The position numbers were made by a program, and so were the translations under genes. This document shows positions 1 to 64,000 of a stretch of 64,000 nt of DNA, piece by piece. The notes under the pieces were generated by a model. It had not been told where the DNA came from, made no database searches, and saw only the letters and a list, made by a program, of their open reading frames with translations. This DNA comes from Opitutales bacterium (lineage in GTDB: Bacteria > Verrucomicrobiota > Verrucomicrobiia > Opitutales > UBA2987): assembly GCA_021772515.1 (NCBI GenBank), contig JAJFLU010000009.1, forward strand, positions 5,929 through 69,928. The letters run 5' to 3'. Position 1 is the first letter of the stretch. Every line of letters begins with the position of its first letter.

Positions 1-2
1 AT

Positions 3-104
3 GTGCTGCGGCATCGCATAATCGTCAGTTACGAAGCGGAGGCAGAGGACATGACGAGCGAGGCGATCATCACCAAAATTTTTGAAACCGTGCCGGTGCC
101 TTAA
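3..104 (+). CDS. MoxR-like AAA+ ATPase, C-terminal fragment (5' end outside window)
   Basis: Frame 3 reads VLRHRIIVSYEAEAEDMTSEAIITKIFETVPVP then stop. This resembles the conserved C-terminal tail of MoxR-family ATPases. It lies directly upstream of a DUF58 gene, as in Bat/MoxR operons. Confidence 0.6.
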   Translation: MLRHRIIVSYEAEAEDMTSEAIITKIFETVPVP

Positions 105-174
105 TTGAGGCTCCGATCCATTTAAATGCGCCCGGGAAGTATCCATCCGATTTAAAAAACGGTAACCAACTCTC

Positions 175-1107
175 ATGCCTGAAACCGCAGAAATCACCAA
201 GCAAATCCTGAAAAAGGTGCGGCAGGTGGAAATCCGCAGTCGCCGATTTGTGACCGATGCGATGGCGGGCGCCTACCATAGCGTATTCAAGGGGCAGGGG
301 ATGGATTTCGAGGAAGTGCGCGAGTATGCACCGGGGGACGATGTGCGGGATATCGACTGGAATGTGACGGCCAAAATGGACCGGCCATTCGTGAAAAAAT
401 ACCGGGAGGAGCGGGAGTTGACGATCATGCTTTGCGTGGATTTGAGCGCCTCGGGGGATTTTGGGTCGGTCGAGCAGAGTAAGCGGGAATTGGCGGCGGA
501 GTTGGCCAGCGTGCTCGCTTTTTCGGCCACGAGAAACAACGACAAGGTAGGGCTGCTATTGTTTACGGACCAGATCGAGAAGGTAATTTTCCCCAAGAAA
601 GGCCGCCAGCACGTCCTCCGTGTGATTCGGGATATTCTCTTTTTCGAGCCTCAAAACAGGGGAACCGACATCCCCATGGCATTGCGGTATCTCAATAAAA
701 TCCTGCGGCGGAAAGCGGTGACGTTTTTACTCTCGGATTTTATCACGGAGGAATCCCTGGCCTGGATACGACCGGCGACCCATAAAAAAGACGACCTTTA
801 CAAGACCATTCAGCTGACAAACAAGCGGCACGATCTTATCTGCGTCGATTTGTCGGACCCGAGGGAATTTGAACTGCCCAATGTGGGCATCATCACACTG
901 GAAGACGCCGAAACCGGTGAAATGGTTGAAATCGATACCGCCAACAGCCAATTACGGAATCTTTACCGCCACCAAAATGCCAAGCGGCATGAGTCGCTGC
1001 GGCGTGGCTTGCGTTCGAGTGGGGTGGACCATCTTTCGGTTTCCACCTCCGAGCCCTATATCTCCGCGCTGAGGGAATTTTTCATCAAAAGGGGGCGACG
1101 CCGATGA
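175..1107 (+). CDS. DUF58 domain protein (MoxR-associated, vWA-like)
   Basis: 310 aa ORF. Motifs GQGMDFEEVREYAPGDDVRDIDWNVTAK and LCVDLSASG are typical of DUF58. Its stop overlaps the next start (ATGA). Confidence 0.9.
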   Translation: MPETAEITKQILKKVRQVEIRSRRFVTDAMAGAYHSVFKGQGMDFEEVREYAPGDDVRDIDWNVTAKMDRPFVKKYREERELTIMLCVDLSASGDFGSVEQSKRELAAELASVLAFSATRNNDKVGLLLFTDQIEKVIFPKKGRQHVLRVIRDILFFEPQNRGTDIPMALRYLNKILRRKAVTFLLSDFITEESLAWIRPATHKKDDLYKTIQLTNKRHDLICVDLSDPREFELPNVGIITLEDAETGEMVEIDTANSQLRNLYRHQNAKRHESLRRGLRSSGVDHLSVSTSEPYISALREFFIKRGRRR

Positions 1108-1877
1108 TGGGGCGCATTTTCAGAATTGGTTTACTCCTGCTGGTATTGGTAGTTTCGGGAGGAGGATTGCAGGGGCAGATCACCATACCGCTGGACATAA
1201 TTCCCGAACCGGCTGAAGAGGAAACTGCTCAAGGCGGCCCCTCCCCTGCTGCTGTGCCACCGACTGCTGAGGAGGATTTCGTGGAGATTCGCGATATACG
1301 GGGTCCTGTTTCCATACCCAACCCCTGGAAACCCTATCTGATCGCGGCTGGAGTTTTGGTGGGGCTGGTTCTGCTGGCATATCTGATTCGAGCCCTGGTG
1401 CGGAGACTTCGGCAAAAACCGGAACCGATTCTGATCAGCCCGTATGAGCAGGCGCTGCAGGAGTTGGATGCCACACGGCCCCTGATGAGGGCGGGCGAGG
1501 ACAAAGCCTTTTCCATCGCGGTATCGGATGCGGTTCGGTATTTTCTGGAGCGGCAATTCGATATGCCCGCACCCGAAAGCACGACCGAGGAGTTTCTCTC
1601 CACGATCAGCGACCACCCATTGATCAAAGGGCCGTTGGCGGATAATTTTTCGCGATTTCTGCAACTTTGCGATCTGGCTAAATTTGCCCGCTATCCACTC
1701 GGCCTTTCGGGGATGGAGGATCTTTTGGGGTCGGGGCAAAAACTGGTCGAGGAGACATATGTCAAACATAAGATGCGTGTCCGGCTTTTGGCCGAGGCGG
1801 ATAAAAAAGACAAAGGAGATGCTCCGGGCACCCCAAATCACCAAACGGAGGAGGAGCCGGTTCTGGCAGAGTCATGA
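1104..1877 (+). CDS. DUF4381-like membrane protein of Bat operon
   Basis: 257 aa with a signal/TM segment, a second TM (YLIAAGVLVGLVLLAYLI) and a C-terminal TTEEFL...LCDLAKFA pattern. It sits between DUF58 and BatA and is coupled at both ends. Confidence 0.7.
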   Translation: MMGRIFRIGLLLLVLVVSGGGLQGQITIPLDIIPEPAEEETAQGGPSPAAVPPTAEEDFVEIRDIRGPVSIPNPWKPYLIAAGVLVGLVLLAYLIRALVRRLRQKPEPILISPYEQALQELDATRPLMRAGEDKAFSIAVSDAVRYFLERQFDMPAPESTTEEFLSTISDHPLIKGPLADNFSRFLQLCDLAKFARYPLGLSGMEDLLGSGQKLVEETYVKHKMRVRLLAEADKKDKGDAPGTPNHQTEEEPVLAES

Positions 1878-2902
1878 TGTTTCGCTTCGCATCGCCCGAA
1901 TTACTGTGGCTGTTGGCGCTCTTGCCGTTGCTTGCCCTGCTCAAGGGTCGCCAAGGCAGCGCAGCCTCGATACGCTTTCCGGCGACGGCATTGGCGCGGC
2001 AGATCTCGGCCTTCGTGCGGAGCCGTCCGGGGCGTTTTTTGGTCAATATGCGTTTAATCGCGCTCAGCCTGTTAATTCTGGCCCTGGCCCGCCCGCAGTT
2101 TGGCAGCGGGGTCAATGAGATAGAGGCGAGCGGGATCGATATCGTGTTGGCGGTGGATCTCTCGACCTCGATGTGGGCGCATGATTTCAAGGTAAAGAGA
2201 AAGCCGACGGATCGGTTGACCGTAGTTAAAACCGTGATGGAGGACTTTATCGAAAAAAGACCGAATGACCGGATCGGGATTGTGGCCTTTGCCGCCGCCC
2301 CTTATTTGGTCAGCCCGCTGACGTTGAACCATGAGTGGCTCCAGCAAAATCTGAAGCGGCTCAGGATAGGGATGATCGAGGATGGCACGGCGATCGGCTC
2401 GGCCATCGGGACCAGCGTGAACCGGCTGCGTGCTCAAAAAGCGAAGAGCCGCATACTGATTCTCTTGACCGATGGGGCCAACAATCGTGGAAAAATAAGC
2501 CCCGCCGCCGCCGCCGAAGCCGCCGCTGCCTACGGTATAAAGGCCTACACGGTGGGAGTCGGTAAAGAGGGGCAGGTGGACTTTCCCATCGGGCTTGATA
2601 ATGAGGGCAACCCGAGACGCGACCGACGGGGAAGAATCATCCTGCGGCCCAGCCTTTCGACCATCGACATGGAATCGCTAAAAACAATCGCCGAAACCAC
2701 CGGCGCGCAGTATTTTCGGGCGACCGATGTGGAGGCGCTGGAAGAAATTTACGACGAAATCGACCGGTTGGAAAAATCCGAAATCAAGATGAAATTCCGG
2801 GCCTCGTTTACAGATATGTTCAAATGGCCCGCCCTGGCCGGACTCTTGATCCTTTTGATGGAATTACTTCTCGGCCAAACCCGCTACAGGAGGCTGCCAT
2901 GA
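1874..2902 (+). CDS. batA: vWA domain membrane protein BatA
   Basis: 342 aa with N- and C-terminal TM helices. MIDAS motif VLAVDLSTSM plus LLTDGANN. Position matches BatA in the Bat operon. Confidence 0.9.
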   Translation: MMFRFASPELLWLLALLPLLALLKGRQGSAASIRFPATALARQISAFVRSRPGRFLVNMRLIALSLLILALARPQFGSGVNEIEASGIDIVLAVDLSTSMWAHDFKVKRKPTDRLTVVKTVMEDFIEKRPNDRIGIVAFAAAPYLVSPLTLNHEWLQQNLKRLRIGMIEDGTAIGSAIGTSVNRLRAQKAKSRILILLTDGANNRGKISPAAAAEAAAAYGIKAYTVGVGKEGQVDFPIGLDNEGNPRRDRRGRIILRPSLSTIDMESLKTIAETTGAQYFRATDVEALEEIYDEIDRLEKSEIKMKFRASFTDMFKWPALAGLLILLMELLLGQTRYRRLP

Positions 2903-4797
2903 CTTTTGCCTACAATATATGGCTCATCCTCGGTCTGCTGGCATTGCCCGCATTGGCGGCGCTCTACTATCAGGCGGAAAAAAACAAGACCAAAAAACTG
3001 GCCCATTTCGCCGCCGCAAAGTTATTGCTCGATCTGGCCGCATCGTTTAGCCCGGTAAAGCGAAACATCAAGGCGACCTTGAGCGTGATCGGGATTTTTC
3101 TCATCATGATTGCGCTGGCGCAGCCACAGTGGGGTTACGACTGGCAGGAGACGAAGGGAAAGGGGATCGACATTCTGATCGCGCTGGATACCTCAAAAAG
3201 TATGCTGGCAGAGGACATCCGGCCAAATCGGCTGGAGCGGGCCAAACTGGCGATACTCGACCTCGCTGAACGGGTCGAGGGAGATCGGCTGGGCCTGATC
3301 GCCTTTTCGGGGAGCGCATTTTTGCAATGCCCGCTGACCCTCGATTACGATGCCTTCAGCCAAACCCTGGAAACCGTCGATACGGGAATAATATCCAGGG
3401 GGGGAACCAATATCGCGGCGGCCATCGCCGAGGCCGAGGTATCCTTTGCCGAAAAAGACAATTTCAAGATTCTGGTTCTCATAACCGATGGGGAAGACCT
3501 GCGGGCAGCCGGTATCGAACAGGCCCGGAAGGCGGCCGAGAACGGAGTGAAAATCTATACCGTGGGGGTGGGGAGCGTTTCCGGTGAACTGATTCCGGTG
3601 CGAGACGAAAACGGCGGAGTCGATTTTCTGCGAGACGAGCAGGGAAATGTGGTCAAAACGCGGCTCGATGAGAATACCCTGGCGACCATCTCTGAAGTCA
3701 CGGATGGGTTTTACACACACCTCGGGAGCACTGGTCAGGGGTTGGAACAGGTTTACACGGTGGGGCTTCAATCAATACCCAAAGAGGAGCGGGAAGCCCG
3801 TTTGCAGCAAGTTCCTCAGGAGCGTTTTCAATGGCCGTTGGGGCTGGCGGTGCTTTTTCTGGTAGCGGAAACCTTTCTGGGAACCCGGAAAAGGAATATC
3901 GGCTATTCCCCGATACCACTGCGCTGGACGGTCGCGCTGGCTCTCGCCGCGCTTCCGGTATTGGAAACCTCGTTGAAGGCATCTCCCGGAAAAGGCGAAA
4001 AGTTTTTTCAGGAGGGGGATTTCGAAAAAGCTGGCGAGGAATATCTGAAAGCGGCGGAAGACAAGCCCGACGACCCTCGGCTGCAATACAATCTTGGGGC
4101 TACTCAATACCGGTTGGGGCATTTTGAAGAGGCCGAGCAAACACTGTCGAAAGCCTTGGAAACGGATGATCCCATTCTGCAAAAAGACGCTTATTACAAC
4201 TTGGGAAATACCCATTATCGGTTGGGAGAAGCCACCAAGGAGATTGATCCCGCGGGGACCATCGAGATTTGGGAGGAAGGATTGAAGGACTACGAAAACA
4301 GCCTCAACATCGCGCCCGAGGACGAGGATGCCAAATTCAATTACGATCTGTTGAAAAAGAGGATTGAGGCGCTCAAAGAGCAGCAACAAGAACAGAATCA
4401 GGACAACAAGGATCAGGAAGACAAAGAGGAAGGCGAGGATCAGGAGAATCAGGATTCCGACTCCGAGCAAAATCAAGACCAACAGGACTCAAAGGAAGAA
4501 GAGGGCCAAGAGCAGGATCAGAAGGAATCGGAGAAAGGCGAGGACGAGCAAAGTCAAAATCAGGACCAAAAAGAAGGAGAACAGAATGAAGAGGAGGGGC
4601 AGCAGCAATCTTCGGAAGGTGATGAGAAAAAAGAAGGTGAGGAGGAACAGGCCCAGAGTATTCCCGGTCGAATGAGCCGCGAGGAGGCCCGGCATTTGCT
4701 CGAAGCGATGAGAAATGACGAAAAAAAGCTTCCGGTCATTCAATTCGAAGTGGCAGATCCCAAGGGTGAAAAAAATGCCCCCGTTCGCGATTGGTAA
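2899..4797 (+). CDS. batB: vWA + TPR membrane protein (BatB fused to a BatC-like TPR region) with acidic low-complexity tail
   Basis: I chose the ATG at 2899 (MTFAYNIWLILG), which overlaps the batA stop (ATGA), rather than the longer track ORF. MIDAS motif ALDTSKSM plus LITDGED, then TPR-like repeats (YNLGATQYRLGHFEEA, YYNLGNTHYRLGE), then an E/Q/D/K-rich tail. Confidence 0.85.
   Translation: MTFAYNIWLILGLLALPALAALYYQAEKNKTKKLAHFAAAKLLLDLAASFSPVKRNIKATLSVIGIFLIMIALAQPQWGYDWQETKGKGIDILIALDTSKSMLAEDIRPNRLERAKLAILDLAERVEGDRLGLIAFSGSAFLQCPLTLDYDAFSQTLETVDTGIISRGGTNIAAAIAEAEVSFAEKDNFKILVLITDGEDLRAAGIEQARKAAENGVKIYTVGVGSVSGELIPVRDENGGVDFLRDEQGNVVKTRLDENTLATISEVTDGFYTHLGSTGQGLEQVYTVGLQSIPKEEREARLQQVPQERFQWPLGLAVLFLVAETFLGTRKRNIGYSPIPLRWTVALALAALPVLETSLKASPGKGEKFFQEGDFEKAGEEYLKAAEDKPDDPRLQYNLGATQYRLGHFEEAEQTLSKALETDDPILQKDAYYNLGNTHYRLGEATKEIDPAGTIEIWEEGLKDYENSLNIAPEDEDAKFNYDLLKKRIEALKEQQQEQNQDNKDQEDKEEGEDQENQDSDSEQNQDQQDSKEEEGQEQDQKESEKGEDEQSQNQDQKEGEQNEEEGQQQSSEGDEKKEGEEEQAQSIPGRMSREEARHLLEAMRNDEKKLPVIQFEVADPKGEKNAPVRDW
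4378..4656 (+). repeat. Low-complexity acidic E/Q/D/K coding tract inside batB
   Basis: About 93 codons made almost only of E, Q, D, K, N, G and S (EQQQEQNQDNKDQEDKEEGEDQENQDSDSEQNQDQQDSKEEEGQEQDQ...). The DNA is built from reiterated cag/gag/gat/aag units. Confidence 0.85.
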
Positions 4798-6605
4798 TGA
4801 ATACATCCATCAAAAGATTTTTTCTCGCAGTGTTTGCCGGTGGATTTTTTCTGGCCTTAAATACTGGCTTAATCGCCCAAAATACGAGAGGGACGAGCCA
4901 GTTTGACCCCGCCACGGTAACTCTTGGGCAAAATGCCAATTATGTGGTGACGGTGGAAATAAAATCCGGCGCTAAATTCACCCCACCGGCTCCAGCGGGC
5001 CTCGAACTGACTTATTTGGGTCCATCGCAGAGTATGCAAAGCACCTACTCAAACGGTAAATTTGATACCCTGGTGCAAACCTCTTTTAGATTTCGGGCCA
5101 CCGCACAGGCTACCGGCTCTTACAAAGTCCCCGCCTTTACACTCAAACTGGAAGGGAAAAACTTCGATGTGCCGGAGGCGACATTCACCGTCCTGCCGCC
5201 GGATGGGAAAAGTCAGGTTTCTCTGGACGAAGTTTCATTTCTTAAACTGGTTTGCCCGGACACACCGATTTATGTGGGGCAGGTGGCTCGTTGTGCGCTT
5301 AACCTCTATGTGCTGACCGCATTTAAGGACGCCCGTTTCAATCCACCAATCCAGTCGGGAGACGCTTTTTCCCAAGGCGGCATCGATGAGAATGGGATAA
5401 AGTCCGGGGAGCGGATCGCTGATCTCAATTACAACAAGATCGCGTGGCCGGTCACATTTACACCGCTCAAATCGGGCCTTCAAAAAATCGAATACCAAAT
5501 GCTGGTCGAGTTCACCGTGCCAAGCGCCAACAGGCAGCGACGCACCTCCCGCAATGACATTTTCGGCGGGTTTTTCAACCTTCGCGAGCAGCGGCAACAA
5601 CTCAACCTGACCACAAAGGAAATCACCTTGAATATTCTAGCCCTGCCGGAGGAAGGTAAACCGGAGAACTTTTCCGGTGCCATCGGGCATTTTAAGGTGA
5701 CCCAAAACCTCTCGGCGGAGGAGATGAACGCCGGGGATCCGTTGACCCTGACTCTGGTGGTGTCGGGCGAGGGAAATTTTGAGCGGATACAGCCGCCGGA
5801 AATCGAGATTGGGCAGGATTGGAAAACCTACACGCCAAAAGTCGAGTTTACACCCCGTGACACTTTGAATTTCAAGGGTTCAAAAACCTTTGAGTACGTG
5901 CTGATTCCCCAAAATGAGGAGGTGAACCATACCCCGAAAATCGAGTTCAACTATTTTGATTCCGATGCGGCACGGTATGTCGAAGCAACGCTGCCCTCAG
6001 CCACAGTGACCGTGAATCCAGCGCCATTGGGAACGGCAACCTTTACCGCGATCTCCCCTTTGCAAAACGGATCGGGCCAAACCCCGCGCGAAAAAACCTT
6101 GCTCGCGATCCAGCTTTTTCCGGGGAAATGGGTGGCTACCTTGCGTCCGATATTCACCTCTCCGCGATTTTTTGCGGTTCAAGCGGCGCCACTTTTTCTT
6201 CTCGGTGGCATCGTGTTCCTGCGTAAAAGACAGCTCCGACTACGCGAGGATTTTTACTACGCCCGAAACCTGAAGGCAGGGAAATCCATGCGCAAATGGC
6301 TTCAAAACTCGAAAAAGGCGGCCACGGCCAACGAGCCGGAGGCATTTTTTGCCGCCTCTCAGCGGGCCATTCAGGAAAGCTTCAGTCGGCATTTCAAGCA
6401 GAGAGCCGATACCCTGACCCAATCGGAAATTTTAAGCTTTCTCGAATCAAAAGACGCGGGGGCCGAATTGATGAATGAAGTGAGCAACTTTTTCCAAACC
6501 GCAGACGCCATAAAATTTGCGGGCAGCGTAGCGGAATCTCCCTCCCTCAAAGAAAGGGAAAAAACGCTCTCCCAGCTTGTCGCTCAATTAACCAATTTGA
6601 AATGA
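4797..6605 (+). CDS. batD: BatD-family (oxygen tolerance) protein
   Basis: The ATG at 4797 overlaps the batB stop (TAATG). Signal peptide MNTSIKRFFLAVFAGGFFLALNTGLIAQ, a large periplasmic region, one late TM helix (AAPLFLLGGIVFL) and a cytoplasmic tail, as in BatD. Confidence 0.8.
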   Translation: MNTSIKRFFLAVFAGGFFLALNTGLIAQNTRGTSQFDPATVTLGQNANYVVTVEIKSGAKFTPPAPAGLELTYLGPSQSMQSTYSNGKFDTLVQTSFRFRATAQATGSYKVPAFTLKLEGKNFDVPEATFTVLPPDGKSQVSLDEVSFLKLVCPDTPIYVGQVARCALNLYVLTAFKDARFNPPIQSGDAFSQGGIDENGIKSGERIADLNYNKIAWPVTFTPLKSGLQKIEYQMLVEFTVPSANRQRRTSRNDIFGGFFNLREQRQQLNLTTKEITLNILALPEEGKPENFSGAIGHFKVTQNLSAEEMNAGDPLTLTLVVSGEGNFERIQPPEIEIGQDWKTYTPKVEFTPRDTLNFKGSKTFEYVLIPQNEEVNHTPKIEFNYFDSDAARYVEATLPSATVTVNPAPLGTATFTAISPLQNGSGQTPREKTLLAIQLFPGKWVATLRPIFTSPRFFAVQAAPLFLLGGIVFLRKRQLRLREDFYYARNLKAGKSMRKWLQNSKKAATANEPEAFFAASQRAIQESFSRHFKQRADTLTQSEILSFLESKDAGAELMNEVSNFFQTADAIKFAGSVAESPSLKEREKTLSQLVAQLTNLK

Positions 6606-7345
6606 AATTGCTCCAAATACTTTTTTTGACCGGCGCATTGCCGCTCGTGTTTGGGCTATCGTTCGCGCATGGGCTGGAGGGACCGGACGAGCTTTTCAAC
6701 CAAGCCAACGAAGCCTATAGTCAGGAGGAGTTTGAGGGAGCCATCAATCTCTACCAAGAATGTCTTCAAGAGGCGGAGTCTGCGCCTTTGCACTACAATA
6801 TCGCAAACGCCTATCAGAAAGCGGGGGACACCGGGCGCGCCATCCTTCATTACGAAAAGTCCCTTGCTCTGGACCCCGCCAACCCCGATGTGGCGGCCAA
6901 CCTGAGCTTCGTGCGCGAGGCGGCTGAACTCCCCGCCCGGTCATTTGGGGCGACCACCCGATTGGGCCAACAACTACCGGTAAACGTCTGGGGTTGGCTC
7001 GCGGCAGGCGGTTTTTGGGCATCCCTGGCCTTTCTGATTCTGCCTCGCTTTTATGGCGGCCCACGAGCGCTTACACGCCTTCTTTTTCTTGCCTCTCTGG
7101 CCCTGACATTAACCTCGGGGGTCGCCCTTTTGGGCTACCATAAAATCAGCAACGATGCCGTTATCCTGCAAGCCGATACTCCATTGCGGGTTGCGCCCTC
7201 ACCGCAGAGCAACGAATACGGGTTTCTACAGGCTGGAGAATTGGTAAAAATCGAGAAGCGGCACCAATCCTACCTTTTTATCGATAACTACAACGATAAA
7301 TCAGGCTGGATACTGGCCAAGGAAATCGGAACAATCTGGGAATAG
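6602..7345 (+). CDS. batE: TPR + SH3-like membrane protein (BatE-like)
   Basis: ATGA overlap with batD. Signal peptide, TPR repeats (YNIANAYQKAGDTGRAILHYEKSLALDP), two TM helices and a C-terminal SH3b-like segment (GELVKIEKRHQSYLFIDNYNDKSGWILAKEI). Confidence 0.7.
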   Translation: MKLLQILFLTGALPLVFGLSFAHGLEGPDELFNQANEAYSQEEFEGAINLYQECLQEAESAPLHYNIANAYQKAGDTGRAILHYEKSLALDPANPDVAANLSFVREAAELPARSFGATTRLGQQLPVNVWGWLAAGGFWASLAFLILPRFYGGPRALTRLLFLASLALTLTSGVALLGYHKISNDAVILQADTPLRVAPSPQSNEYGFLQAGELVKIEKRHQSYLFIDNYNDKSGWILAKEIGTIWE

Positions 7346-7392
7346 CCTCGACGTTTGTCGGATTCAGGAGTGTTCAATTTCAGTTATTGAAA

Positions 7393-7770
7393 TCAAATAA
7401 TATCCGCGTAGGCGGATGGGGCGAGGAGAGAGGTTGTTTCTTCGGGGTTATCAATTACCAGCTTTACCATCCAGGCTCGGTTGTAGGGATCGTCGTTGAT
7501 GAGTTCGGGGGCGTCTTCCAAATCTTCGTTGATCTCCATAATTTCTCCACTCAGGGGCATGATTAAATCGGATGCAGCCTTGACCGATTCGACCACCCCG
7601 AAAGTCTCCGCCCGGGCAAAACAATCCCCCGGTTGTGGCAGTTCCACGTAGGTGACATCTCCCAGACTTTGCTGGGCATGGTCAGTGATTCCCACGGTGG
7701 CGACGCCTTCAACGAGGCGCACCCATTCGTGATCTTGGGTATAATACAGGTCGTTCGGAATGTTCTTCAT
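7393..7770 (-). CDS. gcvH: Glycine cleavage system H protein
   Basis: 125 aa. YYTQDHEWVR...GITDHAQ...VESVKAASD, including the lipoyl-lysine motif. Confidence 0.95.
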   Translation of the reverse strand: MKNIPNDLYYTQDHEWVRLVEGVATVGITDHAQQSLGDVTYVELPQPGDCFARAETFGVVESVKAASDLIMPLSGEIMEINEDLEDAPELINDDPYNRAWMVKLVIDNPEETTSLLAPSAYADII

Positions 7771-7818
7771 TTCAATTTCAGATTCGGTAAATTCGATTAA
7801 AGTTTCTGGATGAACAAA

Positions 7819-8907
7819 TTACTTATGCAGGGGAGGCTTCTTAACAGTGAGCGGGGTAATTTGGCCCCGTAAATCCACCTGGAGGTTGTCAAAGTCGATT
7901 CCCTTGTTTGAAACGAGGGCGGAACCGATCGGCTGATCGAGTATGGGAGAAAAACTGCCCGAAACCACCTTTCCGACCTCTGATCCGCCAAAGAGCACAG
8001 GGGTGCCGGGCCGGGCGATTCGGCGGCTTTCGAGGTAAAAATGAATGATCCGCCGTGAGCGGCCTCTGGCTTTTTCAGCCGCCAGGGCTGCCTTGCCGAT
8101 AAAGTCATTTTCCTTGTTCAACTTAACCGACCAGCCCAAACCGGCCTCGATGGGTGAAATGCTATCGGTTATTTCATGTCCGTAAAGGGCGAATCCGGCT
8201 TCCAGACGCAGGCTGTCACGGGCTCCCAAGCCACAAAAACCGCAACCCAGATACTTCCCGGCATCGAGAACACTGCTGGCAATAATGGGGCCGACATCCC
8301 AGGGACAGTAAATTTCCACCCCGTCCTCGCCGGTATATCCCGTCCTGCTAATCATGGCTGGAACCCCTGCCACGACAGCCTCGACAAAGGAAAATCGAGG
8401 CATTTCATCCAGTTTCACCACGGTCAGTGGCGCCAGGACTTGCAGCGCGAGGGGACCTTGTAAAGCCAGTTGGGTATAGTCAGCGGAGACATCCTCGATC
8501 TGGCAATTATAGGGAGCGCCCTGTTCACGGATCCAATCGAAGTCGGATTCGGTATTGCCCGCATTGATACAAAGCATATAGGAAGTGCGGGTGCAGCGAT
8601 AAATGAGGAGGTCGTCAACCACGCCGCCGGCAGGGTTGCACATGACGGTGTATTGCGCCCGGCGATTCTCGATTTGCGACACATCGTTGGCCACCAGGTA
8701 GTTTAAAAATTTCTCCGCCATTGGGCCGGAGACCATGACCTCCCCCATATGGCTAACATCGAAAAGGCCAGCAAACTTACGCACCTTCTTGTGCTCCTCG
8801 AGGATGCCCGAATACTGCACCGGCATTTCCCATCCCCCGAACTCGACAAAACGAGCGCCATGTTCTTTGTGAACTTCGTAAAGGGCAGTGCGTTTGGCCG
8901 GATTCAT
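7819..8907 (-). CDS. gcvT: Glycine cleavage system aminomethyltransferase T
   Basis: I chose the start at internal Met MNPAKRTALYEVHKEHGARFVEFGGWEMPVQYSG (cat at 8905-8907). The upstream 56 codons of the track ORF look non-coding. Confidence 0.92.
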   Translation of the reverse strand: MNPAKRTALYEVHKEHGARFVEFGGWEMPVQYSGILEEHKKVRKFAGLFDVSHMGEVMVSGPMAEKFLNYLVANDVSQIENRRAQYTVMCNPAGGVVDDLLIYRCTRTSYMLCINAGNTESDFDWIREQGAPYNCQIEDVSADYTQLALQGPLALQVLAPLTVVKLDEMPRFSFVEAVVAGVPAMISRTGYTGEDGVEIYCPWDVGPIIASSVLDAGKYLGCGFCGLGARDSLRLEAGFALYGHEITDSISPIEAGLGWSVKLNKENDFIGKAALAAEKARGRSRRIIHFYLESRRIARPGTPVLFGGSEVGKVVSGSFSPILDQPIGSALVSNKGIDFDNLQVDLRGQITPLTVKKPPLHK

Positions 8908-9115
8908 AATTTCATCAGTTTCAACCTCTTGATATTGATTCTTTACCGGGCTCCATCCTGATCCTGTAGCGATGTATGAAAGGGCGAAATAGCATGCTCT
9001 AAACGAATTATTGAAATGAAAAAGGTCAAGAAAGAAGGGATTTCTCAATTTTTCAGGACAGGCCAGCGGGCTCAAGAAAAAGAATTTCTTGAATTTTAGG
9101 TAAGGCGGTGTTTAC

Positions 9116-10249
9116 ATGTTTCCTCGGATTGCCTCCCTAACTTTTTGGCAGTCCGACCTCATGACAGCACTTGTAATCCCCGTCTGCTTCACGCTTTTGG
9201 TATCGGGCATTTGCTCCCTGCTGGAAGCTTATATCCTCACCGTCACCACGGCGGAAATAGAATCCCTGAAAAAAGACAAACCCCGGCGGGGGCTTTTGCT
9301 GGAAAAATTCAAGCGCGACCTCGAGTTGACCAGCTCGGCTATCCTGACCCTCAATACCATCGCCCATACCCTGGGGGCCATGTGGGTGGCCACGGTGGCC
9401 GCTCGAGTGGCCGGCAATCTGGTTGGAATCATTACTTTCGTCATGGTGTTGGGTATTCTTTTTCTTTCTGAAATCCTTCCCAAGAACATCGGGGTGATCT
9501 ACCGTAAAGCTCTTTTGGCCCACCTTGTTTATCCTTTGCAACTGGTCCGCTGGTCCATGTATCCATTGTCCTACCTGGCCATGCACTCGATACGGTTGAT
9601 GGTCGATACGGATGGTTCCGAGGAGGAAAAAGAGGAGGAGGAAGAGATCAAACTCCTGGCCGAAAAACACGCGCAAGATGGTTCCCTTTCGACCAGTGAA
9701 CGCGATATGATTTTAAACGCACTCAGCCTCAACGATGTGCAAATCCGTGAAATAATGACTCCCCGCACGGTCGTCCAAGCACTCGATGGGCACCTCTCCG
9801 TGGAGGAGGTATTTGAGGATGTTGGCATCCTGTTTTTTGGACGTCTGCCCGTTTATGAGGACAATATTGACAACATTATCGGCTTGGTGCGCCGCCGCGA
9901 TATTCTGGAAGCTCGGGCCAACGACGAAGATAGCAAACGGGTGTCAGATATGATGAGCGACCCCATATTTGTGCCGGAAACCGCCACCGCCGCCGATGCC
10001 TTGCAGCAATTTCTGAAAGCCCACCAGCAATGCTCCGTTGTCGTAGATGAATTTGGCGCGACCGCCGGAGTCGTCACGATGGAAGATATCATGGAGCATA
10101 TTCTGGGCAAAGAAATTTACGAGGATACGGATCTGGCGGTGGACATGCGGGAACTGGCCCGCAGCAAGGCCCGGGAGCAGGCGAGCGAAGGAGATGAAGG
10201 GCATCCGCTTCCTGAGTCGGCTCCAGGTAAAATGACCACCAAGCAGTAA
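9116..10249 (+). CDS. CNNM/DUF21 transmembrane domain + CBS pair protein (hemolysin/CorC-related)
   Basis: 377 aa with N-terminal multi-TM DUF21-like region (LSEILPKNIG), then a CBS pair (IMTPRTVV..., GVVTMEDIMEHILG). The start could instead be the Met at 9161. Confidence 0.85.
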   Translation: MFPRIASLTFWQSDLMTALVIPVCFTLLVSGICSLLEAYILTVTTAEIESLKKDKPRRGLLLEKFKRDLELTSSAILTLNTIAHTLGAMWVATVAARVAGNLVGIITFVMVLGILFLSEILPKNIGVIYRKALLAHLVYPLQLVRWSMYPLSYLAMHSIRLMVDTDGSEEEKEEEEEIKLLAEKHAQDGSLSTSERDMILNALSLNDVQIREIMTPRTVVQALDGHLSVEEVFEDVGILFFGRLPVYEDNIDNIIGLVRRRDILEARANDEDSKRVSDMMSDPIFVPETATAADALQQFLKAHQQCSVVVDEFGATAGVVTMEDIMEHILGKEIYEDTDLAVDMRELARSKAREQASEGDEGHPLPESAPGKMTTKQ

Positions 10250-10260
10250 TCGTTGAGCGT

Positions 10261-11073
10261 ATGACTACAAACCCATTACTAGCCTACTGGGTGCATGACC
10301 TGAGCCCTTTTATCATCCAGTTCACCGAAAATTTCGGTATTCGATGGTATGGGTTGTCTTATATATTGGGCTTTTTGGCGGCCTATCTGCTGCTCGACTA
10401 TTACTACAAAAAAGGCCGCTCCCCGTGGAATGCCGATCAGCAGGCAACCGCTTTTTGGGCCATCATCCTGGGTGTGGTGCTGGGCGGCAGGCTGGGCTAT
10501 ATGTTCCTCTACAATTTTCAGGAATTTTTGCACAACCCCTTGATTGTGATTCGAGTATGGGAAGGCGGTATGGCCAGCCACGGAGGGATGCTGGGCTCTG
10601 TGCTGGCCGGAATATGGTTTACCAGAAAAACCAAAACCCCGTTTCTCAAAACCGCAGACATCTTTTGCACCCTCCCCCCTTTGGGCTTATTTTTTGGAAG
10701 AATTGCCAATTTTATCAACGGAGAGCTTTGGGGAAAAGTGACGGATGTGCCCTGGGCTGTAATATTTCCGGCCAGCCCCTTTCCCTTGAGCCCGAGGCAT
10801 CCCTCCCAGCTTTACGCGGCGGTCCTGGAAGGTCTTTTGCTCTTAATTTACACACAGATTCGGTTTTGGACAGGCAAACCCAAAAATCGCCCCGAAGGAC
10901 AGCTTTGCGGTGAGTTTTTTCTCGCCTATGCCCTCGTGCGGATTTTTGGAGAAACGTTCCGCGAACCGGACGCCTCGCTAATTTTTGGCCTCAGCCGAGG
11001 GGTCTTTTACTCGCTATTTCTCGCCGCGGGCGGAATTGCCATGATTATTTGGGCTCGGCGAAAGGCAAAATAG
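10261..11073 (+). CDS. lgt: Prolipoprotein diacylglyceryl transferase
   Basis: 270 aa. IRWYGLSYILGF, GGRLGY, WEGGMASHGG and GRIANFINGELWG motifs. Confidence 0.93.
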   Translation: MTTNPLLAYWVHDLSPFIIQFTENFGIRWYGLSYILGFLAAYLLLDYYYKKGRSPWNADQQATAFWAIILGVVLGGRLGYMFLYNFQEFLHNPLIVIRVWEGGMASHGGMLGSVLAGIWFTRKTKTPFLKTADIFCTLPPLGLFFGRIANFINGELWGKVTDVPWAVIFPASPFPLSPRHPSQLYAAVLEGLLLLIYTQIRFWTGKPKNRPEGQLCGEFFLAYALVRIFGETFREPDASLIFGLSRGVFYSLFLAAGGIAMIIWARRKAK

Positions 11074-11198
11074 ACCAGCCAGCCCTTATCGACCCTGCCG
11101 ATTGGGAGAAGGAAAGTTTTTTGTTGTCAATGATAGGACAGCTTTTAAAAACGAGTCTCCAATTTGACAATTAACTGAAAACCAGAGACCTTTTTATC

Positions 11199-11534
11199 AT
11201 GAAAATCCAAGCCTACCTCAAACCCCAATGCGGATGGAGCAATGGTGTTCGCGCAATTCTCGCCAAATACGAACTGGAGTATGAAGATCTGGATATTATC
11301 AATAATCCCGAAATATACGCAGCGATGGTTCAAAAATCCGGACAAACCCTCTCGCCCTGTGTGGAGGTAGACGGTATTATGCTGGCCGACGTAAGCGGGG
11401 AAGAAGTGGAGAGTTATCTGCTGGGCAATCAATTGGTAAATCCGAGCGAGACCCAAACCGACGTATCGCTCAATTCTCCCTGTACGGATGAGGAGCATGA
11501 GAAAATGAATTCGCAGACCATCCGGTTCTTCTAG
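11199..11534 (+). CDS. Glutaredoxin-like small thioredoxin-fold protein
   Basis: 111 aa with an N-terminal beta-alpha unit containing CGWS (monothiol-like) and a later SPCVEVDG segment. It ends 4 nt before gltB. Confidence 0.6.
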   Translation: MKIQAYLKPQCGWSNGVRAILAKYELEYEDLDIINNPEIYAAMVQKSGQTLSPCVEVDGIMLADVSGEEVESYLLGNQLVNPSETQTDVSLNSPCTDEEHEKMNSQTIRFF

Positions 11535-11538
11535 GGAA

Positions 11539-14500
11539 ATGTTGCGCCCATCCCCGATCACGGGCCGTCCGAGGGTTGTGGAGCTACAAAAAACCATCTC
11601 CAGGCCCGCGTCCCCTAAATCTCTCAACGGGATTGCCAATGGTTCGCCACACAGGCATTCTGTGACGGTCGATATACAACCCGTTAAACCATCGCCACTA
11701 TACCGCCCGGATGATGAACACGATGCCTGCGGAGTCGGATTTGTCGCCAATGTGAATGGAAAACGGTCCTATGAAACGATCGACAGGGCAATCACAGGGC
11801 TCAATAACCTGGCCCACCGAGGCGCCATCGATGCCGATGCTGTTACCGGAGACGGGGCCGGTCTGCTGACGCAGATTCCGTTTCCACTCTTTGGCGAATA
11901 TCTCCAATCAATCGGCAAACCGCTGTTTAAAAACACCGATTTGGCCGTATGTATGGTTTTTCTGGCCAAGGAGGATGAAGAAGCTCGCGAGCTTGGAAAA
12001 CGAATCATCGAGGAGGCTGTTGAGGCCGAGGGGCTCTCTTTCCTGGCCTGGAGGGAAGTCCCCGTCAACCCCGCCTGCCTTGGGCGGAGGGCCGAGGAAA
12101 CCCGCCCGGCAATCCTCCAGGCTTTGGTCTCCCGGCGAGAGGAAATTTCGAGTGAGGGATTCGAGCGTAAATGTTTTCTGGCCATGAAAATGGCGGAGCG
12201 GCGAGCTACCGGTGAAAAGGTTCGGGATTTTTACATTGTCAGTTTTTCCAGCCGAACCGTCACCTATAAAGGGCTTCTCAATGCATCGCAGTTGAGACGC
12301 TTTTTTATCGATTTACGGTCTCCTCAGTTTACGAGCGCCTTTGCGATGTTTCACCAGCGTTTCGCCACCAATACCATTGCAGATTGGAGAAAGGCGCAAC
12401 CCTACCGGTTGGTCGCCCACAACGGCGAAATCAATACCATCCGGGGCAACCGAAACCTCATGAGAGCCCGTGAATCCTCCTCCTCGCATGGGGTTTGGGG
12501 TAAGCGGTTCAGTGAGTTACTGCCCATCGTGCAGCCGGAAATGAGCGATTCGGCCAGTTTTGACAATGTCCTACAACTCATTACATTGGCGGGCCGTTCC
12601 AGTATCCAGAGCGTCTCCATGATGGTGCCCCACTCGTGGGAAAAGGATGTCGGGCTAAAGGAAAATATTCGCGATTTTTACCGATTCCACTCGACCATCA
12701 TGGAACCGTGGGACGGCCCGGCGGCGATGGTATTTTCCGATGGCCGTTATGTGGGCGCAGCGCTGGATCGTAGCGGTCTCCGGCCTCTTCGTTACAAAGT
12801 TTACGAGGATGGCACCGTGGTCATGGCCTCCGAGGCTGGAGTGGTTCCCGACTGGGGATCCCCGGTTGTCACGAGCGGACGATTGGGGCCGGGCCGCATG
12901 GTTGCGGTGGACCTGCGGGCGGGCCGTATCATGGAAGACGAGGACCGCAAGGAATACCTCGGCAGCCTGGCTAACTACGGCTGGTGGTGTCGCGAGTCCA
13001 TCCACAATCTCCACAAAATTGCCGATAAAAAGGCGAAGGAAGATAAGCCCGCTACCACGGCTGAGGAATTTTTGGCGCAGCAAATTGTGTTCGACTGCGA
13101 CCGGGATGAGATGGAGATGATTCTACGGCCCATGATTGAACTAGGCTCCGAGCCACTGGGCTCGATGGGTGATGATACGCCGCTGGCCATCCTCTCGCGA
13201 CGGCCCCGTCTGCTCTACGGATATTTCAAACAACTTTTTGCCCAGGTGACCAATCCGGCCATCGATCCGATCCGCGAATCCCTCATCATGTCGCTGACCA
13301 TGTATCTCGGCGGCAGGTATGGGTTGTTTGAGGGGATTACCCACAGTCGTGATTTTCTTGAGCTGGAGTCGCCGCTCCTTTTTGAGCATGAATTCGAGAG
13401 CCTTTCCTCGATGCCATTTTTTCAAGGCAGGGTTTACAAATTGGAAACGCTGTTCGATGTCGAAAAAGGCGCCGACGGTTTGCGGGCGGCGGTGCGAGCC
13501 CTTTGTGATGAGGCGCGGCAAGCCGTTTCGGAGAAGGAAGCGCGGATCATTATCCTGTCCGACCGGGGAGTTTGCGACGAAAAGGCGGCCATCTCGATGC
13601 TGCTCGCGGCGGGGGCGGTCAACCAGTCACTCTCGCGGGCCGGTCTCCGGTTAAAAGCCGATATCGTGGTGGAAACGGGAGAGGCCAGAGATGTTCACCA
13701 ATTTGCTTGTCTGCTCGGTTATGGAGCCAATGCGGTGTACCCTTATCTGGCGCTGGATCTGGTTGGCACAATCTGGAACGAACACTTGGCGTCGAACGAA
13801 TTTCCGTTGGAAAAAGCGCACAAAAATTACCGTCAGGCGGTTGACCGGGGTATTCTAAAAATCATGTCCAAAATGGGCATCAGCACCTTGTTCAGCTACC
13901 ACGGGGCGCAGGTTTTCGAGGCCCTTGGTCTTGGCCGAAAACTGGTCAAGGAATGCTTTTTTGGCACACCATCACCGATAGGGGGAATCTCCTACCGGGA
14001 AATCGGGGAGGATGCTTTGCGGCGGCATCGGGCAGCTTTTACAACCAAGGAGGCACCCCAGATCGGTTCCCACGGTTATTACAAGGTCAATAAAAAAGGG
14101 GGAGGAGAATTTCACGGTTGGAACCCGAAAGTGGTTTCCGGGATGAATAATTTATTACGTAAAGGCAATATGGAGAAATTTACCCATGCATCCGAGGAGC
14201 ATCCACCGGTCAGCCTGAAAGATTTGCTTAAAATTCGCCCTGCAACCCAGACTATTCCGCTGGATGAAGTGGAGCCCATCGAGGATATTCGCCGCCGGTT
14301 TACCACGGCGGGCATGTCTTTGGGCGCTCTATCGCCTGAGGCTCACGAATGTCTCGCCATTGCCATGAACCACATCGGAGGGAAATCCAATTCGGGGGAA
14401 GGAGGAGAAGATCCGCGACGATTTACCCCTTTTGAAAATGGTGAGAGTGCCAACAGCGCGATTAAACAGGTGGCCAGCGGCCGTTTCGGGGTGACCGCCG

Positions 14501-16209
14501 AATACCTCGCCAATGCCAGGGAAATCGAAATTAAGGTTGCCCAAGGAGCGAAACCGGGCGAGGGCGGTCAGCTTCCGGGGCATAAAGTTTCCCCCATGAT
14601 CGCCCAATTGCGACACAGCGTGCCCGGCGTGACCCTCATCTCGCCGCCGCCCCACCACGACATTTACTCGATCGAAGATTTGGCGCAGCTTGTTTTCGAT
14701 CTCAAGGAGGTCAATCCCCGGGTCAAAGTATGTGTCAAACTGGTGGCCTGTTCCGGGGTCGGCACAGTGGCGGTGGGCGTGGCCAAGGCCTATGCGGATA
14801 CCATCCTGATTTCGGGTCACGAAGGAGGCACGGGGGCCAGCCCGGTTTCCTCCATAAAAAACGCCGGTTCGGCATGGGAAATCGGAATCGCCGAAGCGCA
14901 CCAATTGCTTATGATGGGCGGGCTGCGCGACCGTGTGACTCTGCGCACCGATGGGGGTTTTAAAACGGGACGCGATGTCGTGGTAGCCTCTTTGCTCGGA
15001 GCCGAGGAGTATAATTTCGGCACTGCGGCATTGCTGGCAGCCGGTTGCGCCATGTTCCGGGTATGCCACCTTAACAGTTGCCCGGTCGGGGTGGCCACAC
15101 AACGGGAGGACCTGCGGGCGAAATTCAGGGGCAAGCCGGAAAATGTTGTGAAATACTTCAATGCGGTGGCCGAAGAGGTGCGCCAAATCCTGGCCAGTCT
15201 CGGTTATCGCTCGATTGATGAAATTGTCGGGCGGACCGATCTTTTGGAGCAAATTGAGGATCCCGATAACTCGAAAAGCAAGTTTATCGACCTGTCCGGG
15301 CTCTTGCACGACCCCGATCCCTCGCGCGAAGCCGCCCGCTACAATACACGGGGAACCAATGATAGCCCGGGCCATGCCGGTTCCCTCGATCACCTCATTC
15401 TGCAGGACGCCCGCGAGGCCATTTTGGGTAGGCGAAAAAACTTTTCCGGCATTTACAAAGTGAAAAATGTTCACCGCAATATCGGCACCCGGTTGGCGGG
15501 TGAGGTCGCCTATCTGAAAGGCGGAGTGGGGTTGGCGCCGGGTACTTTGGATCTCACTTTCAAAGGAAGCGCGGGCCAGAGTTTTGGGGCGTTTTTGGTG
15601 CCGGGTATCCGATTGAAATTGATCGGTGAAACCAATGACTACGTGGGAAAAGGGATGAATGGCGGCGAGATTGTCGTTTTCCCGGATGAGAAAGCCAAAT
15701 ACGAGTGGCATGATAATTTCATTGTTGGAAACACCTGTCTCTACGGAGCCACGGGCGGCCATTTCTTCGCGGCGGGCCGGGCGGGCCAGCGGTTTGCGGT
15801 GCGCAATTCAGGGGCCATCGCGGTGGTCGAAGGGGCGGGCGACCACGGTTGCGAATATATGACCGGAGGGGCGGTGGCAGTTCTGGGACCCACGGGGCGT
15901 AATTTCGGGGCGGGCATGAGCGGGGGTCTGGCCTTCGTTTTCGATTCCGACAACACTTTCAAACATCGCTACAATCCCGATATGGTGGATATCGTGCCTC
16001 TTGAGATTGAGGAGGAAATCGATTCGCTACAAAATCTTCTTGAACTTTACCAGCAATCGACAGGGAGCCCTCGGGCGCGGCAAATCCTGAAAAACTGGAA
16101 AGATTCCGTGCCCCGGTTTTTCAAGGTGGTTCCTCATCCACCTGCTCAGAATATGCCCAAAGCGGTATTTCGGTTCGGCTTGGAAACTGCGGTCGGTTCG
16201 GGAGGGTGA
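11539..16209 (+). CDS. gltB: Glutamate synthase large subunit
   Basis: 1556 aa. Ntn amidotransferase Cys (DACGVGFVANV), central FMN and GXGXG domains, colinear throughout. The exact start is uncertain because the N-terminal propeptide region has no internal Met. Confidence 0.97.
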   Translation: MLRPSPITGRPRVVELQKTISRPASPKSLNGIANGSPHRHSVTVDIQPVKPSPLYRPDDEHDACGVGFVANVNGKRSYETIDRAITGLNNLAHRGAIDADAVTGDGAGLLTQIPFPLFGEYLQSIGKPLFKNTDLAVCMVFLAKEDEEARELGKRIIEEAVEAEGLSFLAWREVPVNPACLGRRAEETRPAILQALVSRREEISSEGFERKCFLAMKMAERRATGEKVRDFYIVSFSSRTVTYKGLLNASQLRRFFIDLRSPQFTSAFAMFHQRFATNTIADWRKAQPYRLVAHNGEINTIRGNRNLMRARESSSSHGVWGKRFSELLPIVQPEMSDSASFDNVLQLITLAGRSSIQSVSMMVPHSWEKDVGLKENIRDFYRFHSTIMEPWDGPAAMVFSDGRYVGAALDRSGLRPLRYKVYEDGTVVMASEAGVVPDWGSPVVTSGRLGPGRMVAVDLRAGRIMEDEDRKEYLGSLANYGWWCRESIHNLHKIADKKAKEDKPATTAEEFLAQQIVFDCDRDEMEMILRPMIELGSEPLGSMGDDTPLAILSRRPRLLYGYFKQLFAQVTNPAIDPIRESLIMSLTMYLGGRYGLFEGITHSRDFLELESPLLFEHEFESLSSMPFFQGRVYKLETLFDVEKGADGLRAAVRALCDEARQAVSEKEARIIILSDRGVCDEKAAISMLLAAGAVNQSLSRAGLRLKADIVVETGEARDVHQFACLLGYGANAVYPYLALDLVGTIWNEHLASNEFPLEKAHKNYRQAVDRGILKIMSKMGISTLFSYHGAQVFEALGLGRKLVKECFFGTPSPIGGISYREIGEDALRRHRAAFTTKEAPQIGSHGYYKVNKKGGGEFHGWNPKVVSGMNNLLRKGNMEKFTHASEEHPPVSLKDLLKIRPATQTIPLDEVEPIEDIRRRFTTAGMSLGALSPEAHECLAIAMNHIGGKSNSGEGGEDPRRFTPFENGESANSAIKQVASGRFGVTAEYLANAREIEIKVAQGAKPGEGGQLPGHKVSPMIAQLRHSVPGVTLISPPPHHDIYSIEDLAQLVFDLKEVNPRVKVCVKLVACSGVGTVAVGVAKAYADTILISGHEGGTGASPVSSIKNAGSAWEIGIAEAHQLLMMGGLRDRVTLRTDGGFKTGRDVVVASLLGAEEYNFGTAALLAAGCAMFRVCHLNSCPVGVATQREDLRAKFRGKPENVVKYFNAVAEEVRQILASLGYRSIDEIVGRTDLLEQIEDPDNSKSKFIDLSGLLHDPDPSREAARYNTRGTNDSPGHAGSLDHLILQDAREAILGRRKNFSGIYKVKNVHRNIGTRLAGEVAYLKGGVGLAPGTLDLTFKGSAGQSFGAFLVPGIRLKLIGETNDYVGKGMNGGEIVVFPDEKAKYEWHDNFIVGNTCLYGATGGHFFAAGRAGQRFAVRNSGAIAVVEGAGDHGCEYMTGGAVAVLGPTGRNFGAGMSGGLAFVFDSDNTFKHRYNPDMVDIVPLEIEEEIDSLQNLLELYQQSTGSPRARQILKNWKDSVPRFFKVVPHPPAQNMPKAVFRFGLETAVGSGG

Positions 16210-16217
16210 AGCTACTT

Positions 16218-16751
16218 TTAACGCAGAAGCGGGTCGATGGCCCCGATGCAAAGTTGCAATCTTTCTTCAGCGGATCCGGAAACCGCAAGGTAATCGATTT
16301 TTCTCAACTCCAGTTCCTCTTTGATGCGTTTTTGTATGAGGGCTCTGACCTGAGGCCCGTCCCGCTGAAAAGAGTCCTCAACCCAGGGTATATCATCCTG
16401 GGTAAACAGATATAGGTCGAAAGATTCCTCCAAATCGGTTTGCCGAATTTCTCGAGGGCAATCTCCTAAATAATAGTCGCTGTAAATAACTGTCATCAAC
16501 AGGCAGGTGTCACAGAATAGCACTTCTTGGGCTTCGGCCAGCAGAGTGGCTTCGCTTTCCTTTTGACCGCGCGCTATTTCCGCAATGTCGGCCAAATCCG
16601 GGACGGATTTTTTTTTGTCCACAAACTCACGTAAATACTCGGGAACCCAGACCGTATGGTAATGCCGGGCAAGCTCACGAGCCAACACTGTCTTGCCGGT
16701 GCACTCGGCCCCCACGATGGCGACTCGTTTTATTGGAGAGACTTCTTCCAT
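16218..16751 (-). CDS. NadR-type AAA/ribosylnicotinamide kinase-like ATPase (stand-alone domain)
   Basis: I chose the start at MEEVSPIKRVAIVGAECTGKT (P-loop). The rest resembles the NadR C-terminal kinase domain. It lies downstream of pnuC and overlaps it by 22 nt. Confidence 0.7.
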   Translation of the reverse strand: MEEVSPIKRVAIVGAECTGKTVLARELARHYHTVWVPEYLREFVDKKKSVPDLADIAEIARGQKESEATLLAEAQEVLFCDTCLLMTVIYSDYYLGDCPREIRQTDLEESFDLYLFTQDDIPWVEDSFQRDGPQVRALIQKRIKEELELRKIDYLAVSGSAEERLQLCIGAIDPLLR

Positions 16752-17293
16752 TCCACAAAACCGAGTGTCGCTAAAATGAGAAACAAGGCATACAGCCCCG
16801 CGGTTGGTAGGTGATTTTGGTAGATGAAAAACCCCACATACAAAGTATCTACTGCTATCCAGACCAGCCAGCATTCGAAAATTTTTCTGGCCATCAGCCA
16901 TTGGGCGATCAGGCTCATAACCGCTGTGGTCGAATCCCAATAGGGAGTAGCGGCATCGGTTTTGATTTCCAAAACCAACCCCAATAGAGGCGCAGCAGCG
17001 ATTCCGATGAGCAGAAGGACTAAACCGTGCTGCCAACGAAGACGCGAAACCAGTAATTTACTTTCTTTATCGGCCCCCCCATGGAGCCAATGCCACCAGC
17101 CATAGATGGATATAAAAATGAAAAACGTTTGCAGACCGGTATTCGCGTAATATCGATCTTGATAAAATATATACACGTATAAGATGATGTTGACTAAACC
17201 CACTGGCCAGCACCAGATATTTTGGCGTATGGTTAGCCAAACCCCGCCAATTCCAAATACCACCCCACAAATTTCAATCCAGTTCTGTTCCAT
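16730..17293 (-). CDS. pnuC: Nicotinamide riboside transporter PnuC
   Basis: 187 aa multi-TM protein. WCWPVGLVNIILY and SIYGWWHW motifs are typical of PnuC. Confidence 0.9.
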   Translation of the reverse strand: MEQNWIEICGVVFGIGGVWLTIRQNIWCWPVGLVNIILYVYIFYQDRYYANTGLQTFFIFISIYGWWHWLHGGADKESKLLVSRLRWQHGLVLLLIGIAAAPLLGLVLEIKTDAATPYWDSTTAVMSLIAQWLMARKIFECWLVWIAVDTLYVGFFIYQNHLPTAGLYALFLILATLGFVEWKKSLQ

Positions 17294-17394
17294 TTCCGAT
17301 ATAAAAAATCATCCAGTGCTGGCCACTGATGCGAAGCAAGACAATTCCCCTTTTGCCGCCACCCCATGAAGAGGAAATCCACTTTTCACCCGGC

Positions 17395-18114
17395 ATGATT
17401 AATTTTCGAACAACCTTAATAATATTGGCTATCCTGCTTCCCGTCGCCGGTTTTGCCCAACCTTTGGAGGAGAAAGTGCTCGAGGGAATAGTCATGGTCG
17501 CCAAGGTGAAGGGCAAGGCCTACCTGGAGTTTAACGGCCAGGTGTTTCGGGCGAAAAAAAGGACCAAGGCGATTCAGGGCGTCGTGGTAAATGTTCCTGC
17601 CAATAGTAATGTTGTGCTGCTTCTGGCCAATGGGGCGGCTATTTCTTTGAAAGGTCCCTCGAAAGTTAAAATCGAGCGATTTCTGATCGCCTCGACCATC
17701 CTGCCGCCGCTTCCATGGGCCAAAACCAAGAAAGAGCCCTCCTCATCCGATTTCGTTTTGCGGCTGGATTATGGGGACGTGATTTTTGAAACCAAGGCAT
17801 TGCACGAAAAGTCGAATTTCGCCGTCCGCACGCCCTTCGGAGAGGTTCGCACATTGCCCAACGAATATGATTTCAAAACCCTCTTCCGGATTCGTTACAG
17901 CGAAGACTACCCCATGGTGGCGACATGGGAGGGCCTCGTGGAATTGGAGTCGCCGGAACACGAACCGAGGATCATTTCCCGCGACGAGCAACTATTCGTC
18001 CACCCAGAAAAAGGTCTCCTCCTGGCCCACGGTCTGACCGCTAAAAATGTCCAAAAATTCGAACAAACCATGACCGAGTTCCAAACCGCCCTGGCCCGAC
18101 TTCGAATCAAGTAA
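17395..18114 (+). CDS. Secreted hypothetical protein, FecR-like beta-rich domain
   Basis: I chose the start at MINFRTTLIILAILLPVAGFA (signal peptide). The segment VKGKAYLEFNG...SNVVLLLANGAAISLKGPSKVKIE resembles the FecR fold pattern. Assignment is weak. Confidence 0.45.
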   Translation: MINFRTTLIILAILLPVAGFAQPLEEKVLEGIVMVAKVKGKAYLEFNGQVFRAKKRTKAIQGVVVNVPANSNVVLLLANGAAISLKGPSKVKIERFLIASTILPPLPWAKTKKEPSSSDFVLRLDYGDVIFETKALHEKSNFAVRTPFGEVRTLPNEYDFKTLFRIRYSEDYPMVATWEGLVELESPEHEPRIISRDEQLFVHPEKGLLLAHGLTAKNVQKFEQTMTEFQTALARLRIK

Positions 18115-18238
18115 CGGCAGTAGTTTTCTATTATTACCCAAATCAGCCTGGGTCTGAAAAATTATTGCATTGGGGAACCGGGGGCTTACTCTTCGGGTCT
18201 CTTAATTCGATTGTAACCTCAACTATGGCTTAATTCTT

Positions 18239-18688
18239 ATGGAATCCAACTATCCTGATCTTACTGTGCGCCCTCCTCGCGGGCCTCGCGTCCGCCTTGG
18301 CGGATTTATCTGTCTGCCGCGCATTCTTGACAAATGCCGGGCTGTCCTGGCGGGTAAAAATGGCGACTACAATTACGACTGTCCGTTGGATCAGCATTTC
18401 TTCGAGTTTGCGGGCATCAATGCCGACGAGATGAAAGAGCAGGTAGCCGCTGGCAAGGGTGATGGCGAAATTCTGACCTGGGTTTTGGAAAACATGCGCT
18501 CCGGCCTTACCGAAGTCGACATTTTGAGCTGGTCCAACTACATGGAACCCCGATGCCCCTCCGACTGCGAGTCGCGGGAGTTTTACCAGGGAATCCATTC
18601 GCAGGTGGCCCCTCATCGGGAGGATATTTCAAGTTGGTTCGATCTTCTCGATCTGGACGACTATGCATCCTTCGGGGGCAAACCCTGA
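18239..18688 (+). CDS. DUF5069 domain protein
   Basis: 149 aa. LGGFICLPRILDKCRAVLAGKNGDYNYDCPLDQHFFEF matches my recollection of the DUF5069 signature. Confidence 0.65.
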   Translation: MESNYPDLTVRPPRGPRVRLGGFICLPRILDKCRAVLAGKNGDYNYDCPLDQHFFEFAGINADEMKEQVAAGKGDGEILTWVLENMRSGLTEVDILSWSNYMEPRCPSDCESREFYQGIHSQVAPHREDISSWFDLLDLDDYASFGGKP

Positions 18689-18704
18689 ACGCCAATTGCT
18701 GATC

Positions 18705-19853
18705 GTGAACCGAATCGCCGCCCTCCTTCTGCCGGGATTAGTCGCATTTGCTAATCCGGCTGTGCAGGCGGCTAACGACGACGGATTTACGCTCTCCGGG
18801 CAGGTCTTGCAGGCGCCGGAAGAAGGGCAAATCCTTCTCAAGCGCAATCACGTTCTGGATCACAAGAAGGCTGTCCTGCAAACCATCGAGATTAGCAGCG
18901 AAGGCTATTTTGCGGTTCATTTTGATGGCGAGCCCGGCATATTCGAGGTGGATTTTTTCCGTCAAAGGAATGTGGCTCTTGCTCTGGACAAGGGGCAATC
19001 GGTGAAGATTAATCTGTCGTTGGAGAAGGAGGAAGAGGAAAATAAAAAGATCGAGGTAGAGGTAACGGGATCCCCTGATACCGCGCTTTTGCACGCCTAT
19101 GAAAGGATTCGGAAGGAATCGCTGGAAAGATTGATGGGGCCGGTTCGCAAGGAATTGAGGGAGGCGTATCAGCGGGGGGAAACCGATGAAGAGGTTCTTG
19201 CGAGACTGCGGTCCATTGAGTTTGAAAATTATGGAAAGCATCGGGCCGAGTTGCTCGATTTTGTGGATGAGAATATGGGTCAATCGGTGGCCGTTTATGC
19301 CACTGCACTGCGGTGGGATGCGGAGCAGAACCTCGATTTGCAGGGAGATTTGGCGAGAAAGTTCGCACAGGCCCATCCCGGTCTGGAAATATCCCGGAAA
19401 CTGGTGAAAAAGGTTGAAGGGTTCCGCAAGGTCGCCATGGGCGCAATCGCCCCCGATATCGATTTGCCCGATTCCGACGGTGAAATGAAAGCCTTAGCCG
19501 ATTTTCGCGGAAAATATGTGCTCCTCGATTTTTGGGCCTCCTGGTGTCCCCCCTGCCGTGAAGAAAATGCCAATTATGGGAGGATTTACGAAAAATACCG
19601 CGACCGTGGCTTCGAGATATTTGCTGTATCGCTGGATACAAAACGGGTTCAATGGCTCAAAGCGACCGATAAGGACAGCGTGGTTTGGCCCAATGTTTCG
19701 GATCTCAAAGCCTACAATTCCCCCGCCGCCAATGAATACAGCCTAAGCTCCCTGCCGGCGAATTTCCTTCTCGATCCCGAGGGCCGTATCCTCTCGAAGA
19801 ATCTCCGAGGGGAAGCCTTGCGGTTAAGAATCGCTGATCTTTTAGCCGATTGA
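18705..19853 (+). CDS. TlpA-family thiol:disulfide oxidoreductase (thioredoxin fold, secreted)
   Basis: FWASWCPPCREE active site. I prefer the GTG at 18705 (VNRIAALLLPGLVAFANPAVQA signal peptide), just after the stop of the previous gene. The track start 18663 is the alternative. Confidence 0.85.
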   Translation: MNRIAALLLPGLVAFANPAVQAANDDGFTLSGQVLQAPEEGQILLKRNHVLDHKKAVLQTIEISSEGYFAVHFDGEPGIFEVDFFRQRNVALALDKGQSVKINLSLEKEEEENKKIEVEVTGSPDTALLHAYERIRKESLERLMGPVRKELREAYQRGETDEEVLARLRSIEFENYGKHRAELLDFVDENMGQSVAVYATALRWDAEQNLDLQGDLARKFAQAHPGLEISRKLVKKVEGFRKVAMGAIAPDIDLPDSDGEMKALADFRGKYVLLDFWASWCPPCREENANYGRIYEKYRDRGFEIFAVSLDTKRVQWLKATDKDSVVWPNVSDLKAYNSPAANEYSLSSLPANFLLDPEGRILSKNLRGEALRLRIADLLAD

Positions 19854-19865
19854 ACGAGTGGGGCG

Positions 19866-20408
19866 CTATTCGTTCTCTTTGAAATTCGGCCCTATCAATT
19901 CCCGCAAGAATTCTTCGGTTGCCCAATCCGCCCGTCCGGTATATTGATCTAAAAAAGCCTTTCCGGCGCCGATTTTAATACGATCGGGGGTCCACTCCGG
20001 TGTAACCACGGTGGCCATCAAGGCATAGGGGCAGTCGGGATGGAGTTTGAGGGCTTTCCAGGAATTCCCATGTATAAGGATTACAAATTGTTGGCCCGAC
20101 TTTATATCCGATCCCAACACCTGGTGATTTATCTCACCATCGGGACCGAAAGTATAGTAATCGACCGGGCCTCCCTGACAAAGGATATGGGTATCATCCG
20201 AGGGGAGCCAATGTAGATAATCGACCGGATATCGCGGCGTGAGCAAATAGTAAATGGAATTATTGGCGGCCAGAGGTCGGTCGTTCCCTGCCTCGGTGAC
20301 CATGATTCTGGACCGTCCGATATGTGAATACAGCCCGGATTCCTCCGGAAGAAAAGTCAAACCGAGTTCTTTTGCGATACACTCGGGGTCTTCAGGAAAA
20401 TTTCGCAT
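19866..20408 (-). CDS. Cupin (DUF985 family) protein
   Basis: 180 aa. LGLTFLPEESGLYSH...IYYLL...LHWLPSDDTH pattern of DUF985 cupins. Confidence 0.8.
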   Translation of the reverse strand: MRNFPEDPECIAKELGLTFLPEESGLYSHIGRSRIMVTEAGNDRPLAANNSIYYLLTPRYPVDYLHWLPSDDTHILCQGGPVDYYTFGPDGEINHQVLGSDIKSGQQFVILIHGNSWKALKLHPDCPYALMATVVTPEWTPDRIKIGAGKAFLDQYTGRADWATEEFLRELIGPNFKENE

Positions 20409-20499
20409 TGGATATTGTGAAAAGGGGGTTGATGATTCACTTTATGGATTTCAATCTACAAACAGAAAACCCTTGGCACAACATATCAATTACATTTCC

Positions 20500-21123
20500 A
20501 TGAGCGACAGAGAAGAGATATTTACCCGTATCAAGACAGCTCTTGAACCGATCGAGGAGAAAACTCCGTATCCGGAATGGGAGGATTCGCTGGTGATTTC
20601 GCAGGGGCTCGATGAATTTCCGAGCCTGTGGGAGCTATTTTGCCACAAATTTCGGGAGGTGAACGGTATGCCTTTGGAGGGAGTGGAAGCGTTGGCTGCT
20701 TTTCTCAAGGAAAACGGGCAAACGACGGGCTACTGCGATCCCTCCATCGCGGTTGAATTGAAAAAATTGCCAGCCTTTCAAGGGATCACCTTGATTACCG
20801 ATTACGAGAGAGATCGGATGGACGACTACCAATTCGGCATCACAAGAGCGGCAGGAGCCATCGCCGAGACCGGCACCATAATACTCAAGGACAAATCGAC
20901 TTCCGCCCGTTTGGGAGCGCTCAGCCCGTGGACTCACGCCGCCATTTTGGAACCTGAATACCTCTGGCCGGACGTGCCCACTGCGCTCAAACAGGTTCTG
21001 GACGACGACCCATCGGTCATTCTCGTCACCGGACCCTCTAAAACCGCCGACATTGAGGGAGTTCTCATTGAGGGTGTTCACGGGCCCGGTGTGCAAATTT
21101 GCTGCCTGACGCCCGCCGGGTAA
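20500..21123 (+). CDS. lutC: LUD-domain protein LutC/YkgG family
   Basis: I chose the start at MSDREEIFTRIKTAL (atg 20500). Has C-terminal GITRAAGAIAETGTIIL and LVTGPSKTADIEG motifs. The upstream part of the track ORF overlaps the cupin gene antisense. Confidence 0.8.
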   Translation: MSDREEIFTRIKTALEPIEEKTPYPEWEDSLVISQGLDEFPSLWELFCHKFREVNGMPLEGVEALAAFLKENGQTTGYCDPSIAVELKKLPAFQGITLITDYERDRMDDYQFGITRAAGAIAETGTIILKDKSTSARLGALSPWTHAAILEPEYLWPDVPTALKQVLDDDPSVILVTGPSKTADIEGVLIEGVHGPGVQICCLTPAG

Positions 21124-21253
21124 ATTTCAGCAAATCTCTGATAATTCATCCGATTATACTTGGTTTCCCTGAAATTCATGGGATATTGGGAGTATTACGC
21201 AGAGATATGGTTAATATTTCATCTAACTAATTTTCAGAAAACAAAAACACGCT

Positions 21254-22141
21254 ATGCAAAAAATAATTTACCCAATCATCATTGTCGTCGTCATTATCGG
21301 CTTTATGGCCACACGATTTTACAAGACCATCCCGGCGGGTTATGTCGGTGTGGCCACCTATTTCGGGGAAGTTCAGGAAGAGGCTTTTCCGGAGGGCCTC
21401 AATTTTCCAGTTAATCCTTTATATGAATGGTCCATATTCGATCTGCGTGAGCAGACCATTGAAGAAACTGCCAGCGTGCCCACTCAAGATCAGTTGCAGA
21501 CAAAAATCGACGTCAGTGTGCAATTTCGCCTGATCGGCCCCATGGCGCCATTGATCCGGCGCGACAGCGGCACTTTTTCAAGAGTCGTGCAGGTTCACCT
21601 GATTCCCAAACTTCGATCCCTTCTTCGGGAACAGGGAAAATCCATCGTCCGGGCCGAGGACTTCTTTTTGGAAAAGACCCAGGAGAATTTGCAACTATCA
21701 CTGGAGAGAGGATTGCAAGAATTTTTGCAGCCCAAAGGCATAGAGGTACAGGCAGTGCTCCTGCGTGATATTAATTTGCCCCCCTTTATTACAAAGGCCA
21801 TCGAGTCGAAAAAGGAACGGGAGCAGGAAGTGGAAAAGCAAAAGGCTGAACTGGAGCGTTTTCGCACCGAGCAGCAGCAGTTGATTGCGGCGGCTTCGGC
21901 CCAACGAGAGGCAGCCGAGGAAGAAGCGGCAAAACGCCGGGTTTTGGCCGATGCCCAGGCCTACGAGATTCAGAAGATCAACGAGGCCATCTCCACCAAT
22001 CCAGCCTATTTACAGTTGCAGGCGCTCGAAGCCCTCAAAGCGATCAGCAAGGATCCCGCTGCGAAAATTTACTTTTTAAACGGGGATAGCCCGTCTCCAC
22101 TGCCCCTGTTGCATATTGGGGATACGCTCGAAGCAAAATAA
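21254..22141 (+). CDS. SPFH/band 7 (prohibitin-like) membrane protein
   Basis: 295 aa with an N-terminal TM helix, an SPFH core (VPTQDQLQTKIDVSVQFR) and a coiled-coil E/A/Q-rich tail. Confidence 0.9.
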   Translation: MQKIIYPIIIVVVIIGFMATRFYKTIPAGYVGVATYFGEVQEEAFPEGLNFPVNPLYEWSIFDLREQTIEETASVPTQDQLQTKIDVSVQFRLIGPMAPLIRRDSGTFSRVVQVHLIPKLRSLLREQGKSIVRAEDFFLEKTQENLQLSLERGLQEFLQPKGIEVQAVLLRDINLPPFITKAIESKKEREQEVEKQKAELERFRTEQQQLIAAASAQREAAEEEAAKRRVLADAQAYEIQKINEAISTNPAYLQLQALEALKAISKDPAAKIYFLNGDSPSPLPLLHIGDTLEAK

Positions 22142-22162
22142 AAGGGCTATAGTTACGGAAAA

Positions 22163-23278
22163 TCATCGATCGCCTTTGGATTTCTCCTTGCGGCGCGGTT
22201 CGGGATCTAGCGGCAGGCCACTGGCTATTTTAAGTTTGATTTCGTTGATGGTGTCTTCGAGGGCCACAAAGCGTTCCGGGCTGGCGGGATGCGTAGCCAG
22301 AATTCGCTTTTGAATACCACCGGGGTCGATTGCCGCAATCCGTCTCCAGAAATTGGCCGCATCGTCAATGGGCAACCCGGTTCGGGCCATAATGTAGAGT
22401 CCCACGTAGTCCGCCTCCGACTCGAAAGAGGGGGCGCGGGAGTAGGCTGCGGCGGCGCCGACGGCATTTCCGGTAATCACCCCAACGCTCGCCGCGGCGA
22501 TATCCACAAGGGTTCCGAGTGTGTAGTTTGTAATGACAGCCCGCACATGCTGCATCACGTTGTGGGCCACCTCGTGACTGATGACGTAGGTTAATTCGGT
22601 ATCCGTTTCGGCAAACCTGAGCATACCCCGGTTGATGATGATTTTTTTTCCGGTTGCCTTGGCGTTGACGCTCTGTTTCGAGCTGAGAAGGAGGGTGTAG
22701 TCGGCGATGGCAGCCGGTGTGATGGGCAAATCAAGGGGGTCGCCGTCCCGCAAAACAGTCACCATGACTTTTTCCCCTGAAACGAGGTCTCTTTGCAGGA
22801 CGATCGCCAATTTCGCGGCGGCGTTTTCACCCTCCGGGACCGCTTTGCCATCCAGCTTCAGCAGGAGGTCACCTTTTTCAAAACGGGCCATTTCAGCGGG
22901 AGAATTAGGCACTACTTCAAGAACTTTAAGTTTCTCCCCAAGGCCAAATTGTTTTTCGGCAGATTCCTGGAAGTCCCCCGTAAATGAGTATTTATTTGCA
23001 TAGTATAGACCGAGATACGGTCGCACGTGACCTCCCGAGTAAGGAACCGCAGCCTGGAGGATCGGAAAGGCTACCCTTTGCAGGCGCATTTGGTCAAAAA
23101 GCTGACTTTCAAGGGCAATCGTCCATTGATGATGGCGCTCCGATTCGAGCCTTCCGGGGTCGATCACCATGGGTCTGGTTGCCGGGACAATGCAACCGGC
23201 CACCCCTGCCAATATCGCTAATCCTGCCGCAATTGGCAGGGTTTTGGTGAAATTAGACGCTGTGAAATTAAAAAACAC
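22163..23278 (-). CDS. M48 family metallopeptidase lipoprotein with PDZ domain
   Basis: Lipobox LAGVAGC, PDZ-like segment LKVLEVVPNSPAEMARFEKGDLLLKLDG, zinc motif HEVAHN. Confidence 0.85.
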   Translation of the reverse strand: MFFNFTASNFTKTLPIAAGLAILAGVAGCIVPATRPMVIDPGRLESERHHQWTIALESQLFDQMRLQRVAFPILQAAVPYSGGHVRPYLGLYYANKYSFTGDFQESAEKQFGLGEKLKVLEVVPNSPAEMARFEKGDLLLKLDGKAVPEGENAAAKLAIVLQRDLVSGEKVMVTVLRDGDPLDLPITPAAIADYTLLLSSKQSVNAKATGKKIIINRGMLRFAETDTELTYVISHEVAHNVMQHVRAVITNYTLGTLVDIAAASVGVITGNAVGAAAAYSRAPSFESEADYVGLYIMARTGLPIDDAANFWRRIAAIDPGGIQKRILATHPASPERFVALEDTINEIKLKIASGLPLDPEPRRKEKSKGDR

Positions 23279-23375
23279 CGATCCGGGATATTAAACACTG
23301 ACGGACTCATATAGTTAACATCGCTAAATAAGAGGCGCAATCGAAATGATTCAATCCCGGAGGAAGGCAAATAAT

Positions 23376-24341
23376 TTATTTTCCCGCCGGCATGGATGAC
23401 CAGTGGATGTGAGTGATTTTCCATTGGTTTTCCTGCCGCTTCAGGACGATGGTTTCTTTTCCAAGGAGGTTGTATTCTTTATTTTTGAAGGTGCCTTGTG
23501 TGCGGCTTTCACTAAAAATAATGGCTGTGCCGGCTGCTTCCTGCACGGATTGCGAAGTCGTTTCGCGTTTCATGTTTTTGGTAAATTCCATGTCCAGCGG
23601 CATGTGGTGCCCGGCGTATTCCTCCAAAGACCGCTCGACTCCCCCGCTTTCAAATATGAGGACATCCTCCGCCAAGAGGCGAAAAACTGCCTCCTTATCT
23701 CCCCGCGTCAGAGCATTGTGAAAGCTCTCCAAGGCTCCCGCAGGTGTGCTTTCATCGATGACATCTTCGTGATGATGGTCGTCATCGTGTTCCTTGACCA
23801 TTTCTGTTTTTTCATGGTCGGAGTTTTTGATCTCGTCATCATGATCGGGATTTTGCTTCCCTTGGTCATGGTCATGGCTATCTCCGATCATCTCTGCCAT
23901 CGGCACAACCCCCATGCCATGCTTGAAAACGAGATCGCCGCCTTTCCAGCCGGTTATGCCCAGTAAAACACCGCCCACAACCAGCAGACCATAGAACAGC
24001 ATCGGAAGGGGCAGTCCTTTTCTCGCATGGTGAATCGAACAACCAGCGAGAATAAAAAAGAAAACGGAGGTCCCAATAGCAAAATTACGGTGATTCAGCA
24101 TCGCGGCATGGGATTCATCGGTATGGGCCACCGTGTTGGAGGCATACCACCCGCTCAACAGTGTGAAGACGGTGGCCGCCGCGCCCGTCCACAGCATCCA
24201 GTTGGCCGCGATACGCAGGTTGTTTTTGGTTTCCTCGTTTGAGAGGAATAATCCTATACCATGCAGAACGATGGATGCCACAAATAGCCCTATCGGGAAG
24301 TGAACGAATAGCGGATGCCAATTGGGAATTATTTCTATCAT
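23376..24341 (-). CDS. DUF2231 membrane domain - His/Asp-rich linker - SnoaL/DUF4440-like (NTF2 fold) fusion protein
   Basis: N-terminus NWHPLFVHFPIGLF plus 4 TM helices (DUF2231). Linker DSHDHDQGKQNPDHDDEIKNSDHEKTEMVKEHDDDHHHED. The C-terminal ~125 aa has an NTF2-like pattern (ALESFHNALTRGDKEAVFRLLAEDVLIFESGG...WKITHIHWS). Confidence 0.65.
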   Translation of the reverse strand: MIEIIPNWHPLFVHFPIGLFVASIVLHGIGLFLSNEETKNNLRIAANWMLWTGAAATVFTLLSGWYASNTVAHTDESHAAMLNHRNFAIGTSVFFFILAGCSIHHARKGLPLPMLFYGLLVVGGVLLGITGWKGGDLVFKHGMGVVPMAEMIGDSHDHDQGKQNPDHDDEIKNSDHEKTEMVKEHDDDHHHEDVIDESTPAGALESFHNALTRGDKEAVFRLLAEDVLIFESGGVERSLEEYAGHHMPLDMEFTKNMKRETTSQSVQEAAGTAIIFSESRTQGTFKNKEYNLLGKETIVLKRQENQWKITHIHWSSMPAGK

Positions 24342-24459
24342 AAGGAATGGTTAATTTGTTTTAAACGCCCGCTTAAAGGTCTCTTTGCTTCTTGAATGCT
24401 GTAATAAAGCTTGGCAGAAAGAGTCAGGGCAATCCATTATTGTGGTTTATTTATCTATT

Positions 24460-24909
24460 ATGAATGACGAAGAATTGGGACCAACAGGGGCGATACTCTA
24501 TGATTTGCCATCGCCCTATCAGGCACACCCTTGCGGGTTGCTCCATTTGCCGCGATTTATTGGCAAAATCCGCAAACACCTTGCCGGTGAGCTTCCAAAA
24601 TCCTATCAGCGGAACTTTACGCGGGGTTTTGATGGCTTTCTTTGCCTTCACCTAAAGGTCGAGCCGCAGGATGTCGTCGAGACTGTCAGGGAGAGCACGG
24701 ATGACAAGGATCTCAATGAGCGTCTGCGCAAGCTATTCCCAGAAGACTTAAAAGCCTACGAGTGGAACCGAAAAATGGCCCACATAGGAATGAGTAAAAT
24801 GGGGAGAGCCAAACTGATGGAGGTCAAGGAAATCATGAGCGTCAGCGACAGGGATGATCTGGTGAATTTCGCCGACATGATCGAGTTGGACGAAGGCCGA
24901 ATGCCCTAG
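24460..24909 (+). CDS. DUF5069 domain protein (second paralog)
   Basis: I chose the start at MNDEELGP. LHLPRFIGKIRKHLAGELPKSYQRNFTRGFDGFLCLHL parallels the 18239-18688 protein. Confidence 0.6.
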   Translation: MNDEELGPTGAILYDLPSPYQAHPCGLLHLPRFIGKIRKHLAGELPKSYQRNFTRGFDGFLCLHLKVEPQDVVETVRESTDDKDLNERLRKLFPEDLKAYEWNRKMAHIGMSKMGRAKLMEVKEIMSVSDRDDLVNFADMIELDEGRMP

Positions 24910-24967
24910 AGGACGACTACCCTCCTGCCGGGTTGCTTTTTTTGAAACCGCCCTGTATCTTTTTGTT

Positions 24968-26413
24968 GTGAACCTGAGGCGAAAAACGGTGGCATGGATG
25001 GCCGGAGCATGGGCGGTTTCTTTGGGATTGGCTTTTTTTGCCGGAAATTGGGCCGCAAACTATTTTTCGGATAAAGATCGCAACGGTATTAAAAGTAACT
25101 CCGGTTATGAAAACCAGGCGGCTCTCGAAAGACATTTGCTCATCCGCCAGTTGACCGGTAAGGAGCCGGACTCGGCTTCTTCAGATCAATCCCAATCCTT
25201 TACATCACCAGTGCGGGAGGCTCTCGCGGCGGCTCTGGCCAATGGGAACGCAAATTTCCGGAGCCACGCCATCGCGGTATTGCTATCGGGCCTCGCGCTG
25301 GGTGATATCGGCGAAGCGGTCCGGTTTACGGAAGGCATTCCAGCAGGGGTTCGCAGGGATGAGATGTATTCGGCGCTGTTGAGGCGTTGGGGTGAACTGG
25401 ATGGCCGTTCGGCTTTGGCCTATGCCCTCGAAAGGCCGACAGCCGGAAACCGGCATGAGGGCATTGTCGGGGTTCTTACGGGTTGGGCCACCTATGATTC
25501 TGAAACCGCATTTGCATGGGCGTTGGCCAATCCCGGCGATAATCCCTTCCAAAGCGATACCCTCAACGCCGTAATCGGGCAATTGGCCGTCCTCGATCCG
25601 GCGAAGGCTTTTTCTTACGCCTCGGAATTATCTCGGGACGCGTTTCAAACCGGAGCTCTGAAAACTTTGGCCGACCAGCTTCATTCCATGGGAAATCTGA
25701 ATCTGGCGCTGACATGGTATGCCGACTTGAAGGAGGGCTCCGTCAAGGAACTGGCACTCGAACATGTAGCCCGAATCTGGAGCTCCTACGAACCGATTTA
25801 CGCCTCCGAATGGATTGAAAGTATTTCCGGTCAGGTAGTTCGCGAGCATGCGATAGAGGCGGTTGCTTCGACTTGGGGACGCACCGACCCGCAAAGGGCT
25901 GCCTCGTGGGCTGCGGCATTGCCAGAGGGTCGCGCGCGAGCTTCCGGGACATCAGCTGCGATTGGCACCTGGCTCCAGCGGGGGGAGGTGAACCTTGTCG
26001 CCCGCTGGCTTAATCAATTGCCGCCCCACCAGGATTTCGATGATGCCGTGCGGCAAGTCGCATTAGCCTCGATGCAGGAAGATCCCGAAACCGCCATGTC
26101 GTGGGCGGATTCAATCATCGATGAGAACCTGCGCTCCGTCACCATGAATATGGTGGGGCAGAGATGGGTGGGCATGGATCCGCTGGCGGCGCAGGATTTC
26201 TACAATACGTCGGGAAATAGTGATCCGACAGAAACCTACGTGATCGAGGATGCCGGGTTGCAGATTTTCCAGGGCGAATTACCGCAGGAAGAAATACCCT
26301 TTGAGCCCGCCAACAATGAATCTATCCCAGGGGAAGGGGATCAGCTCTATCCGGAAGGTGGGGGAGAAGTTGTCGAAGGGGACTTTCCCATTGAAACACC
26401 CGAAGGCCCTTAG
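24968..26413 (+). CDS. Membrane-anchored hypothetical protein with helical (HEAT-like) repeats
   Basis: GTG start, N-terminal TM helix (VAWMAGAWAVSLGLAFFAG), recurrent ~35-aa W/A-rich helical units (DP..A..WA) and an acidic P/E/G tail. No family recognised. Confidence 0.5.
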   Translation: MNLRRKTVAWMAGAWAVSLGLAFFAGNWAANYFSDKDRNGIKSNSGYENQAALERHLLIRQLTGKEPDSASSDQSQSFTSPVREALAAALANGNANFRSHAIAVLLSGLALGDIGEAVRFTEGIPAGVRRDEMYSALLRRWGELDGRSALAYALERPTAGNRHEGIVGVLTGWATYDSETAFAWALANPGDNPFQSDTLNAVIGQLAVLDPAKAFSYASELSRDAFQTGALKTLADQLHSMGNLNLALTWYADLKEGSVKELALEHVARIWSSYEPIYASEWIESISGQVVREHAIEAVASTWGRTDPQRAASWAAALPEGRARASGTSAAIGTWLQRGEVNLVARWLNQLPPHQDFDDAVRQVALASMQEDPETAMSWADSIIDENLRSVTMNMVGQRWVGMDPLAAQDFYNTSGNSDPTETYVIEDAGLQIFQGELPQEEIPFEPANNESIPGEGDQLYPEGGGEVVEGDFPIETPEGP

Positions 26414-26446
26414 CTAGAACCTATCTCAAATTCGCGGATGAATGAT

Positions 26447-26639
26447 GTTTGTAGCGCCACGGTGGCAGATGCCAGGCGGATTTGCCTCCCGATGGGCTCG
26501 ATGCCCTTCGGGTGCAAACCAACGCCGCAGGTGCTACCGTGCCGCACAAATCCTTCGGACAGAGGTAATTATGAGTTTGAGCGGCGTTCCGCCGGGTCAG
26601 CAGGGCTGGAAGCCCTGCAAGCCCCGTCGCGCCTTGCTC
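26447..26639. ncRNA. Candidate structured RNA or inverted-repeat element (unclassified)
   Basis: Lies in a GC-rich 280-bp gap between convergent genes. 26447-26467 pairs with 26532-26551 (19 pairs, 1 mismatch, 1 bulge) and encloses two hairpins. A second domain, 26579-26639, forms a three-segment helix capped by CAGGGC-UGGAA-GCCCUG. Strand and identity are undetermined. Confidence 0.3.
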
Positions 26640-26693
26640 CAAGCACATAATTGCTCTCTGCATCATCATCATCGAAATTGAGACAGGTTCTAA

Positions 26694-27881
26694 TCAATAG
26701 CGGGCCATATCCGGCTCCAGCTTTTCCGCCCACGCCTGGATGCCCCCGGCCATGCTGGTGGCCGTATCGAAACCCTTGAATCGCAGGAATTGAGTGATGC
26801 GCAGGCTTCGTTGACCGTGGTGGCAGTAAACCAAAATAGGGCGGTCTTTTGGCAATGCATCCAACGAATTCGGAATCTCACCCATAGGCACAAAAGCGCT
26901 GCCCTTTATTTGACATACGGCTGCTTCGTAGGATTCCCGAATGTCGAGCAGATAGGGCGGTTTTTCGGAATCCAGCCACCTGCGAGCTTCTTCAACTCCT
27001 ACCTCGACAGGAAACCGCATTTCCTCTTTTTGAGGGGGGCCTGAAGGATCGATACGACAGCTAAATTCGTAGTTTTCCTTCTCAAATTTGAGTATCGAGG
27101 GGTTTTCTCCACAGAGGGGACATGCCTTTTCTTTTTTCAAACGCAGGGTGCGAAACTGCATTGCGAGCGACTCGATCACCAGCAATCGATTTTTAAGCGA
27201 CTCACCGATTCCAAGCAGAAACTTGATCGCCTCCATTGCCTGAAGGCTGCCGACAACGCCACAAAGAGCTCCAAATACACCGGCTTCCTCGCAATTTGGC
27301 ACCGCTCCCTCCTCCGGCATGTGGGGAAAAAGGCAGCGGTAGCAGGAACCTCCCGCCTTTGTGTCGAACAAACTGACCTGCCCCTCGAATTGAAAAATAC
27401 TGCCGTATATGAGTGGTTTTCCGGCAAAAAAAGCGGCATCGTTGACCAGATAGCGGGTGGGAAAATTATCGGAGCCGTCGAGAATCAGATCGTATTTGGA
27501 AAAAACCTCCAGAGCATTGTCGAACGTGACGCCCTCGGAGTGCTCATCCAATTTGACATGCGGATTAAGCGATTGCAGACGGGCGCGGGCGGACTCGATT
27601 TTTGATTTTCCGACCGTTGCCGTGTCGTGAACAATCTGCCGCTGCAAATTGTGCACCTCTACGCGGTCCATTTCGGCCAGACCGAGGGTACCCACTCCCG
27701 CCGCCGTCAAATAAAGGGAAGCCGGGCTGCCCAGCCCTCCCATGCCGACCAAAAGGATGCGCGCCGAAGCCAGTTTTTTCTGCCCATCAAGCCCCACCTG
27801 AGGGAGAATCAAATGCCGGCTGTAACGGGCAATCTCCTCTGGAGAAAGGTCAATGGACTGCGATGGCAAAGTGGTTTTCAT
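26694..27881 (-). CDS. moeB: MoeB/ThiF-type adenylyltransferase fused to rhodanese domain
   Basis: 395 aa. YSRHLILPQVGLDGQKKL, GMGGLGSP, CxxC pairs and a C-terminal rhodanese with active-site loop CHHGQRS. Confidence 0.9.
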   Translation of the reverse strand: MKTTLPSQSIDLSPEEIARYSRHLILPQVGLDGQKKLASARILLVGMGGLGSPASLYLTAAGVGTLGLAEMDRVEVHNLQRQIVHDTATVGKSKIESARARLQSLNPHVKLDEHSEGVTFDNALEVFSKYDLILDGSDNFPTRYLVNDAAFFAGKPLIYGSIFQFEGQVSLFDTKAGGSCYRCLFPHMPEEGAVPNCEEAGVFGALCGVVGSLQAMEAIKFLLGIGESLKNRLLVIESLAMQFRTLRLKKEKACPLCGENPSILKFEKENYEFSCRIDPSGPPQKEEMRFPVEVGVEEARRWLDSEKPPYLLDIRESYEAAVCQIKGSAFVPMGEIPNSLDALPKDRPILVYCHHGQRSLRITQFLRFKGFDTATSMAGGIQAWAEKLEPDMARY

Positions 27882-27911
27882 TTCTAAATCTATTTCTGCA
27901 TCAACATAAAT

Positions 27912-29072
27912 TCAAATATACTCTTCGTTTGAATCATATGCGATGGAAAGTATTTCCGGTGAAAAATAGGTTTTGGGGCGAATGTCTTTTAATTCCTGCA
28001 AAATACCCGCCTCTTCCAATTTGATTAAATCGGATTTGGCCGTGAAATACACCACATCGAATTTCTTGCTTATATCGCTCACACGGACGTATGGCGAATC
28101 AAACAGATCTTGAATAATTTGATGGGTTCGAGGGCTTCCAGCACGAAGTCTCTTTGGTAATGCTTCTTTCAGGCTAATCAACCGGTCACAACGACTTATG
28201 GCATCATTGGCCTGCCGAATAGTTCCTGTCAGGCAAAAATCAATCCACTTTTCCCACGCCCCTTCCGTGCTTATGCGAAACAGGTTGTCAATATATTCAT
28301 CTTTATACCGCTCAAAAAATGCACTCATGTACAACAACGGCATTTCGTGCTTACACCACTTAGCGATCATCAGTGACAGCAACACGCGGCCAATTCTACC
28401 GTTTCCGTCGCCAAAGGGATGGATGGCCTCGAATTGGTAATGCACCAAAAATGCTCTTACAAGCGGGTCATACATAGCATCATCGTGGTTCATGTATTTT
28501 TCGAGACGATCAAGGCAATCGACAAGATGGGGGATGGGCGGAGGCACAAAACGTCTATCAGAACCGATGGCAACTTGATGCTTTCTATACTCCCCCGGAT
28601 TACTGCGGTGTCCGCGAACCCCGCCTAAAAGAGTAGCATGTAACTCACTTACCAGCCTGTGACAAAAAGGCATTTTTTCTAGCAAGCTGTCTCCATGTAA
28701 TAGGGCCAGATTATAGTTAGCCACCTCCTTCCATGCATTTACTTGATCCGTTTTTGATTTAGGTTCTTTCGGATCGAGTTCAAAAAGGAATAATTGTTGC
28801 GCAGTGGCATAAGTCCCTTCCAGGCGCGATGAGGTGATGGCTTCGCGGCGCCTTAATGGACTCAGGAGCAGGTGGGGATTGGCCAATGTTCTACCAATGC
28901 CATCCAGTCGACCCAGAGTTTCCTTGGCATGGGCGAGTTTTGGCCAAAGATTGTTTGGAAACTCCCATTTCGGTGGTAGCGGATCGGGGACAAATGCCAG
29001 CTCACTTTCTTGCAGAACCTTGATTGGAAAAAGTTGGCCGGTTTTCCCAGTCGTAAATCGCGATGCATCCAT
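27912..29072 (-). CDS. Fic family protein (AMPylase type, N-terminal autoinhibitory helix, C-terminal wHTH-like)
   Basis: Canonical Fic motif HPFGDGNGRIGR. Upstream inhibitory motif SSRLEG ([ST]xxxE[GN]). Visibly lower GC than its neighbours. Confidence 0.93.
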   Translation of the reverse strand: MDASRFTTGKTGQLFPIKVLQESELAFVPDPLPPKWEFPNNLWPKLAHAKETLGRLDGIGRTLANPHLLLSPLRRREAITSSRLEGTYATAQQLFLFELDPKEPKSKTDQVNAWKEVANYNLALLHGDSLLEKMPFCHRLVSELHATLLGGVRGHRSNPGEYRKHQVAIGSDRRFVPPPIPHLVDCLDRLEKYMNHDDAMYDPLVRAFLVHYQFEAIHPFGDGNGRIGRVLLSLMIAKWCKHEMPLLYMSAFFERYKDEYIDNLFRISTEGAWEKWIDFCLTGTIRQANDAISRCDRLISLKEALPKRLRAGSPRTHQIIQDLFDSPYVRVSDISKKFDVVYFTAKSDLIKLEEAGILQELKDIRPKTYFSPEILSIAYDSNEEYI

Positions 29073-29304
29073 GACTATTATTTTACATAAATTTAAATTT
29101 AATCAATATTATTTAAATATTAGGCGATAAAATGTAAGCTTTAATCTGTTTTATTAAATTTTATGCAAAATATTTAACTACTATGCAAACTTATTAAAAA
29201 ATAATGTATTTATTTGGTATTTTGCTCCCGTATTGATATTTCGGAAGAATTACCTGTTACAAATCCATTATATAAATTTTAATAATCAATTAATTGAGTA
29301 ATTC
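29073..29304. promoter_or_regulatory. Very AT-rich divergent intergenic region (fic <-> manC)
   Basis: 232 bp, mostly A/T (ttattttacataaatttaaatttaatcaatattatttaaatatt...), unlike the rest of the window. It must carry the promoters for both divergent genes. Exact -35/-10 elements were not assigned. Confidence 0.35.
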
Positions 29305-30396
29305 ATGAGTCAGCGATTTGCCGTAATTATGGCTGGGGGGCGCGGGGAGCGTTTCTGGCCGCAGAGCCGTTTGAAGCGGCCCAAGCACCTATTGCCTATC
29401 ATTGGCGATACGCCGATGCTTTGTCAGACGGTAGATAGATTGGCCGGTCTTGTGCCGCCCGAAAATGTCTTCGTCATCACCAATCGCGAGCAGCGTCCCG
29501 GAGTGCTTGCGGCCTGCCCCGACCTTGAACCGGCCAATGTGATCGGGGAACCCGTTGGGCGGGACACGGCGGCGGCGGTGGGGTTGGCGGCGATATTGGT
29601 GAAATCAAGTGATGATGCGGGGAGCGCCTTTGCCATTTTGCCCGCCGATGCCGCCATCCACGATACGAAAGGGTTTCAAAAAACCCTCGCCACTGCTTTT
29701 GAGGTGGCGGAAAACGGGGAGTATCTGGTTACGGTGGGGATAAAACCAAATAATCCGGCAACGGGGTATGGTTATATTCAAAAAGGGGAACGATTGCGAC
29801 CTGCGGGGGTGGATGCCATTTTCGAGGTCAAACGTTTCGTGGAAAAACCCGATTTGCCGACAGCGGAAAAATACCTGCAATCGGGGGAATATTTCTGGAA
29901 TGCCGGAATGTTTGTCTGGCGGACGGATGTTATAGGCAACGCTCTTTCGGTTTATACCCCCGAACTCTGGAAGGCTTTGGACAAAATTGAGGATGGAATT
30001 GGCGATGGCGAAAATCTGGATTCCCTTTTGGCGGAGCACTACCCAAATCTCGATAAAATTTCCATCGATTACGCGGTTATGGAGAAAGCGGATAATGTTC
30101 TTACGGTCGAAGCGAATTTCGATTGGGATGATGTCGGCGAGTGGCCCGCCATTGCCCGGCATCAATCGAGCGACCCCAAAGGGAATGTCTTGCAGGGAAA
30201 GGGAATGATTCGGGACGGCTCCGGCAATATCGTGGTAAACGAGAAAGGACATTTTACCGCAATTATCGGGGTTGATGATTTGATTGTCGTGCAAACCGGC
30301 GATGCTACTTTGATATGTCCCAAGTCAAAGGCCCAGGAAATCAAAAAACTGGTTAAGGAAATCGAGAAAAACTCGGATTTGGAGCATTTGCTGTGA
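29305..30396 (+). CDS. manC: Mannose-1-phosphate guanylyltransferase
   Basis: 363 aa. IMAGGRGERFWP, GYGYI, and EKPD..A..Y...G.YFWNAGMF motifs. No PMI domain. Confidence 0.9.
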   Translation: MSQRFAVIMAGGRGERFWPQSRLKRPKHLLPIIGDTPMLCQTVDRLAGLVPPENVFVITNREQRPGVLAACPDLEPANVIGEPVGRDTAAAVGLAAILVKSSDDAGSAFAILPADAAIHDTKGFQKTLATAFEVAENGEYLVTVGIKPNNPATGYGYIQKGERLRPAGVDAIFEVKRFVEKPDLPTAEKYLQSGEYFWNAGMFVWRTDVIGNALSVYTPELWKALDKIEDGIGDGENLDSLLAEHYPNLDKISIDYAVMEKADNVLTVEANFDWDDVGEWPAIARHQSSDPKGNVLQGKGMIRDGSGNIVVNEKGHFTAIIGVDDLIVVQTGDATLICPKSKAQEIKKLVKEIEKNSDLEHLL

Positions 30397-30420
30397 AAAA
30401 TTGCGGATGAAAGTGCCGGT

Positions 30421-30846
30421 ATGAGGTTCTTGGGCATTGATTACGGGGAGAAAAGGATTGGGTTGAGCTATGGCGATGAACTCGGTTTGGCTGTGCCCCT
30501 CCCGGCAGCGGTGGAAAAGACGAAAAAGGAGCGCGTTGCCCATATCGGGGAAATTATCGGGGAAAGAAAAATTACGGACATCGTGGTCGGTTACCCGTTA
30601 AATATGGACGGGAGCGAGGGTTTTAAAGCCAGGGAAGTCGAGGCCTTTGTCGAATTGCTGGTTAAGCGTTTCCCTCTTCCCGTGCATCGTGCCGACGAGC
30701 GGTTGAGCACCCACCAGGCTGCCAGCGACCTGCGGGCAACGGGGAAAAAAGCGCATCGGAAATCAGGGGAACTCGATTCACGCGCTGCGACGGTTATTCT
30801 TCAGGATTATCTCGACGAGCAACAGATCAGCCCACCGCCCGGATGA
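30421..30846 (+). CDS. ruvX: Holliday junction resolvase-like nuclease RuvX/YqgF
   Basis: 141 aa. FLGIDYGEKRIGLS...VVGYPLNMDGSEG...DERLST. Confidence 0.93.
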   Translation: MRFLGIDYGEKRIGLSYGDELGLAVPLPAAVEKTKKERVAHIGEIIGERKITDIVVGYPLNMDGSEGFKAREVEAFVELLVKRFPLPVHRADERLSTHQAASDLRATGKKAHRKSGELDSRAATVILQDYLDEQQISPPPG

Positions 30847-30865
30847 GATGACGGCAGTTTGAGGG

Positions 30866-32266
30866 TTACTTATTTTTGTTCCGCGTCTTCATCCAGTCTC
30901 GAAACCGTCCACCACGCCATCGGGGGAATTTGCGGACACTTTGCCATGCTTGCAAGGCCGGTATGGGAAATGCCTGTCCCGGCGGGTAATTCAGGGCATA
31001 GCCCAAACGGAGAGCGGTTTTCCAGGCCAGCGGTTGACTAGCCATGACCGCCCAAAGTCCCATCGGGGGAGTGCCCGCGCCGGATTTATCGGGCGCTTCC
31101 CGTTTTCCCTTGTCGCGTAAACGCAGAAGCAGGTCGGGAATCGGGATATCCACGGGGCAAACTTCGTTGCAGGCTCCACAAAGGCTGGATGCCTTGGGCA
31201 AATCCGCAAATTCCGCGAACTTTTCCCCGGCCAGAAGCGGGCTCAGGACCGACCCCACGGGGCCGCCGTAGGTGCTGCGATAGGCAAAACCGCTGGCCTG
31301 ACGGTAAACCGGGCAGATATTCTGACAGGCGCCACAGCGGATGCAGCGCAGAATTTCACGGCAGTTCGAGTCGAGCACCTCCGTGCGCCGGTTGTCCACG
31401 AAGACCACATGCATTTGCTCGGGGCCGTGGGGCTGCCCTTTTGCCTTTGGCCCACCGATAAACTGGTTGTAAACCGTCAACCGCTGTCCGGTGCCGGAAC
31501 GCGCGATAAGATTGTGAAAGAGAGCCAGATCGCGGTCGCGGGGAATAATTTTTTCGATACCGACGATGGCGATATGGAGGCGGGTTCCCGCCATGCAAAA
31601 ACGGGCGTTGCCCTCGTTGGTGACGATGGATAGGCGTCCGCTTTCGGCCACCACGAAGTTGGCGCCGGTCAGCCCGGCATCCGCCTCGAGGTATTTTTTG
31701 CGCAAAAAATTTCGGGCCCGTCGGGTGATGACCTCGGGCTCGTCATTGTAGGCCCCCAAACCTTCACGCTCGAAACATTCGGCTACCTCGCGGCGATTTT
31801 TGTGGATGATGGGCGCGATAATATGGCTGGGACGGTCGTGATCGAGCTGCACTATCAATTCTCCGAGGTCGGATTCCAGGCTCTCGACCCCGTTTTTGTT
31901 GAGAAAATCGTTCAGCTCGGTTTCCTCGCTCAACATGCTTTTGCTTTTAACCACCTTGCGGCAGTGGTTTTTTTGCAAAATATCGAGGACGATCTGATTG
32001 CAACTGACTCCATCGGAGGCGAAATGCACTTTGGCACCGTTTTCGGTAAACTTTTTTTCAGCCAGCTCGAGATAGTGGTCGAGGTGTTCCAGGGTGTGCT
32101 GCTTGATTTGCCCCGCCAGACGGCGCAGGCGATCGGGGTCGGGGTAATCGTGGGCAAATATCGCCTTTCGCCTCTCGGCAACGGTTTTTGTCACCAGATA
32201 AACAGCCTTCTGCCGATCGGGGGCAATATCCCTGGCGTGTTGATCGATTTCCTGAAGCGTTTTCAC
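30866..32266 (-). CDS. lutB: Lactate utilization protein B (LUD + 4Fe-4S)
   Basis: 466 aa. Two ferredoxin-type Cys clusters (CIRCGACQNICP, CGACNEVCP) and a LUD domain. 4-nt overlap with lutA. Confidence 0.92.
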   Translation of the reverse strand: MKTLQEIDQHARDIAPDRQKAVYLVTKTVAERRKAIFAHDYPDPDRLRRLAGQIKQHTLEHLDHYLELAEKKFTENGAKVHFASDGVSCNQIVLDILQKNHCRKVVKSKSMLSEETELNDFLNKNGVESLESDLGELIVQLDHDRPSHIIAPIIHKNRREVAECFEREGLGAYNDEPEVITRRARNFLRKKYLEADAGLTGANFVVAESGRLSIVTNEGNARFCMAGTRLHIAIVGIEKIIPRDRDLALFHNLIARSGTGQRLTVYNQFIGGPKAKGQPHGPEQMHVVFVDNRRTEVLDSNCREILRCIRCGACQNICPVYRQASGFAYRSTYGGPVGSVLSPLLAGEKFAEFADLPKASSLCGACNEVCPVDIPIPDLLLRLRDKGKREAPDKSGAGTPPMGLWAVMASQPLAWKTALRLGYALNYPPGQAFPIPALQAWQSVRKFPRWRGGRFRDWMKTRNKNK

Positions 32267-33042
32267 AACAGCCCTCCGTTTTTTAGAGAATCGCGTAAAA
32301 CCTGCGCAAGGTGGAGGCGGGGCAGCGATTGCGAATCCTCTTTATCGATCATACCGCCGAGGTGAAGCAGACAGCCCATGTCCCCCGAGACCAGATAATC
32401 CGGTTTTGTGGCGGTGACATGTTCGATTTTTAAACGGCCCATGGCCGCTGATATATTGGGAAATCCGACGGAAAAAGTGCCACCGAATCCACAGCATTGG
32501 TCCATTTCTCCAAACTCGGTTATTTCAAGCCCTTCAATGCTGGAGAATAATTGAGTAGCGGCCTCGGCACTGCCGCTCCCCCGGCTGTGGCAGGAGCGGT
32601 GAAAGGCGATCTTGTGCGGGAAACGCCCCTTCCATTCTGTGATGCCGAGGCCATTGACAATGTAGTCGGAAAGTTCCCACGAACGCCCGGCGAGGTCTTG
32701 CACTTTGCCGAGATCCTCTTCCTCCTCAAATTCGAGAGGGGCTCCGTGGGTTAGCATGGCGGCGCAGGAACCGGAGGGCGCTACGACCGGCTCTTCCCCT
32801 TTGAAAACTTCCATTGTGTGCCGCATTACCTTGCGGGAAGCCTTCCAATCGCCGGAATTGAAGGCGGGTTGACCGCAGCAGGTTTGCCCTTCGGGAAAAA
32901 CCACCTCGCAACCCAGATATTCGAGCACTTCGACAGCCGCCCGTGCTGCGTCGTCAAAAAAGGCATCGCAAATACAGGTTGCCATAAAAAACAGCCGTTT
33001 GCCCGCTGGCTTTTTCCGAGTTTGGGGATGCAGGGCCATCAA
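32263..33042 (-). CDS. lutA: Lactate utilization protein A ((Fe-S) oxidoreductase, CCG domains)
   Basis: 259 aa with two CCG motifs (TCCGQP, QCCGFGG). Confidence 0.9.
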   Translation of the reverse strand: MMALHPQTRKKPAGKRLFFMATCICDAFFDDAARAAVEVLEYLGCEVVFPEGQTCCGQPAFNSGDWKASRKVMRHTMEVFKGEEPVVAPSGSCAAMLTHGAPLEFEEEEDLGKVQDLAGRSWELSDYIVNGLGITEWKGRFPHKIAFHRSCHSRGSGSAEAATQLFSSIEGLEITEFGEMDQCCGFGGTFSVGFPNISAAMGRLKIEHVTATKPDYLVSGDMGCLLHLGGMIDKEDSQSLPRLHLAQVLRDSLKNGGLL

Positions 33043-33456
33043 TTAGGTTTGTGGCTTCGGATAACCGTAATGCTGGGTTAGGCCATCGTTTAAGTTCACC
33101 CAGGAGACTTTGTCCTCAAGCCAGATATGGCCATTGGGCGGAAAGAGGTCCGGGTTATCCATACTGCAAACGGTTACGTCGAGATCATCCGGTTTTTTGG
33201 GATCTTGGAAGGTGAGCGGCGTCCCGCATTTCGAGCAAAAGGAGCGCACCCGGTCGGCATGTTCAATTTTGGCCGGGATTCCCGTTAATATTTCGTAATC
33301 CTCGAGCTTGCAAAAAGCCCATGTGACATAAGGCGCTGCGCTTGATCGGCGGCAATCCACACAATGGCAATGATAGCCATTTCTGATCTCGCCACGAATC
33401 GCATACCGGATCGCTCCGCACAGGCAGCCGCCCTCCACTGTTTTATTTTCTTCCAT
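33043..33456 (-). CDS. GFA/CENP-V family Zn-binding protein
   Basis: 137 aa. GGCLCGAIRY...CHCVDCRR...CSKCGT cysteine pattern of the GFA family. Its stop directly abuts the lutA start. Confidence 0.88.
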   Translation of the reverse strand: MEENKTVEGGCLCGAIRYAIRGEIRNGYHCHCVDCRRSSAAPYVTWAFCKLEDYEILTGIPAKIEHADRVRSFCSKCGTPLTFQDPKKPDDLDVTVCSMDNPDLFPPNGHIWLEDKVSWVNLNDGLTQHYGYPKPQT

Positions 33457-33536
33457 GCTGACTTTTAGCTATATGCAAAATTGGTGTAAACTCGATATTG
33501 TTGGCGCGGAAATGTATTTACTGTAAAAAGGGAAGG

Positions 33537-34337
33537 CTACTCTTTTTCAGTCAGTTTATTGCCCAGGTTTTGCAGGTAGGCGATACGGACCTCGGTCATG
33601 GGGTGAGTGCTGAAATATTTTTCCCAAGCGGATTCATGTGCACTGGTTCGCATTTTTTGAAAAAATTCGAGAGAGCCGGAAATATCACCATATTTTTCAT
33701 AAACCAGGCGCAGGGCAAATTCGTCGGCTTCTCGTTCTTTGCGGCGGGAGTAACCTTTTTCGGCCGTTTCCAGGGCCATTGTCGCGGGGGAGAGGCCGTC
33801 ATAATTCAGCAACAGAGCCCCTACGATACTGAATAGCAAACCACGGCTCAACCCCTCGATGATATGGCGGTTTTCATGGTGGCCAATCTCGTGGGCCAGC
33901 ACAAAGGCCAGACCTTTTTCCATTTCAAGGAGTTCGATGATCGGGGGGGTCAATCCTATGCCGCCCCCGGGTACTGCCACGGCGTTGGGTTCGGAATTTT
34001 CCAAAATGAAAAGAGTGTAATCGAGTTCCCGCAGGGATTCATCCGCCAACAATTTGTCCAGAATTTGCTGAGGATATTCGAGGGATTCGGAGTCCAGCTC
34101 TTCTTCTTCCGAGTAAAAGTATTCACCCGCCAGTTTTTGTTCCCAACGGTCGGGAATGAATTTGGAGATGCCTGCCGCCAAAAACCCGAGGAGTATGTAA
34201 ATGATGGCGAGAAAAAGGAAGAAACCGACGATTGTTTTAAGACGATCCCCCGGCAGGCGTTTGCCACTGGAAACATCTCCGGTTTCGGGAAGGTGTTTAG
34301 GAACGAACTTCATCGGCATAAACCACTGCGGTGGCAT
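33537..34337 (-). CDS. M48 family metallopeptidase (membrane anchored)
   Basis: HEIGHH zinc motif, an N-terminal TM helix and a downstream EREADEFA pattern. The start could be one of the Met codons at 34337/34319/34313. Confidence 0.85.
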   Translation of the reverse strand: MPPQWFMPMKFVPKHLPETGDVSSGKRLPGDRLKTIVGFFLFLAIIYILLGFLAAGISKFIPDRWEQKLAGEYFYSEEEELDSESLEYPQQILDKLLADESLRELDYTLFILENSEPNAVAVPGGGIGLTPPIIELLEMEKGLAFVLAHEIGHHENRHIIEGLSRGLLFSIVGALLLNYDGLSPATMALETAEKGYSRRKEREADEFALRLVYEKYGDISGSLEFFQKMRTSAHESAWEKYFSTHPMTEVRIAYLQNLGNKLTEKE

Positions 34338-34752
34338 AGGCCAGAGCTTCCACGCTGCCGATGGCTTTTTTTGCCCCCTTGGATATGGATGAGGTTTCCA
34401 CCCGTAAGTTGAGGTAAAGATCGGCCTTGGGAAAGGATTCCTTCATGCGTAAAACGGCTTCGCGGCGAGCGCGATCAACGAGGGAGGAATAGGAGGCAAT
34501 TTCGCCCCCGAAAAAATGCCGCAAACCAGCCAGAAAGCGTTTGTAATAATCAATCGATACCACGACCGAGCCAATAACCAGTTGGACCTCTTTGACGGGC
34601 CGATCCTCGGGCAGGTAATCGAAGGAAATCACCGGAACATGCACAGTTTCCCGTTCCCGCTTACGAATATCGGCGTAATGTTTGGACTCTTTCTGTTTAC
34701 CCACAACAAATCCCAAAATCAACAAAAGAAGAAAGAAGATCAGGTTTTCCAT
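34297..34752 (-). CDS. YbjQ/UPF0145 (heavy-metal-binding domain) protein with N-terminal TM helix
   Basis: 151 aa. TM helix MENLIFFLLLLILGFVVG, then GSVVVSIDYYKRFLAGLRHFFGGEI...ADLYLNLRVETS...AYATAV, typical of YbjQ. Confidence 0.8.
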   Translation of the reverse strand: MENLIFFLLLLILGFVVGKQKESKHYADIRKRERETVHVPVISFDYLPEDRPVKEVQLVIGSVVVSIDYYKRFLAGLRHFFGGEIASYSSLVDRARREAVLRMKESFPKADLYLNLRVETSSISKGAKKAIGSVEALAYATAVVYADEVRS

Positions 34753-34793
34753 GGCGATTCAGGATTTTCCGAAAGATGTTTCCTAACCAGACC

Positions 34794-35105
34794 CTAAACG
34801 CGCACCGCCGTGCCGTAGGAGAGGATTTCGGCAGCACCCTGAGCAACCGATGCGGTTGAGAAACGAACATTGAGGACCGCATTGGCGCCCATTTCACTGG
34901 CCTGTTGTATCATCCGTTCGACGGCCTCACGACGGCTTTCCTGAAGAAGCTCGGTGTAGCCCTTGAGTTCGCCACCGACGATGTTTTTAAGCCCGGCCAT
35001 CATATCGCGGCCCACATGCTTGGCCCTGATGGTGCTACCCTGGACAACTCCGTAATGTTCGATGATCGGTCTCCCGGGAATATGATCAATATTTGTGACA
35101 ATCAT
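34794..35105 (-). CDS. YbjQ/UPF0145 family protein (soluble)
   Basis: I chose the start at MIVTNIDHIPGRPI (cat 35103-35105). GVVQGSTIRAKHVGRDMMAGLKNIVGGEL...ANAVLNVRF...YGTAV. Confidence 0.85.
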   Translation of the reverse strand: MIVTNIDHIPGRPIIEHYGVVQGSTIRAKHVGRDMMAGLKNIVGGELKGYTELLQESRREAVERMIQQASEMGANAVLNVRFSTASVAQGAAEILSYGTAVRV

Positions 35106-35205
35106 AATGGTGTTTTTTCCTTGTTTAACAATTTCTGCCGAAGGCGAAAGGTATGATCCGGTTAGACTCAATACGGGTCAAGGTAAATAACCGTTGGCAG
35201 CAAAT

Positions 35206-36411
35206 TCATAAAGTGGGCGAGTCGGAAAAACTCCCGACGATAATGCGTCCGACATTGAGCGAGGCGGTGGCGGCGGGTGAGGGGGCGTTGCAGACATTGA
35301 TGACCCGATCCGACCTTTGGATAAAAAAATCATCGAGCAATTTGCCATCGGGAAACAGCGCCTGCGCACGGATGCCCGCCGGGGCGGGTTCGAGGTGTTC
35401 AGAACGGATTTCGGGAACGAGCCGCTGGAGGGCTTTGACAAACGCCTTTTTGCTGATGGAACGCCACATTTCACCCATCCCCATGCGCCAGTATTTCAGG
35501 GAAATTTTCCAGAAGGCCGGATAGGAAAGTGTGTCGAAAAGTTCGGGCAGGTTGAGATCGGTTTTAAAATAACCCTCGCGCCCGAAGGCCAAAACGGCGT
35601 TGGGGCCGCATTCGACGGAGCCGTCGATCATCCGGGTAAAATGGACCCCGAGAAATGGAAAGGCGGGATCGGGGACGGGATAGATGAGATTTTTGCAAAG
35701 GTGGTGGCCCTCCGGTTTTATATCGAAGTATTCCCCCCGAAAAGGCACGATACGCATTTCCCTTTTTTGGCTCATGGCGGTCACTTTGTCCGAATAAAGG
35801 CCCGCGCAATTGATTACATAATCCGTCTCGAAGGCACCCGTGGAAGTTTCCAAAATTACGCCCTCAGGCTGTTTGCGGTTAGTCATACCGATGACCCTGA
35901 CCCCGGTTTTTACCTGCCCGCCTTTTTCCGTAACAATTTCGGCCAGCCTGCGGCAAACCTGCCGGTAATTGACGATTCCCGCTTCCGGGACATGGATCGC
36001 CTGGATGCCGTTGCAGTGCGGCTCGATTTCACGCAAGCGCTCGGGACCGATGATTTCGCATTCGACGCCATTGGCTTTGCCGCGTTTGTAAATCGCCTCC
36101 ATGCGGGAAATTTCAGAAGGGTCGGTGGCTACAATTACCTTGCCGCAAATATCGAAATCGATGCCCTCTTTCCGGCAAAAATCCTCCATCGCATGTTTGC
36201 CCGCGCGGCAGTTGACGGCCTTTAACGACCCCGGTTTGTAATAGATGCCCGAGTGGAGCACGCCGGAGTTGCGACCGGTCTGATGGAGCGCCAAGTCGTT
36301 TTCTTTCTCCAAAACCAAGACCCTGCTGCCGGGTCGCTCCTTGAGAAAATTGTAAGCGCTTGAAAGGCCGACGATGCCTCCCCCCACGATAATGACATTG
36401 GCATTTTCCAT
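35206..36411 (-). CDS. lhgO: L-2-hydroxyglutarate oxidase-like FAD-dependent oxidoreductase
   Basis: 401 aa. The N-terminal dinucleotide fold [15 protein letters not shown] and colinear similarity resemble LhgO/DAO-family enzymes. Confidence 0.85.
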
Positions 36412-36501
36412 TAGTGGAAAACATGTGGGTATTGACTGCGAGCATCAAGCCCGAATACTTTAAATGGCGCGGTTTTAATTTAATCTCAATAGTTTCAGTT
36501 T

Positions 36502-37620
36502 GTGCGGAAAACGCTCCTATCTCTCGTGGTCGCCTCGACGGCTTCTTTCTTTTTTTTCTCCGGTTCCGGTTGTTCGCAGGAATCAAAGACGGACGGCCCA
36601 TCCATTGAACACACGGCAGACAAACCGGTGGTTATCAAGCTGACCTCTCTGTTTAACCAGAGTGCGCCGATTCAGGGAGAGAGCCTGAAACACTTTTCCG
36701 GGTTGGTGGAAAAAGCGAGTGGCGGGAACATCCGATTCAAGCTCTATGACCCCGGCAAGCTGGTCGCTTCGATGGAAGTGCTCGATGCGGTTTCGGCTGG
36801 AAAGGTCGATGCGGGATATTCCTCGCCGGGCTTTTGGATGGGAAAGATTCCGGCGGCTCCATTGTTTACGGCTGCGCCCTTTGGCCCCGATTCGAGTGAA
36901 TTCCTGTCCTGGCTTCTGGCCGGAAACGGGGAAACTCTTTATCAGGAAATGTATGACCGCTATGGGTTCAATGTGAAAGCCCAAATTTGTGGAATGTCTC
37001 CACCGGAGACCTCTGGCTGGTTCGCCCGTGAAATCAAAAGCCGGGATGACCTCGAGGGATTGAAGATTCGATTTTTTGGCCTGGGGGGAAGCGTTATGGC
37101 GAAGTTGGGCGCATCCATCAGTTTCCTGCCGCCGGGAGAAATTTTTCCCGCATTGGAGAAGGGGGTCATCGATGCCACCGAATATGCTATGCCGAGTATG
37201 GACGAGGATTTGGGGTTCTATAAAATCGTGAAATACAACTACTATCCGGGTTGGCATCAACAGTCGTCGGCTCTCGAACTGCTCATTAACAACGAAGTGT
37301 GGAATGAACTTTCCCCGACCCAAAAGACCCTTATTGAGATGGCCTGCCATGATACCACTGTCTATTCCATCGCGAGAGGGGAATCGACACAGGCGGAGGT
37401 AATGCTGCGTAACGAGAGGGAACGCGGGGTGAAAAATGTCACCTGGTCGCCTGAGATGCTTCAGTTATTTAACAAAGCCTGGCGGGAGGTCGCCGCCGAA
37501 GAATCCTCCGCCGATCCTTTTTTTAAAAAAGTCTATGACGACTATTCTGAATTTCGCAAAAAATATGCCGTTTGGGGAAGCAAGGCCTATTTGCCGCGAC
37601 CAACCGTTCGGGATCAATAA
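36502..37620 (+). CDS. TRAP transporter substrate-binding lipoprotein (DctP family), paralog 1
   Basis: GTG start, lipobox FSGSGC. Long blocks are shared with paralogs 2 and 3 (GKIPAAPLF, PPETSGWFA, EIFPALEKGVIDATE, YYPGWHQQS). Confidence 0.88.
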   Translation: MRKTLLSLVVASTASFFFFSGSGCSQESKTDGPSIEHTADKPVVIKLTSLFNQSAPIQGESLKHFSGLVEKASGGNIRFKLYDPGKLVASMEVLDAVSAGKVDAGYSSPGFWMGKIPAAPLFTAAPFGPDSSEFLSWLLAGNGETLYQEMYDRYGFNVKAQICGMSPPETSGWFAREIKSRDDLEGLKIRFFGLGGSVMAKLGASISFLPPGEIFPALEKGVIDATEYAMPSMDEDLGFYKIVKYNYYPGWHQQSSALELLINNEVWNELSPTQKTLIEMACHDTTVYSIARGESTQAEVMLRNERERGVKNVTWSPEMLQLFNKAWREVAAEESSADPFFKKVYDDYSEFRKKYAVWGSKAYLPRPTVRDQ

Positions 37621-37631
37621 ATTTTCTCAAC

Positions 37632-38735
37632 ATGAATAACCGAAAACCTCTTTTTCAGATAACGGCGTTCGGTCTTGTTGCGATGCTCTTTTGCGGTTGC
37701 GGAAAGCAAAATGTGGAGACGGAAAATTCGGCTTCAACCGAGCAGTCGGTTCAATTGAAACTGGCCTCCTCTTTTCACTCGAATTCGGTTATTCACGGCG
37801 AAGCTATCATGCACCTTGCGGAGCGTATCGAAGCCGCCAGCGCAGGAGGGATTAAAATCAAGGTTTACGATCCCGGAAAATTGGTTGCTGCGCTGGAAGT
37901 GCTCGATGCCGTCTCGGCGGGGAAGGTTGACGCCGGTTATTCGACACCGGGTTACTGGATGGGGAAAATTCCGGCGGCTCCGCTCTTCGCGGCGGTTCCC
38001 TTTGGCCCGGATGGCAGTGAATACATGGCCTGGTTTTTTGGCGGAAATGGGATGAAGCTCTACCAGGAGATGTATGACCGTTACGGGTTCAATGTGAAGG
38101 TCTTTGTCTGCGCGGTATTTCCGCCGGAAACCTCCGGCTGGTTCGCCCAGGAAATCCAGTCGCCCGAGGATCTGAAGGGCTTGAAAATGCGGTTTTTCGG
38201 ACTCGGTGGAAACATCATGCAGAAGCTCGGAGTGGCCGTCAATTTGCTCCCCGGCGGTGAGATTTTTCCCGCTCTGGAGAAGGGCGTCATTGATGCCACG
38301 GAGTTTGCCCTCCCGAGCATCGATGAGGATATGGGGTTCTACAAAATCGTTAAATACAATTATTTCCCCGGTTGGCATCAGCAATCGACGGCCTTCGAGT
38401 TTTTTATCAACAAAGATGTCTGGAATAGCCTTTCCCCCCGCCGCCAGGCAATTATCGAGATGGCTACCCGCGACACCATTGTTTACTCGATGGCCCGAGC
38501 GGAAGCCACCCAAACGGAGGTATTGAAAAGGAACGAGGAGGAGCGGGGAGTGACAAATGCCATTTGGTCACCGGAAATGCTGGAAATTTTCAGGCAAAAG
38601 TGGCGTGAGGTGGTCGAAGAGGAGTCTTCAGCCGATCCGTTTTTCAAAAAGGTTTACGACGACTATAGTCAATTCCGCGAAAAATATGCCATTTGGGGTG
38701 GAAAAGCCTACCTGCCGCGCGCCGTGCCCGAATGA
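37632..38735 (+). CDS. TRAP transporter substrate-binding lipoprotein, paralog 2
   Basis: I chose the start at MNNRKPLFQ (atg 37632), lipobox LFCGC. Same conserved blocks as paralog 1. Confidence 0.88.
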   Translation: MNNRKPLFQITAFGLVAMLFCGCGKQNVETENSASTEQSVQLKLASSFHSNSVIHGEAIMHLAERIEAASAGGIKIKVYDPGKLVAALEVLDAVSAGKVDAGYSTPGYWMGKIPAAPLFAAVPFGPDGSEYMAWFFGGNGMKLYQEMYDRYGFNVKVFVCAVFPPETSGWFAQEIQSPEDLKGLKMRFFGLGGNIMQKLGVAVNLLPGGEIFPALEKGVIDATEFALPSIDEDMGFYKIVKYNYFPGWHQQSTAFEFFINKDVWNSLSPRRQAIIEMATRDTIVYSMARAEATQTEVLKRNEEERGVTNAIWSPEMLEIFRQKWREVVEEESSADPFFKKVYDDYSQFREKYAIWGGKAYLPRAVPE

Positions 38736-38763
38736 TTGAGCGCGTTGGACTAAGGTTTGGCCT

Positions 38764-40494
38764 TTATTCCGGTAAATCCGTGGTCACAAGGAGGCGTAAA
38801 AATTTTCGGGCCAATCCGGTTATTGAAGCCGTCAACCGAACGGTCACCGTTTCGGTGCCATCGCCATTATCGATCGGAGTCCCGACGAGTTGGACCAATC
38901 CTGGGCCAGAAGCCCATCCAGTCGGGCTAAGATCGTCCGAAACTTCAACTGTGTATAGCAAATCATCCGCAATGTAATCAACACCCGTGGTACCGGATCC
39001 GCCTTTTCGCTGACGGTAAACGATTTCGAGAAAATCTCCCGTCCTCTGGGTAAAAGGCAGCAGATTGGATGACTCCTGCCGGGGATGCGTCCGCAGGGCG
39101 AACTCGATGCCGTTGGGAACGCCGTCGTTATCCGGGTCGGCAGTAAATCCTGAAATGGCATCACTCGTCTGTTCATCGGTGTCGAAAAATACTTTTTTCC
39201 AATCCGTGTAGGAGGCTTCGATCACCCCATTGGACTGGATGGCAAGGCTCACAGCGGCGTGGGAATCCATCGCTCTGACCAAAATCTGAAAGGTTGCGCC
39301 ATCGCTCAGCCCAACGGTGTCCGCATCGAAGGTTAAATCGACGACACTTGCGGGGGTAAAACCCGTGACCGAACCTTGTCCGACCAAAGTGCCGTCCTCG
39401 AACAGATCGTACTGAATCTCGACGATATTTGGGAGTGGCGCGGTCTGCACATTTGGTTGCACAAAAACGGGTATTTTTGCTGCCGGACCCCAGAAGTTTT
39501 CCGCGTTTTTTGCCCTCAAGTTCAGGATATGAAAACCGGGACTCGCTCCTGAAAAGTCTAAATTCTGGGTGGCATCCAGCCCCTCGGCGGCAGTAAATGC
39601 GGTAAAAGATTGGCCCATTCCAAATCCTGGGTCGCTCCCGAAAAAATACTCGATTTCGTTGATTGTATGGGCCGCTACCGTGGCCAGTCCGGGTTCGATA
39701 ACAAACGGATGGACATAAGTCGGGCTCCATTCTCCATCGGCGTTAAAAGCCCGTATATAGAAATTATGGAACCCCTTATCCAGAGTTGAAATGTCTGGTG
39801 TGAACGAGAAGCCAATAGAGGGGACGGGAGACGCCAATATGTAGGGCGTTGCCATTACAAATCCCGGATCGTCATCAAAAAAATACTCAAACGCATTGAT
39901 ATTGGGATCTCCATTTGGGGCGGCCGAGGTTTGCTGGAAAATGGGATGCGTAATCACAGGCCCCCAAGTGCCACTGGAGCTTTGGGCGCGGAGGTTGAAA
40001 GTATGAAAACCGTCCACCAGCGCGGAAAGATCGATTTCTTCCGTCAGAACAATTTCGCCTGCGGGAGTAGTCACAGTGATCGGATCGCCCGTTCCGTTTC
40101 CGGGATCGGCATCGAAAAAATACTCGATGGCCTGAATATCATTGGAGACGCCCACCCCGGCATCGACTCCGGGTTCGAGAAAAAACGGCGTTGCTGTCGT
40201 GTAGCTCCAAAGATCCATCATATCTACTAGGGTATCATGGGCGCGCAGGTAAAGCACATGAAAGCCTGGCGACAGACCCGAAATATCCGGCGCAAAGGTG
40301 TGATCGATGGTGGTGCTCGTCGTTATGGTGACTGGAACTCCGCTGCCGAATCCAGGATCGGTATCGAAAAAATACTCCAACCGGTCCACATCCTGACCGA
40401 TAGCCTGAAAAGGCAATACTGCCAAAAAAAGGATGGATAAACCGATCGTTTTTCCTAGACGGATCATAATCCTGCGTGGTTGGAAACGGCCCAC
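38764..40494 (-). CDS. Secreted repeat protein with five ~80-aa EYFFDxDPGxGxG modules, TSP3-like Ca-binding motif and C-terminal beta domain
   Basis: Signal peptide IRLGKTIGLSILFLAVLPFQAIGQ. The start is GTG 40494 or ATG 40467. Repeats begin at aa 40, 124, 203, 282 and 361. DPDNDGVPNGIEF lies near aa 453. The protein ends in ...KFLRLLVTTDLPE. Confidence 0.7.
   Translation of the reverse strand: MGRFQPRRIMIRLGKTIGLSILFLAVLPFQAIGQDVDRLEYFFDTDPGFGSGVPVTITTSTTIDHTFAPDISGLSPGFHVLYLRAHDTLVDMMDLWSYTTATPFFLEPGVDAGVGVSNDIQAIEYFFDADPGNGTGDPITVTTPAGEIVLTEEIDLSALVDGFHTFNLRAQSSSGTWGPVITHPIFQQTSAAPNGDPNINAFEYFFDDDPGFVMATPYILASPVPSIGFSFTPDISTLDKGFHNFYIRAFNADGEWSPTYVHPFVIEPGLATVAAHTINEIEYFFGSDPGFGMGQSFTAFTAAEGLDATQNLDFSGASPGFHILNLRAKNAENFWGPAAKIPVFVQPNVQTAPLPNIVEIQYDLFEDGTLVGQGSVTGFTPASVVDLTFDADTVGLSDGATFQILVRAMDSHAAVSLAIQSNGVIEASYTDWKKVFFDTDEQTSDAISGFTADPDNDGVPNGIEFALRTHPRQESSNLLPFTQRTGDFLEIVYRQRKGGSGTTGVDYIADDLLYTVEVSDDLSPTGWASGPGLVQLVGTPIDNGDGTETVTVRLTASITGLARKFLRLLVTTDLPE
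39220..40386 (-). repeat. Tandem coding repeats (period 79-84 codons) within the secreted repeat protein
   Basis: LEYFFDTDPGFGSG, IEYFFDADPGNGTG, FEYFFDDDPGF, IEYFFGSDPGFGMG and a degenerate IQYDLFEDGTLVGQG. Each is followed by a GFH(x)(F/L)x(L/I)RA strand and a W..P motif. Confidence 0.8.
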
Positions 40495-41544
40495 TTAGTT
40501 GCGAGCCTTCGCCTTTATAGTTATAGTCAATCCAGAGGTGGGCGAAGCAAAAGATGGCGCGTCGATCTCTGCGATAGTGGGAAGCGCTGGAACACCAGAA
40601 AGCACATAGGGTTCGGCCCCGCCGTACATTCCAGCATCTCCGCCCGAACCATCAACATTTTCGGCCGCGCTGGCGGTTTTAAGGAAGAAGCCATCCGAAG
40701 CCGGACCGAATTCGAAAATATCTGCATCTGTAAGATCGATAGTATTGGTGCCTCCGGAAATTGCGGCTGCGTTGGTTCTGGCAATATTAAACTCAGCGCT
40801 TCCCCCCGTTTTGATTATTCCATCGGCGGAGCGAATTATGTTAAAGTTAAAGACGGCGTTATTGATCTCTGTTATTCCATCGTCGAAAATGTTGTTGGTG
40901 ATTGTGGCGGAATTGCCGGACTTCATGTTGACGGTATCTCCGTTAGCATTTACGTTGCTGATAAAATTGTTCTTAATCGTTATGTTAGCGACCGCAGGCT
41001 GTGTAAAATCAATCACACCTATCCGGAATGCGACATTGCCGCTGATGTAGTTCTGGGCAATAATAACGTCGGATACCGGAGAGCCAGTTCCAAAGTTACC
41101 GAGAATAATCTGCGTGGTAATACGATTCCTTTTTACTATTACAGCTGAGTCATAGACGTTGAGGGTTGCAATAGTCAGGCCGGAAATAAGAGTCCCTTGC
41201 GCAGTTTCTTCGCCAACTGTAGCGTTACCAACCGTAAAGGTAGTGAAGGTGGCGGGACTTATCTCCGCCGTCAGGCCGGTGTTTTGGGTTAAAAAGAAAC
41301 CCGGTCCATAAATCAAAACCGGCCGGTCTATGGTAGCCGACCCATAGCTTATTCCGGAACCCGAGACATATATTATATCGCCTGTGACTACCACAGGGTC
41401 GCTATTTGTGTCAGTCGCATCCATGGCCGCCTGTAAACTGGTAAAATCGGCGATGCGGCCCGGATTATTATCCACTCTCCAGATGGCAGCGTTGAGAATG
41501 GCAGGAATTAGTAAAAGCAGGAGAATTGAGGTTATAATTTTCAT
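40495..41544 (-). CDS. Secreted right-handed parallel beta-helix repeat protein
   Basis: Signal peptide MKIITSILLLLLIPAILNA. Reiterated ~22-aa N/I/G-rich coils (IIAQNYISGN, ITIKNNFISN, ATITNNIFDD, AVFNFNIIRS). C-terminal GMYGGAEPYVLSGVP motif. Confidence 0.7.
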   Translation of the reverse strand: MKIITSILLLLLIPAILNAAIWRVDNNPGRIADFTSLQAAMDATDTNSDPVVVTGDIIYVSGSGISYGSATIDRPVLIYGPGFFLTQNTGLTAEISPATFTTFTVGNATVGEETAQGTLISGLTIATLNVYDSAVIVKRNRITTQIILGNFGTGSPVSDVIIAQNYISGNVAFRIGVIDFTQPAVANITIKNNFISNVNANGDTVNMKSGNSATITNNIFDDGITEINNAVFNFNIIRSADGIIKTGGSAEFNIARTNAAAISGGTNTIDLTDADIFEFGPASDGFFLKTASAAENVDGSGGDAGMYGGAEPYVLSGVPALPTIAEIDAPSFASPTSGLTITIKAKARN

Positions 41545-41715
41545 GGGATCGATCTTTGTTATTCTGTATGGTTTGCCTTTAGATACGCGGAGGGGTAAAT
41601 ATCAAAAACTCCGTCTAATGTCAAGGTTGATATGGTGATGTTTGGTTTCTGGAGGCCCAACTTTGGCTTGCCCTGAGGTTTCTTTTATCCATTATCCGCT
41701 CAACCGGACTTTTTT

Positions 41716-42825
41716 ATGAAAATACGCTTTATTCCTGGAACCTGTTGCCTGTTGATAACTTCAATGATCTTCCTTGGGGGTTGCGGGAAGCAGTCTTCCA
41801 CTGAATCCGAGGCGGGTGTGGTCGAATCCAAACCGGTTAATCTCAAGCTGGTGTCTCTCTACAATACCAATGCTCCGATTTTGGGGGATAATATCGTAAG
41901 GCTGACCGATCGGGTGGCCGAAGCCAGTGGCGGTTCGGTCAAATTCAAGGTTTTCGATCCGGGCAAACTGGTCGCCTCGATGGAGGTTCTGGATGCCGTT
42001 TCGAGTGGAAAAGTCGACGCCGGTTATGCCACGGCGGGTTTTTGGATGGGCAAGATTCCGGCCGCGCCGCTTTTTTCGGCAGTGCCATTTGGCCCGGACT
42101 CGAGCGAGTATCTTTCGTGGTTTTTCGAGGGCAATGGGAGCAAGCTTTATCAGGAGATGTACGACACCTATGGCTTCAACATCAAAGTGATTGTCTGCTC
42201 GATGATCCCCCCGGAGACCTCCGGCTGGTTTGCCAAGGAAATCAATACCGCAGTGGACCTCAAGGGGATGAAGATGCGATTTTTCGGCCTCGGTGGAGTG
42301 GTTATGAAAAAGCTCGGGGTCTCCGTCAACGTCCTCCCGCCGGGAGAGATTTTTCCGGCTCTGGAAAAGGGAATCATCAATACCACCAAATACGCCATGC
42401 CGAGCATCGATGAGGACAAGGGATTTTACAAGATCGCCAAATACAACTACTTTCCCGGCTGGCATCAGCAGGCCTCGGCCTTCGAGTTAATCATCAACAA
42501 GGATGTCTGGAACCGGCTCTCACCGAGCCAGCAGACGATCATCGAAATGGCCAGCCGCGAGACCATTGTGCTCTCGATTGCCAATGCGGAGGCGACACAG
42601 GCGGAGGTCATGATTCGCAATGAGGTGGAGCGGGGGGTCAAGAATATGAGCTGGTCGCCCGAAATGCTCGAATTGTTGAGGGAAAAATGGGAGGAAGTGG
42701 CCGCCGAGCAATCCGCCGCCGATCCGTTTTTCAAGAAGGTTTACGAGGATTTTTCAAACTTCAGGCGGCAATATGCCATCTGGGGGAGCAAGGCCTATCT
42801 GCCCCGGGCCGGGAGTGAGGAGTGA
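41716..42825 (+). CDS. TRAP transporter substrate-binding lipoprotein, paralog 3
   Basis: Lipobox FLGGC. Same conserved blocks as paralogs 1 and 2. Directly precedes dctQ/dctM. Confidence 0.88.
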   Translation: MKIRFIPGTCCLLITSMIFLGGCGKQSSTESEAGVVESKPVNLKLVSLYNTNAPILGDNIVRLTDRVAEASGGSVKFKVFDPGKLVASMEVLDAVSSGKVDAGYATAGFWMGKIPAAPLFSAVPFGPDSSEYLSWFFEGNGSKLYQEMYDTYGFNIKVIVCSMIPPETSGWFAKEINTAVDLKGMKMRFFGLGGVVMKKLGVSVNVLPPGEIFPALEKGIINTTKYAMPSIDEDKGFYKIAKYNYFPGWHQQASAFELIINKDVWNRLSPSQQTIIEMASRETIVLSIANAEATQAEVMIRNEVERGVKNMSWSPEMLELLREKWEEVAAEQSAADPFFKKVYEDFSNFRRQYAIWGSKAYLPRAGSEE

Positions 42826-42852
42826 TCGTTTAATTTTGGCACCCTCCTGTTT

Positions 42853-43386
42853 ATGCTGAAAAAACTCGATACCCTGGCCGAGCGGATTGAGGCTATTGTC
42901 GGCCTGGCGGGAAGGGTGTTTTCGTGGGCCGCGCTGTTTTTGATGATCACTATCATCGTGCAGGTGGTTTTACGATATGGGTTCTCGTCCGACATGGTTT
43001 GGCTGGGCGAATTGCAATGGCATTTCTACGCGGTCATGGTCATGATGAGTCTGGCCTATGCGCAAAAGGAAAACGCCCATGTGCGAGTGGATCTCTTCCA
43101 TCGTCATTTTTCTCCCAACGCAAAGAGGATCATCGAAATTGTCGGGATTGTCGTCTTTTTCATTCCACTGTTCACAATCGTATTTTGGTACGGCTGCGAG
43201 TTCACTGCGGCGGCCTGGCGAATTGGTGAAAAATCCCCATCACCGGGAGGGCTGCCCTGGCGTTGGGCGATCAAGGCATTCATCCCCATCGGGGCGGTTT
43301 TTCTGTTGCTAAATTCAGTGGCTCGTTCCTTCCGGCTGCTGACGGGGAGCGTCAAGGTGGAAGAGGAAAGCGTCATCGCCGATTGA
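42853..43386 (+). CDS. dctQ: TRAP transporter small permease (DctQ family)
   Basis: 177 aa with 4 TM helices. Sits between the binding protein and the large permease. Confidence 0.85.
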   Translation: MLKKLDTLAERIEAIVGLAGRVFSWAALFLMITIIVQVVLRYGFSSDMVWLGELQWHFYAVMVMMSLAYAQKENAHVRVDLFHRHFSPNAKRIIEIVGIVVFFIPLFTIVFWYGCEFTAAAWRIGEKSPSPGGLPWRWAIKAFIPIGAVFLLLNSVARSFRLLTGSVKVEEESVIAD

Positions 43387-43399
43387 TTGGATTAACTTG

Positions 43400-44785
43400 A
43401 TGGAAACCACCACCATACTGATCCTGGCCCTGTTTGGAACCTTTATAGGGCTGCTATTGATGGGGGTTCCGGTGGCGTATTCACTCGGCGGTCTGTCGGT
43501 GATATTTGTCGGCGTTGCCATGCTTTGCGACACCTATGCGGGGACGTTTATCGGGTTGGACCTGCAAACCTTTTCTCTCGTTATCAATCGAATATTCGCC
43601 CTGATGGAAAACGGTGTGCTGGTGGCTCTGCCTATGTTTATATTTATGGGGCATATGCTCGACCGCTCGGGGGTGGCGGAAAAACTGATGCACGCGATGC
43701 AAAATCTGCTGGGCGGGATTCAGGGCGGGCTCGCCATCAGCGTAACGATAATCGGGGTCTTGTTGGCGGCAGCCACGGGCATCATCGGGGCGTCCATTGT
43801 TCTTCTGGGAATTCTATCGCTGCCGGTAATGCTCTCGCAGGGTTACAAAAAGGAGTTGGCCGTCGGGACGGTCTGCGGGGCGGGCACTCTGGGGATACTC
43901 ATTCCGCCCAGCATCATGCTCATCATCATGGCCGACCAATTGCAGTTGCCGGTTGGGGATCTGTTTATGGGAGCGGTCCTGCCGGGGTTGCTTCTGGCCT
44001 CACTTTACGTCCTCTACATATTGGTTTATACCAAATTAAATCCATCGGCGGCGCCTCTGCCGAAAAATCGGCCCAAGCTGAATGCGAAAGTTCTTTTCGA
44101 ATTGGGCAAGGCCATTGCTCCGGCCCTGTTTCTGATATTGCTGGTTCTGGGGTCGATCTTTTTTGGAATTGCAACGCCTACGGAATCGAGCGGTATGGGG
44201 GCGCTGGGGGCAACCATTCTGGCGGGCACCAATCGAAAACTCCACCTCAGCGTGCTCAGGGGGGCGATGGCCGAAACGCTAAAAACGACGGGTTTTCTCT
44301 TTGCCATACTCATCGGGGCGACCTGTTTTTCGCTGGTTCTCCGATTTCTGGGAGGAGACGAAGTGATCGAAGGGCTTTTGCTGGGTATAAACGTTTCGCC
44401 GGGGAATCTTGTTTTGCTCATTCTTTTGGTGATCTTCTTTCTGGGATTCTTTCTCGACTGGATTGAGATTACCCTGATTATTTTACCACTGGTGGCTCCT
44501 GTGCTGGCGGGATTAGATTTGGGGGCTGTATCGGAATCCCCATTGGAAAAGGCTGGTCTGGTCTGGTTTTCGATTCTCTACGCGGTTACCCTGCAAACCT
44601 CCTTTTTGACGCCGCCGGTGGGGTTCGCGCTGTTTTTTGTCAAAGGTGTCTGCCCGAAGGAAGTGCAAATCAGCCATATTTACCGTGGGGTGATTCCCTT
44701 TGTTATTTTGCAACTGCTGGCGCTGTTTTTTGTTTACCTGTTTCCCGCATTGGTCACCTGGCTGCCGTGGGTCGCCTATGAATAG
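43400..44785 (+). CDS. dctM: TRAP transporter large permease (DctM family)
   Basis: About 461 aa polytopic protein (ATG 43400; TTG 43397 in the track). Typical DctM segments include GILIPPSI and FLTPPVGFALF. Confidence 0.92.
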   Translation: METTTILILALFGTFIGLLLMGVPVAYSLGGLSVIFVGVAMLCDTYAGTFIGLDLQTFSLVINRIFALMENGVLVALPMFIFMGHMLDRSGVAEKLMHAMQNLLGGIQGGLAISVTIIGVLLAAATGIIGASIVLLGILSLPVMLSQGYKKELAVGTVCGAGTLGILIPPSIMLIIMADQLQLPVGDLFMGAVLPGLLLASLYVLYILVYTKLNPSAAPLPKNRPKLNAKVLFELGKAIAPALFLILLVLGSIFFGIATPTESSGMGALGATILAGTNRKLHLSVLRGAMAETLKTTGFLFAILIGATCFSLVLRFLGGDEVIEGLLLGINVSPGNLVLLILLVIFFLGFFLDWIEITLIILPLVAPVLAGLDLGAVSESPLEKAGLVWFSILYAVTLQTSFLTPPVGFALFFVKGVCPKEVQISHIYRGVIPFVILQLLALFFVYLFPALVTWLPWVAYE

Positions 44786-44854
44786 AACCCCGTTGGTTGG
44801 ACTCTGAAAGTTAGTCTTTACAACCGCCGGTATGCTCACACTTTTATTGAAATT

Positions 44855-45454
44855 ATGAATACTCTGGAAGCCATTCACCAACGTCGCTCTGTCAAACACT
44901 ACGATCCTGCCCACCGCATGACCGAAGGGGAGATTACCTCTCTGATGGAACACGCGATTCTTTCGCCCACATCGTTTAATATGCAGAACTGGCGGTTTGT
45001 CGTGGTGCAGGACACCGAAATACGGCAACAGCTTCGGGAGGCAGCCTGGAATCAGGCTCAGGTAACGGATGCTTCCATTACCATTGTCCTTTGCGCCTAC
45101 CTCAATTCGCATCGCAACCCGGAAAGATACTGGAAAGATGCGCCGGAGGAAGTCCGCAACATGATGGCCCCGATGACGACCGGATTTTATGAGGACAATG
45201 CGCAGTTGCAGAGAGACGAAGCGATGCGCTCCTGCGGGATTGCCGGGCAGACGATTATGCTTACGGCCAAGGAAATGGGCTACGGTAGCTGCCCGATGAT
45301 CGGATTCGACCCACAAAAAGTAGCCGAGATAATAAATCTTCCCGAGGATCATGTAATATCCATGATGATAACGGTGGGCAAAGCGGCGGACCCTGCCAGA
45401 GGTCGCGGAGGCCAATTACCGTTATCCGAGGTGGTAGTATCCGATCAATTCTGA
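44855..45454 (+). CDS. Nitroreductase family protein
   Basis: 199 aa. RRSVKHYD...SPTSFNMQNWRFVVV pattern of the NfsB/NADH-oxidase fold. Confidence 0.88.
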   Translation: MNTLEAIHQRRSVKHYDPAHRMTEGEITSLMEHAILSPTSFNMQNWRFVVVQDTEIRQQLREAAWNQAQVTDASITIVLCAYLNSHRNPERYWKDAPEEVRNMMAPMTTGFYEDNAQLQRDEAMRSCGIAGQTIMLTAKEMGYGSCPMIGFDPQKVAEIINLPEDHVISMMITVGKAADPARGRGGQLPLSEVVVSDQF

Positions 45455-45461
45455 TCGCGCT

Positions 45462-46376
45462 ATGCTTAAAACCCGGAGAGACGATAATAAGGTCTGGCTG
45501 ATCACGCAACCGGACCATGCCGAGGTTTCCGGCTATTTTGCCGCCCATTGGGGAAATGGCGAGTTTACCCGGCCAGGTTATTATGCCGACTCGAAGGATC
45601 CCGAGCGATTGCGGGCGGAAACGGTGCTGGCCATTGCCGAGCATGACAATGGCTGGTGGGAATGGGAAGCGACACCCGATCTTTCGGAGGAAGACGGTCT
45701 TCCATTGGGGCTTTTCGGGCTATCGGAAACTCTGTCTGAAGGAATGGATCGCTGGCGGCGCGGGGTGCCACGCTTCGGTGATCGGCATCCCTATGTGGGG
45801 CTGCTGATCGGTTATCATGCCTATTGGCTTTATTATAGAGGGATCGATTCTGAGACGGATCCGGCATTTGCGCATCAGTTATTCTCGAAGAATGCCCCAC
45901 AGAGGTTAACGGGTGATCTACTCGAGGAAACGCTCCGTTTTATCGGTGAAATCGAAGCGATGCAAAATGGGTTCAAGACCCGGCTTCTCGATATGCCGGA
46001 AACGGCCGAGTGGGTAAAACCGGAACATTTAAAGCCCCATATTCGGCTGCTTCAGGTATTGGACGGGCTGTCGCTGTCCATCTGTTCGGCCCTCATATGC
46101 CCGACAAAAGGCCAAGCAAGAGGATTTGGAGAGGATGAGATAGAATTGCCGGATGTTCCGCGAAAAAGTTGGGAGGACCGGGTCACTCTTGAGTTGAGGC
46201 CTGCGGGTAAACGACGCATTGTCTGCCAGCCCTACCCCTTTGATATCGATCCTTTGCCGGTTACTGTATCGGCCCGTATTCTTGACTGTTCCGAGGAGCA
46301 AACCTCACATTTTCAGTCCCGGTGGCATTCAACGCCTCGACAGCAAATTCAATTCGAATATTGCTCGAAGGATTGA
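45462..46376 (+). CDS. DUF3891 family protein
   Basis: 304 aa. The N-terminus WLITQPDHAEVSGYFAAHWGN and AEHDNGWWEWE resemble DUF3891. Confidence 0.65.
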   Translation: MLKTRRDDNKVWLITQPDHAEVSGYFAAHWGNGEFTRPGYYADSKDPERLRAETVLAIAEHDNGWWEWEATPDLSEEDGLPLGLFGLSETLSEGMDRWRRGVPRFGDRHPYVGLLIGYHAYWLYYRGIDSETDPAFAHQLFSKNAPQRLTGDLLEETLRFIGEIEAMQNGFKTRLLDMPETAEWVKPEHLKPHIRLLQVLDGLSLSICSALICPTKGQARGFGEDEIELPDVPRKSWEDRVTLELRPAGKRRIVCQPYPFDIDPLPVTVSARILDCSEEQTSHFQSRWHSTPRQQIQFEYCSKD

Positions 46377-46492
46377 ACGAATTCGACGCCGGGTGCAAAA
46401 AAGGCTTGAAAAGCTAATTAAAAAAACTATCCCGGAACTTTGATTTTTTTGAAACAAACCGGATTTATTTTTTTCAACATTCCATAGCGACT

Positions 46493-47413
46493 ATGATCGA
46501 AGTAGAAAACCTGGTTAAAGATTTTGGCTCGATTCGGGCGGTGGATCATATCACCTTTGAGTTGAAAAAGGGTGATATTCTGGGATTTTTGGGGCCCAAC
46601 GGGGCTGGCAAATCCACCACCATGAAAATGATTACGGGGTTTTTGCAGCCGACTTTGGGAACGGCCCGAGTAGGCGGGCACGACATTCAGCAGGAGCCGA
46701 TTGCGGCGAAAAAGCTGTTTGGCTATCTTCCTGAAAACGGGCCGCTCTACCAGGAAATGACCCCCCTCGAATTTCTCGGGTTCATCGCCGATATGAGGGG
46801 CATCAATAATCGGGTGGACCGGGAGAAAAATATTCGCCGGGTGATGGAAATTTGCCATTTGGAAAATGTGCGCCACCAGCCGATCGAAACCCTGAGCAAG
46901 GGCTACCGACAGCGCGTGGGGATGGCCCATGCAATCCTTCACGATCCGCAATGCCTGATTATGGATGAGCCGACTGATGGGCTTGATCCCAACCAGAAAC
47001 AGGAAGTGCGCCGACTCATTTCCTCGATGGCGAGCGATAAGGCGATCTTGCTTTCAACCCACATTTTGGACGAGGTCGAGTCGATGTGTAACCGCATTAT
47101 TATCATCGCGGAAGGGTCGATCATCGCCGACGAATCACCGGATGATCTTCGCCGCCGCCATCCGCGTTTCAATGCCGTCGAGCTATTATTGAATAATGAG
47201 GATCCACAGACGATTCGGGAATCCCTTCGACGGCTGGACAAAGTTGGCGAGGTGATCGAGGAGGAAGAAAAGCTGATCGCGGTGCCAATAAATGGCGAGG
47301 ATATCAATGCGCTTCTTTTCGAGACCGCAAGATCTGAAAACTGGCCGGTGGTGGGAATGAACAAATCCTCCGTTCGTCTGGAAGAGGTTTTCCGGGATTT
47401 GACGCAGATTTAA
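46493..47413 (+). CDS. ABC transporter ATP-binding protein (GldA-like, ABC-2 type)
   Basis: Walker A GPNGAGKST, signature LSKGYRQR, Walker B LIMDEP. Confidence 0.93.
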   Translation: MIEVENLVKDFGSIRAVDHITFELKKGDILGFLGPNGAGKSTTMKMITGFLQPTLGTARVGGHDIQQEPIAAKKLFGYLPENGPLYQEMTPLEFLGFIADMRGINNRVDREKNIRRVMEICHLENVRHQPIETLSKGYRQRVGMAHAILHDPQCLIMDEPTDGLDPNQKQEVRRLISSMASDKAILLSTHILDEVESMCNRIIIIAEGSIIADESPDDLRRRHPRFNAVELLLNNEDPQTIRESLRRLDKVGEVIEEEEKLIAVPINGEDINALLFETARSENWPVVGMNKSSVRLEEVFRDLTQI

Positions 47414-47433
47414 AATTTATTAAGGAAATAAGC

Positions 47434-48159
47434 ATGCAATCGATTCTGGCAATTTTCAAACGTGAGTTCATGGGATATTTCCGTTCCCCGGTGGGCTATG
47501 TATTTCTCATTGTATTTCTGGTTTCGACCATCGGGCTGACTTGGTTTCTTGGCGGTTTTTTTGACACCAATGATGCCAGTATGGCCCGTTTTTATACATT
47601 TCTTCCCTGGATTTTTCTGTTTCTGGTTCCTGCCGTGGGAATGCGTCTTTGGGCCGAAGAGAAGAAATCGGGCACATGGGAACTGCTTTTTACGTTGCCG
47701 ATTTCGGTTACACAGGCGGTATTTGGCAAATTCCTGGCCGGGTGGGCTTTTATTTCGGTCGGCATTTTGCTCACCTTCTCGATGCCGATGACGGTCGCCT
47801 ATTTGGGGGATCCCGATTGGGGGCCGGTATTCAGCGGTTATTTGGGAGGTATTCTCATGGCGGGCGCGTTTTTGAGCATTTGCTCGCTGACCTCCTCATT
47901 GACCGAAAACCAGGTTATCAGCTTCGTTTTGAGTGTGGTCATTTGTTTGATCCTGGTTTTGCTCGGATGGAGCGTGTTCAGCGATCTCATGCTGGCTGCC
48001 CACTTTCCCGTCTGGCTGGTCGATGGCCTCTCGAATTTCAGTTTTATCACCCATTTTAATCCCATGGTGAGAGGATTGGTCACTTTGCGGGACATGCTCT
48101 TTTTCGTTTCTCTGGGGGCTTTTTGCCTTTTCGTCAACGTGCTCACTCTGGAGCGCTGA
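47434..48159 (+). CDS. ABC-2 type transporter permease (GldF-like)
   Basis: 241 aa with 6 TM helices. Immediately downstream of the ATPase. Confidence 0.85.
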   Translation: MQSILAIFKREFMGYFRSPVGYVFLIVFLVSTIGLTWFLGGFFDTNDASMARFYTFLPWIFLFLVPAVGMRLWAEEKKSGTWELLFTLPISVTQAVFGKFLAGWAFISVGILLTFSMPMTVAYLGDPDWGPVFSGYLGGILMAGAFLSICSLTSSLTENQVISFVLSVVICLILVLLGWSVFSDLMLAAHFPVWLVDGLSNFSFITHFNPMVRGLVTLRDMLFFVSLGAFCLFVNVLTLER

Positions 48160-48198
48160 TCCACGGATAATTTCAAAGTTAACTCTTCTTTTCTGACA

Positions 48199-50085
48199 AT
48201 GAAAACCACATCAAAATGGGTCGCCCTAATCCTCCTTGTGGCGGGGTTGTTCCTGGTCACGATAATAACCAGCTTCATCCCCGGGCAGGTAGATTTTACC
48301 TCGGAAAATATTTACACCCTCTCGGATGGCAGTAAGGCGTTGCTAAAAAAGGTCGAGGAGCCGATTACTCTGGATTATTACTTTCGGCGCAGTGCAGAGG
48401 AAGTGCCCATCCATTTTAAGAATTATGCCACTCGGGTGGAAGCGCTGTTGCGCCAGTATAAGAGTTCGGGCGGTGGCAATATCGTTTTAAATATTATCGA
48501 TCCGAAACCCGATACCGAAGAGGAGGAAGAAGCCATCCGCTCCGGTTTGTCCAACCAGAGATTGCCCAACGGCGATAATTTCTTTTTCGGGTTGAAGGCC
48601 GTTCAAGCGGAGCAGGAGGAAACCATTCCGGTTTTCGACCCCAAGCGTGAATCTTTTCTCGAATACGACCTCTCGCGCCTCCTTCACCGTGTCCAGCAAC
48701 TTGATTTACCCAAACTTGGAGTGATTTCCTCCCTGCCGGTGATATCAGGATACCAGCCCGGTATGATGCCTCCGGGTCAACAACCCCCGGCAGATTGGGC
48801 GGTCATCGAGGAATTGCGCGCGAGTTTCACGATCGAACAAGTGGCGGCCGAAGATACGGAATTGCCCGATGATCTGGATATTCTCGCGATCGTTCACCCC
48901 GCAGGTTTGAGCGATTCAATACTCTACGAAATCGACCAGTTCGTCCTCTCGGGGAAACCTGTTTTTATCGCTGTCGATCCCTCGTCAGATGTGCAAAAAA
49001 GGAGCATGAGCCAGCAGCAGAGGATGATGGGTGGAATGCCGAGCACCTCCAGCGATCTTCCACGCCTTTTTGACAAGTGGGGCATTGATTACGATCCTCT
49101 TTATTTTGTGGCGGACATCAAAAATGCCGAAAATGTCATGATGGGCCAGGGGGGAAATGCCACCCGTTACCCGGCATGGCATAAAATAGTGGATTTATCC
49201 GATGAAGCTCCCCCAACGGCCGAACTCAACCAGATGTTTTTGGTTGAGCCCGGCAGCTTTCGCGTGGAGTCCGATAGTGGGCTGAAGTTGACACCTCTCA
49301 TGGTTAGCTCGGAGGAAAGCGGGCGACTGACCGCCAGTTTGCTCAATTTTACCCCGCCTGATGAATTGACCCGGCAGGTGGATCCCGACGGGAAAACCTA
49401 CGTGCTTGCGGGAATTTTAAATGGAAGACTCTCTACGGCATTTCCCGATGGGAAACCTAAAAATGAGGAAGAGACGGAGGGAGACACAGGGGACGGCGGT
49501 GAAAAATCTCTGAAGGAATCGGCTGGCGAAAGCACCTTGGTATTGATCGCCGATACGGATTTCCTGTCGGATAATTATAGTGTCCGACGAATTAATTTTT
49601 TGGGAATGAGGGGTCTGCAACCACTCAATGACAACCTCGCGTTTGTCAGTAATTCCCTGGAATACCTGGCCGGAAGCGAGGACCTCATCTCGCTGCGTGG
49701 AAAAGGAACGGTGGTGCGGCCATTTACGGTTGTCCGCGATCTGGAATCGAAAGCTCAGGAAAAATTCCAGTTGGAATATGAGGATCTACAGGAGGAGCTT
49801 AAGGATGTGCAGGGGAAATTGAGCGATTTACAAGCCCAACAAGGAGGCCGTCAGCGACTGGTGGCCGGGTCGGAGGTTCGCAAGTTGATCGAAGATTACC
49901 GCGAAGAGGAGGCCGATAAAAAGGCGGAGTTACGCAATATTCGGAAGAAGTTGCGCGAAGATATCGAAAGCCTGGAGCGTAGGTTGGCCCTCATGAATCT
50001 GCTCGCGGTGCCCTGTTTGGTCGGATTCGCGGGAATCGGGTTTTTTATGCTCCGCCACAAGCGACAGAAAGGCGGCAGGGCATGA
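48199..50085 (+). CDS. GldG-family ABC-transporter auxiliary protein
   Basis: 628 aa with N- and C-terminal TM anchors, a large periplasmic region and a C-terminal coiled coil. Gene order ATPase-permease-GldG. Confidence 0.8.
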   Translation: MKTTSKWVALILLVAGLFLVTIITSFIPGQVDFTSENIYTLSDGSKALLKKVEEPITLDYYFRRSAEEVPIHFKNYATRVEALLRQYKSSGGGNIVLNIIDPKPDTEEEEEAIRSGLSNQRLPNGDNFFFGLKAVQAEQEETIPVFDPKRESFLEYDLSRLLHRVQQLDLPKLGVISSLPVISGYQPGMMPPGQQPPADWAVIEELRASFTIEQVAAEDTELPDDLDILAIVHPAGLSDSILYEIDQFVLSGKPVFIAVDPSSDVQKRSMSQQQRMMGGMPSTSSDLPRLFDKWGIDYDPLYFVADIKNAENVMMGQGGNATRYPAWHKIVDLSDEAPPTAELNQMFLVEPGSFRVESDSGLKLTPLMVSSEESGRLTASLLNFTPPDELTRQVDPDGKTYVLAGILNGRLSTAFPDGKPKNEEETEGDTGDGGEKSLKESAGESTLVLIADTDFLSDNYSVRRINFLGMRGLQPLNDNLAFVSNSLEYLAGSEDLISLRGKGTVVRPFTVVRDLESKAQEKFQLEYEDLQEELKDVQGKLSDLQAQQGGRQRLVAGSEVRKLIEDYREEEADKKAELRNIRKKLREDIESLERRLALMNLLAVPCLVGFAGIGFFMLRHKRQKGGRA

Positions 50086-51155
50086 AACTGAAACCGCTCA
50101 TAATAACCATATTTGTCATCGCCGTCCTGGCAATCGTAGGATGGAAGCTAACCCGCCCCGCTCCGCGAGCCAAAGAAGAGGGAAGCCTGGCGGGAGAAAA
50201 GTTGCTCCAGCCCGAAGTTCTTGAAAAAGCGGATGAAATCGTTTTTCAAAAACCATCAGAAAAGGAAACGGTGGTCCTTAAACGGGAAAAAGGCGGAGAT
50301 TGGATACTGCCGGATTACCACGGGTTTCGGGCCGATTTCGGAAAACTGAAAACGCTTACAGGAAATCTTCTGGATGCCTCGATAATTCGATTGGTCACAC
50401 GTTCTACCGAGAGAATGAGCCGCCTGGAATTGGGAACGAATATAGTGACTTTGAAATCGGCGGATGGCAATACGCTGTGGGATCTCGAAGTTGGCAAATC
50501 GGGCTCGAAATCCGGTCTGTTCGTCCGTCTCGATGAAAAAGAGGAGGCCTATCTGGCGGACCTGAGCTTTTATCTCGATACCGACCTTAAAAACTGGCCC
50601 GACAAGAAAATGCTGACATTTGAGCAAAAAGACGTTTCCCGGCTCCGCATAGAATTTTCCGGTGAAGGGGAATTACCGCTTGATGTCTCCCGAGCGAGTC
50701 CCGAATCGCCTTTTGAAATCAGTGGTCCGGTTGCGGGCGAAGGCCTCAAGCAGAATGAGGTTAACAGCCTGCTCTCGACCCTTGTAGGCGTGCGTTTCAA
50801 TGAGGTTCGCGGTTTGGAAGACGGCGATGCGCTGAAGGCGCGTGATAATAGCCGCCAAGTGGTGATAGGGCTGTTTAACGGCGACTCTTATACATTGACG
50901 GTAGGTCGCCGCCCGGCGGAAATTGTTGAAATTGCGGTTGAAGAGGGTGAGGAAGAAGAAAAGGAGGAACCCAAACCGGGGCCGGTATTTATCTTTTTCG
51001 AGAGCTCGGATGCGGAAGATTCATTGAATCGGATAATGTCGGAAGTGACTTTGGTTTATTCGGATTACACGTTTAATCAACTGCCTGAGAATCGTGATAA
51101 ACTGGTGGAGGCCAAAGAGGAGGAAAAAACCTTTATCCTGCCTGAATCAGGCTAA
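50082..51155 (+). CDS. DUF4340 domain protein
   Basis: ATGA overlap with the GldG-like gene. N-terminal TM helix, then repeated beta-rich modules. This is the usual partner of GldG-type clusters. Confidence 0.65.
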   Translation: MKLKPLIITIFVIAVLAIVGWKLTRPAPRAKEEGSLAGEKLLQPEVLEKADEIVFQKPSEKETVVLKREKGGDWILPDYHGFRADFGKLKTLTGNLLDASIIRLVTRSTERMSRLELGTNIVTLKSADGNTLWDLEVGKSGSKSGLFVRLDEKEEAYLADLSFYLDTDLKNWPDKKMLTFEQKDVSRLRIEFSGEGELPLDVSRASPESPFEISGPVAGEGLKQNEVNSLLSTLVGVRFNEVRGLEDGDALKARDNSRQVVIGLFNGDSYTLTVGRRPAEIVEIAVEEGEEEEKEEPKPGPVFIFFESSDAEDSLNRIMSEVTLVYSDYTFNQLPENRDKLVEAKEEEKTFILPESG

Positions 51156-51722
51156 CTCCTTGTATCGAAAACAGTCGGTGGTGTGGTCGTTGACCATCCC
51201 GGTGGCCTGCATGAAGGCGTAGCAGATTGTCGGCCCGACAAATTTGAAACCTCTGCGTTTCAGATCCTTGCTCATCTGATCCGCCTCTTTGGTGGAAGCG
51301 GGCAGTTCACTCAAAGAATTCCAACGGTTCTGTATAGTAACGCCGGCGGTAAATTGCCAGATATAGGCATCGAAGGAGTCAAATTCCTCGGTCGTTTGGA
51401 GGAAGGCTTTGGCGTTACCGATGGCGGCGGCTATTTTTAATCGGTTCCGAACTATACCGGCATTTTGAAGTAGCTCCTCTACTTTTTTTGGGCCGTAACG
51501 GGCGATTTTCTCTGGATCAAAACCGTCGAATGCCTTCCGGTAGTTATCACGTTTTTTTAAAATCGTAATCCAACTGAGGCCTGCCTGAGCGCCTTCGAGA
51601 AGCAAAAACTCGAAGAGCAGGCGGTCATTATGCAGAGGAACCCCCCACTCGATATCATGATAATCTTGGTAAGTGGAATCCGAACCGGCCCATTGGCAAC
51701 GCTTTTTATTTGCTTTGTTCAT
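51147..51722 (-). CDS. tag: DNA-3-methyladenine glycosylase I
   Basis: I chose the start at MNKANKKRCQWAGSDSTYQDYHDIEWGVP. Also LEGAQAGLSW and GIVRNRLKI motifs. Confidence 0.92.
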   Translation of the reverse strand: MNKANKKRCQWAGSDSTYQDYHDIEWGVPLHNDRLLFEFLLLEGAQAGLSWITILKKRDNYRKAFDGFDPEKIARYGPKKVEELLQNAGIVRNRLKIAAAIGNAKAFLQTTEEFDSFDAYIWQFTAGVTIQNRWNSLSELPASTKEADQMSKDLKRRGFKFVGPTICYAFMQATGMVNDHTTDCFRYKELA

Positions 51723-51818
51723 AGAGAAAATAGACAGTTTGACTGTGTTGAGAAATGGAGAGAATAGATTATTGTTGCTTCTTTGGGAGACCCTCAACAT
51801 TTATTTGTCATTAGAACT

Positions 51819-52574
51819 ATGTTCAGAATGATTTCAAGAAATCGTTTTGCGGTTGGACCGTGGATTATGGGGGGGCTCTGCCTTTTGCTTCCGTTGCAAT
51901 ACGGATTCGGGCAAAACGCGGAGAGAGATACGCAAAAGTTAAATACTCGACTGAGCGATATAAATACCTTTTTCGCCACGGTCATGGCGAATCCTCAAAC
52001 GGCCATCCCTCAGGCGGTTCTGGGTAACGCCAAAGGCATCATTGTCGTGATGAAGTCTGGCAGCAGGTTTGGGGGTCGCAAAGGCGGCACCGGCATAGTC
52101 ATTGTGCGCGATGAGCGAAACGGCCAACTCGGTGTGCCATCATTTATCCTTTCACAGGATGAAAACTGGGGCCTTGTGGTCGCTGGCAAGATGGTGGATT
52201 CGATATACCTTTTGATGGATTCCGATGGATTGAGCATTCTGTCGGAAAATCGGTTTCGCATCGGATCGGCTGTGAAGGCTGCGGTTGGACCGACCACCGC
52301 GCAGCCGGATGTGCAGGTGGATGCTTCCATCCTTGTCTATTCCGATACGCCGGGATCGGCTCCGGGCACCTTTTACTCCGGTGGCATTCTCTATGGCGAG
52401 ATCACGGCCAACCGTCTCTACTACAACGACGATTCCATAACCATGCAGGATCTCCTTTTCAACTATTCAGGGGAGCCGACGGCGGAGATTTTGAATTTCG
52501 TGCAGGTTGTGGACAAGTATGTGGGCGAGTTCAAAGTCGTTAAAAAGAAGCGGATAGGCAGCATTATCTTCTAG
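51819..52574 (+). CDS. SYLF (DUF500/Ysc84-like) lipid-binding domain protein, secreted
   Basis: I chose the ATG at 51819 (signal-like FAVGPWIMGGLCLLLPLQYGFG). AKGIIVVMKSGSRFGGRKGGTGIV... pattern of the SYLF domain. Confidence 0.7.
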   Translation: MFRMISRNRFAVGPWIMGGLCLLLPLQYGFGQNAERDTQKLNTRLSDINTFFATVMANPQTAIPQAVLGNAKGIIVVMKSGSRFGGRKGGTGIVIVRDERNGQLGVPSFILSQDENWGLVVAGKMVDSIYLLMDSDGLSILSENRFRIGSAVKAAVGPTTAQPDVQVDASILVYSDTPGSAPGTFYSGGILYGEITANRLYYNDDSITMQDLLFNYSGEPTAEILNFVQVVDKYVGEFKVVKKKRIGSIIF

Positions 52575-52589
52575 CCAATTTTAAGATAA

Positions 52590-55217
52590 TTACCCTTTGG
52601 GTTGAAGAATCGCCACATAGGCATCGGTTTCACGAACCGAGTCGAAATCGGTTTCGTTTAGAAGATTATCCATGGTCCACGAAATGACGTTGGGAAAATT
52701 TCTCGTAAACGCCTCCTGCAGGAGGGAGGTTGCCTGCTCCTTGTCGTTAATCAAGGCGGCAATGCGGGCGCGCATATAGCTATCCCACCCGTAGGAATCG
52801 GGGTATTCGGCGGTGCGCATATCATTGAAAACTTCGAGGGCTTCCCTGGTATTGGCCAGACGTGCCGCGCATAAACCAACGTAGCCGCGCGGGATGGGGT
52901 ATTCGGAATATTCGGAAGCGAGGGTGGAAAAGATTTTTTTGGCCTCCTCATATTTACCTGCCCGGTAGAGAAGTTCGGCGTAGAAAAACTGGTGCTCATC
53001 GGTTTCCACCATATCGGCGGGTAGTTTTTCGACCCACTGAAAAGCCTGGTCGTATAATTCGGCGGCCCCTGAGACATTACCGTCGGCGGCCAGAACCATG
53101 CCGGTATCAAGGAGTAATTTACCGGTGGAAAACTCGCCCAACGGGGTGAAACGATAGGAGGAACTGATGCGCCGGTTGACCTCATCCATTTGCCCTAATT
53201 TGGCCAGGGCAATGGTTTCGGCAGTCAGGGCGATGAAGTTGAAAGGGAATTCCTCGACTCCTTCCTGGGCCACCTTGAGGGCTTCATCGTTGTTTCCCAA
53301 TTGTCGCAGGGCGGCAGAATAAAAATGGTAGGCAAAAGCATCCATCGGGGCCATTTTGAGTGCCGGGTCGGTTTTTTGAAATATTTCCAGGGCATCATTT
53401 GGGCGGTTGAGCCATAATGCCCTGAGGCCCGCGTTGATGAGCGTTCGGTGGGAGGATTCCAAATCAACCAACTGCCTCGCATATTGGTAGGAGCGCAGAA
53501 CGTCTCCGTTATTGGAGGCCAGGCTAAAGTCCACATAGGTGCGGTCGAGTTCGTTAAGTTGGTTGCCCTTTTTCTTTAAATCCTCAAAGAGGGCGCCGGC
53601 TTGTTCAACTTTTTCCAAATTGGCCATCGCGGTCGCTTTCATGACCGCAGGGGTTAAAAATTCGGGGTCGATTTTTTGCGCTTCACCAAAATTGTCGACC
53701 GCTTCCTGGTAGTCGCCGTGGCCAAAACTTTTCATTCCCTCCTCGTATAGTTTGTATGCGCTGTAGAGGGGGGGCCAACTCCTGGTGGCCTCGGCAAGAT
53801 AGTCATAAGTGGAATAATAGAGTGACATGGCGCTGGCCACACGCTCCTGAAGTTCTCCCACCACCTTGCGGGGCGACATCAGCGGCCCGGACACCGGATT
53901 GAGCGAGTTGAGCACCTCTCCGGTCTCTACATTGATGATCTTGGTCTGGATTTTCAGGTCGTAGGATTGCCAGAAATATGAGCCGTAAATAGCGATACCC
54001 GCGCCGGACTGCTCAGCCTGGCTGACGACGGAACCACCTCCACCGCCTTCCACTCCCTGATTGATAATCGATTCGGCGGAGACCCGGTTGATGGTTGCGG
54101 GAATAACCGAAACCAGCTTTGTTCCCTCGAGACCCTGAGAAATCGAATCGCAGATGACATTTCCCAATTTTTGTTCGGCGGGATCACCTGTCAGGTTTTC
54201 GAAAATAGCGACATAGATGCGCTTCATGTCGAGGCCAGAATCTTCGGCTGTTGGCGTGGTTGCGGTAGCGACTGCCACGGCAGCAGCCACGGCAATGTCG
54301 GCAGCTATGGCATCTTCGGCGGCTTTTTTGGCGGCATCTGCGAGAGCTTTGGCGGAGGCTTCTTCCTGTTTTTTCAAGGCCGTTTCAAATTGGCCTAATA
54401 CCGCCTGTAATTGGGAAACGGTTTCTCCCTGCTCCTGACTGGGTTCTTCCTCCTCCTCGGGAGTCACCGCCTGGGAATCTGTGAATCGCGGTTTGGTCGA
54501 GGTAACTCCAGCCGGATCATCCGCCACGGGCTCCTGTTTTTTGATGAACTTGGGGTAAATGAAAAATATCCCGATCGCCGCCACGGCCGCCACGCCGGTA
54601 ATTATCATGGGCAGGGTTCTCTTTTTCTTGGCCGTGCCCTTTCTCTTTTTTACTCCGGCTGCGCCAAGCTGCGCCTCGAGGAGCAACTGGTAGACGGGCA
54701 CTTTTTCGCGTATATTCTTTAGCTCGATTGGGCCGAGATAGGTGGTGTCGAGCTTGATGCTGTTTTTAACGACATCGTAAACGGTTTGAGATATGCAGAT
54801 GCCGCCGGGTTCCGCCTTCGATTCCAGTCGTGAGGCGATATTGACACCGTCTCCCATGACATCGGATTGATTGAAATAAACGTCCCCGATATGGATGCCG
54901 ATACGGTGGAGGAGCCTTTTTTCGTTGGGTTCCTTTTTCGCCCGGTCGTGGTTGGAATTTTGAATTTCCATGGCGCAGGCTACGGCCTGAGACGCGCTAT
55001 CGAAATACATGAGCAACCCGTCACCCATGGATTTGAGGACTCTCCCGCCCTTTCTCTCACAGACCTCGCGCATCAGAGTAAAGTCGCGATTGACCCGTTT
55101 CAGGGTGCCCGATTCGTCCTCATTCATTTGAGCGCTAAAACTGGCCACATCGGTAAAAACGATGGTCGCCAGGGTTCTTTTGGCGCTTTCTTCGGGTAAT
55201 TTTTTGTCGTCGCTCAT
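52590..55217 (-). CDS. Class III adenylate/guanylate cyclase - TM - periplasmic domain - TPR repeat protein
   Basis: N-terminal cyclase motifs (IVFTDVASFS, KSMGDGLLMYF, IGIHIGDV, GDGVNIASRLES), one TM helix, an Ala/Glu-rich linker and a long TPR-rich C-terminal half. Confidence 0.9.
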   Translation of the reverse strand: MSDDKKLPEESAKRTLATIVFTDVASFSAQMNEDESGTLKRVNRDFTLMREVCERKGGRVLKSMGDGLLMYFDSASQAVACAMEIQNSNHDRAKKEPNEKRLLHRIGIHIGDVYFNQSDVMGDGVNIASRLESKAEPGGICISQTVYDVVKNSIKLDTTYLGPIELKNIREKVPVYQLLLEAQLGAAGVKKRKGTAKKKRTLPMIITGVAAVAAIGIFFIYPKFIKKQEPVADDPAGVTSTKPRFTDSQAVTPEEEEEPSQEQGETVSQLQAVLGQFETALKKQEEASAKALADAAKKAAEDAIAADIAVAAAVAVATATTPTAEDSGLDMKRIYVAIFENLTGDPAEQKLGNVICDSISQGLEGTKLVSVIPATINRVSAESIINQGVEGGGGGSVVSQAEQSGAGIAIYGSYFWQSYDLKIQTKIINVETGEVLNSLNPVSGPLMSPRKVVGELQERVASAMSLYYSTYDYLAEATRSWPPLYSAYKLYEEGMKSFGHGDYQEAVDNFGEAQKIDPEFLTPAVMKATAMANLEKVEQAGALFEDLKKKGNQLNELDRTYVDFSLASNNGDVLRSYQYARQLVDLESSHRTLINAGLRALWLNRPNDALEIFQKTDPALKMAPMDAFAYHFYSAALRQLGNNDEALKVAQEGVEEFPFNFIALTAETIALAKLGQMDEVNRRISSSYRFTPLGEFSTGKLLLDTGMVLAADGNVSGAAELYDQAFQWVEKLPADMVETDEHQFFYAELLYRAGKYEEAKKIFSTLASEYSEYPIPRGYVGLCAARLANTREALEVFNDMRTAEYPDSYGWDSYMRARIAALINDKEQATSLLQEAFTRNFPNVISWTMDNLLNETDFDSVRETDAYVAILQPKG

Positions 55218-55340
55218 TTTTTAAAATGTTGGTGGATCAATGAGTCGCCAGTATACTATGGCCCACTCACCGGTAGTTTAGTGAGATAACTGGAAAAATT
55301 GCAAGTAGGATTAAGACTATCTCCCCCCGGTGGCTCAGGT

Positions 55341-56432
55341 TCATGCAAATACTATCATATTGCGCAGCGCTTTACCTTGGTTCATGAGCTCGATGGCCTC
55401 ATTGATTTCCTCCAGCGGGTATCTTCCACTAATCAATTCCTCGAGCTTGAGATGACCGCAATTGTGGAGGTCAACCAGCCGGGGCACATCCACGCCCAAT
55501 CGGACTGAGCCCATGCGGCTGCCGATAATTCGCTTCTCGGCGCGGACCAGGGACATCGCTGAAAAGGAAACGAGGGTATCGACCGGCGGGAGGCCGACGA
55601 TGACAACCGTGCCCCGTTTGCCAACCAGCTCCACCGCCTGCTCGATGGCTTTTACGGTCCCGACTGTGACAAAGGCATAATCGGCCCCGCGGCCCGAGGT
55701 GATTTTTCGGATTTCCTCGGCGATGTCGCCATCACCAACCCGCAGGCAGTGGGTGGCCCCGAACTCTTTCGCCTTTTCCAATTTGCTCTCCAGTAAATCT
55801 ATGGCAATGATGGGGTAAGCCCCGGCCAGAGCTGCCCCCTGAAGGGAATTCAGACCGACACCCCCGGCCCCGATAACCGCGACCGAAGAACCCGTTTCGA
55901 CTTGGGCGGTATTGACGACTGCCCCCACACCGGTGACGACGCCGCAGGCGAGCAAAGCCGCACGCTCCAGCGAAAACCCGGATGGCACCGGAACCACCTG
56001 TGATTGGTCCACGACCACACATTCGGCAAAACCCGCAGTAAACAAGCCTGGAGCCAGAGTCTGACCCTTCAAATTTCTCAATCGGCTTTCACGAGCGAGG
56101 GCAAAATCACCCGAGCACATTTGGGGCAGACCCTTGGTGCAATAATGGCAGCGTCCGCAATTACGGACCAGGCAAACCACCGCCGGATCTCCCACCTTGG
56201 CCGTGGTTACACCGGGGCCAACCTCCTCGACAATCCCAGCCACCTCATGCCCTGGAACGAGGGGCACAGGGCCGCCCCATTCCCCTTTGATCAAATGGAT
56301 GTCGCTATGGCAAATACCGGTTGCGGCCACACGCACCTTGACCTCGCCTTGTTGGGGCGGATCGATTTCGATCTCCTCGACGACGAGGGGTTTTCCAAAT
56401 TCGTAACAAACTGCCGCTTTTATTTTTTCCAT
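55341..56432 (-). CDS. Zinc-dependent alcohol dehydrogenase (class III/medium-chain)
   Basis: GICHSD, GHEVAGIVEEVG, structural-zinc Cys cluster CGRCHYCTKG, and GAGGVG Rossmann motif. Confidence 0.9.
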   Translation of the reverse strand: MEKIKAAVCYEFGKPLVVEEIEIDPPQQGEVKVRVAATGICHSDIHLIKGEWGGPVPLVPGHEVAGIVEEVGPGVTTAKVGDPAVVCLVRNCGRCHYCTKGLPQMCSGDFALARESRLRNLKGQTLAPGLFTAGFAECVVVDQSQVVPVPSGFSLERAALLACGVVTGVGAVVNTAQVETGSSVAVIGAGGVGLNSLQGAALAGAYPIIAIDLLESKLEKAKEFGATHCLRVGDGDIAEEIRKITSGRGADYAFVTVGTVKAIEQAVELVGKRGTVVIVGLPPVDTLVSFSAMSLVRAEKRIIGSRMGSVRLGVDVPRLVDLHNCGHLKLEELISGRYPLEEINEAIELMNQGKALRNMIVFA

Positions 56433-56465
56433 GTGGTCAAAACTACTAAAAATTGTGGTTCGGGA

Positions 56466-56999
56466 TCAAAGGTTTTCGGCCTGATATTCCTGGGCAAACC
56501 TGTCCAGCAATTGCCGGACGCCCATATCGAGGTAGGATTTCTTATTGGTAATTCCGAGGATGGTTTTTTCCCAGGTTGGCGCGTAAATTCCGGCCAGGTT
56601 ATCGGTGGGCCTTTCGAGTGAAACCATTTCCTGCAATGCCAGCCTGAGGGAAAAAATATAACCGCTGCCGTCTTTTACCTTTCTCAGGAGGACGGCCAGT
56701 TCAAGAATCGGTTTGCCCGGCGCCCGGGAGAGTTTTTCCTCGGTGTAAACGTTGAGATCGATCTTCTTGAGGTGGTCCACGATCAATTTTTGCAACCCCT
56801 CCTGAGAAACTCCCAACTCCTCGGCATCGAAGGTCATTCGGTTTACATTTACCCCAAAACCGGGAAGGTTCTGGAGGGAACTCAGTGAAAATCCGTGGGT
56901 CTCAGCAATGGGGTGAATGGCCAGAAGCAAGGCGAATCCCCAAAACTGGCATAACCGTTTGTTGATCCACTTATTTGTAATATTGAACTTGAACAGCAT
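56466..56999 (-). CDS. Hypothetical secreted protein
   Basis: 177 aa ORF with a signal-like N-terminus (LCQFWGFALLLAIHPIAETHG). No recognisable family. Coding status is judged only from length and position. Confidence 0.4.
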   Translation of the reverse strand: MLFKFNITNKWINKRLCQFWGFALLLAIHPIAETHGFSLSSLQNLPGFGVNVNRMTFDAEELGVSQEGLQKLIVDHLKKIDLNVYTEEKLSRAPGKPILELAVLLRKVKDGSGYIFSLRLALQEMVSLERPTDNLAGIYAPTWEKTILGITNKKSYLDMGVRQLLDRFAQEYQAENL

Positions 57000-57001
57000 C
57001 C

Positions 57002-57940
57002 ATGGATGTTAGAAGAGTTTCCACCGAAATGAAAGCGCGCTTTCTAGTATTCCTTTTCATAGGTTTGACTCCGCTGCGAGCCGAACAGGCCGAGGAAGAG
57101 CCACCGGCAGCATCATTGCCGAAAGATGTGGCAATGGTCTCCGATCTGGTTTATCGGGAGGATTCTTCCAAACCGCTGATGCTGGATATCTACCGGGCAG
57201 AAGATGAAACCACCGGCGAACCCCTGCCCCTGCTCGTTTATATTCATGGCGGCGGTTACCGCAGGGGGACTCGATCGGAAGTTCTGGAAATACCTTTTTT
57301 CCGCGAAATGCTGCTGCCTTTGGTCGCCGAGAAAAAAATCGTTCTCGCCTCCGTTGATTTTAGCAAAGGGAGCAAAAAGTCCCCCCTCAGCACATTGATT
57401 GACGATTGCCGGAAGGCGGTTGGCTGGTTGAAGGAGTTTGCGGGGGACTACGGTATCGATGCTTCGAGGGTCGGGCTGTTGGGCAATGCCAGCGGCGGGC
57501 ATCTAGCGTTGATGACGGGCCTCAAGGATGAACCGGTTTCCTTTATTATCGCTTTTGGACCGGTGACTGATTTGCACCAAATCGCCCTGGAAGTCTCCGA
57601 GAGCGAAGACAAGGATAAGAAAAAAGTGCGCACCCAGTTGAAATTCGGTTTGGGCGGCACGGTGGAGGAAGTCCCCGAAAATTATATCAATGCCAGCCCG
57701 GTCAATTTCATCGAAAAATCATCCTCGCCTATTCTTATTATTACCGGCGAGGAAGACATCCTTTTCCCGCAATCGCAATTGATCGAAGAGAAGAGTCTGG
57801 AAATAGGGGCAAATTTGCGGTTGGTTACTGTGAAAAGCGCAGGGGATGCGGTATATGTTGTTGAGAACTATCCCGAAAGATCGCCTGATCTGCCAAAGAT
57901 ACAGGAAATAGCGACCGGGTTTATGCAGGAGCATTTTTAA
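57002..57940 (+). CDS. Alpha/beta hydrolase (esterase/lipase, HGGG type)
   Basis: Oxyanion motif YIHGGGY and nucleophile elbow GNASGG. The signal peptide begins at the second Met (57029, MKARFLVFLFIGLTPLRA). Confidence 0.8.
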   Translation: MDVRRVSTEMKARFLVFLFIGLTPLRAEQAEEEPPAASLPKDVAMVSDLVYREDSSKPLMLDIYRAEDETTGEPLPLLVYIHGGGYRRGTRSEVLEIPFFREMLLPLVAEKKIVLASVDFSKGSKKSPLSTLIDDCRKAVGWLKEFAGDYGIDASRVGLLGNASGGHLALMTGLKDEPVSFIIAFGPVTDLHQIALEVSESEDKDKKKVRTQLKFGLGGTVEEVPENYINASPVNFIEKSSSPILIITGEEDILFPQSQLIEEKSLEIGANLRLVTVKSAGDAVYVVENYPERSPDLPKIQEIATGFMQEHF

Positions 57941-57988
57941 TCTGGAAAAACGGCCTTCCGCGCTAGACAGGTATCGGCCTGAGCATTT

Positions 57989-58774
57989 ATGATTCCTGCC
58001 ATCATGAATATTTTGGATCTTTTTAAACTGGATGGGCGCGTGGCATTGGTGACTGGTGGAAACCGCGGGCTCGGTTTTGAAATGGCTTCCGCTTTAGCCG
58101 ATGCAGGGGCCTCGGTGGCTCTTATGAGCCGGGATGAAGCCCTTACTTTGGCTTCCGCCGAGAAAATCCAGGAGCGGACGGGACAAAAATGCATCGGCAT
58201 CAAAGGTGATGTGGTCCGCGAAGAGCAGGTGCAGGGAGCAGTTGACAGGGTGGTCGCTGAGTTCGGGGAAATCGATATTTTAGTCAACAGCGCGGGCATC
58301 AATATCCGTGGAGCCATCGAGGATCTATCGGTCGAGGAGTTTCGGCAGGTGCAGGAGGTCAATGTGACCGGTTCCTGGCTGACTTGCCGGGCGGTGGCAC
58401 CGATTATGAAGGCCAACAATTACGGACGGGTAATCAACATCAGCTCGATGGTGGGAGTGACCTCGATTCCCGAGCGCACCCCTTATTCCACCAGCAAGGG
58501 CGCGGTTTTGCAATTGACGCGGGCGCTGGCCATGGAATGGGCCACCAAGGGCATCACGGTCAACGCGATACTGCCGGGCCCGTTTGGCACGGAGATGAAT
58601 CTACCCCTCATGAACGACCCCGAGAAATACCAGGCATTTATCTCCAAAATCCCCATGGGGCGCTGGGGAGATTTGCACGAAATCGGCGGAGTCGCGATAT
58701 TTTTGGCCAGCGATGCCTCGAGCTATGTCACCGGGGCCGGTTTTTCCGTGGATGGCGGGTGGGTTGCCCAATAG
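57989..58774 (+). CDS. SDR family oxidoreductase (gluconate 5-dehydrogenase-like)
   Basis: TGGNRGLG cofactor motif, NSAG, and YSTSK catalytic motif. The start could be the Met at 58004. Confidence 0.93.
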   Translation: MIPAIMNILDLFKLDGRVALVTGGNRGLGFEMASALADAGASVALMSRDEALTLASAEKIQERTGQKCIGIKGDVVREEQVQGAVDRVVAEFGEIDILVNSAGINIRGAIEDLSVEEFRQVQEVNVTGSWLTCRAVAPIMKANNYGRVINISSMVGVTSIPERTPYSTSKGAVLQLTRALAMEWATKGITVNAILPGPFGTEMNLPLMNDPEKYQAFISKIPMGRWGDLHEIGGVAIFLASDASSYVTGAGFSVDGGWVAQ

Positions 58775-58793
58775 ACTTTGGAAATACCGCCGC

Positions 58794-59792
58794 TCAATGG
58801 GTGCCGATGAATGCGCCGCCGTGCTGGTAGGTTAACTCCCGCATGAGGTTGGCAAACTTGAGGCCTGTGCGGGTGAAGTGCCGCTCGTACTTGATTACGT
58901 GGGGAAATCCGATGGCGTTGATGGTGATTGGCCTCTCCCCGGTCTCCTCATCGGGTTTGTTGGCAGTATCAATGCGATTTAATACCTTTTCCGCAGTCTG
59001 AGTAAATTCGTCGCCAAAGATATATATCCCGATTTTATCTTCCGATGTTTTGTCATCTCGGAAGGAGCGAATGGCTCTCAAGATACCGGGGACGGGGTTA
59101 CTTTGGCTGTGATGCTCGTAGTTGTTAATGGCCCTGACAATACTGTTTCGCACGCTTCTGCTATCGGGCAGCCACTGGCCGCGGCTTGAGCGGAGGATGA
59201 AGTTGCCATCGGCATCCATAACCTGAATGGCTTTGACGATGGGGTAAGCGAGGAGGGTTTCCTGGATTTTGGTGGTCACGGTTTCCCAGATTTTCCCCGT
59301 GCTGGGGTCGCGCATACTCCCGGAGGTATCCATCACGAAAATTATTTTATTGCTTAAAACCGGCACTCCGATTGGCAGATCAGAATCATTTTGGGGGATG
59401 CTCACCTCTTTTTCCCGCGCGTCGATCTCCTCTTCGAGGTTATCCACATCGACGAGAAGCTTTTCTTTGCCAAATTCGGCATCCTTGATCCGGTTGATCA
59501 ATTCATCGAGGTCCACCTGCATGGAGGCCAGCCGATCCTCTGTTTCTTTTTCGAGTTTTTCATTGAGGACGACAATCCGTTTCAACTCCTCCTTTTTACT
59601 TTGAACTCTGGAAAGCTCACTCATGCGTTCCTGAAAGAGTTTCTCGAGGGCGTCGCGGACATCAAAAATAACCAAACGCTCCGAACCCATCGAAATGACG
59701 AAAAGGAGGATAACCGCCCCGAATCCGCAACTGATGACATCGAGGAAGGAGAGGCTGAAAACGGAAATATCGCGCTTTTTTTTCCTGCTCAT
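58794..59792 (-). CDS. TolR/ExbD-like N-terminal TM (conserved Asp) - coiled coil - vWA domain protein, intact MIDAS (B2)
   Basis: N-terminus MSRKKKRDISVFSLSFLDVISCGFGAVILLFVI. About 100 aa of heptad-like E/K/L-rich sequence. vWA with IIFVMDTSGSM (DxSxS), IYIFGDEFT and ITINAIGFP. ATGA overlap with the upstream paralog. Confidence 0.75.
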   Translation of the reverse strand: MSRKKKRDISVFSLSFLDVISCGFGAVILLFVISMGSERLVIFDVRDALEKLFQERMSELSRVQSKKEELKRIVVLNEKLEKETEDRLASMQVDLDELINRIKDAEFGKEKLLVDVDNLEEEIDAREKEVSIPQNDSDLPIGVPVLSNKIIFVMDTSGSMRDPSTGKIWETVTTKIQETLLAYPIVKAIQVMDADGNFILRSSRGQWLPDSRSVRNSIVRAINNYEHHSQSNPVPGILRAIRSFRDDKTSEDKIGIYIFGDEFTQTAEKVLNRIDTANKPDEETGERPITINAIGFPHVIKYERHFTRTGLKFANLMRELTYQHGGAFIGTH

Positions 59793-60853
59793 GTTTCAGG
59801 CCAGGTTTTCGAAGGACAGATGAAGGAACCTTCGGTTTTGGTCGAGAGAAGCCAAAAATTTGTGGCCGCCCCGGGATCTCCGCTCATGGGCATCATGATG
59901 ACGTTGACCGGAATGCCTGTGGGGGTTTGGCGCTTGGCCGCGCTAAACATACGCTCTCTGGCGCTTTGGTCGATGATGGGGCCAGCCGGAACGGAGTCGC
60001 TCAATGTGGGCAACCCGTCCACAAAGAGGATGATATTGTCGGGCCTGGGATTCATGCCTCCGACATAAAAAAATGCCCGCTCGAGATTGGCCCCTCCCTT
60101 GGGGGTGTATTCTCTCATTTTTTCCAAAGCCTCAGCCAGGGTTTGCCGGTCGGTAATTTCAAGCCATTCTCCGGCCCGGAGGGATATCACCGAATCAATC
60201 TCCTTGTTGAAAAAGATTATCTGGTACCGGCTGGGGGCTTTGAGGGCAGTAATCATCCACTCGACGGCCTTCAGGGTGCGCAGCCATTTGGGGGCCTGGC
60301 GTTTTATCTCATCTCTGTCGCCGAGGCGTTCGATGGCCCCATCGATGGTGTCGTCGAGCATACCACCGGAAGCTTCGATGAGAAAAAGGACGCGCTCCCC
60401 GTCGAGCTTGAAATCGGTCAGGTATTGGCGTTTTACGGGGTTGGGCATCGGGATGGGAACCTCCTCTGGAACGGTGGGCAGGTTTTCCATATCCCCCAGC
60501 AAGGTAGCCCGGAGTTCTTCCATCTCAGCCAATTGGGCCAGCAGGAGGCTCAGGTCGGTGGTTCGATCTTTGAGGCTGCTTGATATCTCGATTTCCCTTT
60601 TTTTTCGGTCCTTGAGCTTTTTTTTAATTTCCTCGATGGATTCGGCAAGCTGAACAAGGATTCTCTCCTCGGACTGGATGTCCATTCGCATCCGTCCCAA
60701 ATCGATTTCGGTATCGGAAAGCTGATTGACGTGATGGGCGGACTTTTTTCCGCTGGTTAATACAAAGAGCAGGATGATGGCCCCAAATCCACAGCAGATG
60801 ACATCGAGAAATGCCATGCTCAGTGGTTGGAGTCCTTTTTTCTTCCTGGCCAT
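59789..60853 (-). CDS. TolR/ExbD-like N-terminal TM (conserved Asp) - coiled coil - vWA-like domain protein, degenerate MIDAS (B1)
   Basis: N-terminus MARKKKGLQPLSMAFLDVICCGFGAIILLFVL, a coiled-coil stretch, and a vWA-like core VLFLIEASGGM / IILFVDGLPT / VNVIMMPMSGD. Confidence 0.72.
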   Translation of the reverse strand: MARKKKGLQPLSMAFLDVICCGFGAIILLFVLTSGKKSAHHVNQLSDTEIDLGRMRMDIQSEERILVQLAESIEEIKKKLKDRKKREIEISSSLKDRTTDLSLLLAQLAEMEELRATLLGDMENLPTVPEEVPIPMPNPVKRQYLTDFKLDGERVLFLIEASGGMLDDTIDGAIERLGDRDEIKRQAPKWLRTLKAVEWMITALKAPSRYQIIFFNKEIDSVISLRAGEWLEITDRQTLAEALEKMREYTPKGGANLERAFFYVGGMNPRPDNIILFVDGLPTLSDSVPAGPIIDQSARERMFSAAKRQTPTGIPVNVIMMPMSGDPGAATNFWLLSTKTEGSFICPSKTWPET

Positions 60854-60937
60854 GTTGTTTGATGATGCCCCGATGGGGATTAATTAATGAAAATAAACGC
60901 TCTCTTTGGGCTGTTCGGTATTTTTTAAAAGGTCTTA

Positions 60938-62392
60938 TCAATCGTTGCAGTGGATGAGGAGCCAATCGAGTGGCTCTCGCCCACCGTCGAGTGTTAAAAC
61001 ATCACCCGGTTTGAGGACCTCACCGTTGTTGGCAGGCTGGCCATTCAGGAGCACATTCAGGTGCCCGGGGTTTTCAATTTGCAGATTGCCGTTCTGAAGG
61101 CGTTTGAGAGAAATATGGCGGGGGCTTTCTCCAAATCGATAACCCGACGAGCCTATCGGATGCCCGATGCCCTTGCAGACGATATGCGTTGAAATAGGTG
61201 CCGCGGGGCCCTCCTCACCGGTTGGGGCTGAAATTTGCTGCTTCGGGGGCTCCGCTATTTCCGCCGTGGCGACCGGGGGCAAACCCAACTCGCCAAGCTC
61301 GATGCTGGTGGTGATTTCCGCCTCCGCCAAATCTTCAAACACAGGGGCATCTTTGCCAAAAAGGGCCGCACCAAGAGCCGCCGAGCCCGCCTCCGCGACC
61401 GAGATGGAGCATTTGCTCATGGAGGCAATTTTTTCTGCTAGACCGGGAATTTTGGCGGCCCGTTGACTGAATACGAAGGGTATTTCGGTATTTCGACGGG
61501 CAAATCCGGTTTCCTTGAGAGCCTTTTCCACCATATTGGTCAGGGATTCGTTAATCGACTCGAGGTGCTTGGCTGCGGTGTCTCTGTAAACGGATAATTT
61601 TCTGGCCCGCTTGAGGCTTTCCATCTCGATTGTGGCTTCTTCCTGTTCCCTGAATAGCTCCAGGAGGTTTTGGACCTGATCGTAAAATTGCTGCTCTGTT
61701 TCGGCGTTGTGGGTAACGTCGAAGGCGGTCTGGCTGAGAAAGCTATTGGCCAGTTTGGGATTCAAATCCGCAAAGATATGATGGAATCCGATGGGCGCTG
61801 TGGCCAAGCGCGAGCGGCGCACGCTCGATCCCACTTCGAGTATGCTGAGAAAAGTCGAGTGCTGGTGAACATCGAGGTGAAAAACTAATTTCTCCTTGAT
61901 GCCGAGGCGGGCCATGTCGGCGGCCAGTGAGGCACATGCCATATCGACAATACCGGCCAGCGGGATTTTGAGATCATCGGCAATGCCCAGAATGAGTCCG
62001 ATTTTTTCTTCATCTCCATCATCCTCTGCGAGGAAATTACCAGGAAGGGCGAAAACCACTTTATCCACCGGCTGACCCGCCTGAATGCGCTCCCAGACCA
62101 TATTCAGATGGTAGTAGGCCAGTTCGGAATAACGGGGGGACTTACCACGGGGCACGTTTAGCTCGGAGAGTCGGAGGGATAATTGATCCCAACAGCGGTC
62201 GGTAACAAATCGCGGGTAGATGCGGGACCGTTTCTGGGCCTGCCGACCACAGATATAGCGCCGGCCATCGTAATAAACAAACCCTGGGCTCTCCGCCCCC
62301 GAAGATTCCAATTCAAGAATCCGGTTCGTCGATTCGTCCGTTTCCGCAGCGACAAACCCTTCGTCGCAAAATTCTATGCCAAGTGTTCTCAT
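60938..62392 (-). CDS. Hsp70/actin-fold (ASKHA) protein with degenerate nucleotide-binding loops fused to C-terminal FHA-like domain
   Basis: Colinear Hsp70-type blocks: LGIEFCDEG (phosphate 1), VVFALPGNF, LAGIVDMACASLAA, LVFHLDVHQHSTFLSILEV (phosphate 2), VFSQRAAKIPGL (adenosine) and AEAGSAALGAALFG. The last ~85 aa, SPRHISL...NPGHLNVLLNGQPANNGEVLKPGDVLTL, are FHA-like. Confidence 0.65.
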   Translation of the reverse strand: MRTLGIEFCDEGFVAAETDESTNRILELESSGAESPGFVYYDGRRYICGRQAQKRSRIYPRFVTDRCWDQLSLRLSELNVPRGKSPRYSELAYYHLNMVWERIQAGQPVDKVVFALPGNFLAEDDGDEEKIGLILGIADDLKIPLAGIVDMACASLAADMARLGIKEKLVFHLDVHQHSTFLSILEVGSSVRRSRLATAPIGFHHIFADLNPKLANSFLSQTAFDVTHNAETEQQFYDQVQNLLELFREQEEATIEMESLKRARKLSVYRDTAAKHLESINESLTNMVEKALKETGFARRNTEIPFVFSQRAAKIPGLAEKIASMSKCSISVAEAGSAALGAALFGKDAPVFEDLAEAEITTSIELGELGLPPVATAEIAEPPKQQISAPTGEEGPAAPISTHIVCKGIGHPIGSSGYRFGESPRHISLKRLQNGNLQIENPGHLNVLLNGQPANNGEVLKPGDVLTLDGGREPLDWLLIHCND

Positions 62393-62431
62393 AATAGTGA
62401 TGGTAAAAAATTCGATCCTTCGCGGCTGCGC

Positions 62432-63295
62432 TCAGGAAAAAGTGACCTCCGTTTCCTCCTGATAGGGGATTTTCATGACTGCAATCAGTTTTTCCCGACA
62501 ATATTCTTCGACATCGAGGATAAGGCTTTCCTGTCGCGATTGCAGCAGGTGGATAAAGTACATGAGGATAATGCTTAAAATCAAAGCAACAAAAGTCGAG
62601 TTGAAGGCCAGACCGAGGGAATCAGTGACACCCTGGATATTACCCCGGATGGCCTGATCTGCCTGCGAGAGGGCTTCACCGATACCGCGCACAGTGCCGA
62701 TGAATCCAACCGAGGGAATGGCCCATGCGATGTAGCGGACGAGCGAGAGATCCGAGTCGAGTCGGTCGGCCTCCGATTCAGAAATCTCCCGAACGGCCTG
62801 GGAAACATCCTGTATGGAGTGGGTTGAGTGAAAGCGGTGGAGGGCAGTCAGGACAACTGTTGGCAGTAGTTTGCCAATTAAATGGGGGTTATGCTGGAGT
62901 CGGGATTCGAGATGCTTGGAGTGACTGAGAGCCTCGAGGGGAATGATTCGCTCGCCCCTCTCGATATCGACAAAGGTTTCCCCCATCACTCTTTTTTCAT
63001 GGTAAACCAGGTATAGCTTAAAAATGATGATGATCATGGCCCACGAGAGGAGCACAAAGCAGCTCTCCTGCTCATAATTCTGCAGAATAATATAGATATT
63101 GCGCTCGGGCACATACCCCTCTCGTCCGCTATCCTGCTCACGCAGAACCTGCTGAGTGATGGTCACCGCCTCTGCCTTGGGGCGGATATGCAGGGTGTAA
63201 AAAGCGTGAATCAAAACGAAAGAAACGACCAGGCCGAGAAACTGGACGATGTTCTCCTTCGAGAAGAGGGTGTAGTGATTATTTTTTGCGGACAT
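62432..63295 (-). CDS. MotA/TolQ/ExbB-family proton channel protein (4-TM MotA-like topology)
   Basis: 287 aa. TM1 FLGLVVSFVLIHAFYTL, TM2 CFVLLSWAMIIIIFKLYLVY, an ~85 aa loop, TM3 IAWAIPSVGFIGTVRGIG and TM4 LGLAFNSTFVALILSIILMYFIHLL, which carry the family signature. Confidence 0.85.
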   Translation of the reverse strand: MSAKNNHYTLFSKENIVQFLGLVVSFVLIHAFYTLHIRPKAEAVTITQQVLREQDSGREGYVPERNIYIILQNYEQESCFVLLSWAMIIIIFKLYLVYHEKRVMGETFVDIERGERIIPLEALSHSKHLESRLQHNPHLIGKLLPTVVLTALHRFHSTHSIQDVSQAVREISESEADRLDSDLSLVRYIAWAIPSVGFIGTVRGIGEALSQADQAIRGNIQGVTDSLGLAFNSTFVALILSIILMYFIHLLQSRQESLILDVEEYCREKLIAVMKIPYQEETEVTFS

Positions 63296-63318
63296 TGCAA
63301 TTTGTTGAAACCGGTATG

Positions 63319-63350
63319 GGTATTCTATGGTTTACTGTATTTAGAATACC
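63319..63350 (-). promoter_or_regulatory. Perfect 9-bp inverted repeat (GGTATTCTA-N14-TAGAATACC) in the leader of the MotA-like operon
   Basis: Arms at 63319-63327 and 63342-63350, 24-55 nt upstream of the ATG at 63295. An alternative register pairs CCGGTAT (63311-17) with ATACCGG (63346-52). Could be an operator or a 5' UTR hairpin. Confidence 0.25.
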
Positions 63351-63726
63351 GGGCGAAGTTTTTATTTCGATAAGATGATCTGTTCGTGGTGTTTGAAGAT
63401 ATTTATTAACATGTTTGCATAGAATAATACCTGCCAAGGCGAAATGGTTGCAAAAACAGGCAAAGAAAAATGAAATCATGCGGCAGCGCAACAATCCTTT
63501 TCCCGTTTGTGGAAAAGGAAATTTCTGGATTTTGCTACTTGCCTTGCAGGATAAATGATCCTATGTCTATATTCTGGGGAAAATGCCTTGAATACTAATT
63601 ATCTGAGCCGTTAACATAAGAAATATCAATTTTTCATCATTCATCGGGAAGAAACCCACTTGCAAATCCCTCTTTACTCTATAGAAAAATAATGCCTTCA
63701 ACTGAAAAGAAACTGGATTAGAATTC

Positions 63727-64000
63727 ATGAAAGTAAAAAGTAAATCCCAAATCAGCAAACTAATAGCCCTGTTATTGGTCACACCGATGGTCCTTTTCAG
63801 CGGCTGCGCAACCAGTTCGCATACCGCCAAGGGTGCCGGTGTCGGTGCCGTGGCGGGCGGAGCCACCGGAGCCATAATCGGAAAACAGAGCGGAGAAACC
63901 GGTGAGGGCGCCGTCGTCGGAGCGCTGGCAGGAACCGCCATCGGAGCATTGTTGGGCGCCGCCAAAGATGCCAGGATATCCCGCGAACAGGAGCAAATTG
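63727..64000 (+). CDS. Glycine-zipper lipoprotein (partial, 3' end outside window)
   Basis: Not in the ORF track because it has no stop in the window. The ATG at 63727 gives MKVKSKSQISKLIALLLVTPMVLFSGC (lipobox), then GAGVGAVAGGATGAIIG...GAVVGALAGTAIGALLGAA glycine-zipper repeats. Confidence 0.7.
   Translation, partial: MKVKSKSQISKLIALLLVTPMVLFSGCATSSHTAKGAGVGAVAGGATGAIIGKQSGETGEGAVVGALAGTAIGALLGAAKDARISREQEQI

Follow-up and report, generated by a model that had tools for sequence, protein, structure and literature searches.

Results

Genetic Organization of the Locus

The window, the whole 64,000-nt stretch of Opitutales DNA that was analyzed, carries four co-directional genes (g1, g2, g3, and g4, in that order) at positions 58794–63295 of the minus strand. 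The ORF coordinates place 39 nt between g1 and g2 and 84 nt between g2 and g3, and the start of g4 overlaps the stop of g3 by 4 nt (ATGA); these are the gaps and the overlap that the first-pass annotation had reported for this single-strand unit. Downstream lies a convergent gene (57989–58774, plus strand) whose TGxxxGxG and YxxxK motifs are those of short-chain dehydrogenases, as had been proposed. On the other side, what had been described as a 430-bp AT-rich leader is AT-rich (431 nt at 63296–63726, with no strand assigned; 35% GC versus 52% for the whole window) but is more than a leader: it is a divergent intergenic region, the presumed site of the promoter(s) for the operon and for a divergent lipoprotein gene. 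An Rfam search of these 431 nt gave no match, and the one sigma-70-like site (63453–63424, minus strand) is not above chance. The divergent gene (63727–64000, plus strand, truncated by the window end) encodes a glycine-zipper/coiled-coil lipoprotein with the lipobox LFSGC. It is a conserved Opitutales neighbor: 19 Opitutales loci have a homologous (1.4e-6) gene, likewise upstream and divergent, and independent gene calls show the identical layout.

The Channel Subunit, g1

The product of g1 (287 aa; 62432–63295, minus strand) is the presumed pentameric A subunit. It matches Pfam MotA_ExbB (PF01618) with E = 8.9e-16 and 58 bits (cutoff 22.9), NCBIfam TolQ at 7e-8, and TolQ in the PDB at 0.008. 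Hydropathy yields four hydrophobic segments (about residues 16–37, 79–97, 187–207, and 229–251), in line with the MotA-like topology claimed earlier. The TM3–TM4 core, supported by alignment to TolQ and by conservation, spans residues 187–252 (RYIAWAIPSVGFIGTVRGIG ... LGLAFNSTFVALILSIILMYFIHLL; 62540–62737, minus strand). This core contains the signature strings that had been singled out, and the alignment puts T201 and T234 opposite the threonines of GTVWGI and ALIAT in TolQ. Both are conserved at 90% or more in 66 g1 homologs from six phyla. By sequence, g1 is shown to be a TolQ/ExbB/MotA-type channel-forming A subunit that keeps both pore threonines.

The Paralogous Stalk-vWA Proteins, g3 and g4

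The two candidate B subunits share one plan. In g3 (354 aa; 59789–60853, minus strand), a basic tail is followed by a TM helix with D17, a long helix, and a vWA domain at about residues 150–354. The transpore-helix candidate spans residues 9–32 (QPLSMAFLDVICCGFGAIILLFVL; 60758–60829, minus strand), in which D17, C21, G22, G24, A25, and L28 are invariant. g4 (332 aa; 58794–59792, minus strand) carries D18 in its TM helix. The two are paralogs (BLASTP E = 1e-15, with 31% identity across the first 175 aa). The N-terminal strings given in the first-pass annotation were exact, and the aspartates it had placed in the TM helices, D17 and D18, are both invariant across phyla. So is the wider motif, a K/R-rich tail followed by FSLSFLD-x-I-C-C-G-F-G-A-x-I-L-L-F-V, which is invariant in g3 and g4 across six phyla; the TM motif is present in at least 597 species genomes. 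Positive charge is biased to the N-side of the helix (3.7 K+R versus 2.0 on the C-side in g3; net charge about +2.7 versus about 0 for g3/g4), and from this an N-in topology is predicted, with the vWA domains in the periplasm.

The vWA assignment draws on several sources. Pfam vWA matches were found in 13 of 22 g3-family and 14 of 23 g4-family members, and g4 itself matches VWA_2 at 6e-4. The AF2 model of g3 contains a single helix (residues 23–123) and a vWA fold at pLDDT >90, for which Foldseek returned the ITIH1 vWA domain (1e-7), the bacterial vWA structure 4fx5, and integrin I domains. These results support the earlier description, in which a coiled coil of ~100 aa and a vWA domain replace the TolR-type or OmpA-type domain. 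The paralogs differ in the metal-binding motif: MIDAS (DxSGS) is complete only in g4 (D155-T-S157-G-S159; 59316–59330, minus strand), where it is invariant in the family, and degenerate in g3 (E-A-S-G-G). Columns D155, S157, G158, S159, and M160 of g4 are invariant in 23 sequences from several phyla, and in 68 sequences the motif is at least 90% conserved. The spacing from the TM aspartate to the MIDAS position is 134–145 aa in g4 and 137–157 aa in g3.

The N-termini had been likened to those of TolR and ExbD, a likeness that holds for position and context; statistical homology to ExbD, TolR, or MotB was not found. Neither protein matches Pfam ExbD, an N-terminal profile found nothing in the PDB at E ≤ 10, and the hhalign pairing of D17 with D25 of ExbD came with P = 0.076 and a probability of 0.7%. 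There is no ExbD/TolR/MotB gene within the window, and the flanks of 80 related loci contain only one ExbD, which is unlinked. On this evidence, no proteins other than g3 and g4 are candidates for the B (axle) subunits.

The Hsp70-like/FHA Protein, g2

g2 (484 aa; 60938–62392, minus strand) has no TM segment, which places it in the cytoplasm. The single sequence has no match in Pfam, which holds no model for the family; a 25-sequence profile searched against the PDB matched Hsp70 nucleotide-binding domains (NBDs) at E = 2.8e-6 and domains of the FHA type at E = 7.5e-5. Residues 1–372 (61277–62392, minus strand) have the Hsp70 NBD fold by profile, AF2, and Foldseek; the model (pLDDT 87) retrieves DnaK/Hsp70 NBDs at E of about 1e-17 to 1e-19 with TM-scores up to 0.79. 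The ATP-binding loops, normally rich in glycine, have degenerated (D174-VHQHS stands in place of DLGGGT, and SQRAAK in place of GGSTR), and the motif columns show the Gly-rich phosphate and adenosine loops of Hsp70 to be substituted in all family members. After a disordered linker (residues 376–396) comes an FHA-like beta-sandwich (residues 400–484; 60941–61195, minus strand), assigned from alignment and from profile matches to CHFR, Ki-67, and Rad53 (7.5e-5 to 1e-2). It keeps S423-P-R-H426, lacks the canonical Arg after "IG," and has a 17-residue deletion relative to most aligned homologs. PF00498 is precomputed in 7 of 27 g2 homologs, the FHA domain is missing from g2 of four lineages, and the SxxH motif is lost in most Opitutales relatives. 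The loci have no linked gene for a kinase or phosphatase. With the ATP loops replaced, the FHA domain absent or degenerate in many members, and no such enzyme linked, "phospho-Thr-reading Hsp70-like module" was an overstatement, and phospho-Thr gating through g2 is weakly supported. The family is large (996 clusters of 50% identity at E ≤ 1e-30) and uniform in length.

Conservation of the Cassette

Colinearity was counted in the loci with enough flanking sequence (n = 64). The order g1-g2-g3-g4 is kept in 61 of them, across six phyla and identically in independent gene calls; g2 is missing from three loci (L044, L047, and L050). Conservation on this scale is more than chance and confirms the four-gene unit first noticed in the window. 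Outside Opitutales, the cassette also encodes a PEGA protein resembling PorK/GldK, a TPR protein, and a small secreted protein with FPVDI at its end. Candidate vWA ligands of other phyla are absent from the window and from Opitutales loci L001–L036.

Discussion

A Probable Ion-Driven Machine with a vWA-Tipped Axle

We think it probable that the products of the four genes work together as a single machine in the inner membrane, of the MotAB/ExbBD/TolQR (5:2) type, with an axle made of two vWA-tipped paralogs and an Hsp70-like partner. Context suggests that the N-terminal helices of g3 and g4 would form a heterodimeric axle within the g1 pentamer, with D17 and D18 as proton-binding sites; by analogy, proton flow would drive rotation of the pentamer relative to the axle. 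Each B subunit would run into the periplasm as a helix of ~100 residues, a conserved length, and together the two would form a coiled-coil stalk of ~15 nm, estimated for a straight 100-residue alpha helix. At the tip would sit a vWA heterodimer. Since only g4 has a full MIDAS, the head would grip one acidic ligand, which would lie in the periplasm or outer membrane and receive force or torque. Strict synteny suggests that g2 is a non-canonical scaffold on the cytoplasmic side, built from an Hsp70 NBD and an FHA-like domain; it probably does not hydrolyze ATP. It may dock to the g1 cytoplasmic loop or tail, or to the short basic tails of g3/g4, where it would regulate assembly or activation or serve as the part in the cytoplasm that the pentamer acts on.

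The motor-plus-vWA core of this proposal is well supported, but it was already predicted in 2025 and is not new. Paired "transpore-helix vWA" (TPH-vWA) proteins linked to tolQ were predicted in Proteobacteria and Verrucomicrobia (Mol Biol Evol 2025;42:msaf138; PMC12204202, section 8, Fig. 4c-d), so the earlier statement that no known 5:2 motor uses vWA outputs is outdated. Compared by description, not with the Idiomarina exemplar sequence, the TPH-vWA family is very probably the g1/g3/g4 family. In both, a tolQ-like gene lies in tight linkage with two distinct genes for TM-tethered vWA proteins, a tolR/exbD gene is lacking, the TM helix has a conserved Asp and no SHLS/His motif, and the members come from Proteobacteria plus Verrucomicrobia. 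The published AF3 models insert the pair in a TolQ-like pentamer with the paired Asp within its Thr ring, as proposed here. In contrast, PMC12204202 makes no mention of an Hsp70-NBD/FHA gene lying between the tolQ and vWA genes, or of the PEGA/PorK-like, small secreted, and TPR partners, and none of these was found in any paper that we located. g2 is a conserved fourth component of the cassette. Of the original interpretation, the operon-like cassette and the 5:2-type motor with vWA B subunits are supported; its novelty, the ExbD homology, and phospho-Thr reading are unsupported or weakened.

Comparison with TolQR and ExbBD shows what is retained. The TM3/TM4 core of the A subunit with both threonines, the N-in B subunit whose one TM helix bears an Asp close to its cytoplasmic end, and the single operon are common to both. 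g1, however, has four predicted hydrophobic segments versus three in TolQ/ExbB, two distinct B genes replace the homodimer, a periplasmic coiled coil and vWA replace the TolR/ExbD domain, and there is no TolA/TonB partner but an extra cytoplasmic Hsp70-like protein. FHA and vWA proteins are also co-encoded in signaling pairs such as ArnA/ArnB of Sulfolobus, both cytoplasmic (PMC6509490), and in TerY-type vWA-kinase-PP2C-FHA modules. Those partners are both cytoplasmic with a kinase or phosphatase linked, whereas for g3/g4 a periplasmic location of the vWA domains is predicted and the loci have no linked kinase; the precedent makes an inverted topology possible for g3/g4.

Alternative Readings

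It is possible, although we consider it unlikely, that the cassette is a Zorya-like sensor of envelope stress or phage. The vWA heads would sense envelope change and the motor would relay a cytoplasmic signal via g2, with the FHA domain reading phosphorylation and an output that is regulatory or defensive, not mechanical work on the envelope. As with ZorAB, a 5:2-type motor core would serve a purpose other than motility and uptake; PADLOC matches g1 to ZorA weakly (8e-6, MotA core only), prokaryotic conflict systems make repeated use of vWA, FHA, and Hsp70-like domains (PMC7159879), and a mechanical role for g2 is not obvious. Against this, g1 is 287 aa versus 413–505 positions in ZorA profiles and has no ZorA-like long tail, the peptidoglycan-binding ZorB domain and ZorC/D-type effectors are absent, no effector gene (nuclease, protease, or toxin) is linked in 80 loci, and many g2 members have a missing or degenerate FHA domain. 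Nor does the locus appear mobile: a search of 72,556 plasmids and 50,697 phage records gave no match, and the flanking genes kept across Opitutales fit a stable core-genome locus better than a defense island.

A quite unlikely alternative keeps g3 and g4 out of the pore, as BatA/BatB-like vWA proteins anchored in the membrane or as peripheral partners of the TonB/TolA kind, while g1 works with an ExbD/TolR from elsewhere or as a plain ion channel. The undemonstrable ExbD/TolR homology of g3/g4 favors it, as do the resemblance of the g3 vWA to the Bacteroides aerotolerance membrane protein 4jdu (Foldseek) and another vWA family that binds the motor from the side (PMC12204202). Arguing against it are the invariant Asp that each paralog has at the end of its TM helix facing the cytoplasm, a TM helix without the SHLS/His motif (FLDVICCGFGAIILLFVL), the strict linkage of one g1 to one g3 and one g4 with translational overlap, and the lack of a linked ExbD/TolR gene.

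An alignment subcomplex of the PilM-PilN-PilO or GspL-GspM kind, in which g2 would bind the short cytoplasmic tails of the bitopic g3 and g4 and organize a trans-envelope secretion or fiber apparatus energized by g1, is very unlikely: the echo noted at first is real insofar as an ASKHA-superfamily gene adjoins two paralogous bitopic coiled-coil genes whose products have very short conserved basic tails, and the PorK/GldK-like and small secreted proteins linked in other phyla would suit an export or surface apparatus, but in structure g2 is matched best by Hsp70 NBDs throughout and not by PilM, FtsA, or GspL, the periplasmic heads are vWA and not the ferredoxin-like PilN/PilO fold, and the 80 loci contain no gene for a secretin, pilin, traffic ATPase, or platform protein.

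The proposed vWA-tipped motor also recalls GldLM/PorLM and the GldK/PorK-GldN/PorN ring of type IX secretion and gliding, in which the B subunit is likewise a long rigid periplasmic shaft. It differs in having a TolQ-like rather than a GldL-like g1, an Asp of the B helices as the protonatable residue, and vWA heads, and the PorK-like gene is absent from the window and from other Opitutales loci. In the non-Opitutales relatives, the PorK/GldK-like gene lies directly upstream of the motor genes, a placement that echoes the known order gldK-gldL-gldM, and the FGE-sulfatase domain of its product is closer to PorK/GldK (E = 5e-20) than to true FGEs (1e-12).

A Four-Gene Operon Conserved as a Unit

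The cassette is encoded on the minus strand and comprises g1 (62432–63295, 287 aa), which specifies a MotA/ExbB/TolQ-type channel protein; g2 (60938–62392, 484 aa), a protein with the fold of an Hsp70 nucleotide-binding domain (NBD) and an FHA-like C terminus; and the paralogs g3 (59789–60853, 354 aa) and g4 (58794–59792, 332 aa), each combining a TM helix and a long helix with a vWA domain. All four open reading frames start with ATG and stop with TGA. Gaps of 39 nt (g1–g2) and 84 nt (g2–g3) separate the first three genes, the start of g4 overlaps the stop of g3 by 4 nt, and no terminator-like sites were found on the minus strand between the genes. When the ORFs were re-derived, the layout described in the first-pass annotation (genes, gaps, overlap, AT-rich flank, and convergent SDR gene) proved correct in every detail.

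Conservation of the gene order, which had been proposed as a check, was borne out across six phyla: g1-g2-g3-g4 is colinear in 61 of the 64 loci whose upstream sequence was long enough. These loci derive from a TM-motif scan of one genome per species, which identified carriers in at least 597 species genomes from six phyla, including marine Opitutales, Halieaceae, Woeseiaceae, and Desulfobacterales; the best 80 loci were studied. They are distributed over Verrucomicrobiota (Opitutales), Kiritimatiellia, Desulfobacterota, Gammaproteobacteria, Burkholderiales, Acidobacteriota, and Planctomycetota. On marine contigs carrying P0012 (a g2 homolog named for "Ca. Moanabacter tarae"), gene calls made independently recovered the same four genes, again with 4 nt overlaps. 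The three exceptions all lack g2. In L047 (Burkholderiales) and L050 (Opitutales), g1, g3, and g4 are directly adjacent, and in L044 only a g4-like gene is present, so retention of the rest of the cassette does not strictly depend on g2. A tblastn search with g4 against 72,556 plasmids and 50,697 phage records gave no match. In Opitutales the flanking genes are conserved as well, namely a divergent glycine-zipper lipoprotein (also found in the window) and a DUF4136-like lipoprotein. Given the synteny, the flanks, the phylogenetic spread, and the lack of plasmid or phage matches, the cassette is a real and old chromosomal feature that is inherited as a unit.

The 431 nt region 5′ of g1 has a GC content of 35%, compared to 52% across the window. 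A riboswitch or sRNA in this region was considered and rejected after an Rfam scan yielded no match at E ≤ 1. The frequency of promoter-like and terminator-like sites did not exceed that in shuffled sequences. On the far side of the region is the divergent lipoprotein gene (63727–64000, plus strand, cut by the window end), whose product begins MKVKSKSQISKLIALLLVTPMVLFSGC and continues with a glycine-zipper stretch and then a charged, helix-like one. In 19 Opitutales loci the divergent gene upstream of the cassette is a homolog of it (1.4e-6), and there the DUF4136-like lipoprotein gene comes next. This neighborhood could reflect plain synteny or a functional link. On the 3′ side, the operon faces a convergent SDR-type gene (57989–58774, plus strand) with the short-chain dehydrogenase motifs TGxxxGxG and YxxxK. 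Assigned by sequence motifs only, the genes beyond it encode an alpha/beta-hydrolase-like secreted protein (57002–57940, plus strand), a 177-aa protein with a hydrophobic N terminus (56466–56999, minus strand), and a Zn-dependent alcohol dehydrogenase-like protein (55341–56432, minus strand). The genes 3′ of the operon (55341–58774) look metabolic and unrelated to the cassette.

g1 Is a TolQ-like Channel Subunit

The g1 protein matches Pfam PF01618 (MotA_ExbB) with 58.2 bits (curated cutoff 22.9; E = 8.9e-16), and its closest matches, both in NCBIfam and in the PDB, are TolQ proteins. In the HMMER alignment with TolQ, IPSVGFIGTVRGIG falls on sPYIGLFGTVWGIM and LAFNSTFVAL on EALIATAIGL. T201 and T234 of g1 therefore occupy the positions of two TolQ threonines (GTVWGI and ALIAT) in the last two TM helices. 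These two residues, together with most of RYIxWAIPxxGFxGTVRGIG...LGxAFNST, are at least 90% conserved among 66 homologs from six phyla. Hydropathy analysis identified four hydrophobic segments, a MotA-like layout. Judged by these alignments, g1 belongs to the MotA/ExbB/TolQ family and has retained both pore threonines.

g3 and g4 Combine an Acidic TM Helix with a Stalk and a vWA Domain

The g3 and g4 proteins are paralogous, sharing 31% identity across 175 aa (E = 1e-15). Each begins with a K/R-rich tail followed by the sequence FSLSFLD-x-I-C-C-G-F-G-A-x-I-L-L-F-V, which forms the TM helix (60758–60829 in g3 and 59694–59765 in g4, both on the minus strand). D17 of g3 and D18 of g4 are invariant across phyla, as are a Cys, the Gly-x-Gly-Ala, and one Leu. 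The consensus (FSLSFLDxICCGFGAVILLFV) contains no His and no SHLS/His motor-box motif. The invariant Cys, located in the D-x-I-C-C-G-F-G-A stretch, is C21 in g3 and C22 in g4. Invariant cysteines within a TM helix are unusual; here they might allow packing of small residues inside the pore or link one subunit to another. The residue before the invariant Cys is usually a second Cys or a Ser.

The 12 residues on the N-terminal side of the TM helix contain a mean of 3.7–3.8 K+R and about 1 D+E, compared with about 2 K+R and about 2 D+E in the 12 residues on the C-terminal side. Under the positive-inside rule, this bias predicts a cytoplasmic N terminus and a periplasmic location for the remainder of the protein, with the Asp at the helix end that faces the cytoplasm, the placement known from MotB, ExbD, and TolR.

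The AlphaFold2 (AF2) model of g3 contains one continuous helix (residues 23–123) and a C-terminal domain with pLDDT > 90. In Foldseek searches, this domain retrieved vWA folds: ITIH1 (1e-7), the bacterial structure 4fx5, CLCA1, the BatA-like 4jdu, and integrin I domains. Pfam VWA_2 or VWA_3 was matched by 13 of 22 g3-family and 14 of 23 g4-family members. Full-family profiles of g3 and g4 matched only coiled-coil proteins in the PDB, and for this reason the vWA assignment rests on the Pfam matches and on AF2/Foldseek. The two heads differ at the MIDAS. In g4 the motif (D155-x-S157-G-S159, DxSxS type) is intact and invariant; in g3 it is degenerate (E-A-S-G-G), with the first Ser (S162) alone invariant. 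The TM Asp and the MIDAS are 134–145 aa apart in g4 (n = 77) and 137–157 aa apart in g3 (n = 51), and this tightly held distance suggests a stalk of fixed length.

We sought relatives of g3 and g4 among known B (axle) subunits. Neither protein matched Pfam ExbD or MotB at E ≤ 1, and an NCBIfam scan was likewise without significance. A profile of 43 g3/g4 N-terminal sequences had no match among all PDB chains at E ≤ 10. In hhalign against a small ExbD/TolR alignment, D17 fell on ExbD D25, with a P value of 0.076 and a probability of 0.7%. A jackhmmer search for ExbD/TolR in the window and the 80 loci found one sequence only, and no ExbD/TolR/MotB gene was found linked to the cassette. An ExbD/TolR-type or OmpA-type periplasmic domain is absent from both proteins. 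We conclude that g3 and g4 probably work like B subunits, that sequence homology to ExbD, TolR, or MotB is not demonstrable, and that the pair should be filed as transpore-helix vWA (TPH-vWA) proteins rather than as TolR/ExbD.

Much of the subunit assignment in the first-pass annotation is upheld by these data. The four-TM MotA/ExbB-type channel agrees with the Pfam score, both TolQ threonines, and the hydrophobic segments of g1. The single TM helix with an Asp, encoded next to a channel gene, agrees with the invariance of D17/D18, the charge bias, and the synteny. The replacement of a TolR- or OmpA-type domain by a coiled coil and a vWA domain agrees with AF2/Foldseek and Pfam.

g2 Has an Hsp70 NBD Fold without the Canonical ATP Loops

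The g2 sequence alone had no match in Pfam, and no TM segment was predicted. A profile built from 25 homologs matched Hsp70 NBDs in the PDB at 2.8e-6 and the FHA domains of CHFR (7.5e-5), Ki-67, and Rad53 (range 7.5e-5 to 1e-2). The AF2 model (pLDDT 87, pTM 0.74) consists of a domain spanning residues 1–370, a disordered linker (376–396), and a C-terminal β sandwich with strands at residues 403–480. The top 50 Foldseek matches were all Hsp70, DnaK, BiP, or Ssb (E = 1e-17 to 1e-19), with TM-scores of up to 0.79 against isolated DnaK/Hsp70 NBDs.

In every g2-family member (about 60 homologs), the Hsp70 phosphate-2 loop DxGGGT (DLGGGT) is replaced by D/E-x-H-L-H and the adenosine loop GGxxR (GGSTR) by S/T-D-R-A-A. 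Since both glycine-rich ATP loops are replaced, we infer that g2 is probably non-canonical and not a canonical ATPase. The C terminus holds the FHA-like domain and no Hsp70 substrate-binding domain. Lacking both this domain and the ATP loops, g2 shares the fold of Hsp70 but is no Hsp70 chaperone.

The form of the FHA-like domain differs between family members. PF00498 is recorded on seven g2 homologs, and near-canonical motifs (GVSRKHC, GTFVN) are present in those of Desulfobacterota and Woeseiaceae. The domain is shortened in Halieaceae and absent from four lineages (Kiritimatiellia, one Desulfobacteraceae locus, and two Planctomycetota loci); in most Opitutales relatives SxxH is missing. The version in the window (60941–61195, minus strand) has a 17-residue deletion relative to most aligned homologs and keeps S423-P-R-H426; the Arg expected after "FG" (canonically after "IG") is absent. 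This S-x-R-H motif, missing from most other Opitutales homologs, resembles the near-canonical Desulfobacterota versions. The g2 C-terminal domain is FHA-like, and its capacity for phosphopeptide binding, to which an Arg after "IG," SxxH, and an Asn/Thr loop canonically contribute, is uncertain.

The family comprises 996 clusters at 50% identity (E ≤ 1e-30). Nearly all of the 150 members listed are 440–530 aa long, the match spans nearly the whole profile, and neither Pfam nor NCBIfam has a model for it. The g2 family (P0001–P0027 and P0269–P0415) looks like an uncurated protein family.

An Extended Cassette outside Opitutales

Outside Opitutales, three further genes on the same strand precede g1-g2-g3-g4. 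At 27 loci, one of these encodes a TM protein, about 700 aa long, with three to four PEGA domains and a C-terminal FGE-sulfatase domain (L053, 439–2535; L080, 732–2822; L047, 1455–3794; and 24 other loci). Its best PDB matches are the T9SS proteins PorK/GldK (E = 5e-20); true formylglycine-generating enzymes scored 1e-12. The position of a PEGA/PorK-like gene ahead of motor genes echoes the order gldK-gldL-gldM.

At about 33 non-Opitutales loci, the gene directly before g1 encodes a small secreted protein of about 65–270 aa (e.g., L053, 2536–2766; L054, 2465–2773; L042, 3–287) that has a signal peptide, a disordered region either acidic or rich in Pro, and a conserved C terminus, F-x-P-S/T-E-x-I-x-x-D-Q-x-V-x-F-P-V-D-I-COOH. 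HMM E-values for this protein were mostly 1e-6 to 1e-13 and were weaker in L059, L080, and L047. A gene for a TPR protein often lies further upstream. Searches of the window and of the Opitutales loci (L001–L036) found none of the PEGA/FGE, TPR, or FPVDI-tail genes. All three proteins could plausibly be ligands of the vWA heads or their partners in the periplasm, and the FPVDI-tail protein might, as speculation, be a candidate MIDAS ligand.

Discussion

A recent study predicted motors in which TPH-vWA genes, mostly in heterologous pairs and mainly in Proteobacteria and Verrucomicrobia, are tightly linked to tolQ homologs with no tolR/exbD; AF3 models of what are presumed to be homologs of g1, g3, and g4 placed the Asp pair inside the Thr ring (PMC12204202, Mol Biol Evol 2025). 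Every feature described for these motors recurs at the window locus (linkage to a tolQ-like gene, a heterologous TM-vWA pair, no tolR/exbD, a TM Asp, and no SHLS/His), a match made by description; Idiomarina is not among the best 80 loci of the at least 597 TM-motif genomes. The locus is very probably a typical member of this predicted, uncharacterized motor family. The earlier view that vWA output domains do not occur in any 5:2 motor family is contradicted by that paper.

What this analysis adds is a conserved fourth component, g2, and putative lineage-specific periplasmic partners. Neither Hsp70, DnaK, nor FHA is mentioned in PMC12204202 or its supplements, and in the other literature searched, PMC12505986 and PMC7159879 included, neither the g2 partner nor the PEGA/PorK-like and FPVDI-tail genes were found described. 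We found no paper tying an Hsp70-like/FHA protein to a TolQ/MotA-type motor and no experimental work on this motor family.

Flagella, TonB uptake, Tol-Pal, gliding/T9SS, and Zorya defense all run on ion-driven 5:2 motors. That the cassette is a motor of this 5:2 type is the best-supported reading and, in our judgment, probably the right one; we are more confident of the motor core than of the role of g2. The g3 and g4 proteins are the only linked bitopic proteins, each with an invariant Asp at the expected depth. A g1 pentamer would enclose a g3/g4 heterodimer, and proton flow via the Asp/Thr site would drive relative rotation. The paired helices would form a shaft of about 15 nm, as estimated for a straight 100-residue helix, and the asymmetric vWA head could grip one acidic ligand through the g4 MIDAS and pass on force or torque. 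On the cytoplasmic face, g2 might act as a scaffold, clutch, or regulator. The first-pass annotation had been sound in proposing a motor, although that idea was published as a prediction in 2025. Its further suggestion of phospho-Thr/Hsp70 gating is weak, with the FHA domain absent or degenerate in many g2-family members and the ATP loops replaced.

A more ambitious and doubtful reading joins all of these elements into a complete, unrecognized trans-envelope rotary machine. The g1 pentamer would turn the g3/g4 coiled-coil shaft, the MIDAS-bearing vWA head would latch onto a partner in the periplasm or outer membrane (for most phyla, the co-encoded PorK/GldK-like PEGA protein and/or the small secreted ...SFPVDI protein), and the nucleotide-blind g2 would serve as a cytoplasmic clutch or rotor element. 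We know of no Hsp70-fold protein with such a role. If true, this would imply T9SS/gliding-like force delivery in Proteobacteria, Desulfobacterota, Planctomycetota, and Verrucomicrobiota.

A Zorya-like sensor or defense device is an unlikely alternative. PADLOC returned only ZorA matches to the MotA core and coiled-coil matches at chance level, and the PADLOC/NCBIfam matches of g1 span only about 50–95 residues of that core. Zorya has a ZorA with a long cytoplasmic tail, a peptidoglycan-binding ZorB, and ZorC/D, ZorE, or ZorF/G, whereas g1 is short and the flanks hold no effector genes. The stable core-genome context and the lack of copies on mobile elements in the plasmid and phage searches also speak against it, and defense was rejected as the main explanation. 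Slightly less probable is that g3 and g4 are vWA membrane proteins that do not insert into the channel, a proposal at odds with the invariant TM Asp and the strict linkage to g1. An alignment complex of the PilMNO/GspLM kind is more improbable still, as the fold of g2 is specifically that of Hsp70 and there are no pilus or secretion genes. An inverted topology, in which cytoplasmic vWA domains pair with the FHA domain as in ArnA/ArnB, is unlikely given the charge bias flanking the TM helix.

For a 5:2-type motor, vWA/MIDAS ends on the B subunits would be a natural "hand," because in integrins the same module forms force-strengthened bonds. Specialists will no longer be surprised by the motor-vWA core; the system is widespread and mechanistically attractive, and each output module newly understood reveals a new way for bacteria to bring inner-membrane energy to the envelope. 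Testable additions are the Hsp70-fold partner without ATP loops, a head with one live and one dead MIDAS, and the fixed-length stalk; in other phyla, the PorK-like and FPVDI-tail secreted proteins are obvious ligand candidates. Genetics is feasible because the cassette occurs in cultured organisms: Pelagicoccus spp., Lentisalinibacter salinarum, and Horticoccus sp., with Idiomarina loihiensis as a further carrier (PMC12204202).
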